Shown here: piece by piece, positions 1-7,919 of the stretch
Numbering within the stretch: the stretch's first letter is position 1
How the letters are laid out: the number at the start of each line of letters is the position of its first letter
Origin: a virus
Lineage: Duplodnaviria; Heunggongvirae; Uroviricota; Caudoviricetes
DNA: 7,919 nt
Virus record (IMG/VR): IMGVR_UViG_3300029095_000201
Span: 1-7,919 of that record
Strand: one strand, 5' to 3'
Notes under the pieces: model-generated
Database searches by the model: none
Seen by the model: the letters and a program-made list of their open reading frames with translations, nothing else
Told to the model about the DNA's origin: nothing
Translations under genes and position numbers: made by a program

Positions 1-377
1 CGAAAACAGCCATCAATGAAGCCCTGCGCAGAATGAAAAAAGCGGGAATAGAGAAAGCTGAGCTGGAAGCGTTTTTGCGAGAGATGATCAACGGCAAGCA
101 AAAGAGCTGGCTGGCGCATTGTACTGATGCAGAGGCGTTATGTATTGATCGAGTCATAAGTGAGGTGCTGGCAGAGCATCCTGGATTGATTAGTGTCCTC
201 CGGCAACGGTATGAAGGACGGGGGATGACTAAGCGCAAAATGGCTGAATTGCTAAATGATGCACATCCTGAGTGGTGTTTTAGCACATGCGAAAAGCGAA
301 TTGCTAATTGGTTGGCTGTTGCTGAGTATGCCCTATATATTCCCATGCGAGAATCATTTGCTCAAAAAATAGCTTGA
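1..377 (+). CDS. Putative late-gene antiterminator (Q-like), C-terminal portion; 5' end truncated by the window edge
   Basis: The frame of the listed ORF 33-377 stays open back to base 3, so the gene begins upstream of the window. The call rests on position (immediately upstream of a terminator-containing leader and the lysis cassette), not on recognised sequence; I do not recognise the Q family from this C-terminus. Confidence 0.45.
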   Translation, partial: KTAINEALRRMKKAGIEKAELEAFLREMINGKQKSWLAHCTDAEALCIDRVISEVLAEHPGLISVLRQRYEGRGMTKRKMAELLNDAHPEWCFSTCEKRIANWLAVAEYALYIPMRESFAQKIA

Positions 378-402
378 TTTTTTACGCATAAACTGCTTCA
401 AT
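374..402 (+). promoter_or_regulatory. Candidate late promoter (PR-prime-like): -35 TTGATT (374-379), 17-bp spacer, -10 TTCAAT (397-402)
   Basis: Hexamers read directly from the sequence, overlapping the stop codon of the upstream ORF. The -10 is a weak match (4/6). Placement fits the lambdoid arrangement where the late promoter lies just after Q and before a terminator. Confidence 0.2.
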
Positions 403-460
403 TCCGGTATGCTTCGCAAAGCTGTATCGCGAGGCGAACCAAGCGCATGAACTTTACCAG

Positions 461-490
461 AACCCGCCATTGAGCGGGTTTTGTTGTTTC
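461..490 (+). terminator. Rho-independent terminator (tR-prime-like) downstream of the Q-like gene
   Basis: 7-bp stem AACCCGC (461-467) / GCGGGTT (474-480), 6-nt loop CATTGA, followed by the T-rich tract TTGTTGTTTC (481-490). The reverse strand lacks a U-tract, so it is + strand only. Confidence 0.6.
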
Positions 491-561
491 TGGTACTGGT
501 GAACCTGATGTTTCATTTCTGGAGCGCGATTCCTGGCGGAATACCTAGAATCGAGACATTC

Positions 562-570
562 TGGTAAAAT
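562..570 (+). promoter_or_regulatory. Candidate extended -10 promoter element (TGgTAAAAT) for the downstream cargo gene
   Basis: TG at 562-563 and TAAAAT at 565-570, about 30 nt upstream of the start at 599, downstream of the 461-490 terminator. No good -35, which is tolerated with extended -10 elements. Sequence-only prediction. Confidence 0.3.
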
Positions 571-598
571 TGTTTTCAGTACAGGATGTGGAGGTGAG

Positions 599-1168
599 AT
601 GAGAGAACTACCTAAAGATTATTTTTTAGGAGTAGATGATGAGCTCGTCGATTATCTTGAAAAACAAGGGGAAGAGACGATACGAGAGATTCATCTTTCT
701 AACAAAACCAATGTTGAGAATGGATACAAACTTCTGAACATTCAGATTGTTGGAATTGGTTCATCTTTTTTATTGCTGACACAGAAAACTAATTTCGATT
801 TTCTCACCGCCGGAATTACCACATTTACATTACTATGGACATGGTGCGCCATTTACTTGGTATGTACTGGTTTATCTGTGAAGGTTAGGGGCCTGATCAA
901 TGCCCCTCCTGATCATATATATCATGAAAAATATAAGGATATGGAGCCCTCGAGCTTTAAAATATTCGCTGATGCAGGATATTTAGGACCTGATAAGTTA
1001 TTGCCGCTTATACGAAGGTATCGCCTTGTTGACTTGAGTGATACAGCAAGAGAGTTACTGTTGGAAAATGAGAAAATCCGCACGAGTCTCGATAAAGCAA
1101 GGATGTATACCATCCTTGCTCCGGTAGCGGCGATGTTTATCTCGGCTGTTTTTTTATATGTTCAATGA
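599..1168 (+). CDS. Hypothetical integral membrane protein, 189 aa, cargo (moron) gene between Q and the holin
   Basis: ATG at 599 preceded by a strong SD GGAGG (590-594, 4-nt spacer). The translation has three hydrophobic helix-length segments (IQIVGIGSSFLLL; FLTAGITTFTLLWTWCAIYLVCTGL; C-terminal MYTILAPVAAMFISAVFLYV) with a charged N-terminus and a roughly 80-aa charged segment between helices 2 and 3. Visibly AT-rich relative to the flanking lysis genes. No family recognised. Confidence 0.6.
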   Translation: MRELPKDYFLGVDDELVDYLEKQGEETIREIHLSNKTNVENGYKLLNIQIVGIGSSFLLLTQKTNFDFLTAGITTFTLLWTWCAIYLVCTGLSVKVRGLINAPPDHIYHEKYKDMEPSSFKIFADAGYLGPDKLLPLIRRYRLVDLSDTARELLLENEKIRTSLDKARMYTILAPVAAMFISAVFLYVQ

Positions 1169-1298
1169 CTGAGTCGGCAGAATCTCCAACAAAAACACGA
1201 CGTGTAGCAAAGTCTGTAGTACTTTGTGTTGGAGTTGGTTTTGGTGCCACGGGTTGCTGAGGTTTATTTTCACCTTGTGGTTTGTTTTTTTCAGACAT
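1137..1298 (-). CDS. Small hypothetical protein, 53 aa (MSEKNKPQGENKPQQPVAPKPTPTQSTTDFATRRVFVGDSADSVIEHIKKQPR), convergent with and overlapping the 3' end of the 599-1168 gene
   Basis: Internal ATG (complement of 1296-1298) within the listed 130-aa minus ORF, preceded by a strong SD AAGAGGA (complement of 1303-1309, about 4-nt spacer). Pro/Gln-rich hydrophilic N-terminus, no hydrophobic segment. Overlaps the + strand gene by 32 bp (1137-1168). No family recognised; could be a chance ORF in a 3' UTR. Confidence 0.4.
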   Translation of the reverse strand: MSEKNKPQGENKPQQPVAPKPTPTQSTTDFATRRVFVGDSADSVIEHIKKQPR

Positions 1299-1392
1299 AA
1301 AAATCCTCTTTGTTTGAATTGTTACTTTTGGCGATTTAACGATATCAAACACGAGTATATACCGCCAGAAGCTTAATCTGGCACTCCATCTG

Positions 1393-1420
1393 GCCCCGGC
1401 ATGTCCCGGGGCTTTTTCGT
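1393..1420 (+). terminator. Rho-independent terminator between the cargo locus and the holin gene
   Basis: GC-rich 7-bp stem GCCCCGG (1393-1399) / CCGGGGC (1406-1412), 6-nt loop CATGTC, followed by TTTTT (1413-1417). The reverse strand has no U-tract after the stem. Confidence 0.55.
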
Positions 1421-1515
1421 TGTTAGGCTCTGGAAACATCCTCGACTTCTTGTTAGCAAGCCTGAGAGCCTGAATCTTACACTTAGCACCATCCGAACTC
1501 TCGGAGGTGAGGCTT

Positions 1516-1857
1516 ATGAAAATGCACAATGCCCCTCATTCCTGGCCTGACTTACTGGAACTCTTACAAAGTTGGTGGCGTGGAGATACGCCGCTGGGTG
1601 CAGTGGTTATGTCAATTATTATGGCTGGTTTGCGCATTGCCTATTTTGGCGGTGGCGGCGGCTGGAAACGAAAAACGCTTGAGATTCTGCTTTGTGGTGC
1701 TCTGACGCTGACCTTTGCATCCGCGCTTGAGTATGTCGGATGGCCTAAATCACTTTCTGTTGCCATTGGTGGTGGGGTGGGGCTGATTGGTGTTGATGCT
1801 ATTCGTGGTGCGGCAATGAGGGTCATCGGTAACAAGTTCGGTGCCCATAAGGAGTAA
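1516..1857 (+). CDS. S: Holin, class I (three predicted TM segments), lambda S-like with a Met-Lys-Met dual-start motif
   Basis: Sits immediately upstream of the endolysin gene. SD GGAGG at 1503-1507. Begins MKMHN..., i.e. two in-frame Met codons separated by Lys as in the lambda S107/S105 holin/antiholin pair (from memory). Three hydrophobic segments and a charged C-terminal tail. I prefer ATG 1516 over the GTG 1507 of the ORF track because GTG 1507 overlaps the SD. Confidence 0.8.
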   Translation: MKMHNAPHSWPDLLELLQSWWRGDTPLGAVVMSIIMAGLRIAYFGGGGGWKRKTLEILLCGALTLTFASALEYVGWPKSLSVAIGGGVGLIGVDAIRGAAMRVIGNKFGAHKE

Positions 1858-1860
1858 TTA

Positions 1861-2337
1861 ATGCAGACACTTAATTCCCAGCGTAAAGCTTTCCTTGATA
1901 TGGTGGCATGGTCAGAAGGAACAGATAACGGACGGCAGAAAACCAGAAATCACGGTTATGATGTTATTGTCGGTGGCGAACTGTTCACTGATTACTCCGA
2001 TCACCCCCGCAAACTTGTCACGCTAAATCCGAAACTCAAATCAACAGCCGCTGGACGTTACCAGCTTCTTTCACGCTGGTGGGATGCCTACCGCAAGCAA
2101 CTTGGCCTGAAAGATTTTTCTCCAGAAAGTCAGGATGCTGTAGCGCTGCAGCAGATTAAAGAGCGTGGCGCTTTGCCGATGATTGATCGCGGTGATATCC
2201 GTCAGGCTATCGACCGTTGCAGCAATATATGGGCTTCACTGCCGGGCGCTGGTTATGGTCAGTTCGAGCATAAGGCTGACAGTCTGATTGCAAAATTCAA
2301 AGAAGCTGGCGGAACGGTCAGAGAGATTGAGGTATGA
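1861..2337 (+). CDS. R: Endolysin R (lambda-type lytic transglycosylase), 158 aa
   Basis: The translation matches lambda R as I recall it almost residue for residue ([48 protein letters not shown]...). SD AAGGAG at 1848-1853. Stop overlaps the Rz start in an ATGA junction (2334-2337), as in lambda. Confidence 0.9.
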
Positions 2338-2793
2338 GCAGAGTAACCGCGATTATCTCCGCTCTGGTTATCTGCATCGTCGTCTGCCTGTCATGGGGTG
2401 TTAATCATTACCGTGATAACGCCATCGCCTACAAAGAACAGCGCGACAAAAATGCCAGAGAACTGAAGCTGGCGAACGCGGCAATTACTGACATGCAGAT
2501 GCGTCAGCGTGATGTTGCTGCGCTCGATGCAAAATACACGAAGGAGTTAGCTGATGCGAAAGCTGAAAATGATGCTCTGCGTGATGATGTTGCCGCTGGT
2601 CGTCGTCGGTTGCACATCAAAGCAGTCTGTNNNNNNNNNNNCCACCACCGCCTCCGGCGTGGATAATGCAGCCTCCCCCCGACTGGCAGACACCGCTGAA
2701 CGGGATTATTTCACCCTCCGGGAACGACTGGTAATGATGCAGGCCCAACTTGAAGGTGCTCAGCAATACATAACCGAGCAGTGTTTAAAGTAA
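2334..2793 (+). CDS. Rz: Spanin Rz (inner-membrane i-spanin); reading frame broken only by the N-run at 2631-2641
   Basis: N-terminal 99 aa ([21 protein letters not shown]...[10 protein letters not shown]) match lambda Rz as recalled. After the N-run the Rz C-terminus ([29 protein letters not shown]...EQCLK) continues in a frame shifted by +1, ending at TAA 2791-2793. The shift is explained if the N-run stands for a different number of bases, not by a real frameshift. Confidence 0.85.
2554..2734 (+). CDS. Rz1: Spanin Rz1 (outer-membrane lipoprotein o-spanin), embedded in the +1 frame of Rz
   Basis: Starts [20 protein letters not shown] with a lipobox (VVGC) and signal peptide. After the N-run the proline-rich C-terminus [29 protein letters not shown] reads in the matching shifted frame, ending at TAA 2732-2734. 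The embedded arrangement is the established lambda Rz/Rz1 architecture. Confidence 0.8.
2631..2641. other. Run of 11 ambiguous bases (N) inside the Rz/Rz1 overlap, i.e. a masked or unresolved stretch
   Basis: Directly visible. Both Rz and Rz1 shift by the same +1 across it, so the true length is congruent to 1 modulo 3 (10, 13, 16...). Comparison with lambda Rz as recalled (AVC-QSVREA-TTASG) suggests 16 nt. Confidence 0.95.
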
Positions 2794-2930
2794 AATCTTA
2801 ACTACAATATGATTCATTTTGATGATTGTTTCATAAGGAACAGTGAAGTAAGATCTAAGAGGAGTTAAATTTTATACAGTATAATCATAATATTGCAGCA
2901 AGGTGGTTATAATTGAAAGAATATTTAGAT

Positions 2931-4388
2931 ATGAATACATCTCATGTAAGAGTTGTTACTCATATGTGTGGGTTCCTGGTTTGGCTCTATAGTCTTTCAA
3001 TGTTGCCACCAATGGTTGTAGCATTGTTTTATAAAGAAAAAAGCCTGTTCGTTTTCTTTATAACTTTCGTTATATTTTTTTGCATTGGTGGCGGAGCGTG
3101 GTATACAACTAAGAAATCTGGCATTCAATTACGTACCCGTGATGGGTTTATTATAATTGTAATGTTTTGGATTTTGTTTTCTGTTATTAGTGCATTCCCT
3201 TTATGGATTGACTCAGAACTTAATTTAACGTTCATTGATGCTCTGTTTGAAGGGGTTTCTGGAATAACAACAACAGGAGCAACTGTAATTGATGATGTTA
3301 GTTCATTACCTCGGGCATATTTGTACTATCGGTCACAGTTAAATTTTATAGGTGGTTTAGGAGTTATTGTTCTGGCGGTTGCTGTATTGCCATTATTGGG
3401 TATTGGTGGTGCAAAGCTTTATCAGTCAGAAATGCCGGGGCCATTTAAGGATGACAAACTCACTCCCCGCCTGGCCGATACGTCACGGACACTGTGGATA
3501 ACTTATTCTTTATTAGGTATTGCTTGTATTGTCTGTTATAGACTTGCAGGAATGCCTTTGTTTGATGCTATTTGTCACGGGATTTCCACAGTTTCGCTTG
3601 GTGGTTTCTCAACTCATAGCGAGAGTATCGGATATTTTAATAACTATTTGGTTGAGCTGGTGGCTGGTTCTTTTTCCCTGCTATCGGCTTTCAACTTCAC
3701 TCTTTGGTATATTGTTATTAGCAGGAAAACGATAAAACCTTTAATCAGAGATATTGAACTTCGTTTCTTTCTGTTAATAGCCTTAGGGGTGATCATTGTT
3801 ACCTCTTTCCAGGTCTGGCATATAGGTATGTATGACTTGCATGGAAGTTTTATTCATTCGTTTTTTCTTGCCAGCTCCATGCTCACTGATAATGGTTTAG
3901 CTACGCAGGATTATGCAAGTTGGCCCACGCACACGATAGTGTTTTTGCTGTTGTCAAGTTTCTTTGGGGGATGTATAGGTTCAACTTGTGGTGGAATTAA
4001 GTCACTTCGATTTCTTATACTTTTCAAACAAAGCAAACACGAGATAAATCAGCTTTCTCATCCCAGAGCGTTGTTGAGTGTAAATGTAGGAGGGAAGATA
4101 GTTACAGATCGTGTAATGAGGTCTGTATGGAGTTTCTTTTTTCTTTATACTCTCTTCACGGTGTTTTTTATACTGGTGTTAAATGGTATGGGATATGATT
4201 TTCTTACATCATTTGCAACAGTGGCTGCATGTATTAATAATATGGGATTAGGTTTTGGGGCTACTGCATCGTCATTCGGAGTGCTTAATGACATTGCAAA
4301 ATGTTTAATGTGCATAGCTATGATTCTTGGTCGCCTTGAAATTTATCCTGTTATTATATTGTTTTCAGGTTTTTTTTGGCGCTCCTAA
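2931..4388 (+). CDS. trkG: Trk-system potassium uptake protein TrkG (TrkH/KtrB family membrane subunit), 485 aa from ATG 2931
   Basis: Multi-pass membrane protein with TrkH-type motifs recognisable against E. coli TrkH as recalled (GITTTGATV, EMPGPFKDDKLTPRLADTSRTLW, GGCIGSTCGGIK, MILGRLEIYPVIILFSGFFWRS). Strongly AT-rich, as described for trkG of the Rac prophage. An alternative TTG start at 2913 has the better SD (AAGGTGG at 2900-2906); ATG 2931 gives the 485-aa length I recall for K-12 TrkG. Confidence 0.9.
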   Translation: MNTSHVRVVTHMCGFLVWLYSLSMLPPMVVALFYKEKSLFVFFITFVIFFCIGGGAWYTTKKSGIQLRTRDGFIIIVMFWILFSVISAFPLWIDSELNLTFIDALFEGVSGITTTGATVIDDVSSLPRAYLYYRSQLNFIGGLGVIVLAVAVLPLLGIGGAKLYQSEMPGPFKDDKLTPRLADTSRTLWITYSLLGIACIVCYRLAGMPLFDAICHGISTVSLGGFSTHSESIGYFNNYLVELVAGSFSLLSAFNFTLWYIVISRKTIKPLIRDIELRFFLLIALGVIIVTSFQVWHIGMYDLHGSFIHSFFLASSMLTDNGLATQDYASWPTHTIVFLLLSSFFGGCIGSTCGGIKSLRFLILFKQSKHEINQLSHPRALLSVNVGGKIVTDRVMRSVWSFFFLYTLFTVFFILVLNGMGYDFLTSFATVAACINNMGLGFGATASSFGVLNDIAKCLMCIAMILGRLEIYPVIILFSGFFWRS

Positions 4389-4474
4389 TATATGGCTGAT
4401 TTATAATTGTGAGTTTAATATTATGTTGACTCACTCATTGATCCAATACCTAACTTTACCAGCAACACCTCCGT

Positions 4475-4510
4475 CCCCAGTAGCACTGGCTGCTGGGGTG
4501 CGTTTTATTC
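4475..4510 (+). terminator. Rho-independent terminator downstream of trkG
   Basis: 10-bp stem CCCCAGTAGC (4475-4484) / GCTGCTGGGG (4489-4498) with one G-U pair, 4-nt loop ACTG, followed by TGCGTTTTATTC. Confidence 0.5.
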
Positions 4511-4525
4511 ATAAAGCAAGGCTGT

Positions 4526-5317
4526 ATGAGCGAGAAATTAAAGATAGTCTATCGCCCATTACAAGAATTGTCACCGTATGCGCACAACGCCAGGACGCAC
4601 AGTACTGAGCAGGTGGCACAACTGGTAGAAAGTATTAAGCAATTCGGCTGGACTAATCCGGTGCTGATTGACGAAAAGGGCGAAATTATTGCGGGTCACG
4701 GTCGTGTTATGGCGGCTGAAATGCTCAAAATGGATTCTGTTCCGGTCATTGTTCTGTCTGGCCTGACGGATGAGCAGAAAAAGGCGTACCGCCTGGCAGA
4801 TAATCGCCTGCCGATGAATGCTGGCTGGGATGAAGATCTGTTGCGGATGGAGCTGTCGGACCTAATCAATGCTGATTTTGATGTCTCCCTGACAGGCTTC
4901 ATCCCGACAGAAATTGATGAACTGTTGACGGATGTTTTGCCCGGTACAGGAAATGAGGAGGAGCCGTATACGACGAAAATTGATACGCCTGTTTATGAGC
5001 CGTCGGGCGGTAAACCGGATATCAGTGAACTGTACGACGATACGAAAACTCAGGAGCTGATCAGCCGGATACGTTCGGCGTCCCTTGAGCCTGATATTGA
5101 GAAATTCCTCCTGTGTGCGGCAGAACGTCACACGGTGTTTAATTTCAGCAGAATTGCGGACTATTACGCTCACGCCCCCTCTGAAATTCAGTGTTTTTTC
5201 GAGGAGTCGGCGCTGGTGATCATTGATTATCAGCAGGCTATTGAAAATGGATTTGTCCGGATGACGCAGCGCATGGTGGAGATCATGCATGGTGGTGAGG
5301 AGGAGGAATATGCGTGA
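4526..5317 (+). CDS. ParB-like nuclease-domain (ParB/sulfiredoxin superfamily) protein, 263 aa, with an uncharacterised acidic C-terminal half
   Basis: N-terminal 100 aa carry the ParB N-domain signature (IVYRPLQELSPYAHNARTHS...; LIDEKGEIIAGHGRVMAA with the GxGR box). Likely the intact counterpart of the short Rac ynaK gene, but I cannot verify identity. The C-terminal 140 aa end in EEEEYA with no recognised domain. Stop overlaps the next gene start by 8 nt. Confidence 0.7.
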   Translation: MSEKLKIVYRPLQELSPYAHNARTHSTEQVAQLVESIKQFGWTNPVLIDEKGEIIAGHGRVMAAEMLKMDSVPVIVLSGLTDEQKKAYRLADNRLPMNAGWDEDLLRMELSDLINADFDVSLTGFIPTEIDELLTDVLPGTGNEEEPYTTKIDTPVYEPSGGKPDISELYDDTKTQELISRIRSASLEPDIEKFLLCAAERHTVFNFSRIADYYAHAPSEIQCFFEESALVIIDYQQAIENGFVRMTQRMVEIMHGGEEEEYA

Positions 5318-6242
5318 TGATTTTTGCGCCTTTATTCTGACTCACGGGCGACCGGACAAAGTTCTGACTTACCGGACGTTGCGTCGTGCTGGCTATACCG
5401 GGAAAATTTTTATCGTTGTTGATGATGAAGATAAGACACGGCATCAGTACATGGCTGAATTTGGTGAACAGGTGCTGGTGTTTTCCAAAGCCGATATCGC
5501 CAGTCGTTTTGACGAAGCCGATAATTTCTGTGACCGCCGCTCAATTTTTTACGCCCGTAATGCCTGTTTCGACCTGGCAAAACTGGTCGGGTGTAAATAC
5601 TTCATTCAGCTCGATGATGATTATCACGAGTTCCAGTTTCGGGTGGATCGCAACTATGACCAGGCCTATTTTCCGATAAGGAAACTGGATGCGATCCTTT
5701 CTGAAATGCTGGCGTACTACGAATCAATACCTGCTCTTTCCATCGCTATGTCGCAGGGCGGGGATTTTCTTGGTGACAATGGCGGCCATGCTTCGTGGGT
5801 GAAACGCAAGGCAATGAACAGCTTTATCTGTTCGGTTGATCGACCGTTCTCATTCATGGGGCGCATTAACGAGGATGTGAATACGTACACGAATCTCGGT
5901 CGCTGTGGTGAATTGTTTATGACGATCGGTGCTGTCCAGTTAGGGCAGAAACAGACGCAGAAAAACAGCGGCGGAATGACCGAGCTGTATCTGGATTCCG
6001 GAACCTACGTTAAAAGTTTTTACTCCGTCATGTATGCGCCGTCGTGCGTAAAAATCTCACTGATGGGTGCCAGCCATAAACGCATTCACCATCAGGTCAC
6101 CTGGAACAACGCTGCAGTAAAAATCCTTCACGAAAAATACAGGAAGAAGACACCCTGCATATCAATGGGGGTGACAAATGATTCCGTATTCGAAAGTCGA
6201 GTCTCTGGCAGCGTGCCGGATGACTGCACAACAAATCGCTGA
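5310..6242 (+). CDS. Hypothetical protein with GT-A-like features (putative nucleotide-sugar-dependent glycosyltransferase), 310 aa from ATG 5310
   Basis: Start ATG 5310 chosen over the track's 5289 because of the SD run GAGGAGGAGG (5297-5306). The N-terminus has a strand-loop-helix-strand pattern (CAFILTHGRPD ... KIFIVVDDEDKT) and a later acidic triplet (YFIQLDDDY) resembling the GT-A DxD metal/sugar-nucleotide site. No hydrophobic membrane segments. Fold assignment is inference from motifs only. Confidence 0.5.
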   Translation: MRDDFCAFILTHGRPDKVLTYRTLRRAGYTGKIFIVVDDEDKTRHQYMAEFGEQVLVFSKADIASRFDEADNFCDRRSIFYARNACFDLAKLVGCKYFIQLDDDYHEFQFRVDRNYDQAYFPIRKLDAILSEMLAYYESIPALSIAMSQGGDFLGDNGGHASWVKRKAMNSFICSVDRPFSFMGRINEDVNTYTNLGRCGELFMTIGAVQLGQKQTQKNSGGMTELYLDSGTYVKSFYSVMYAPSCVKISLMGASHKRIHHQVTWNNAAVKILHEKYRKKTPCISMGVTNDSVFESRVSGSVPDDCTTNR

Positions 6243-7113
6243 CGTTCTGGATGTTGATCTGAACCGACTGAAAGAAAATCGGGAAGCAATGACAGATTTT
6301 TATGCGGCTATCCGGTTTGATAAATATGACGGTAGCGCAACAACTTTTCTTGGTGATGCGTATATTGATACACAAACGCTTGAAATTAATATGACAGGCG
6401 GTGCTGCCTCAAGGATTACAGCGAGAGTCAGAAAGGACGAAGCTACCGGATGGATTTTTGCAGAGGCAACAATTCAGGCAATTGATGGGGAGTTAAAAAT
6501 AGGCTCTCAGATACAGTATTCTCCTAAGCAGAGCGGGGCAACCGTATCTGGTGACTATATTTATCTGGCCACCCCACAAGTAGAAGATGGGCCTTGTGTA
6601 TCATCTTTTATTATATCAGGAGCGACGGCGGCGACCCGCGCAAGCGATATAGTTACAGTTCCAATTAAGAATAATCTTTATAATCTTCCTTTTACGGTTC
6701 TTTGTGAGGTACATAAGAACTGGTATAAAACGCCAAATGCAGCGCCACGTGTTTTTGATACCGGCGGTCATCAAACCGGAGCGGCTATTATTCTTGGCTT
6801 CGGTCGTTCAACAGATTACGACGGATTTCCTTATTGCGATATTGGAGGAGCTAACAGACGGGTAAACGAAAACGCATCGCTTGAAAAAATGGTTATGGGG
6901 ATGCGTGTAAAGTCAGATCAGTCTACGTGCTCAGTAAGTAACGGGCGTATATCCAGCGAAACAAAAACCACATGGTCCTGTATTCAGAACACCGCAATTA
7001 TCCGTATTGGAGGCCAGACTACAGCCGGGTTACGTCATTTATTTGGTCATGTCAGGAATTTCAGAATATGGCACAAGGCATTGACTGATGCTCAGGTGGG
7101 GGAGTCAATCTAA
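6178..7113 (+). CDS. Hypothetical protein, 311 aa; C-terminal region resembles a concanavalin-A/LamG-like jelly-roll (lectin-like) domain
   Basis: ATG 6178 preceded by G-rich SD GGGGGTGA (6167-6174). The C-terminal motif IRIGGQTTAGLRHLFGHVRNFRIWHKALTDAQV resembles the terminal strands of LamG/ConA-like domains. The start overlaps the upstream gene by 65 nt; alternative in-frame ATGs at 6220 and 6289 lack good SDs. Domain call is weak inference. Confidence 0.45.
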   Translation: MIPYSKVESLAACRMTAQQIADVLDVDLNRLKENREAMTDFYAAIRFDKYDGSATTFLGDAYIDTQTLEINMTGGAASRITARVRKDEATGWIFAEATIQAIDGELKIGSQIQYSPKQSGATVSGDYIYLATPQVEDGPCVSSFIISGATAATRASDIVTVPIKNNLYNLPFTVLCEVHKNWYKTPNAAPRVFDTGGHQTGAAIILGFGRSTDYDGFPYCDIGGANRRVNENASLEKMVMGMRVKSDQSTCSVSNGRISSETKTTWSCIQNTAIIRIGGQTTAGLRHLFGHVRNFRIWHKALTDAQVGESI

Positions 7114-7394
7114 TGAAAGATTTAACACTCAAATTTGCCGACAGGGCCGACTTTTCGGCCTTTATGGAGAGTATTGGCTATTATGATGACGAGTCGATGC
7201 AGGATGATATTCTTATTGACGTGATAGGTAACGTGTACAAAGAAACCGGAGAACTGACTGAAGATGGCGAACCGGTATGTGTTAAGGAAGACGGATATTT
7301 TGTAAACGTGCGCATCATTAATGATGCAAAAAAATCGTCAATATTCGATAAATACGCGGTTGTTGTTGAGCATCAACTTCGTGGCTGGATGTGA
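7113..7394 (+). CDS. Small acidic hypothetical protein, 93 aa
   Basis: ATG overlaps the upstream stop (TAATG at 7111-7115). SD GGGGGAG at 7098-7104. No recognised family. Confidence 0.45.
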   Translation: MKDLTLKFADRADFSAFMESIGYYDDESMQDDILIDVIGNVYKETGELTEDGEPVCVKEDGYFVNVRIINDAKKSSIFDKYAVVVEHQLRGWM

Positions 7395-7403
7395 GGGAGA
7401 CAA

Positions 7404-7919
7404 ATGGCTACATCGACAGTAATTCCAGGAGATATCACCACGCTAAAGGGAGATGTCAGTAAAACTAAGGAAGATATTTCCTCAATTAACGGAAAAGTAT
7501 CAACGCTTCAGACTGATATGACCAGTGCAAAGCAGGATATCAGCACCAGATACACAAAAACTGAAGTTGATAATAAGCTGAAAAACAAAGTGGAAGTGAA
7601 CGATCTGGAAAGTGGTCGTTATGGCGGAGATTTTTATCCACTGACAGGTCGTGAAGCGTTTTATTTATGGAATTTGGCCACGACTACAGCGGCGGCAAAC
7701 CTTTATCTTAATCCTGACCCCGCAATTTCGTCTGTGCTGCGGTCAACATCGTCTATCCGCTATAAACATTCAGTAGAGACAATAGATTCAAAGCACGCTG
7801 ATCTCATTTTCAGGATGCGCCCTGTGTGGTACAGGTCACAATGCGAAAATGACAGGCGTGACTGGGGATTCTACGGATTGATTGCCGAGGAAGTAGGAGA
7901 AATTGCCCCTCAGTTTGTA
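7404..7919 (+). CDS. Coiled-coil fibre-like protein with a C-terminal intramolecular chaperone (peptidase S74-like) domain; 3' end truncated by the window edge
   Basis: ATG 7404 with SD GGGAGA (7395-7400). I translated the frame by hand to base 7919 with no stop. The N-terminal 60 aa have a heptad-like pattern (DITTLKGDVSKTKEDISSINGKVSTLQTDMTSAKQDIS). From about 7750 the sequence (SSIRYKHSVETIDSKHADLIFRMRPVWY...DWGFYGLIAEEVGEIAPQFV) resembles the S-x-R-x-K autocleavage site and start of the chaperone domain of phage tail fibres and tailspikes, as recalled. Confidence 0.6.
   Translation, partial: MATSTVIPGDITTLKGDVSKTKEDISSINGKVSTLQTDMTSAKQDISTRYTKTEVDNKLKNKVEVNDLESGRYGGDFYPLTGREAFYLWNLATTTAAANLYLNPDPAISSVLRSTSSIRYKHSVETIDSKHADLIFRMRPVWYRSQCENDRRDWGFYGLIAEEVGEIAPQFV

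Follow-up and report, generated by a model that had tools for sequence, protein, structure and literature searches.

A Mobile Two-Gene Cassette of Temperate Phages Combining a Candidate PycTM/SLATT-Type Membrane Effector with a Convergent Small Gene

Organization of the Locus

We analyzed a stretch of 7,919 nucleotides (the window) from a Caudoviricetes record of IMG/VR (IMGVR_UViG_3300029095_000201). As read from the sequence, two convergent and overlapping transcription units lie between the Q late-gene switch and the lysis genes. The features of this region are as follows.

375–493, plus strand: pR'-like promoter region and tR'-like terminator of the Q (DUF1133) late-gene switch, outside the cassette at its left boundary; candidate pR' hexamers TTGATT-16-TTCAAT read from the sequence; terminator stem at 458–483 with a T-tail to about 490 (terminator scan)
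562–570, plus strand: P_big, candidate extended −10 box TGGTAAAAT of the full TGn type; predicted transcription start at about 577
590–594, plus strand: Shine-Dalgarno sequence of the big gene (GGAGG), with 4 nt between it and the ATG
599–1168, plus strand: big gene for a predicted inner-membrane protein of 189 aa, WP_001208721.1, phrog_11870 (ORF list, PHROGs, AF2)
1094–1122, minus strand: 12-bp hairpin GGAGCAAGGATG-GTATA-CATCCTTGCTTT, inside codons K166–P175 of the big gene
1137–1298, minus strand (read from 1298 to 1137): small gene for a Pro/Lys/Gln-rich protein of 53 aa (MSEKNKPQGENKPQQPVAPKPTPTQSTTDFATRRVFVGDSADSVIEHIKKQPR), phrog_14506 (ORF list, conservation, dN/dS)
1304–1308, minus strand: Shine-Dalgarno sequence GAGGA of the small gene; GGAG-type sequences are conserved at other loci
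1339–1347, minus strand: P_small, candidate extended −10 box TGATATCGT; predicted transcription start at about 1332
1364–1382, no strand assigned: inverted repeat GCCAGA-N7-TCTGGC over the −35 position of P_small
1392–1418, plus strand: right-end intrinsic terminator GGCCCCGG-CATGTC-CCGGGGCT followed by a T-run (in the scan, stem 1392–1413 plus T-tail)
1516–1857, plus strand: lambda-type holin with an M-K-M dual start, followed by lysozyme and then Rz (Pfam Phage_holin_3_1, RefSeq annotation)

A preliminary description had noticed the 189-aa open reading frame between the Q-like gene and the holin, with an extended −10 box and a strong Shine-Dalgarno sequence before it and a terminator behind it, and had read them as a moron of one promoter, one gene and one terminator. 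These elements were all found, and the cargo is mobile with its own promoter-like box and downstream terminator. However, it is not a single gene: the convergent small gene had been missed, and it occupies, with its own promoter box, the 225 nt between the stop of the big gene and the downstream terminator. The upstream terminator had also been counted as cargo. We assigned it to the Q/pR' module, because about 1,200 E. coli genomes match the window at positions 380–493 alone and combine this terminator with different cargo beyond it. In our reading, positions 494–1420 (about 0.9 kb, with an approximate start) make up a cassette of two genes, an autonomous unit that temperate phages carry and that moves horizontally. 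The lower GC content noticed earlier was borne out, with 0.388 in the big gene and 0.408 over positions 494–1420 against 0.506 in the lysis genes.

The Big Gene and Its Protein

Hydropathy analysis of the big protein gave hydrophobic segments at about residues 44–62, 68–92 and 169–189, and the AF2 model, which is confident (pLDDT 84), has long helices at 14–62, 68–92 and 134–188 that contain these segments. The earlier prediction of three transmembrane (TM) helices agrees with both results, although the hydrophobicity of the first is moderate only. The model suggests an acidic N-terminal helix, a TM hairpin (about 44–62 and 68–92), a basic helical domain in the cytoplasm (93–168) and a C-terminal TM helix (169–188). 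The charge distribution is consistent with an N-in topology in which the acidic helix and the basic domain are both cytoplasmic, and periplasmic exposure is almost nil.

The gene is under purifying selection (median dN/dS 0.10). The phrog_11870 family comprises about 100 clusters in Enterobacterales and about 97 representatives overall at 50% clustering, with members of 160–200 aa. No Pfam family matched the big protein at E ≤ 1, and no NCBIfam or PADLOC model matched it. A sequence-profile search of PDB returned nothing below E 0.3, and a fold search of PDB and BFVD found no relative beyond generic helical bundles. PHROGs placed the two proteins of the cassette in families of unknown function and in none of known function. 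Literature searches by accession or PHROG identifier returned nothing.

A Convergent Small Gene Is Linked to the Big Gene

The small gene converges on the big gene and overlaps its 3' end by 32 nt. Its RefSeq version is longer (71 aa, extending to 1352; WP_152948782.1). The small and big genes were found together in 92 of 92 full-length loci, and the dN/dS of the small gene was 0.08–0.5 (median 0.33), which indicates purifying selection. A chance open reading frame on the minus strand was therefore rejected. The two genes co-diverge (ρ = 0.64), with 0 discordant pairs among 51 combinations. The pairing is kept in relatives at 20–35% identity, in Pasteurellaceae and in unidentified metagenome contigs; the small partner was not evident at loci L099 and L100 and was doubtful at L098.

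The small protein is mostly coil in prediction and has neither cysteine nor a signal peptide; it is probably a largely disordered, basic, cytoplasmic protein. It had no match in Pfam, NCBIfam or PADLOC. Because Rfam gave no match at E ≤ 1 over positions 1–3000 of the window, the antisense unit is not a known small RNA.

Promoter Boxes and Terminators

A −10 box of the TAAAAT type occurs at −41 to −33 of the big start codon, in the context CATTCAGGTAAAAT, in 46 of 53 non-redundant loci. Given this conservation, the P_big box is more than a chance match. A simple promoter scan omitted it, because the scan demands a −35 match. For the small gene, the pattern TGnTAnnnT was found at −50 to −46 of the ATG in 41 of the 53 loci, whereas 1.7 were expected by shuffling. 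The inverted repeat over the −35 position of P_small has a fixed position in 16 of 33 distinct loci (4.9 ± 2.1 in shuffles); it may be an operator or a hairpin in the 3' untranslated region of the big mRNA.

The right-end terminator was present at the same place in 32 of the 53 loci, including loci with other holin families. It would end transcripts from P_big and insulate the holin. Conserved −10 boxes for both genes and plus-strand terminators on both sides thus give the cassette its own signals, at the level of sequence, as in a moron.

A Conserved Hairpin inside the Big Gene

The hairpin at 1094–1122 lies downstream of the small gene on the minus strand, and we take it to end the small transcript, as a 3' stem-loop or a terminator. 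Across the alignment, 94.4% of cells were paired, compared with about 50% when the pairing pattern was slid, and the fold z-score was −2.9. Compensatory changes occurred in 5 of the 12 pairs. The observed score was reached by 0 of 500 shuffles. Pairing was 94.4% on the minus strand and 76.2% on the plus strand, and the minus strand was better in all 40 of 40 sequences. The hairpin could be a by-product of conserved amino acids; this was rejected because the compensatory double changes alter residues on both arms and because G.U pairs form on the minus strand only. Counting against the reading of the cassette that we prefer below, the hairpin is followed by a weak U-tract, which averages 3.4 T in 8 nt.

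Distribution and Mobility

Stx phages carry stx in a variable slot after Q/pR'/tR'. The slot in the window had been called equivalent to this one, and sibling prophages with the same Q module indeed carry other cargo there, either tRNAs and other open reading frames or a TerB/DUF3927/DUF6645 set. The full locus, in the allele of the window, was found in 223 of 5,426 complete E. coli genomes (about 4%), and its flank in 1,445. A scan of genome contigs gave 8 loci only, so that most of the comparative power came from IMG/VR. A tblastn search of 50,697 phage records with the big protein found only four Rac-like E. coli phage records and one record of an 'Actinobacillus' phage.

Diverged alleles were found in Enterobacterales, Pasteurellaceae and Gilliamella, and in metagenome contigs of high GC content and unidentified source. 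Upstream of the cassette lie antiterminator genes of at least three families, Rha/KilA-N/ORF6N genes or the gene for tail protein T; the holin genes downstream of it likewise belong to three families or more. In Enterobacterales, the majority of copies are in the late operon directly ahead of the holin, but the cassette is not confined to the stx-type slot: other copies lie beside cI in a position like that of rexAB, in a tail slot between T and TMP adjoining a PemK toxin, or in an early region. The cassette is also kept in a defective prophage. Patchy presence, mosaic context and deviant composition (GC 0.39–0.41 against 0.51), the last seen in three hosts, all mark the cassette as moron-like cargo.

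Homology to Proteins Labelled PycTM or SLATT

PycTM is the membrane effector of Pycsar abortive-infection systems, and PycTM/SLATT effectors kill or arrest the cell in abortive infection of the Pycsar/CBASS type. SLATT proteins have two to three TM helices, are predicted to act as pore-forming effectors and show high mobility from one system to another (PMC9226505).

The preliminary description could assign the big protein to no family; we found that it belongs to phrog_11870 and that divergent relatives are recorded as PycTM or named SLATT. One of them, P0130, carries a precomputed record of Pfam PF18967 (PycTM) at E ≤ 1 × 10−5 and is homologous to the clade of the window over its full length (hhalign 99.4%, E = 3.6 × 10−21, 179 columns, alignment A1). 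Two Pasteurellaceae members, P0216 and P0225, are named SLATT by UniRef, and P0216 aligned with the clade of the window at hhalign 99.8%. The PADLOC PycTM model matched one relative (1.5 × 10−8), of which P0130 is the likely source, and the CBASS '2TM effector' models matched two relatives. When 30 members were scanned individually with PADLOC, a match was found for P0198 only (2TM effector model, E = 0.0022).

A hmmscan of 59 relatives (alignment A2, P0130 included) at E ≤ 0.01 gave neither PF18967 nor any SLATT model, so that the link rests on the precomputed record, the UniRef name and sporadic PADLOC hits. No SLATT model of Pfam or NCBIfam matched the big protein itself, and the composition bias of TM segments could inflate matches of the PycTM/SLATT type. 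By hydropathy and AF2, the big protein is a small helical protein with the number of TM helices expected of SLATT. These data suggest that the protein, a member of a wide family, is distantly related to effectors of the PycTM/SLATT type.

We searched the surroundings for a signalling partner. No pyrimidine cyclase was found among the annotated or Pfam-labelled neighbours of loci L001–L005 and L096–L109 or in the whole Rac-type prophage. No nucleotide-signal generator or sensor (SMODS, SLOG, RT) adjoined the cassette, and its neighbours were phage regulatory, lysis or tail genes. The small gene was the sole constant partner of the big gene across the loci examined.

Interpretation and Alternatives

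Our best reading is that the cassette combines a divergent, cyclase-less membrane effector of the PycTM/SLATT type with a convergent small partner gene, and that it is an autonomous module of the toxin or defence type with antisense-coupled expression. We hold this reading tentatively, as one with a chance somewhat below even. The big gene would yield an N-in inner-membrane protein resembling PycTM/SLATT effectors, and each gene would be transcribed from its own extended −10 promoter. The small transcript would run from about 1332 to 1090, ending in the hairpin inside the codons of the big gene, and would be fully complementary to the 3' third of the big transcript (about 577 to 1418). Because of this full complementarity, convergent transcription and pairing of the two RNAs would couple the genes so that expression of one opposes that of the other. 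In a lysogen, the small gene may restrain the effector through its protein, its antisense RNA or both. If the two proteins bind each other, the likely contact would be made by a conserved R-V-F-V-G-D-S-A-D patch or by a basic tail, with the acidic N-terminal helix or the 93–168 domain of the big protein as the docking site. If the balance were upset, the effector would be released and the membrane perturbed. Possible triggers are an infecting phage that stops host transcription or depletes a labile partner and, in late-operon copies, strong Q-dependent read-through. The outcome could be exclusion, protection of the abortive-infection type or behaviour like that of a toxin-antitoxin (TA) pair. 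The plus-strand terminators on both sides may shield the cassette from pR' and prevent its own promoter from driving the holin. A role in exclusion or defence is plausible. Against our reading, a position in the late operon before the holin would also fit a role in lysis, and a constitutively toxic effector in the late operon ought to harm the phage.

The linkage of the two genes leaves little room for the single-gene moron first proposed, in which the big gene encodes a lysogenic-conversion membrane protein and the minus-strand reading frame is incidental. A promoter-like box, Shine-Dalgarno sequence, reading frame and downstream terminator are present as that model expects, and one phage record annotates the big gene only. 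But the small gene accompanies the big gene at every full-length locus and in relatives at 20–35% identity, has a dN/dS well below 1, and has its own Shine-Dalgarno sequence, promoter box and 3' hairpin; the almost complete lack of periplasmic exposure would also be unusual for a surface-conversion factor. The conservation data have largely refuted this model, and we consider it the least probable of all. The same strict linkage speaks for a selfish addiction or maintenance module, in which the toxin is the membrane protein and the antitoxin an antisense RNA or a small protein, and which mainly stabilizes the prophage or the cassette by post-segregational killing, with no role in phage defence. 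Convergent overlapping transcripts recall the logic of type I TA systems, one of which, RalR/RalA, is present in Rac itself. Retention in a defective prophage also agrees with addiction, as does the occurrence of truncated big genes beside an intact small gene (for example Leclercia L011; truncated clusters P0033, P0083 and P0097). However, type I toxins are much smaller than a putative toxin of 189 aa, purifying selection acts on the protein that the antisense transcript encodes, the cassette occupies classic slots of defence or conversion cargo, including one beside cI, and relatives of the big protein are effectors of defence systems. We regard addiction as unlikely but as the strongest of the rivals; TA and defence roles are not mutually exclusive.

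The position of most Enterobacterales copies, directly upstream of the holin and in the direction of the Q-dependent late operon, suggests an accessory of lysis timing: a late membrane protein, antiholin-like or a depolarizing helper, would tune holin triggering, and the small antisense gene would keep it off in the lysogen. One high-GC relative directly follows a Q gene, and one of 59 relatives of the big protein matched a holin family (phrog_689, E = 0.0028). But this match is at noise level, and the big protein itself had no holin match in Pfam or PHROGs. The holins that accompany the cassette come from at least three families unrelated to one another, and sibling prophages that share its Q lack the cassette. 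Some copies are far from any lysis gene, being placed beside cI, in slots among tail genes or in early regions. The cassette carries a promoter box of its own between flanking terminators, and the holin of this phage already has a lambda-type dual start. We think a lysis function quite improbable. Phage phi80 has a gene that runs counter to its Q-driven late operon; the gene is active in lysogens, its expression falls when Q is made, and the late operon contains its antidote (PMC11364771). By this precedent, the small antisense protein, whose gene is likewise antisense to the late operon and has a conserved promoter box, would be the lysogen-expressed defence or host-modulating factor, and the late-oriented big protein would be a counter-measure protecting the phage's own lytic cycle. 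The sizes and orientation are the reverse of Tai/Ati, however, and homology to that pair (phi80 orf63/orf64) was rejected, since tblastn of the big protein against the phage records gave no phi80 match. A conserved promoter box precedes the big gene as well, the copies beside cI are oriented with cI, a disordered soluble peptide of about 50 aa is an unlikely stand-alone effector, and the relatives of the big protein are effectors, not antidotes. Such a split seems very improbable.

A more far-reaching form of the defence/toxin reading goes beyond these data and is, in our opinion, doubtful. The cassette might represent a new class of phage-borne immunity or toxin module, in which a cyclase-less PycTM/SLATT-type effector is ruled not by a nucleotide signal but by a convergent, dual-function antisense mRNA. 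This mRNA would encode the disordered Pro/Lys-rich partner and end in a 3' stem-loop within the codons of the effector, and Q-dependent transcription of the late operon would flip the balance, so that antitermination, antisense control and an abortive-infection effector are joined.

If the preferred defence/toxin reading is correct, effectors of the PycTM/SLATT type can work with neither a cyclase nor a reverse-transcriptase sensor, under the control of a tiny disordered protein and antisense transcription, and a new control logic would join the few by which membrane effectors are known to be triggered. PADLOC, Pfam and NCBIfam would then miss a compact two-gene defence or toxin module of about 0.9 kb. 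The hairpin would be a clear case of a selected RNA structure inside a coding region of the opposite strand. This reading would help to explain why so many temperate phages keep this cargo in classic moron slots; diverged alleles also occur in other Proteobacteria beyond Enterobacterales and Pasteurellaceae. A gene annotated as a lone 'hypothetical protein' can turn out to have a functional partner that escapes notice when only one strand is read.

Comparison with Known Systems

Lambda RexAB, SieB, HK97 gp15, P22 SieA and stx/nanS-p (in the Q-S slot) are accessory cargo in hot spots of temperate phages. No PHROG of known function is similar in sequence to the cassette, but the cassette resembles this cargo in having its own signals; copies beside cI lie as rexAB does, and the copy of the window lies in the stx-type slot.

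Like type I TA systems (hok/sok; RalR/RalA of Rac), the cassette is small and prophage-borne and has an overlapping antisense transcript opposite a membrane-protein gene. It differs in that the putative toxin has 189 aa instead of fewer than 60, the antisense RNA encodes a conserved protein, and the overlap is at the 3' end and not over the translation start.

The phi80 Tai/Ati 'noncontiguous operon' (PMC11364771) and excludon-type antisense pairs share with the cassette a pair of genes inside a Q-dependent late operon with one member antisense. Because this member runs against the late operon, late transcription could flip the balance in Tai/Ati and in late-operon copies of the cassette alike. 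The proteins are unrelated, and in the cassette the antisense member is the small gene and the sense member the large one, their 3' ends overlap, and the predicted terminator hairpin lies in the codons of the partner.

PycTM and the big protein are both small helical membrane proteins with a TM hairpin. However, the protein of the window has an extra C-terminal TM helix, matches no PycTM model and is carried as a phage moron, and in the loci examined its gene is accompanied not by an adjacent PycC but by a convergent gene for a disordered protein of about 50 aa. With SLATT proteins, the big protein shares two to three TM helices, and the UniRef name of two Pasteurellaceae members points in the same direction. 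The cassette differs from SLATT systems in having no nucleotide-synthesizing or reverse-transcriptase partner; its own partner and convergent layout are unlike any described SLATT system.

Prophage Setting and Left Boundary

The window covers the late region of a lambdoid prophage of the Rac type, which is integrated at ttcA. It is collinear with an intact Rac-type prophage (L001) as far as 6314, and 6309–7919 matches tail-fibre genes. Because the junction joins the late region to these genes, the window copy is a defective prophage, as in K-12, but it differs from K-12 Rac by retaining the Q–lysis segment. Its head and tail genes have been deleted and the cassette (494–1420) has been kept. 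The ORF at 6178–7113 is probably a fusion across the junction.

Features of the window (strand given where assigned)
to 377: DUF1133/Q-type antiterminator gene, 3' part
375–402: pR'-like (late) promoter, TTGATT-16-TTCAAT
408–413: −10-like TATGCT, immediately after the pR'-like promoter
458–483 (+): terminator with T-tail, from terminator scan
461–1420: cargo locus as first reported, between the Q-type gene and the holin
562–570: extended −10 TGGTAAAAT, candidate promoter of the big gene (P_big)
590–594: SD GGAGG of the big gene
599–1168: big ORF, 189 aa
1094–1122 (−): 12-bp hairpin, 15–40 nt past the small ORF stop
1364–1382: inverted repeat GCCAGA-N7-TCTGGC, covering the −35 position of P_small, the candidate promoter of the small gene
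1392–1413 (+): terminator with T-tail, from terminator scan
after the cargo locus, in order: lambda-type holin, lysozyme, Rz
after the lysis genes: trkG, ynaK
~6314: deletion junction, joining tail-fibre genes

The holin start (1516–1524) is a lambda-type Met-Lys-Met dual start (holin/antiholin pair), and the phage therefore already owns a lysis-timing device. A run of 11 N (masked bases) at 2631–2641 falls inside the overlapping Rz/Rz1 lysis genes, which makes the ORFs around it look artificially interrupted. Directly after the lysis cassette lies the potassium transporter gene trkG (2913–4388, GC 0.378), the classic Rac cargo gene and, given its composition, a second low-GC moron within the window. 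RalR, a type I toxin, and SieB are encoded in L001 as well (3841–4035 and 8779–9267); thus, the cassette coexists with other exclusion/toxin cargo.

The whole locus is carried by 223 of 5,426 complete E. coli genomes, and another ~1,200 match only 380–493, that is, the pR'-like region and the terminator. In sibling prophages with the same Q gene, different cargo follows the 458–490 terminator. A trkG-bearing Rac-type sibling has tRNA-Thr, tRNA-Gly and a small ORF in the slot, then an EssD lysis cassette; an EHEC sibling has tRNAs, TerB, DUF3927 and DUF6645, then a class II holin. Since these siblings share the Q gene and terminator, 458–490 is best read as tR', the terminator of the late switch, lying outside the cassette, with the cargo starting at about 494. 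The preliminary description was thus right to place the locus in a variable slot equivalent to that of stx, but the left terminator that it counted as part of the unit belongs to the Q late switch and is shared by the ~1,200 genomes without the cassette.

The leader after the pR'-like promoter is ~80 nt long and ends at the 458–490 terminator, and TATGCT could be a sigma70-dependent pause site for Q loading. Another record, PP818812.1 ("Actinobacillus phage vB_Apl-pPE4"; hits H30 and H36), has an E. coli-like pR'–tR' segment (94.9% identity) and encodes a homologue that is 52% identical to the big protein, which is odd for the stated host.

Signals of the Big Gene

All of the features first listed for the locus (189-aa ORF, extended −10, strong SD, terminators, three hydrophobic segments and low GC) are present in the sequence; GC is 0.39 in the cargo versus 0.51 in the lysis genes. 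Of 53 non-redundant homologous loci, 46 have a TAAAAT-type −10 with conserved context CATTCAGGTAAAAT 33–41 nt upstream of the big start codon, so the P_big box is more than a chance match. The right-end (+) terminator recurs in 32 of the 53, including loci with other holin families, and would stop P_big transcription from entering the holin.

A Convergent Small Gene

The locus had been described as a single-gene unit. However, the 225 nt between the big ORF and the right terminator contain a convergent ORF (1298→1137, minus strand, 53 aa), which overlaps the 3' end of the big gene by 32 nt and is annotated in RefSeq in a longer version. It was found in 92/92 full-length loci, one with an N base and one with a 1-nt slip in a T-run. 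The 37 distinct protein sequences all share M-S-x-x-N-K-P...KPQQP...KPTP...R-V-F-V-G-D-S-A-D and a basic tail. Pairwise dN/dS was 0.08–0.5 (median 0.33 versus 0.10 for the big gene), and the two proteins co-diverge (ρ = 0.64); none of 51 combinations gave a discordant pair. The SD is GGAG-type, and a minus-strand extended −10 (TGnTAnnnT) lies 46–50 nt before the ATG in 41 of 53 loci versus 1.7 expected. Taken together, the conservation, dN/dS, co-divergence, SD and −10 box argue that the small ORF is a real gene. Its product has neither Cys nor a signal peptide, and residues 1–40 are coil in a single-sequence AF2 model.

The inverted repeat at 1364–1382 occupies the same position in 16 of 33 distinct loci versus 4.9 expected, with an alternative version TGCCGC...GCGGCA; it may serve as an operator, or it may form a hairpin in the 3' UTR of the big mRNA. 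In a Klebsiella/Citrobacter-type clade (L045–L050, 72–75% identity), the repeat and the terminator are replaced by a tRNA gene that directly follows P_small, ~100 nt to the right of the start of the small gene. An A7 homopolymer (1285–1291, minus strand) lies within codons 3–5 of the small ORF. In one IMG/VR copy (L032), a 1-nt deletion in this run frameshifts the small gene and the big gene is intact; the deletion could be a sequencing error or slippage.

A Hairpin within the Codons of the Big Gene

In the big gene, the 12-bp hairpin is made up of the codons for K166–P175. In 40 distinct sequences, pairing held for 94.4% of cells, versus ~50% with the partner slid. Compensatory double changes occurred in 5 of the 12 pairs (at pair 16–40, for example, 19 sequences have A-U and another 19 have G-C), and 0 of 500 shuffles reached the observed covariation. 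On the minus strand, G.U accounts for about one fifth of the pairs, and pairing therefore falls to 76.2% on the plus strand; the minus strand paired better in 40/40 sequences, with a mean MFE of −19.0 versus −13.3 kcal/mol. We read the hairpin as a putative 3' stem-loop or terminator of the small transcript. The U-tract after it is weak, and so its role may be to stabilise the transcript rather than to terminate it efficiently.

Identity of the Big Protein

Direct family searches (Pfam, NCBIfam, PADLOC) gave no match. The AlphaFold model is confident (pLDDT 84) and places the three hydrophobic segments within three long helices; searching it against PDB and BFVD returned only generic long helical bundles. 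The pattern of charges points to an N-in orientation in which the two soluble parts lie in the cytoplasm and hardly any of the chain is exposed to the periplasm.

Abortive-infection systems use PycTM and SLATT proteins as their membrane effectors. An exhaustive profile search yielded ~97 representative clusters (160–200 aa), all of the same architecture. Cluster P0130 is recorded with Pfam PF18967 (PycTM; E ≤ 1e-5) and matches the window clade with an hhalign probability of 99.4%. Two Pasteurellaceae members carry the UniRef name SLATT-domain protein, one of them being P0216 (hhalign 99.8%). PADLOC PycTM and CBASS "2TM effector" models match a few members (lowest E, 1.5e-8). These three independent labels on divergent members point to PycTM/SLATT kinship, but hmmscan of 59 relatives listed neither PF18967 nor any SLATT model, and all matches of this type can be inflated by transmembrane composition. 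No cyclase, SMODS or RT partner was adjacent in any locus. With these caveats, the big protein is best described as a cyclase-less relative of PycTM/SLATT effectors, which are predicted pore-formers with 2–3 TM helices, readily mobile between systems (PMC9226505).

Mobility and Genomic Contexts

In Enterobacterales, the pair follows at least three antiterminator families (PF06530/DUF1133, PF03589 and one unnamed), Rha/KilA-N/ORF6N genes or the tail chaperone T, and precedes at least three holin families (lambda S, P21, holin_8). More distant relatives (20–35% identity) adjoin the CI repressor in a rexAB-like position, lie between the genes for tail protein T and the tape measure, with a PemK toxin as neighbour, occur in an early region of Pasteurellaceae prophages, or stand immediately 3' of a zinc-finger Q gene (high-GC contig), all of them classic moron slots. 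A convergent Pro-rich small ORF occurs again in most distant copies; it is not evident in L099 and L100 and is doubtful in L098. GC of the cassette was below its surroundings in three different hosts. From these comparisons, the pair appears to be an autonomous cassette and not lysis machinery.

Two lineages show further elements. In Pasteurellaceae loci L096 (3320–3520, 4270–4360) and L097, a promoter-plus-terminator unit, TTGACA-17-TAAGAT ... AAGCCGTA..TACGGCTTTTTTT, occurs in duplicate, one copy on either side of the two-gene module; the module looks as if it had been inserted into a repeated leader element or moves together with one. CI-adjacent copies (L105, 5756–5917; L099, 1200–1364) have an extra ~53-aa ORF just upstream of the big gene, extremely acidic in L105 (MNDWKYDSDEDLALNHDDQEYDGDDDDFDP...), which may be a third component.

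Proposed Mechanism and Related Systems

Regulation of the cassette appears to rest on convergent overlapping transcription and a hairpin written into the partner's codons. In the lysogen, P_big and P_small would fire convergently, and the predicted small transcript (~1332→1090) would be complementary over its whole length to the 3'-terminal third of the predicted big transcript (~577→1418). The small product, its antisense RNA, or both would restrain the membrane effector. What upsets this balance could be an incoming phage, by stopping host transcription or exhausting a labile partner; in late-operon copies, Q-driven read-through could also do so by overwhelming the antisense unit. The freed effector would then cause membrane damage or depolarisation, and the result would be exclusion or abortive-infection-type protection, or toxin–antitoxin-like behaviour.

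Alternatively, the pair could be an addiction module that is purely selfish, an accessory for lysis timing, or a split of roles like that of Tai/Ati in phage phi80. The single-gene moron of the preliminary description has been largely refuted by the conservation data. Its view of mobile cargo in an stx-type slot stands, but the anatomy was incomplete: the cargo is a conserved two-gene cassette, with an RNA element inside the partner's codons, rather than a lone gene. No description of such a cassette was found in the literature searched.

In architecture, the nearest precedent is the "noncontiguous operon" Tai/Ati of phi80, in which Q-dependent transcription lowers an antisense-embedded gene (PMC11364771). 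However, the proteins of the two systems are unrelated, and the orientation is reversed.

What the first reader, a model, noticed from the sequence alone, without database searches (positions are those of the whole stretch)
1137..1298. Convergent small ORF overlapping the 3' end of the membrane-protein gene
A 53-aa hydrophilic Pro/Gln-rich ORF on the minus strand has one of the best SD sequences in the window (AAGAGGA) and overlaps the stop-proximal 32 bp of the 189-aa gene tail to tail. Convergent overlap implies mutual antisense transcription and possible cross-regulation, for example a small modulator or antitoxin-like partner of the membrane protein. Alternatively it is a chance ORF in a long 3' UTR. 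The + strand terminator at 1393-1420 lies in what would be its promoter region, which complicates both readings.
Basis: seen in the sequence. Interest (0 to 1): 0.5.

Follow-up and report, generated by a model that had tools for sequence, protein, structure and literature searches.

The report
Conserved small antisense prophage gene
The 53-codon reverse-strand ORF is a real, conserved small-protein gene that always travels tail-to-tail with a three-helix membrane-protein gene as a mobile two-gene cassette in temperate phages; the cassette's function has never been studied, and the small protein probably controls the membrane protein.

Summary
In detail: a 53-aa ORF (1298..1137, minus strand), an AAGAGGA Shine-Dalgarno sequence (SD) 5 nt upstream, and a 32-bp tail-to-tail overlap with the 189-aa gene. 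In this one sequence it is not above chance. Comparative data settle it. In 87 of 92 loci with a homologue of the membrane gene (39 distinct small proteins; partner identity down to 49%, 34% in Pasteurella) the convergent ORF is present. It is open in 39/39 distinct loci (other frames at most 8/39). Omega is about 0.1-0.3 in pairs where dS is measurable. A GGAG-type SD and a core motif (D-F-x3-R-x2-V-G-D-S-A-D/E) are conserved. The pair is PHROG 14506 plus 11870, both of unknown function. It occurs behind three antiterminator types, ahead of different lysis cassettes, and in a second slot among tail genes, always with the small gene antisense to the late operon. Best reading (inferred): the small protein neutralises or regulates the membrane effector, with antisense-coupled reciprocal expression, as in the Tha/Ith and Tai/Ati noncontiguous operons but not homologous to them. 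Function is untested.

The parts
458..493 (+). Intrinsic terminator just after the Q-like (DUF1133) antiterminator gene. It is tR'-like and forms the left edge of the cargo slot.
   Evidence: 10-pair stem plus T-run. The same terminator sequence flanks a different cargo in L002 and is alignable in many loci.
562..570 (+). Candidate promoter of the membrane gene: TGGTAAAAT (-10 TAAAAT at 565-570, TG at 562-563), about 29 nt before the ATG.
   Evidence: A (C)AGGTAAAAT / GNTAAAAT motif is conserved at the same distance in nearly all loci, including the tail-slot group. No -35 was detected. Promoter function is inferred, not shown.
599..1168 (+). 189-aa inner-membrane protein gene (PHROG 11870, unknown function). 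It has three long helices, with predicted TM segments at about 46-62, 68-92 and 170-188 and an acidic N-terminal cytoplasmic helix.
1137..1298 (-). The small-protein gene of the finding: 53 aa, PHROG 14506. It has a disordered Pro/Gln/Lys-rich N-terminal half, a conserved core DFxxxRxxVGDSA[DE] and a Lys-rich tail encoded antisense to the partner's last TM codons.
   Evidence: (E=6e-33).
1304..1310 (-). Shine-Dalgarno AAGAGGA, 5 nt upstream of the ATG.
   Evidence: A GGAG/GAGG/AGGA-type motif lies 4-9 nt before the start in all 39 distinct homologues.
1316..1347 (-). Conserved leftward promoter and leader element TGATATCGTTAAATCGCCAAAAGTAAC. It contains an extended -10 TGnTATnnT at 1347-1339. 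The inferred transcription start is near 1332, giving a leader of about 34 nt.
   Evidence: TG, TAT and the final T are conserved while the n positions vary; the same element precedes at least 7 unrelated leftward genes at a fixed distance. Promoter activity is inferred.
1364..1382 (+). Hairpin GCCAGA-N7-TCTGGC between the leftward promoter and the terminator.
   Evidence: folds together with the terminator, z = -2.9. By eye, other loci carry different but still complementary arms at this position (for example GCCGC/GCGGC). Its role is unknown.
1392..1420 (+). Intrinsic terminator for rightward transcripts, placed beyond the small gene and its promoter and about 95 nt before the holin gene.
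   Evidence: It is conserved in 17 diverse loci, with both-side compensatory changes in 6 of its 8 pairs and a T-run.

Best explanation
The ORF is a genuine gene for a roughly 50-aa cytoplasmic, largely disordered protein. It is the obligate antisense partner of the 189-aa three-TM membrane-protein gene. Together, each with its own promoter and a shared rightward terminator, they form a mobile two-gene 'moron' (accessory cargo) cassette nested in the late operon of temperate phages of Enterobacterales and Pasteurellaceae. The most likely mechanism has three parts. First, the small gene is transcribed leftward from a compact extended -10 promoter. Second, the membrane gene is transcribed rightward from its own -10 and, after induction, by Q-antiterminated late transcription. 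Without Q, that rightward transcription runs antisense through the whole small gene before stopping at 1392-1420. Expression of the two genes is therefore reciprocally coupled. Third, the basic small protein binds and neutralises or regulates the membrane effector, like an antitoxin or immunity partner, so that the effector acts only when the small protein is shut off or lost. That could be late in the lytic cycle or upon infection, giving exclusion or abortive infection. SHOWN: the gene is real and under purifying selection; pairing, orientation and signals are conserved. INFERRED: promoter activity, antisense coupling, protein-protein neutralisation and the defence or toxicity role.
For: - Coding. 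The ORF is present next to 87 of 92 membrane-gene homologues (39 distinct proteins). The remaining five are frameshift or ambiguous-base variants and truncated partner genes.
- Coding. The frame is open in 39/39 distinct loci, against at most 8/39 for any other frame.
- Coding. Omega is 0.08-0.3 against the window copy where dS is measurable. Pooled pN/pS is 0.52 in frame against 0.98-1.28 in four other frames. Codon-position differences are 0.40/0.32/0.56.
- Coding. An SD is conserved before the MS[EQ] start. All true homologues among 1.84 billion representatives are stand-alone proteins of 46-52 aa.
- Pairing. The cassette lies behind at least 3 antiterminator types and ahead of at least 3 lysis cassette types.
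- Pairing. It also occurs in a second slot among tail genes, with the same relative orientation.
- Pairing. A Pasteurella homologue at 34% identity keeps an abutting convergent 41-aa ORF with ...VFIGDSVD..KKK.
- Pairing. Overlaps are 20/23/26/32/35 nt, always the same relative phase. The distance matrices of the two proteins correlate at r=0.85.
- Signals. The leftward TGnTATnnT and the rightward TAAAAT are conserved. The + terminator shows compensatory changes.
- Cost of the membrane gene. It was independently inactivated four times: a frameshift at window position 903, a nonsense mutation, an IS insertion and a deletion. The small ORF is intact in the first two.
- Charge. The partner's N-terminal 45 residues have net charge about -5 (my count from the translation), against +3 for the small protein.
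- Precedent. Small overlapping antisense genes whose protein inhibits a neighbouring phage-borne effector, with antisense-coupled switching, are documented for Tha/Ith (PMC11087260) and Tai/Ati (PMC11364771).
Against: - No expression, interaction or phenotype data exist. Literature searches for the sequences or accessions found nothing.
- Neither protein matches any Pfam, NCBIfam or PADLOC model, so a defence or toxin role is by analogy only.
- The promoter calls fail a canonical -35/-10 scan and rest on conservation patterns.
- Linked genes co-diverge anyway, so r=0.85 is weak evidence of interaction.
- A few copies have a frameshifted small ORF with an intact membrane gene (L031; G1148-deletion variants, at least 6 genomes seen in the sampled rows). 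This argues against an indispensable antitoxin unless these are homopolymer sequencing errors or the altered C-terminus is tolerated.
- Part of the Lys-rich tail conservation is forced by the antisense hydrophobic codons of the partner.
Confidence: 0.45

Rival explanations
1. The two proteins are functionally independent. The small protein is real but acts on a host or phage target of its own. The two genes merely share a compact cassette, and the antisense geometry only sets when each is made.
For: - The leftward promoter element drives many unrelated cargo genes in the same slot, so leftward genes there can be autonomous morons.
- The small ORF stays intact in lineages where the membrane gene is dead.
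- AF2 gives no fold that suggests a dedicated binding domain.
Against: - The small gene was never found without the membrane gene or its remnant. All stand-alone hits are cassette members or contig-end fragments.
- The pair moved together into a second genomic slot with a different small-gene upstream region.
- The pair persists at 34% partner identity in another bacterial order.
Confidence: 0.2
2. The polarity is reversed, as in Tai/Ati. The leftward small protein is the lysogen-expressed effector, for example an inhibitor of incoming phages. The rightward membrane protein, made with the late genes, is the counter-measure that protects the phage's own development.
For: - In phi80 the opposite-strand gene inside the Q-controlled operon is the defence. 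It is expressed in the lysogen and reduced when Q is expressed, and the late-strand neighbour is the counter-defence.
- Here too the small gene is the opposite-strand gene in both slots.
Against: - The membrane gene carries its own conserved -10 motif, and a dedicated terminator shields the holin. This implies Q-independent expression in the lysogen.
- A roughly 50-aa disordered peptide is an unusual defence effector.
- Recurrent inactivation hits the membrane gene, as expected for the costly effector rather than the antidote.
Confidence: 0.12
3. The functional product is the leftward RNA, an antisense regulator of the membrane-gene mRNA in the manner of a type I toxin-antitoxin (TA) system or an excludon. 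The peptide is secondary or dispensable.
For: - Rightward transcripts that stop at 1392-1420 would be complementary to the entire leftward mRNA.
- 3'-overlapping antisense control of membrane toxins is established for type I TA systems (general knowledge).
- In Tha/Ith, antisense transcription contributes mildly in addition to the protein.
Against: - Selection acts at the codon level: omega is well below 1 with saturated synonymous sites, the third position is the most variable, the frame is open in 39/39 loci, and SD and start are conserved.
- Indels seen in variants are in frame (PT-repeat expansions).
- In Pasteurella the ORFs abut without overlapping, yet the peptide motif persists.
- A dual RNA-plus-protein role is not excluded.
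Confidence: 0.1
4. It is a chance ORF in the 3' UTR of the membrane gene.
For: In the single window its length is unremarkable. PGAP calls it only 'hypothetical protein', with a different start.
Against: All comparative evidence listed above.
Confidence: 0.02

Closest known systems
Tha/Ith of Staphylococcus aureus phage 80alpha (Rostol et al. 2024, PMC11087260)
   Same: [quoted passage not shown] Its protein product inhibits the effector. Antisense transcription makes the two expression states reciprocal between lysogeny and lysis.
   Different: No homology: Tha is a cytoplasmic HEPN RNase, whereas here the larger partner is a 3-TM protein with no known domain. In 80alpha the effector sits on the lysogenic cI operon and the small gene rises in the lytic cycle. 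Here the larger gene sits on the late (lytic) strand. Function and interaction are untested here.
Tai/Ati of coliphage phi80 and relatives (He et al. 2024, PMC11364771)
   Same: A lambdoid phage with an opposite-strand gene interrupting the Q-controlled late operon and an adjacent functionally linked gene on the late strand. Q expression lowers the opposite-strand product. IS insertions inactivate the costly partner when the antidote is missing.
   Different: No homology: no tblastn hit of the membrane protein to phi80 in the phage collection. In Tai/Ati the opposite-strand gene is the large (26 kDa) defence protein and the late-strand gene is the small antidote, so the sizes are reversed here. 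The genome position also differs.
Type I toxin-antitoxin systems with 3'-overlapping antisense RNAs (for example TxpA/RatA, BsrG/SR4; from general knowledge)
   Same: A membrane protein gene and a convergent, 3'-overlapping transcript from its own promoter, on prophage-like elements.
   Different: Type I toxins are peptides shorter than 60 aa and the antitoxin is a non-coding RNA. Here the membrane protein is 189 aa and the antisense gene is protein-coding under purifying selection.
PHROG families phrog_14506 (small) and phrog_11870 (membrane)
   Same: Direct HMM membership, so the existence of both protein families is already recorded.
   Different: Both are 'unknown function'. Their obligate pairing, overlap, signals and distribution are not described in anything retrieved by the literature searches run here.

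Membership tests
PHROG phrog_14506 (small phage protein, unknown function) | Significant match to the family HMM over the full length | tested here: met
   E=6.3e-33, residues 1-53 on profile positions 19-71 of 71. The L003 homologue gives E=3.7e-25.
PHROG phrog_11870 (189-aa phage membrane protein, unknown function) | Significant full-length match of the neighbouring gene | tested here: met
   E=1.1e-107, positions 1-189 of 189.
Type I toxin-antitoxin | The toxin is a small (<60 aa) hydrophobic peptide | tested here: not met
   The membrane protein is 189 aa with three TM helices.
Type I toxin-antitoxin | The antitoxin is a non-coding antisense RNA | tested here: not met
   The antisense gene shows codon-level purifying selection, a conserved start and a conserved SD.
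Type I toxin-antitoxin | Overlapping convergent transcripts actually produced | not testable with these tools
   Only the geometry (promoter-like element, terminator beyond the small gene) is seen.
Type II toxin-antitoxin | Co-directional bicistronic operon; antitoxin with a DNA-binding fold plus a toxin-binding tail | tested here: not met
   The genes are convergent. No Pfam or NCBIfam domain was found. AF2 shows a mostly disordered peptide.
Noncontiguous-operon effector/inhibitor pairs (Tha/Ith, Tai/Ati) | An antisense gene with its own promoter nested within an operon of the other strand | tested here: inconclusive
   The architecture is met by sequence in both genomic slots. The promoter is inferred from conservation only. 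No transcript data.
Noncontiguous-operon effector/inhibitor pairs (Tha/Ith, Tai/Ati) | Homology to Tha (HEPN) / Ith or to Tai / Ati | tested here: not met
   No Pfam or PADLOC hits. tblastn of the membrane protein against 50,697 phage records hits only cassette carriers, not phi80. The small protein was not searched against phages at protein level (DNA only), and none of the four proteins was compared directly.
Noncontiguous-operon effector/inhibitor pairs (Tha/Ith, Tai/Ati) | The small protein binds and inhibits the effector; the pair confers phage defence | not testable with these tools
   This needs experiments or multimer modelling.
Holin/antiholin lysis regulators | Match to holin families and obligatory linkage to the lysis cassette | tested here: not met
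   No holin Pfam hit for the 189-aa protein, while the true holin at 1516-1857 hits PF05106. The cassette also occurs among tail genes, far from lysis genes.
Known anti-phage defence systems (PADLOC-DB v2) | HMM match of either protein | tested here: not met
   no hit at E<=1 for either protein or for the L003 homologues.

The most novel reading that the evidence does not exclude
The cassette is a previously unrecognised, widespread two-gene phage system. In it a roughly 50-aa intrinsically disordered Pro/Lys/Gln-rich protein with a hydrophobic-GDS-acidic core motif keeps a three-TM membrane effector in check. Release occurs through late antisense transcription or loss of the labile peptide and triggers membrane damage, superinfection exclusion or abortive infection. 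That would be a new defence or TA-like family whose antidote is an antisense-encoded microprotein, and whose leftward promoter element marks a cargo hotspot in lambdoid prophages.
Probability: 0.3. Interest if true: 0.65.

Novelty: new variant of a known kind. Interest (0 to 1): 0.45.

Why it matters
It turns a 'hypothetical protein' of uncertain reality into a well-supported microprotein gene with a defined partner, defined signals and a testable model. The cassette is in about 4% of complete E. coli genomes (229 of 5,426). It also occurs in Klebsiella, Citrobacter, Serratia, Yersinia, Proteus/Providencia, Pantoea and Pasteurellaceae phages. If the small protein proves to be an antisense-encoded inhibitor of a membrane effector, the recently described noncontiguous-operon logic of prophage immunity and autoimmunity control (Tha/Ith, Tai/Ati) would extend to a new, non-homologous protein pair and to the late operon of lambdoid phages. 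Separately, the conserved leftward promoter element offers a handle for finding further cargo genes in the slot between the antiterminator Q and the lysis genes.

Tried and rejected
- Pfam, NCBIfam and PADLOC scans of both proteins gave nothing usable.
- A profile search of the membrane protein against PDB sequences gave only E>0.1 noise.
- Rfam over window 1-2000 at E<=1 returned no family.
- Literature searches for accessions, PHROG ids and peptide strings returned zero papers.
- The search for related loci with the small-protein alignment failed because the alignment is too variable. I used the membrane gene and the DNA element as anchors instead.
- P0014-P0016 share the N-terminus but have divergent ends. 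I first suspected mosaic recombinants. P0014 lies at a contig end, so it is an assembly artefact. P0015 and P0016 were not checked but come from short contigs.
- I considered that the conserved 1316-1347 element plus hairpins could be the Q-dependent late promoter with a short 6S-like RNA on the + strand. I rejected this for three reasons. The element is shared by phages with different antiterminator types. A promoter/terminator unit already lies directly after Q. The conservation pattern fits a leftward TGnTATnnT.
- I considered a lysis-regulator role because of the position next to the holin. I rejected it because the cassette also sits among tail genes.
- The resemblance of VFVGDSAD to block I of GDSL/SGNH hydrolases was judged coincidental. 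A 50-aa peptide cannot carry the fold, and no such HMM hit was obtained.

Full report
**1. What is in the window**

The window is a Rac-like lambdoid prophage of E. coli. It is identical to segments of many complete genomes. The gene order is as follows:
- the C-terminal part of a DUF1133/Q-like antiterminator gene (33-377);
- an intrinsic terminator (458-483 plus T-run);
- the 189-aa membrane ORF (599-1168, +);
- the small ORF of the finding (1298..1137, -);
- a second + strand terminator (1392-1413 plus T-run);
- a lambda-type holin (1516-1857), a GH24 endolysin and Rz/Rz1;
- trkG and ynaK.

**2. The observation**

- a 53-aa ORF;
- AAGAGGA 5 nt before the ATG;
- a 32-bp tail-to-tail overlap;
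- a hydrophilic Pro/Gln/Lys/Thr-rich product (GRAVY -1.24);
- the terminator at 1392-1420.

In this one sequence the ORF is not statistically remarkable. The window has 71 ORFs of at least 30 aa, including a longer meaningless one next door. PGAP annotates the ORF as a 71-aa GTG-start hypothetical protein.

**3. Is it a gene?**

Direct homologues of the peptide are few and close, so I anchored on the partner gene. The membrane protein has more than 100 cluster representatives across Enterobacterales at 42-98% identity. I fetched 88 loci from genome and viral collections and added the annotated E. coli loci.

- *Presence.* In 87 of 92 loci a convergent minus-strand ORF of the same family ends 19-34 nt inside the membrane gene. 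The five exceptions are one frameshift in an A-run (L031), one ambiguous base (L019), the G1148-deletion variant (L004) and two truncated partner genes (L011, L012).
- *Pattern.* The 39 distinct small proteins (47-64 aa) share this pattern: M-S-[EQ]-x-N-K-P-x-G-E-x-K-P-Q, then a variable Pro/Gln/Lys-rich stretch, then D-F-[AST]-x2-R-x-[FIV]-[VI]-G-[DN]-S-A-[DE], then a Lys-rich tail.
- *Open frame.* The frame is open in 39/39 distinct loci, against 0-8/39 for the other five frames.
- *Selection.* Against the window copy, omega is 0.08-0.3 wherever dS is measurable. One example is pS 0.69 against pN 0.14.
- *Frame controls.* Pooled pN/pS is 0.52 in frame against 0.98-1.28 in four control frames. 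The fifth control, the antisense frame that shares wobble positions, gives 0.58, but that strand's frames are closed by stops in most loci.
- *Codon positions.* Codon positions 1, 2 and 3 differ at 0.40, 0.32 and 0.56. The core motif is the most constrained segment.
- *Start signals.* A GGAG-type SD precedes the MS[EQ] start in all 39. This favours ATG 1298 over PGAP's upstream GTG.
- *Family size.* A profile search of 1.84 billion representative proteins finds 18 hits. All the real ones are stand-alone proteins of 46-52 aa.
- *Most distant case.* A Pasteurella multocida copy whose membrane protein is only 34% identical has an abutting convergent 41-aa ORF, MSNQKPSQPKPQPTPSKPQQPAYKKPVPVFIGDSVDIPKKK.

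The chance-ORF alternative is rejected. Both genes are already PHROG families (14506 and 11870) of unknown function.

**4. The pair is a mobile unit**

- The cassette lies behind three unrelated antiterminator types and ahead of different lysis cassettes (annotations).
- In Klebsiella and related phages it lies in a different slot, among tail genes: tail tube and chaperones or Rha upstream, tape measure downstream. There the small gene has a different upstream region.
- In both slots the membrane gene is co-directional with the late genes and the small gene is antisense to them.
- Overlap lengths (20, 23, 26, 32, 35 nt) always keep the same relative phase. The two proteins' distance matrices correlate at r=0.85.
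- I never found the small gene without the membrane gene or its remnant.

**5. Signals**

*Leftward promoter.* Upstream of the small gene, most loci share TGATATCGTTAAATCGCCAAAAGTAAC. In it the TG, the TAT and the last T are invariant or nearly so, while the intervening positions vary. This is the signature of an extended -10 promoter (window 1347-1339, minus strand). It implies a start near 1332 and a leader of about 34 nt.

*Portability.* The element is portable. An exact-pattern scan of viral contigs found it in 82 contigs. There it lies at a fixed distance upstream of at least seven unrelated leftward genes:
- the small-protein family;
- a YmfI-like 92-aa protein, also in E. coli A41;
- a 67-aa CxxC...CxxC protein;
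- several larger proteins.

*Rightward promoter.* The membrane gene has a conserved (C)AGGTAAAAT about 30 nt before its start in both slots (TGGTAAAAT at 562-570 in the window).

*Rightward terminator.* The + strand terminator beyond the small gene is conserved in 17 diverse loci. Six of its eight pairs show both-side compensatory changes.

*Other checks.* No minus-strand terminator was found in 300-1600, and there is no Rfam match.

*Consequence.* Q-independent rightward transcripts would cross the entire small gene and its promoter in antisense and then stop before the holin. Q-modified late transcription would do the same and continue. The promoter fits between the ORF and the terminator. 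All promoter assignments are inferences from conservation, and the canonical -35/-10 scan finds nothing here.

**6. The proteins**

*Membrane protein.* AF2 (pLDDT 84) gives three long helices (14-62, 68-92, 134-188). Their hydrophobic parts form three TM segments. An acidic N-terminal helix and a less confident 93-133 loop lie on the same side. Fold and sequence searches give no informative relatives.

*Small protein.* It is predicted to be mostly disordered, with weak helices at 27-33 and 41-49. It is basic (+3), which is complementary to the partner's acidic N-terminus (about -5 over residues 1-45, my count).

*Lys-rich tail.* The tail is encoded opposite the Phe/Leu-rich codons of the partner's last TM helix, so part of its conservation is imposed by the overlap.

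**7. Natural variants**

The membrane gene has been independently inactivated at least four times:
- a 1-nt deletion at window position 903 in a widespread E. coli/E. marmotae lineage;
- a nonsense codon in a widespread K. pneumoniae lineage;
- an IS insertion;
- a deletion.

The small ORF is intact in the first two. The opposite pattern is rarer. One contig has an A-run frameshift, and a G1148 deletion alters both C-termini in at least six genomes. This asymmetry is what a costly effector with a harmless antidote would give, but it is weak evidence.

**8. Mechanism proposed**

The cassette has the architecture of the 'noncontiguous operons' recently shown to couple prophage immune effectors to their inhibitors.
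- In phi80, an opposite-strand gene inside the Q-controlled operon (taiEcA) and its late-strand neighbour (atiEcA) form a defence/counter-defence pair, and Q lowers Tai (PMC11364771).

By analogy, I propose that the small protein neutralises or regulates the membrane effector and that expression is reciprocally coupled. The support is the obligate pairing, the conserved signals, the charge complementarity and the loss pattern.

Confidence differs by claim:
- that the gene is real: above 0.95;
- that the two genes form one functional unit: about 0.8;
- the inhibitor-with-antisense-coupling model as a whole: about 0.45.

Rivals are independent functions (0.2), reversed polarity (0.12), a mainly RNA-level role (0.1) and chance (0.02).

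**9. Novelty**

Both protein families exist in databases as unknowns, and the architecture has precedents. The proteins are unrelated to those precedents and to any PADLOC, Pfam or NCBIfam model. No retrieved paper mentions them. I rate this a new variant of a known kind, of moderate interest. It is a solid candidate for experimental work rather than a surprise in itself.

Noticed in passing
window 1316-1347 (minus strand); loci L096-L175: The element GATATCGTTAAATCGCCARAA(G/A)TAAC precedes at least seven unrelated leftward genes at a fixed distance with an SD. They include a YmfI-like 92-aa protein, a 67-aa CxxC...CxxC protein and several proteins of 140-170 aa. It looks like a portable leftward promoter and leader that marks a cargo hotspot between the antiterminator and lysis genes of lambdoid prophages.
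   Followed up: partly
window 1364-1382 (+): A hairpin GCCAGA-N7-TCTGGC lies just upstream of the terminator hairpin. Other loci appear to carry different but still complementary arms here (for example GCCGC/GCGGC). This suggests a selected structure, or an operator overlapping the -35 region of the leftward promoter. RNAalifold did not recover it on the MAFFT alignment.
   Followed up: partly
L063, L081, L182 (K. pneumoniae and relatives): The same two-gene cassette occupies a second slot inside the tail-gene block. Tail tube/chaperones or a Rha-like gene lie upstream, and the tape measure or an Arc/Bro-N region lies downstream. The small gene has a different upstream sequence there.
   Followed up: partly
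L002 2498-2992 (E. coli A41): The same slot, with the same flanking terminator and the same right-hand element, holds a different convergent pair. It is a 76-aa + strand ORF (phrog_26625) and a 92-aa YmfI-like minus-strand ORF (phrog_8894), overlapping tail to tail by 15 nt. Convergent overlapping pairs may be a recurring design of this slot.
   Followed up: partly
window 380-493 (+): Directly after the Q-like gene there is a promoter-like stretch (TTGATT...TTCAAT) followed by a strong terminator. This layout is expected for a late promoter with its tR' terminator and a short terminated RNA. A related unit follows other antiterminator types.
   Followed up: no
window 2632-2643: A run of 12 N interrupts the Rz/Rz1 (spanin) coding region. 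The ORFs listed there (2334-2666, 2554-2793) are affected by masking.
   Followed up: no
window 1148; L004 and hits H70-H75: A 1-nt deletion (G1148, next to a T7 run inside the 32-bp overlap) occurs in at least six complete E. coli genomes. It changes the last residues of both proteins at once. The membrane protein ends ...SAFFYMFND. The small ORF loses KKQPR and gains about 30 residues, as in P0005. PGAP then no longer annotates the small ORF.
   Followed up: partly
window 1222-1239 region; P0004, P0006, P0008, P0010: In-frame expansions and contractions of the Pro-Thr repeat (PTPT to PTPTPT or PTPTPTPT) occur in natural variants of the small protein. An A7 run at codons 3-5 is a frameshift hotspot (L031, L179).
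   Followed up: no
L093 (Actinobacillus phage vB_Apl-pPE4, PP818812.1) and H101 (E. coli plasmid CP100067.1): A cassette copy is 52% identical at the membrane-protein level. Its small ORF is annotated (gp33) and its neighbours look enterobacterial and lambdoid (Hok, DUF1367-like). It sits in a record labelled as an Actinobacillus phage, and a 47.7-kb E. coli 'plasmid' carries an equally similar membrane-protein match. Either this reflects cross-family spread or the host assignment deserves a check.
   Followed up: no
window 2913-4388: trkG (potassium transporter) sits between the lysis cassette and ynaK, as in the K-12 Rac prophage. Here the lysis genes upstream are intact, so this is a more complete Rac-like element.
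   Followed up: no

What the first reader, a model, noticed from the sequence alone, without database searches (positions are those of the whole stretch)
5310..6242. Soluble GT-A-like protein translationally coupled to a ParB-like nuclease-domain gene
The N-terminal region shows the strand pattern and acidic motifs typical of nucleotide-diphospho-sugar transferases (FILTHGRPD; IFIVVDDEDKT; IQLDDDY), with no membrane segments. Its start codon lies inside the last codons of the ParB-like gene (ATGCGTGA at 5310-5317), directly after a GAGGAGGAGG run that serves both as the Glu-rich tail of the upstream protein and as the SD of this gene. A DNA-binding nuclease-domain protein paired with a sugar transferase could mean DNA base glycosylation, but a surface or protein glycosylation role is equally possible from sequence alone.
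Basis: inference. Interest (0 to 1): 0.55.

Follow-up and report, generated by a model that had tools for sequence, protein, structure and literature searches.

The report
Phage sugar-transferase with an obligate partner
A defective E. coli prophage carries an intact two-gene cassette, found next to the DNA-packaging genes of phages from more than a dozen bacterial phyla and from archaea, that encodes a sugar-transferring enzyme of a family known to decorate DNA together with an uncharacterised partner protein; what it glycosylates is unknown, because these phages lack the enzymes that normally make the acceptor base.

Summary
ORF 5310-6242 encodes a soluble 310-aa GT-A glycosyltransferase whose ATG lies inside the last codons of the upstream gene (ATGCGTGA), 3 nt after GAGGAGGAGG.

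It is a clear member of Pfam TAGT (TET-associated glycosyltransferase, PF20691; 122 bits). PGAP names it 'GREB1-related protein'. The catalytic R...DDD...ED motifs are invariant.

The window is a Rac-like defective prophage. The upstream gene is the full-length form of K-12 ynaK. K-12 has lost the transferase.

Surveys of about 240 related loci show an essentially obligate cassette: partner, then TAGT, with stop/start overlap, usually just upstream of terminase genes. It occurs in phages of many bacterial phyla and a haloarchaeal virus.

The invariant partner is not the ParB domain. It is a previously unnamed, very acidic C-terminal domain (about 1,000 clusters at 50% identity). ParB_N is fused to it in most loci but missing in some.

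No thymine/5mC dioxygenase or hydroxymethylase accompanies the pair, so the usual acceptor is missing.

Best reading, at about 0.4: a self-contained late-expressed DNA glycosylation module with an unknown acceptor. Glycosylation of the partner or another protein is the main rival.

I found no description of this pair in the literature I could search.

The parts
4475..4508 (+). Terminator-like hairpin plus T-run after trkG, 18 nt before the partner gene start
   Evidence: 10-bp stem with 7 GC pairs, followed by TGCGTTTTAT. It fits trkG being an inserted moron, with the cassette depending on Q-antiterminated late transcription. That dependence is inferred, not shown.
4526..5317 (+). Partner gene (263 aa), the full-length form of K-12 ynaK. 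It has a ParB/Srx N-domain (aa 1-135), a linker, and a conserved C-terminal domain with an acidic tail.
4526..4930 (+). ParB/Srx-fold NTP-binding domain of the partner (N21, H25, G57-H58-G59-R60, R89, D92, N93 conserved)
   Evidence: Alignment A3 invariant columns. It is the same subtype as the N-terminal domain of ParB-fused DNA methyltransferases: PADLOC MTase_II 1.5e-38 and PHROG 498 at 8.8e-51.
4961..5314 (+). TAGT-partner domain (aa 146-263): Y-T-x-K-I-x-x-P-x-Y-E-P motif, then a helical domain (FLxxAAxRHxVFNF..IADYY...SALVIIDY..AIxNG), then an acidic tail
5297..5306 (+). GAGGAGGAGG: Shine-Dalgarno-like run that also encodes the Glu-rich tail of the partner
   Evidence: Purine-rich acidic tails precede the TAGT start in most related loci.
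5310..5317 (+). ATGCGTGA: start of TAGT overlapping the stop of the partner gene (8 nt)
   Evidence: The same 8-nt ATGnnTGA/TAG geometry occurs in 27 distinct junctions and an 11-nt overlap in 12.
5310..6242 (+). TAGT-family GT-A glycosyltransferase, 310 aa (PGAP: 'GREB1-related protein' or 'hypothetical protein')
   Evidence: Pfam PF20691 at 3.4e-35. PHROG 842 at 6e-104. AF2 mean pLDDT 77.6, with the core above 90. Foldseek top hits are all GT-A enzymes at E about 1e-5. pN is 0.12-0.27 while pS is saturated at 0.7-0.9.
5349..5351 (+). Codon of invariant Arg14 (the R of the R...DDD...ED motif set)
   Evidence: Invariant in A1 and A2. The motif set is as described for phage DNA GT-A enzymes and JGT.
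5613..5621 (+). Codons of Asp102-Asp103-Asp104 (DxD metal/nucleotide-sugar motif)
   Evidence: Invariant across 25-100% identical relatives.
5871..5876 (+). Codons of Glu188-Asp189 (the 'ED' motif; Asp189 invariant)
6178..7113 (+). Chimeric ORF marking the deletion scar. Its first ~46 aa match the small HTH protein that precedes terS in intact relatives. The rest is the C-terminus of a tail protein.
   Evidence: PHROG 309 terminase small subunit matches aa 3-46, and PHROG 1419 tail protein matches aa 40-311. The intact arrangement is seen in phage vB_EcoS-666R9. PGAP marks the tail part as a pseudogene.

Best explanation
The pair is a self-contained, late-expressed phage glycosylation module that most likely acts on phage DNA before packaging.

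Shown:
- Gene 5310-6242 encodes a TAGT-family GT-A transferase with an intact catalytic set (Arg14, Asp102-104, Glu188-Asp189).
- Its start overlaps the stop of the partner gene.
- The pairing of this enzyme with the partner's conserved C-terminal domain is reciprocal and nearly universal.
- In intact phages the cassette sits at the head of the packaging operon.
- Related loci have acquired donor-synthesis and tailoring genes.

Inferred:
- The two proteins are made in fixed ratio and form a complex through the partner's C-terminal domain.
- The partner's ParB/Srx NTP-binding domain is of the same subtype found fused to phage DNA methyltransferases. Where present, it gives the enzyme access to, or residence on, double-stranded DNA. 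This would parallel the ParB proteins that activate phage thymine dioxygenases on dsDNA.
- The product is sugar-modified DNA that resists host nucleases in the next host.

Not known: the acceptor atom. These phages lack any 5mC/T dioxygenase or hydroxymethylase, so the acceptor is not the usual 5hmC or 5hmU.

In this particular window the prophage has lost its terminase-to-tail genes, so the cassette is intact but stranded.
For: Family and fold:
- Pfam TAGT 122 bits.
- GT-A fold by AF2 and Foldseek.
- R14, D102-104 and D189 are invariant from E. coli to an archaeal virus. This matches the R...DDD...ED(Y/F) set reported for phage DNA GT-A enzymes and trypanosome JGT.
- Characterised TAGT members act on DNA, for example the T2/T6 enzyme.

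Partner:
- The ParB_N domain matches ParB-fused DNA methyltransferase models at 1.5e-38 and 8.8e-51.
- Phage ParB homologues that lack a DNA-binding domain activate cognate DNA dioxygenases on dsDNA.

Pairing and position:
- A partner sits directly upstream in 87 of 88 phage and IMG/VR loci. In species genomes it is adjacent in 67 of 71 loci, and within 1.6 kb in the other 4.
- Searching from the partner's C-domain, 79 of 79 loci have TAGT downstream.
- The stop/start overlap is conserved.
- Terminase genes of several unrelated types lie downstream. The conserved target is therefore something common to all these phages, such as DNA, rather than a particular structural protein.

Other support:
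- Strong purifying selection.
- 46-59% identity across more than 12 phyla.
- Accretions typical of modification pathways: a second TAGT, SAM methyltransferases, a radical SAM enzyme, and a His_Phos_1 + cytidylyltransferase-like donor-synthesis protein.
Against: - No gene that would make a hydroxylated base is present. None is annotated in the intact 38.7-kb E. coli phage, and none recurs within 10 kb in about 120 non-redundant loci.
- All characterised DNA-acting TAGT relatives need a pre-formed hydroxyl: 5hmC, 5hmU or a sugar.
- The partner is strongly acidic (pI 4.5, net charge -25) and has no recognisable DNA-binding domain.
- ParB_N is missing in 9 loci that have room for it.
- GREB1, the animal family member, glycosylates a protein (abstract).
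- From my own recollection, not checked here: phages such as c5 and phi adh were mapped with ordinary restriction enzymes. That would argue against a genome-wide bulky modification.
- The authors of the 2023 preprint regarded GT contigs without 5mYOX or ThyS as less obviously linked to DNA modification.
Confidence: 0.4

Rival explanations
1. Protein glycosylation. The transferase modifies its own partner, for instance at the invariant Tyr/Thr of the Y-T-x-K...P-x-Y-E-P motif in the way glycogenin self-glucosylates, or it modifies another protein, as GREB1 does. The glycoprotein or modified target then acts in infection.
For: - GREB1, a TAGT-family member, is an O-GlcNAc transferase for a protein.
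- The invariant companion is a small acidic domain preceded by a strictly conserved hydroxyl-rich peptide, and this is kept even when ParB_N is lost.
- No DNA acceptor-generating enzyme is present.
- Coupled translation suits an enzyme-substrate or enzyme-subunit pair.
Against: - The ParB_N domain is of the subtype fused to DNA methyltransferases.
- The position at the head of the packaging operon mirrors that of phage ParB-methylase genes.
- Stoichiometric co-translation is unusual for a catalytic enzyme and its substrate.
- Accreted second GTs and methyltransferases resemble DNA hypermodification clusters. They would also fit glycan building on a protein.
Confidence: 0.22
2. Another soluble acceptor. 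The pair glycosylates a nucleotide, second messenger, RNA or metabolite common to bacteria and archaea, for example to disarm a host defence signal. The partner's NTP-binding domain would present the substrate.
For: - The ParB/Srx fold includes small-molecule kinases (SerK, Srx) and binds various NTPs.
- The enzyme is soluble and its host range is universal.
- No DNA acceptor pathway is present.
Against: - No precedent exists in the TAGT family.
- Late-operon placement next to terminase is odd for a counter-defence factor needed early in infection.
- ParB_N is dispensable in some loci.
Confidence: 0.12
3. Relic. The pair is the leftover of a ParB-dioxygenase-glycosyltransferase pathway that lost its dioxygenase, and it has no activity in these phages.
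For: 5mYOX neighbourhoods are enriched in GTs (31%), ParBs (27%) and terminases (19%). In this window the prophage itself is degraded.
Against: - The dioxygenase-less pair is the rule, not the exception, across about 240 loci.
- Non-synonymous divergence is low while synonymous sites are saturated.
- Catalytic residues are invariant.
- 889 of 5426 complete E. coli genomes keep both genes complete in length.
Confidence: 0.05
4. Cell-envelope glycosylation (seroconversion) by a prophage transferase.
For: Prophage-encoded GT-A enzymes such as TarP, a structural neighbour at Foldseek rank 22, modify wall polymers.
Against: - There is no membrane segment and no flippase or Gtr partners.
- The same cassette occurs in hosts with unrelated envelopes, including archaea and CPR bacteria.
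- It lies in the late lytic operon, not in a lysogeny-expressed moron.
Confidence: 0.03

Closest known systems
TAGT family (Pfam PF20691): T2/T6 beta-glucosyl-HMC-alpha-glucosyltransferase, phage 5hmC GT-A glycosyltransferases, trypanosome base-J glucosyltransferase (JGT), animal GREB1
   Same: Strong HMM match, GT-A fold, and the R...DDD...ED catalytic motif set. It is a soluble enzyme and is phage-encoded.
   Different: - No hmC/hmU-producing enzyme and no alpha-/beta-GT is present in the genome.
- It has an obligate, translationally coupled partner that is not reported for the characterised members.
- T2/T6-type enzymes are not detectable from this clade by tblastn; only Aeh1-like hits appear, at E about 5e-3.
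- The third motif reads E-D-V, not E-D-Y/F.
ParB-dependent phage thymine dioxygenases (5mYOX plus ParB; O'Toole et al., PNAS 2026, PMC13229309)
   Same: A phage ParB homologue without an obvious DNA-binding domain is encoded beside, and specific to, a post-replicative DNA-modifying enzyme. The neighbourhood often includes terminase and GT genes.
   Different: - The enzyme here is a glycosyltransferase, not a dioxygenase.
- The partner's hallmark is a distinct C-terminal domain that can occur without ParB_N.
- Whether that domain is related to the ParB C-terminal dimerisation domain of the paper was not testable.
ParB_N-fused phage DNA methyltransferases (PHROG 498; PADLOC MTase_II; ParB-CTPase fold fusions in PNAS 2025, PMC12704722)
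   Same: The ParB_N subtype is the same (E 1e-38 to 1e-51 over aa 3-144). Both are enriched in phages and prophages.
   Different: The catalytic module is a separate polypeptide and is a sugar transferase. ParB_N is linked to it through an adaptor domain rather than being fused.
Canonical ParB/Spo0J/Noc/KorB CTPase clamps
   Same: The N-terminal fold and the GxxR phosphate motif.
   Different: There is no HTH DNA-binding domain and no ParA neighbour. The protein is strongly acidic and sits in a phage late-operon context.

Membership tests
TAGT (PF20691) glycosyltransferase family | Match to the family HMM above the curated threshold | tested here: met
   122.3 bits against a cut-off of 27.5, aa 8-222 covering model positions 4-205 of 205.
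TAGT (PF20691) glycosyltransferase family | GT-A (nucleotide-diphospho-sugar transferase) fold | tested here: met
   AF2 model pLDDT 77.6, pTM 0.76. The 50 Foldseek PDB hits listed are nearly all GT-A glycosyltransferases (two are ADP-glucose pyrophosphorylase chains of the same fold class); the top 40 are all GT-A, at E 1e-5 to 2e-4.
TAGT (PF20691) glycosyltransferase family | Catalytic R...DDD...ED(Y/F) motifs | tested here: met
   R14, D102-D104 and D189 are invariant and E188 nearly so. The third motif is E-D-V in this clade.
TAGT (PF20691) glycosyltransferase family | Genomic association with TET/JBP dioxygenase or another source of 5hmC/5hmU | tested here: not met
   None is annotated in intact phage vB_EcoS-666R9. 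No recurrent neighbour other than the partner and terminase/portal genes was found. The Pfam-annotated contig L170 shows none.
TAGT (PF20691) glycosyltransferase family | Sugar transfer to a DNA-linked hydroxyl | not testable with these tools
   Needs enzymology or nucleoside LC-MS.
T2/T6 beta-glucosyl-HMC-alpha-glucosyltransferase (name carried by PHROG 842 and RefSeq phage annotations) | Acts on alpha-glucosyl-5hmC, so needs dCMP hydroxymethylase and alpha-GT in the same phage | tested here: not met
   Lambdoid and other small temperate phages with the cassette lack these genes.
T2/T6 beta-glucosyl-HMC-alpha-glucosyltransferase (name carried by PHROG 842 and RefSeq phage annotations) | Close sequence relationship to the T-even enzyme | tested here: not met
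   No Tequatrovirus record matched by tblastn at E<=1e-5 or E<=0.01. The functional name should not be transferred.
ParB-dependent 5mYOX system | ParB homologue with an N-terminal nucleotide-binding domain encoded beside the enzyme | tested here: met
ParB-dependent 5mYOX system | Cognate Fe(II)/2OG dioxygenase | tested here: not met
   Absent from the window and from related loci.
Canonical ParABS partition ParB | HTH DNA-binding domain, ParA partner, ParA-binding motif | tested here: not met
Seroconverting or envelope glycosyltransferases | Membrane association or Gtr-type partners | tested here: not met
   No hydrophobic segment. The neighbours are the partner gene and terminase genes.

The most novel reading that the evidence does not exclude
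The partner-TAGT pair glycosylates DNA that carries no hydroxymethyl precursor. The sugar would be attached directly to a canonical base, a backbone position or a DNA end, by a transferase that needs a dedicated adaptor subunit with an optional ParB NTP switch. That would be a DNA modification chemistry, and a way of controlling a DNA glycosyltransferase, that has not been described. It would be present in about one in six complete E. coli genomes and in phages of many phyla.
Probability: 0.15. Interest if true: 0.9.

Novelty: new variant of a known kind. Interest (0 to 1): 0.6.

Why it matters
Phage DNA glycosylation is known only downstream of 5hmC, 5hmU or 5-hydroxy-C synthesis. Recent surveys noted hundreds of 'solitary' TAGT genes (288 of 753 phage genomes) and thousands of GT contigs with no precursor pathway, and left their role open.

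This work shows that one large clade of those solitary enzymes is not solitary. It is locked to a specific, unnamed partner domain, usually carried on a ParB NTPase module, at the entrance of the packaging operon, in viruses of bacteria and archaea.

That gives a defined two-gene unit to test, and it comes from an E. coli prophage, so the experiments are easy. Any outcome is informative: a new DNA modification, a ParB-gated glycosyltransferase, or a phage protein-glycosylation system.

It also corrects a misleading database name (beta-glucosyl-HMC-alpha-glucosyltransferase) and explains what the K-12 fragment ynaK is a remnant of.

Tried and rejected
1. Hidden acceptor-generating enzyme. I clustered all ORFs within 8-10 genes of the cassette in 44 plus 77 non-redundant loci. 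Only the partner, terminase, portal, and replication or lysis genes recur. Pfam on cluster representatives found no dioxygenase or ThyS homologue.

3. Partner-TAGT fusion proteins. None were seen: no ORF matched both queries, and the precomputed architectures show no PF02195+PF20691 combination.

4. RNA structure hiding the SD and AUG as a coupling device. The window sequence folds well (-30.6 kcal/mol, z -3.4). Across 12 relatives, however, only a 5-bp hairpin inside conserved codons survives, with no covariation. I do not claim it.

5. K-12 ydaY as the transferase remnant. Rejected. K-12 keeps only nt 1-254 of the partner gene, and ydaY derives from a tail-region gene.

6. Hydroxymethylase in the Vibrio jumbo phage that carries a C-domain-only partner. 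I read 100 of 191 kb of annotation and saw only an ordinary thymidylate synthase next to DHFR. I stopped there, so this is inconclusive.

7. Literature. I found no paper on this pair. Iyer et al. 2013, which defined TAGT, is not in the library. The afdb50 fold library was unavailable.

8. Known defence system. There are no PADLOC hits except the ParB_N/MTase_II similarity.
Full report
**1. What is in the window**

The 7.9-kb window is the late region of a Rac-like defective lambdoid prophage of E. coli. Its contents are listed here in order.
- A Q-like DUF1133 fragment (33-377).
- Holin, lysozyme and Rz genes (1507-2800), with an 11-nt run of N at 2631-2641.
- The trkG moron (2913-4388), followed by a strong terminator-like hairpin (4475-4508).
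- A 263-aa ParB_N protein (4526-5317).
- The target ORF (5310-6242).
- A chimeric ORF (6178-7113). Its first ~46 residues match a terminase-associated small protein and the rest matches the C-terminus of a tail protein.

In an intact relative, phage vB_EcoS-666R9, the order is trkG, ParB-like, target, 70-aa protein, terS, terL, portal and onward to the tail. The window's prophage has therefore lost everything from terS to the tail-tip gene.

The ParB-like gene is the full-length form of K-12 ynaK. K-12 retains only its first 254 nt and has no copy of the target gene. Both genes are present over at least 80% of their length in 889 of 5,426 complete E. coli genomes.

**2. The observation**

- ATG 5310 lies within ATGCGTGA, whose TGA ends the upstream gene.
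- GAGGAGGAGG lies at 5297-5306.
- The three acidic or strand-like peptides are present.
- The protein has no hydrophobic segment.
- PGAP annotates the same start.

**3. Identity of the enzyme**

- The protein matches Pfam TAGT (TET-associated glycosyltransferase, PF20691) at 122 bits against a threshold of 27.5. It also matches PHROG 842 over its full length.
- An AF2 model has pLDDT 77.6 with the core above 90. Foldseek returns almost only GT-A glycosyltransferases: SpsA, TarP, GnT-I, ppGalNAc-T, chondroitin polymerase, glycogenin and others, at E about 1e-5. No solved structure is detectable by sequence.
- An alignment spanning 25-83% identity covers Salmonella, Pantoea, Sphingomicrobium, Lactobacillus, Nocardia, Porphyromonas and Vibrio phages and the haloarchaeal virus HHTV-2. 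In it, R14, D102-D103-D104, D189, K167 and H260-H261 are invariant. This matches the R...DDD...ED(Y/F) set described for phage DNA GT-A enzymes and the trypanosome base-J glucosyltransferase.
- Against enterobacterial relatives, non-synonymous divergence is 0.12-0.27 while synonymous sites are saturated.

I conclude the enzyme is active and under purifying selection.

The RefSeq/PHROG name 'beta-glucosyl-HMC-alpha-glucosyltransferase' should not be transferred. No T-even record is found by tblastn from this clade, and these phages make no hmC.

**4. The pairing is the rule**

I collected several sets of loci and called ORFs in each.
- Annotated phages.
- 80 IMG/VR loci found with a TAGT profile.
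- 80 loci from one-genome-per-species GTDB contigs.
- 79 further IMG/VR loci found with the partner's C-terminal domain.

The results were as follows.
- A homologue of the window's upstream protein lies directly upstream on the same strand in 87 of 88 loci of the first sets.
- In the species genomes that have room upstream, it is adjacent in 67 of 71. The other four have it 0.15-1.6 kb upstream, in three of them with one inserted gene.
- Searching from the partner side, 79 of 79 loci have TAGT downstream, 76 of them directly.
- Among distinct junction sequences, the partner stop overlaps the TAGT start by 8 nt in 27 cases and by 11 nt in 12.

The hosts are very diverse. They include:
- Enterobacteriaceae, Bacteroidota, Clostridia, Veillonella, Chlorobi and Desulfobacterota;
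- Planctomycetota, Verrucomicrobiota, Acidobacteriota, Saccharibacteria and Alphaproteobacteria;
- Actinobacteria (Nocardia phage), an archaeal MAG and Haloarcula virus HHTV-2.

TAGT identity across these hosts is still 46-59% in the species-genome survey, falling to 41-48% in the Nocardia phage and HHTV-2 and to about 25% in the Porphyromonas phage.

**5. Neighbours**

Clustering all ORFs within 8-10 genes of the cassette shows no other universally conserved gene.
- The recurrent downstream genes are small terminase subunits of several unrelated types, large terminases of several types, and portals.
- Upstream genes are lysis genes in lambdoid phages, or SSB, SNF2, VRR-NUC and PcfJ replication-recombination genes.
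- No TET/JBP dioxygenase or thymidylate-synthase-like hydroxymethylase recurs. None is annotated in the complete small phages examined. A Pfam-annotated metagenomic contig shows none.

Occasional additions sit inside or next to the cassette.
- A second TAGT (L156, L158).
- A class-I SAM methyltransferase, free in L161 and fused to the extra TAGT in L158.
- A radical SAM enzyme directly after TAGT in five loci.
- A bifunctional His_Phos_1 + cytidylyltransferase-like protein between partner and TAGT in three loci.

These look like donor-synthesis and tailoring steps added to a core two-gene unit.

**6. The partner**

The N-terminal 135 residues adopt the ParB/Srx fold:

| Method | Structural neighbour | Score |
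|---|---|---|
| Foldseek | ParB-CDP, Noc, KorB | E about 1e-5 |

- The domain has conserved N21, H25, G57-x-G59-R60, R89, D92 and N93.
- It is of the subtype found at the N-terminus of ParB-fused DNA methyltransferases: PADLOC MTase_II 1.5e-38 and PHROG 498 at 8.8e-51.
- The more conserved half of the protein is the C-terminal one. It has an invariant Y-(T/S)-x-K-x-x-x-P-x-Y-E-P peptide, then a helical domain (FLxxAAxRHxVFNY..IAxYY...SALVIIDF..AIxNG), then an acidic tail.
- Of about 125 non-redundant loci, 100 encode ParB_N fused to this domain immediately upstream of TAGT, and 3 more encode the fused protein farther upstream.
- In 9 loci with room upstream, the partner is the C-domain alone (131-149 aa) with no ParB_N within 10 kb. 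This includes the Vibrio jumbo phages. A further 9 C-domain-only cases sit at contig edges.
- A full HMMER scan of 1.84 billion representatives with the C-domain alone finds 1,180 clusters, 999 of them at E<=1e-10. In the 150 best hits listed, the domain is nearly always at or near the C-terminus.
- The C-domain has no Pfam, NCBIfam or PADLOC family and no significant structural neighbour.
- The whole protein is very acidic: pI 4.5, net charge -25.

Its constant part is a new domain dedicated to TAGT. Its ParB NTP-binding module is common but optional.

**7. Literature context**

- TAGT is the family of the T2/T6 enzyme that adds a second glucose to glucosyl-hmC. A 2026 study found solitary TAGT homologues in 288 of 753 phage genomes and called their function undefined.
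- A 2023 preprint showed that 5mYOX-linked GT-A enzymes glycosylate 5hmC. It noted ParB-like and terminase genes near GTs, but set aside the roughly 65% of GT contigs that lack 5mYOX or ThyS.
- A 2026 PNAS paper showed that phage ParB homologues without a DNA-binding domain activate cognate thymine dioxygenases specifically on dsDNA. GTs, ParBs and terminases were the commonest neighbours of 5mYOX.
- A 2025 survey of the ParB-CTPase fold lists methyltransferase and DUF fusions in phages but no glycosyltransferase link.
- GREB1 is a protein O-GlcNAc transferase.

I found no paper describing the partner-TAGT cassette or the C-domain. The founding paper of the family is not in the library, so I cannot exclude that it mentions the association.

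**8. Mechanism**

*Shown.* The enzyme is a conserved GT-A transferase with an intact active site. Its gene is coupled to the partner gene. The linkage to the partner C-domain is reciprocal and near-universal. In intact phages the cassette sits at the head of the packaging operon. Related loci have accreted donor-synthesis and tailoring genes.

*Inferred.*
- The two proteins form a complex through the C-domain.
- Where ParB_N is present, it provides NTP-dependent access to dsDNA. This is by analogy with ParB-methylase fusions and ParB-activated dioxygenases.
- The complex modifies replicated phage DNA just before packaging.
- The modification protects the DNA in the next host.

*Main weakness.* The acceptor is missing. 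Every characterised DNA-acting relative needs a hydroxyl that these phages cannot make, and the partner is acidic with no DNA-binding domain.

The chief rival is protein glycosylation, with the partner's invariant Tyr/Thr-rich peptide as an obvious candidate acceptor. A soluble small-molecule or RNA acceptor cannot be excluded. A relic explanation is contradicted by selection and by the prevalence of the dioxygenase-less form. An envelope role is contradicted by solubility and host breadth.

I put DNA glycosylation at about 0.4, protein glycosylation at about 0.2, and other acceptors at about 0.1. The remainder is unassigned.

**9. Status in this window**

Both ORFs are full length. The transferase is 100% identical to that of Salmonella phage SPF_0923 and 99.7% identical to those of induced E. 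coli phages. But the prophage lacks terminase, head and most tail genes. Here the cassette can only be a stranded remnant, expressed if late transcription still occurs, although the same genes sit in complete phages elsewhere.

**10. Verdict**

The enzyme belongs to a known family, but it sits in a distinct, widespread and apparently undescribed two-component arrangement that lacks the family's usual precursor pathway. I rate it a new variant of a known kind, with interest 0.6.

Noticed in passing
window 2631-2641: An 11-base run of N (masked or unknown sequence) lies inside the overlapping Rz/Rz1-type lysis genes. It produces X residues in both reading frames.
   Followed up: no
window 2784-4508: trkG (a TrkH-family K+ transporter) sits between the lysis genes and the cassette. 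It has promoter-like sites upstream and a strong terminator-like hairpin downstream, so it looks like a classic moron inserted into the late operon.
   Followed up: partly
window 6178-7113: A chimeric ORF. About 46 aa of the small HTH protein that precedes terS in intact relatives are fused in frame to the C-terminal ~270 aa of a tail protein. It marks the deletion that removed terminase, head and most tail genes.
   Followed up: partly
window 599-1168: A 189-aa ORF between the Q-like gene and the holin has hydrophobic stretches and no Pfam match. PGAP also annotates it as hypothetical in relatives.
   Followed up: no
L236 2942-3895; L240 4314-5309; L233 (fused to the partner ORF): A bifunctional histidine-phosphatase + cytidylyltransferase-like protein is inserted between partner and TAGT. 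It suggests that some phages make their own nucleotide-activated donor.
   Followed up: partly
L164 10837-11778; L156 10830-11819 (and 3 more loci of the same cluster): A MoaA/SPASM-like radical SAM enzyme is encoded immediately after TAGT, before the terminase genes.
   Followed up: partly
L156 9160-10858; L158 3581-6161; L161 5883-6719: There are tandem TAGT paralogues (Blautia, Hyphomonadaceae). One of them is fused to a class-I SAM methyltransferase. In a Verrucomicrobia MAG a free methyltransferase lies between a C-domain-only partner and TAGT.
   Followed up: partly
L006 7459-7878 (Vibrio phage pv27) and relatives: In 191-195 kb T4-like Vibrio phages the cassette sits in the replication module, not next to terminase. 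There the partner is the C-domain alone, and TAGT has a ~35-aa N-terminal extension.
   Followed up: partly
L001 6127-6384: In E. coli DP051, the best whole-region match to the window, PGAP marks ynaK as an incomplete pseudogene, although my ORF call finds a 263-aa frame there. This is an annotation inconsistency.
   Followed up: no
L002 24893-26005: The intact E. coli relative encodes a head-morphogenesis protein annotated as an NAD+-asparagine ADP-ribosyltransferase downstream of the portal. It is another potential modifying enzyme in the same late operon.
   Followed up: no

What the first reader, a model, noticed from the sequence alone, without database searches (positions are those of the whole stretch)
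7404..7919. Unusually short fibre protein with a peptidase S74-like chaperone directly after a coiled coil
The C-terminal chaperone-like region (from the SSIRYK site onward) starts only about 115 residues into the protein. Well-studied tail fibres and tailspikes carrying this domain have long fibrous or beta-helical regions ahead of it. After autocleavage the mature product would be a very short coiled-coil stub, more like a minimal fibre or adaptor than a typical receptor-binding fibre. The gene is truncated by the window edge, so the full chaperone domain cannot be assessed.
Basis: partly seen in the sequence, partly recalled or inferred. Interest (0 to 1): 0.4.

Follow-up and report, generated by a model that had tools for sequence, protein, structure and literature searches.

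The report
Minimal tail-fibre subunit with self-cleaving chaperone
The region is the first 516 bases of a common 705-base E. coli prophage gene for a very short tail-fibre piece (docking motif, coiled coil, small tip, self-cleaving S74 folding domain); it is real and intact but belongs to an already catalogued, widespread gene family, so it is largely ordinary.

Summary
An ORF starts at ATG 7404 and runs off the window end. Its residues 116-172 match Pfam Peptidase_S74 above threshold.

Near-identical DNA occurs in 1069 of 5426 complete E. coli genomes. There the gene is 705 nt (234 aa), so the chaperone domain is complete (residues 116-234). Thr115, Ser116 and Lys121 are invariant in 60 homologues. 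They line up with Thr1263, Ser1264 and Lys1269 of the T5 fibre. An AlphaFold model (chaperone part pLDDT above 89) finds the solved MyRF, endosialidase and GA-1 chaperone domains as best PDB matches.

The mature part would be 115 aa:
- a conserved N-terminal motif (MATxTVIPxDIT);
- a heptad coiled coil whose length varies only by whole heptads;
- a ~53-aa tip also found at the end of long Stf fibres.

So the chaperone does not follow the coiled coil directly.

The gene is the third gene of a cassette: lectin-ended Stf/lateral fibre, then a ~92-aa protein, then a fibre with this N-terminal motif. Lambdoid, T1-like, T5-like, Nonagvirus and Dhillonvirus phages share the cassette. Complete third-gene alleles seen are 225 to 574 aa, and this is a minimal one.

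The most likely role is a distal subunit or cap of a two-part side tail fibre. This is a new member of a known kind, of low to moderate interest.

The parts
7404..7919 (+). First 516 nt (codons 1-172) of a 705-nt gene for a 234-aa S74-domain tail-fibre protein. The last 62 codons lie beyond the window.
   Evidence: ORF and translation. 97% identical to the 234-aa P0001. Full length read from L001 9505-10209. dN/dS 0.15 over 36 alleles.
7395..7399 (+). Shine-Dalgarno GGGAG, 4 nt upstream of the ATG.
   Evidence: Read directly from the sequence.
7404..7448 (+). Conserved N-terminal motif MATSTVIPGDITTLK, the proposed docking adaptor. It is also the allele-swap boundary: DNA homology to the 345/346-aa alleles ends at 7447.
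   Evidence: The same motif opens gene 3 in lambdoid, T1-like, T5-like, Nonagvirus and Dhillonvirus phages. PHROG 4563 positions 1-47 match residues 1-49. blastn breakpoints.
7434..7589 (+). Heptad coiled coil, residues about 11-62.
   Evidence: a/d register I11 L14 V18 T21 I25 I28 V32 L35 M39 A42 I46. Length differences between homologues are 35, 42, 49 or 70 aa, all multiples of 7 in 12/12. AF2 helices 11-48 and 52-62. Weak match to the P22 gp26 trimeric needle.
7590..7748 (+). Tip module before the cleavage site, residues 63-115. It is non-helical and ends in Thr115.
   Evidence: Residues ~49-115 plus the chaperone are 55-61% identical to the C-terminal ends of long Stf-type fibres: P0057 735 aa, P0058 958 aa, P0063 1243 aa. 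Low pLDDT in the monomer model.
7749..7766 (+). Catalytic motif SSIRYK: Ser116 (7749-7751) as nucleophile, Lys121 (7764-7766) as base. Predicted cleavage is between Thr115 and Ser116.
   Evidence: Invariant in A1 and A4. Pfam profile position 1 aligns to residue 116. T5 pb1 has Thr1263/Ser1264/Lys1269 (PMC4690869).
7749..7919 (+). Intramolecular chaperone (Peptidase S74) domain, residues 116-172 of 116-234.
   Evidence: Pfam. AF2 pLDDT 89-98 over residues 120-234. Foldseek best matches are 7dc3, 3gw6 and 3gud, and S74/ICA proteins in BFVD.
7113..7394 (+). Conserved 93-aa cassette partner (PHROG 1361), function unknown.
   Evidence: Directly upstream in 77/80 related viral loci. Homologues in 186 phage records, in nearly every listed record lying under or beside a tail-fibre/tail protein gene.
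6309..7113 (+). 3' remnant of the Stf/lateral tail fibre gene, encoding the ConA/laminin-G-like lectin end. It is fused in frame to a terminase-small-subunit fragment (ORF 6178-7113).
   Evidence: PHROG 1419 positions 519-793 and PHROG 309 positions 145-188. NCBIfam GTA_spike_fiber and Pfam Laminin_G_3, both below their cut-offs. Homology to intact prophages starts at 6309. 99% identical to the 2G7b Stf C-terminus.

Best explanation
The ORF encodes the minimal allele of the third gene of a modular side/lateral tail-fibre cassette.

The cassette is: (1) a proximal fibre (Stf/LTF) ending in a lectin-like domain, (2) a ~92-aa accessory protein, (3) a second fibre protein.

The 234-aa precursor has four parts:
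- a ~15-residue conserved N-terminal motif (MATxTVIPxDITxLK);
- a 5-7-heptad coiled coil;
- a ~53-residue tip;
- a 119-residue S74 intramolecular chaperone.

Inferred mechanism:
1. The C-terminal chaperone trimerises first and templates folding of the tip and coiled coil.
2. Ser116, activated by Lys121, cuts the Thr115-Ser116 bond, and the chaperone leaves.
3. The remaining trimer of 115-residue chains, roughly 10 nm by my own estimate, docks by its N-terminal motif onto the proximal Stf fibre as a distal tip or cap.

Shown here: the gene structure, the S74 identity, the dyad, the predicted fold, the heptad-preserving length variation, cassette conservation and purifying selection.

Inferred, not shown: trimerisation, cleavage, and docking to Stf.

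In this window the prophage has lost all head and tail genes. The gene therefore cannot serve its own virion here. It is most likely an intact leftover that superinfecting phages could pick up by recombination.
For: S74 identity:
- Pfam hit above cut-off.
- T115, S116 and K121 invariant, matching T5 Thr1263/Ser1264/Lys1269.
- Sequence match to the DT57C LtfA C-terminus, E 2.8e-7.
- AF2 model pLDDT 80.6 overall and above 89 for the chaperone part.
- Best PDB folds are MyRF ICA (E 5e-5, prob 1.0), endoNF 3gw6 and GA-1 3gud.

Complete 234-aa gene.

Coiled coil: clean a/d register, and indels only in multiples of 7.

Cassette:
- Same gene order in lambdoid phages.
- Also in Drexlerviridae, Tequintavirus and Nonagvirus, and in a Dhillonvirus by reading its sequence.
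- The 93-aa gene lies directly upstream in 77/80 viral loci.

N-terminal motif:
- Shared by gene-3 alleles of 225, 333, 345-348 and 574 aa.
- The 574-aa allele is IrisVonRoten Gp24. The BASEL authors predict with AlphaFold-Multimer that it attaches to the proximal fibre Gp22, which has a galectin-like end (PMC11990801).

Tip plus chaperone: 55-61% identical to the ends of long Stf fibres.

Purifying selection: dN/dS 0.18 for the mature part and 0.12 for the chaperone.

Allele exchange occurs exactly after the N-terminal motif, at 7447.
Against: - No multimer prediction or experiment was possible, so trimerisation, cleavage and docking are untested.
- The tip (63-115) is low-confidence in the monomer model.
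- Gene 3 is dispensable for the cassette. mEp460_4F5 has Stf, the 92-aa gene and the downstream membrane protein but no gene 3.
- The Stf C-terminal alignment shows no block specific to phages that carry gene 3.
- The 234-aa allele stays 92-98% identical while partner Stf lectin ends vary from 35 to 100%. This fits a constant cap, but equally a role unrelated to Stf.
- The BASEL genome annotation calls the T1-like orthologue a 'putative lateral tail fiber chaperone'.
Confidence: 0.62

Rival explanations
1. Trans-acting assembly chaperone or transient cap. The protein is not a lasting virion component. It docks on the lectin-ended Stf through its coiled coil, helps it trimerise or masks it, and is then released.
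For: Orthologues are annotated 'putative lateral tail fiber chaperone' or 'chaperone of endosialidase'. More than half of the protein is chaperone domain. The Stf partner has no S74 domain or Tfa of its own in Pfam. The allele is nearly constant beside very diverse Stf ends.
Against: Solved S74 domains act in cis on the polypeptide upstream of them (PMC4690869). Longer alleles with the same N-terminus carry receptor-binding-type domains and are modelled as fibres. mEp460_4F5 keeps Stf and the 92-aa gene without gene 3. The mature half is itself under purifying selection. The 'chaperone' names simply echo the Pfam domain title.
Confidence: 0.15
2. An independent short fibre or whisker that attaches directly to another virion site (tail tip, collar or head) rather than to Stf.
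For: The Stf C-terminus is a lectin domain to its very last residue, with no obvious docking block. PHROG matches of parts of the protein include 'minor head protein' families. The coiled coil resembles the P22 needle and Bacillus phage minor head proteins.
Against: The gene lies directly after the 93-aa gene in 77/80 related viral loci. The same order, behind the lectin-ended fibre gene, holds in every annotated locus inspected across five phage lineages with very different tails. In T5-like phages, second LTF proteins are held through the first (DT57C LtfB via LtfA, PMC10713586). The head-protein matches cover only the generic coiled coil or the chaperone.
Confidence: 0.12
3. A decaying fragment of a once longer fibre gene, open by chance in a defective prophage.
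For: The window's prophage has lost all morphogenesis genes, and the upstream Stf is a truncated fusion. The region from ~residue 49 to the end equals the C-terminus of long fibres.
Against: The family has its own start codon and SD, and sizes of 221-245 aa with two longer coiled-coil variants of 268-269 aa; shorter entries look like fragments. Near-identical DNA is present in 1069 genomes, and orthologues occur in about 45 lytic T1-like phage genomes. dN/dS is 0.15. Indels preserve the heptad phase.
Confidence: 0.03

Closest known systems
Escherichia phage IrisVonRoten (Bas32, Tequintavirus) Gp22-Gp23-Gp24 lateral tail fibre
   Same: Same three-gene order. Gp23 is a homologue of the window's 93-aa protein (38% identity). 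Gp22 ends in the same lectin-type domain. Gp24 starts MVTKTVIPTDITKLK and ends in an S74 chaperone. Gp24 is predicted to attach to Gp22 (PMC11990801).
   Different: Gp24 is 574 aa, with two receptor-binding domains ('T-shaped'). The window protein has only ~53 aa between the coiled coil and the cleavage site.
Drexlerviridae gene-3 orthologues, e.g. KarlJaspers bas06_0035 (225 aa) and Jahat_MG145 'chaperone of endosialidase' (231 aa)
   Same: True orthologues, 56-63% identical over the full length. Same architecture and same cassette. Jahat_MG145 is the best BFVD structural match.
   Different: The coiled coil is shorter by one to two heptads. They sit in lytic T1-like phages rather than a lambdoid prophage. 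No function has been tested for either.
Phage T5 L-shaped tail fibre pb1 (PDB 4UW7/4UW8)
   Same: C-terminal intramolecular chaperone with Thr-Ser...Lys at the cleavage site. The chaperone is removed to expose the fibre tip (PMC4690869).
   Different: Mature pb1 is 1263 aa, with a ~290-aa bullet-shaped receptor-binding tip. Here the whole mature chain is 115 aa. pb1 binds the tail directly through its own N-terminus.
DT57C LtfA/LtfB branched lateral tail fibre (PDB 8HQZ chain d = LtfA)
   Same: Best PDB sequence match (E 2.8e-7), over both the YTKTEVD coiled-coil repeats and the chaperone. It is a precedent for a second fibre protein carried on the first.
   Different: LtfA is 1076 aa. The matching C-terminal part is not modelled in the structure. 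LtfB was not compared here.
Endosialidase endoNF (K1F) and GA-1 neck appendage C-terminal chaperone domains (3GW6, 3GUD); MyRF ICA domain (7DC3)
   Same: Same predicted fold. These define the Peptidase S74 / ICA family.
   Different: Low sequence identity (11-26% in the structural alignment). Their upstream cargo is a triple beta-helix or enzyme, or a transcription factor in MyRF, not a short coiled coil.
Long lambdoid Stf proteins with the same end module (e.g. P0057, 735 aa)
   Same: Residues ~49-234 are 55-61% identical to their C-terminal ~185 aa: YTKTEV coil, tip and chaperone.
   Different: There the module is fused in cis to a full Stf with a phage_tail_N anchor. Here it is a separate gene with its own N-terminal motif.

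Membership tests
Peptidase S74 / intramolecular chaperone auto-processing domain (Pfam PF13884) | Profile match above the curated threshold | tested here: met
   27.4 bits against a cut-off of 22, E 4.3e-6, residues 116-172 to profile positions 1-57 of 58, even with the gene truncated. PF13884 is precomputed for the full-length P0001.
Peptidase S74 / intramolecular chaperone auto-processing domain (Pfam PF13884) | Ser-x4-Lys catalytic dyad at the N-terminal edge of the domain | tested here: met
   S116 and K121 are invariant in 19/19 and 60/60 sequences, and T115 is invariant before the cut. They correspond to T5 Thr1263/Ser1264/Lys1269 and DT57C LtfA GT-SGIEYK.
Peptidase S74 / intramolecular chaperone auto-processing domain (Pfam PF13884) | Complete C-terminal domain of about 120 aa ending in a long helix | tested here: met
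   Not visible in the window, but DNA 98.6% identical continues to residue 234. Domain length is 119 aa against a median of 122 in 133 relatives. Terminal helix spans 198-233.
Peptidase S74 / intramolecular chaperone auto-processing domain (Pfam PF13884) | Fold of the solved chaperone domains | tested here: met
   AF2 pLDDT 89-98 over residues 120-234. The top ten Foldseek PDB matches are all chains of 7dc3, 3gw6 or 3gud. This is a predicted monomer, not a solved structure.
Peptidase S74 / intramolecular chaperone auto-processing domain (Pfam PF13884) | Trimerisation-dependent autoproteolytic release | not testable with these tools
   Needs expression of wild type against S116A and K121A, or a multimer model. 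Only monomer prediction was available.
Distal subunit of the two-part lateral tail fibre (IrisVonRoten Gp24 type) | Encoded directly after the ~92-aa gene that follows a lectin-ended Stf/LTF gene | tested here: met
   Window 6309-7113, 7113-7394 and 7404 onward. 77/80 related loci. Five phage lineages.
Distal subunit of the two-part lateral tail fibre (IrisVonRoten Gp24 type) | Conserved N-terminal motif M[AV]TxTxIPxDI[TK] | tested here: met
   MATSTVIPGDIT here. The same motif occurs in Gp24, HMD-P4, 2G7b, PhiR63_1, DP051, JenP2, rolling and KarlJaspers.
Distal subunit of the two-part lateral tail fibre (IrisVonRoten Gp24 type) | A globular receptor-binding domain between the N-terminal region and the chaperone | tested here: not met
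   Only ~53 residues lie between the coiled coil and Ser116. The 333-348-aa alleles have ~110-150 extra residues and Gp24 ~340. The protein is therefore filed as a minimal variant, not a typical member.
Distal subunit of the two-part lateral tail fibre (IrisVonRoten Gp24 type) | Physical attachment to the proximal fibre | not testable with these tools
   For Gp24 this rests on the BASEL authors' AlphaFold-Multimer model. No multimer tool was available here.
Trans-acting tail fibre assembly proteins (lambda Tfa / Mu gpU type) | Sequence membership of a Tfa family | tested here: not met
   No Tfa-type family among the Pfam, NCBIfam or PHROG matches of the protein.

The most novel reading that the evidence does not exclude
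The minimal allele is a separately encoded S74 chaperone module that works in trans. Its short coiled coil plugs into the lectin-ended Stf trimer and nucleates or caps it, and the S74 domain then cuts itself off. That would leave a constant plug beside highly variable lectin domains. It would be the first S74 intramolecular chaperone shown to serve a different polypeptide. It would also explain why one near-invariant 234-aa allele sits next to Stf ends that are only 35-100% identical.
Probability: 0.1. Interest if true: 0.6.

Novelty: new member of a known kind. Interest (0 to 1): 0.25.

Why it matters
This is a compact natural example of the smallest cargo an S74 chaperone is found with in this family: a coiled coil plus about 50 residues. 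It could be useful for engineering trimeric display scaffolds or chimeric Stf fibres.

The conserved 15-residue N-terminal motif marks a plug-in point shared by tail-fibre cassettes of at least five coliphage groups. That is practical knowledge for host-range engineering and for annotation, where these genes are now variously called 'hypothetical', 'chaperone' or 'tail fiber'.

It does not open a new kind of biology.

Tried and rejected
- The first AlphaFold run, with the 19-sequence family alignment, gave pLDDT 47 and was unusable. A 60-sequence alignment that added distant S74 relatives fixed the chaperone half, but not the tip.
- NCBIfam has no family for the protein.
- PDB sequence searches gave only DT57C LtfA, whose matching part is not modelled, and a weak MyRF hit.
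- I looked for a Stf block specific to gene-3-bearing phages as a docking site. None was found: mEp460_4F5, which lacks gene 3, has the same conserved C-terminal motif.
- Literature searches for lambdoid Stf with an intramolecular chaperone found nothing specific to this gene. The 'In situ targeted mutagenesis' preprint was irrelevant.
- The pseudogene/remnant reading was rejected on conservation, dN/dS and presence in lytic phages.
- I assumed E. coli DP051 would give the downstream sequence, because it carries the window's unique deletion junction. It carries the 346-aa allele instead, so the window is a recombinant of the two.

Full report
**1. What is at 7404-7919**

An ATG at 7404 opens a frame that stays open to the last base of the window, 172 codons. 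A GGGAG Shine-Dalgarno lies at 7395-7399, and the ATG sits 9 nt after the stop of the preceding 93-aa gene. SSIRYK is residues 116-121. Pfam Peptidase_S74 (PF13884) matches residues 116-172 to profile positions 1-57 of 58, at 27.4 bits against a cut-off of 22.

**2. The missing 3' end**

A 1020-nt query covering the gene and its upstream flank (window 6900-7919) matches near-identical DNA in 1069 of 5426 complete E. coli genomes. In E. coli EC21GDE043, which is 98.6% identical over window 6309-7918, the gene is 705 nt and encodes 234 aa. It is annotated 'tail fiber domain-containing protein'. The same 234-aa gene occurs in strain LWY24 and in phages IdasGreatGrand and PhiR49_1. The S74 domain is thus complete, at residues 116-234. 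That is 119 aa, against a median of 122 aa in 133 related cluster representatives.

**3. Is it really an S74 intramolecular chaperone?**

- Sequence: phmmer against 1.84 billion representatives gave 3506 hits at E<=1e-3 and 1609 at E<=1e-10. The 150 hits listed align over the same C-terminal region.
- Best PDB sequence match: the C-terminus of DT57C LtfA, E 2.8e-7, with GT-SGIEYK aligned to ST-SSIRYK.
- Catalytic residues: T115, S116 and K121 are invariant in 19 family members and in 60 sequences that include distant relatives. In T5 pb1 the mature chain ends at Thr1263, Ser1264 is the catalytic serine, and Lys1269 is the partner residue (PMC4690869). The spacing is the same.
- Fold: with a 60-sequence alignment AlphaFold2 gave mean pLDDT 80.6, and 89-98 over residues 120-234.
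- Fold comparison: all ten best Foldseek PDB matches are chains of three solved chaperone domains. These are MyRF ICA 7dc3 (E 5e-5, probability 1.0), endosialidase 3gw6 and GA-1 3gud. In BFVD the matches with E<=1e-4 that carry a name are mostly S74/ICA or tail-fibre proteins, led by the T1-like orthologue.
- Autocleavage itself could not be tested.

**4. Anatomy of the mature part (residues 1-115)**

Residues 11-46 have a clean a/d heptad register. Across 12 homologues, the distance from the N-terminal IPxDIT motif to the DNKLK motif is 35, 42, 49 or 70 residues, always a multiple of seven. That is what a continuous coiled coil under selection should show. AlphaFold predicts helices at 11-48 and 52-62.

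Residues 63-115 are not helical and are low-confidence in the monomer model. So the chaperone does not follow the coiled coil directly.

Residues ~49-234 are 55-61% identical to the C-terminal ends of long Stf-type fibres of 588-1243 aa. The tip plus chaperone is therefore a module that also exists fused to full-length fibres. Only the first ~45 residues are specific to the short protein.

**5. Genomic context: a three-gene fibre cassette**

Upstream in the window lie a 93-aa gene (7113-7394, PHROG 1361) and the 3' part of an Stf gene (from 6309, PHROG 1419). The Stf end is a ConA/laminin-G-like lectin domain.

The order Stf/LTF, then a ~92-aa gene, then a gene starting M[AV]TxTxIPxDIT recurs in five phage groups:
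- lambdoid phages and prophages;
- Drexlerviridae;
- Tequintavirus HMD-P4 and IrisVonRoten;
- Nonagvirus JenP2;
- Dhillonvirus 'rolling'.

The complete third-gene alleles seen are 225-234, 333, 345-348 and 574 aa. All of these end in an S74 domain. The Dhillonvirus copy runs off the end of its record, so its length and C-terminus were not seen.

The 574-aa version is IrisVonRoten Gp24. The BASEL authors model it as a T-shaped distal fibre attached to the proximal fibre Gp22, whose C-terminus carries a galectin-like domain (PMC11990801). The window protein is the minimal allele of this gene. It keeps the N-terminal motif, the coiled coil and the chaperone, but lacks the intervening receptor-binding-type domains.

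Further points on the cassette:
- In 80 related viral contigs the 93-aa gene lies directly upstream in 77.
- A 95-aa membrane protein follows in 47 of 56 contigs with enough sequence.
- Gene 3 is optional. mEp460_4F5 goes straight from the 92-aa gene to the membrane protein.
- An rV5-like phage has the small gene behind its fibre but no motif-bearing gene after it.

**6. Evolution**

Across 36 distinct 705-nt alleles, dN/dS is 0.15 overall, 0.18 for the mature part and 0.12 for the chaperone. The gene is therefore maintained, not decaying.

The 234-aa allele stays 92-98% identical while the neighbouring Stf lectin ends range from 35 to 100% identity to the window's.

The window matches E. coli DP051 at 99.5% from base 1 to base 7447, which is 15 codons into the gene. 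The two then diverge, because DP051 carries the 346-aa allele. The DNA encoding the conserved N-terminal motif is thus also the recombination joint for swapping alleles.

**7. State of the prophage in the window**

ORF 6178-7113 begins with a terminase-small-subunit fragment (PHROG 309) fused to the Stf C-terminus. Everything from terminase to mid-Stf is deleted. This junction occurs in only one of 5426 complete genomes. Here the fibre genes cannot serve a virion of their own prophage.

**8. Most likely mechanism**

The S74 domain trimerises and templates the upstream tip and coiled coil. Ser116/Lys121 then cut after Thr115, and the chaperone is released. The 115-residue trimer docks by its N-terminal motif onto the lectin-ended Stf as a distal tip or cap.

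- Shown: items 1-6 above.
- Inferred: trimerisation, cleavage and docking.

Rivals:
- A trans-acting chaperone or cap, as the BASEL genome annotation suggests. This goes against the cis action of the solved S74 domains and against mEp460.
- An independent fibre attached elsewhere, which goes against the strict synteny.
- A decaying remnant, which is effectively excluded.

**9. Comparison and novelty**

This is a member of the S74/ICA family by every testable criterion. It is a positional and N-terminal homologue of IrisVonRoten Gp24-type distal fibre subunits, but without their receptor-binding domain.

The family is abundant and already annotated, as 'tail fiber domain-containing protein', 'chaperone of endosialidase' or 'putative lateral tail fiber chaperone'. 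I found no experimental work on the minimal allele.

Short mature parts are uncommon but not unique: 8 of 133 related clusters have 130 aa or fewer before the cleavage site. Some of those may be truncated gene calls.

It is a new member of a known kind, of low to moderate interest.

Noticed in passing
window 6178-6309 (ORF 6178-7113): In-frame fusion of a terminase-small-subunit fragment (PHROG 309 positions 145-188) to the C-terminal lectin part of Stf. The prophage has lost the whole head and tail morphogenesis region. This exact junction is present in only 1 of 5426 complete E. coli genomes (strain DP051).
   Followed up: partly
window 7447 / L090 9548: The window is 99.5% identical to E. 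coli DP051 over bases 1-7447, then diverges. DP051 has the 346-aa gene-3 allele and the window the 234-aa allele. The switch falls right after the 15 conserved N-terminal codons.
   Followed up: yes
window 2632-2643: A run of 12 N inside the Rz-like lysis gene (ORF 2334-2666 reads XXXX). This is an assembly or masking gap, so the ORF end reported there is not reliable.
   Followed up: no
window 2913-4388: trkG potassium transporter gene inside the prophage, between the lysis cassette and the ParB-like gene, as in the K-12 Rac prophage (Rac comparison from my own knowledge). It is preceded by an AT-rich stretch at 2790-2910.
   Followed up: no
window 4526-6242: A ParB-N-domain protein (263 aa, PHROG 620) overlaps a TET-associated glycosyltransferase (PF20691, E 4e-35; PHROG 842 'beta-glucosyl-HMC-alpha-glucosyltransferase'). 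This may be a DNA-modification module in a lambdoid prophage. In DP051 the ParB-like gene (ynaK) is annotated as a partial pseudogene.
   Followed up: no
window 599-1168: A 189-aa predicted membrane protein (PHROG 11870, unknown function) sits between the Q-like antiterminator region and the holin, a typical moron position.
   Followed up: no
L001 10220-10507 (just beyond the window end): A conserved 95-aa hydrophobic protein (PHROG 1443) follows the S74 gene in 47 of 56 related loci. It follows the 92-aa gene directly in mEp460_4F5, which lacks the S74 gene. Function unknown.
   Followed up: partly
phage database hits of the 93-aa protein: Homologues of the 93-aa cassette protein appear in records labelled Campylobacter phage (e.g. 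C15, 135 kb; 8 such records in all) and Listeria phage (two short records of 1.8-7.5 kb). They are at the same identity as rV5-like and T5-like coliphages, which suggests mislabelled or contaminant records.
   Followed up: no
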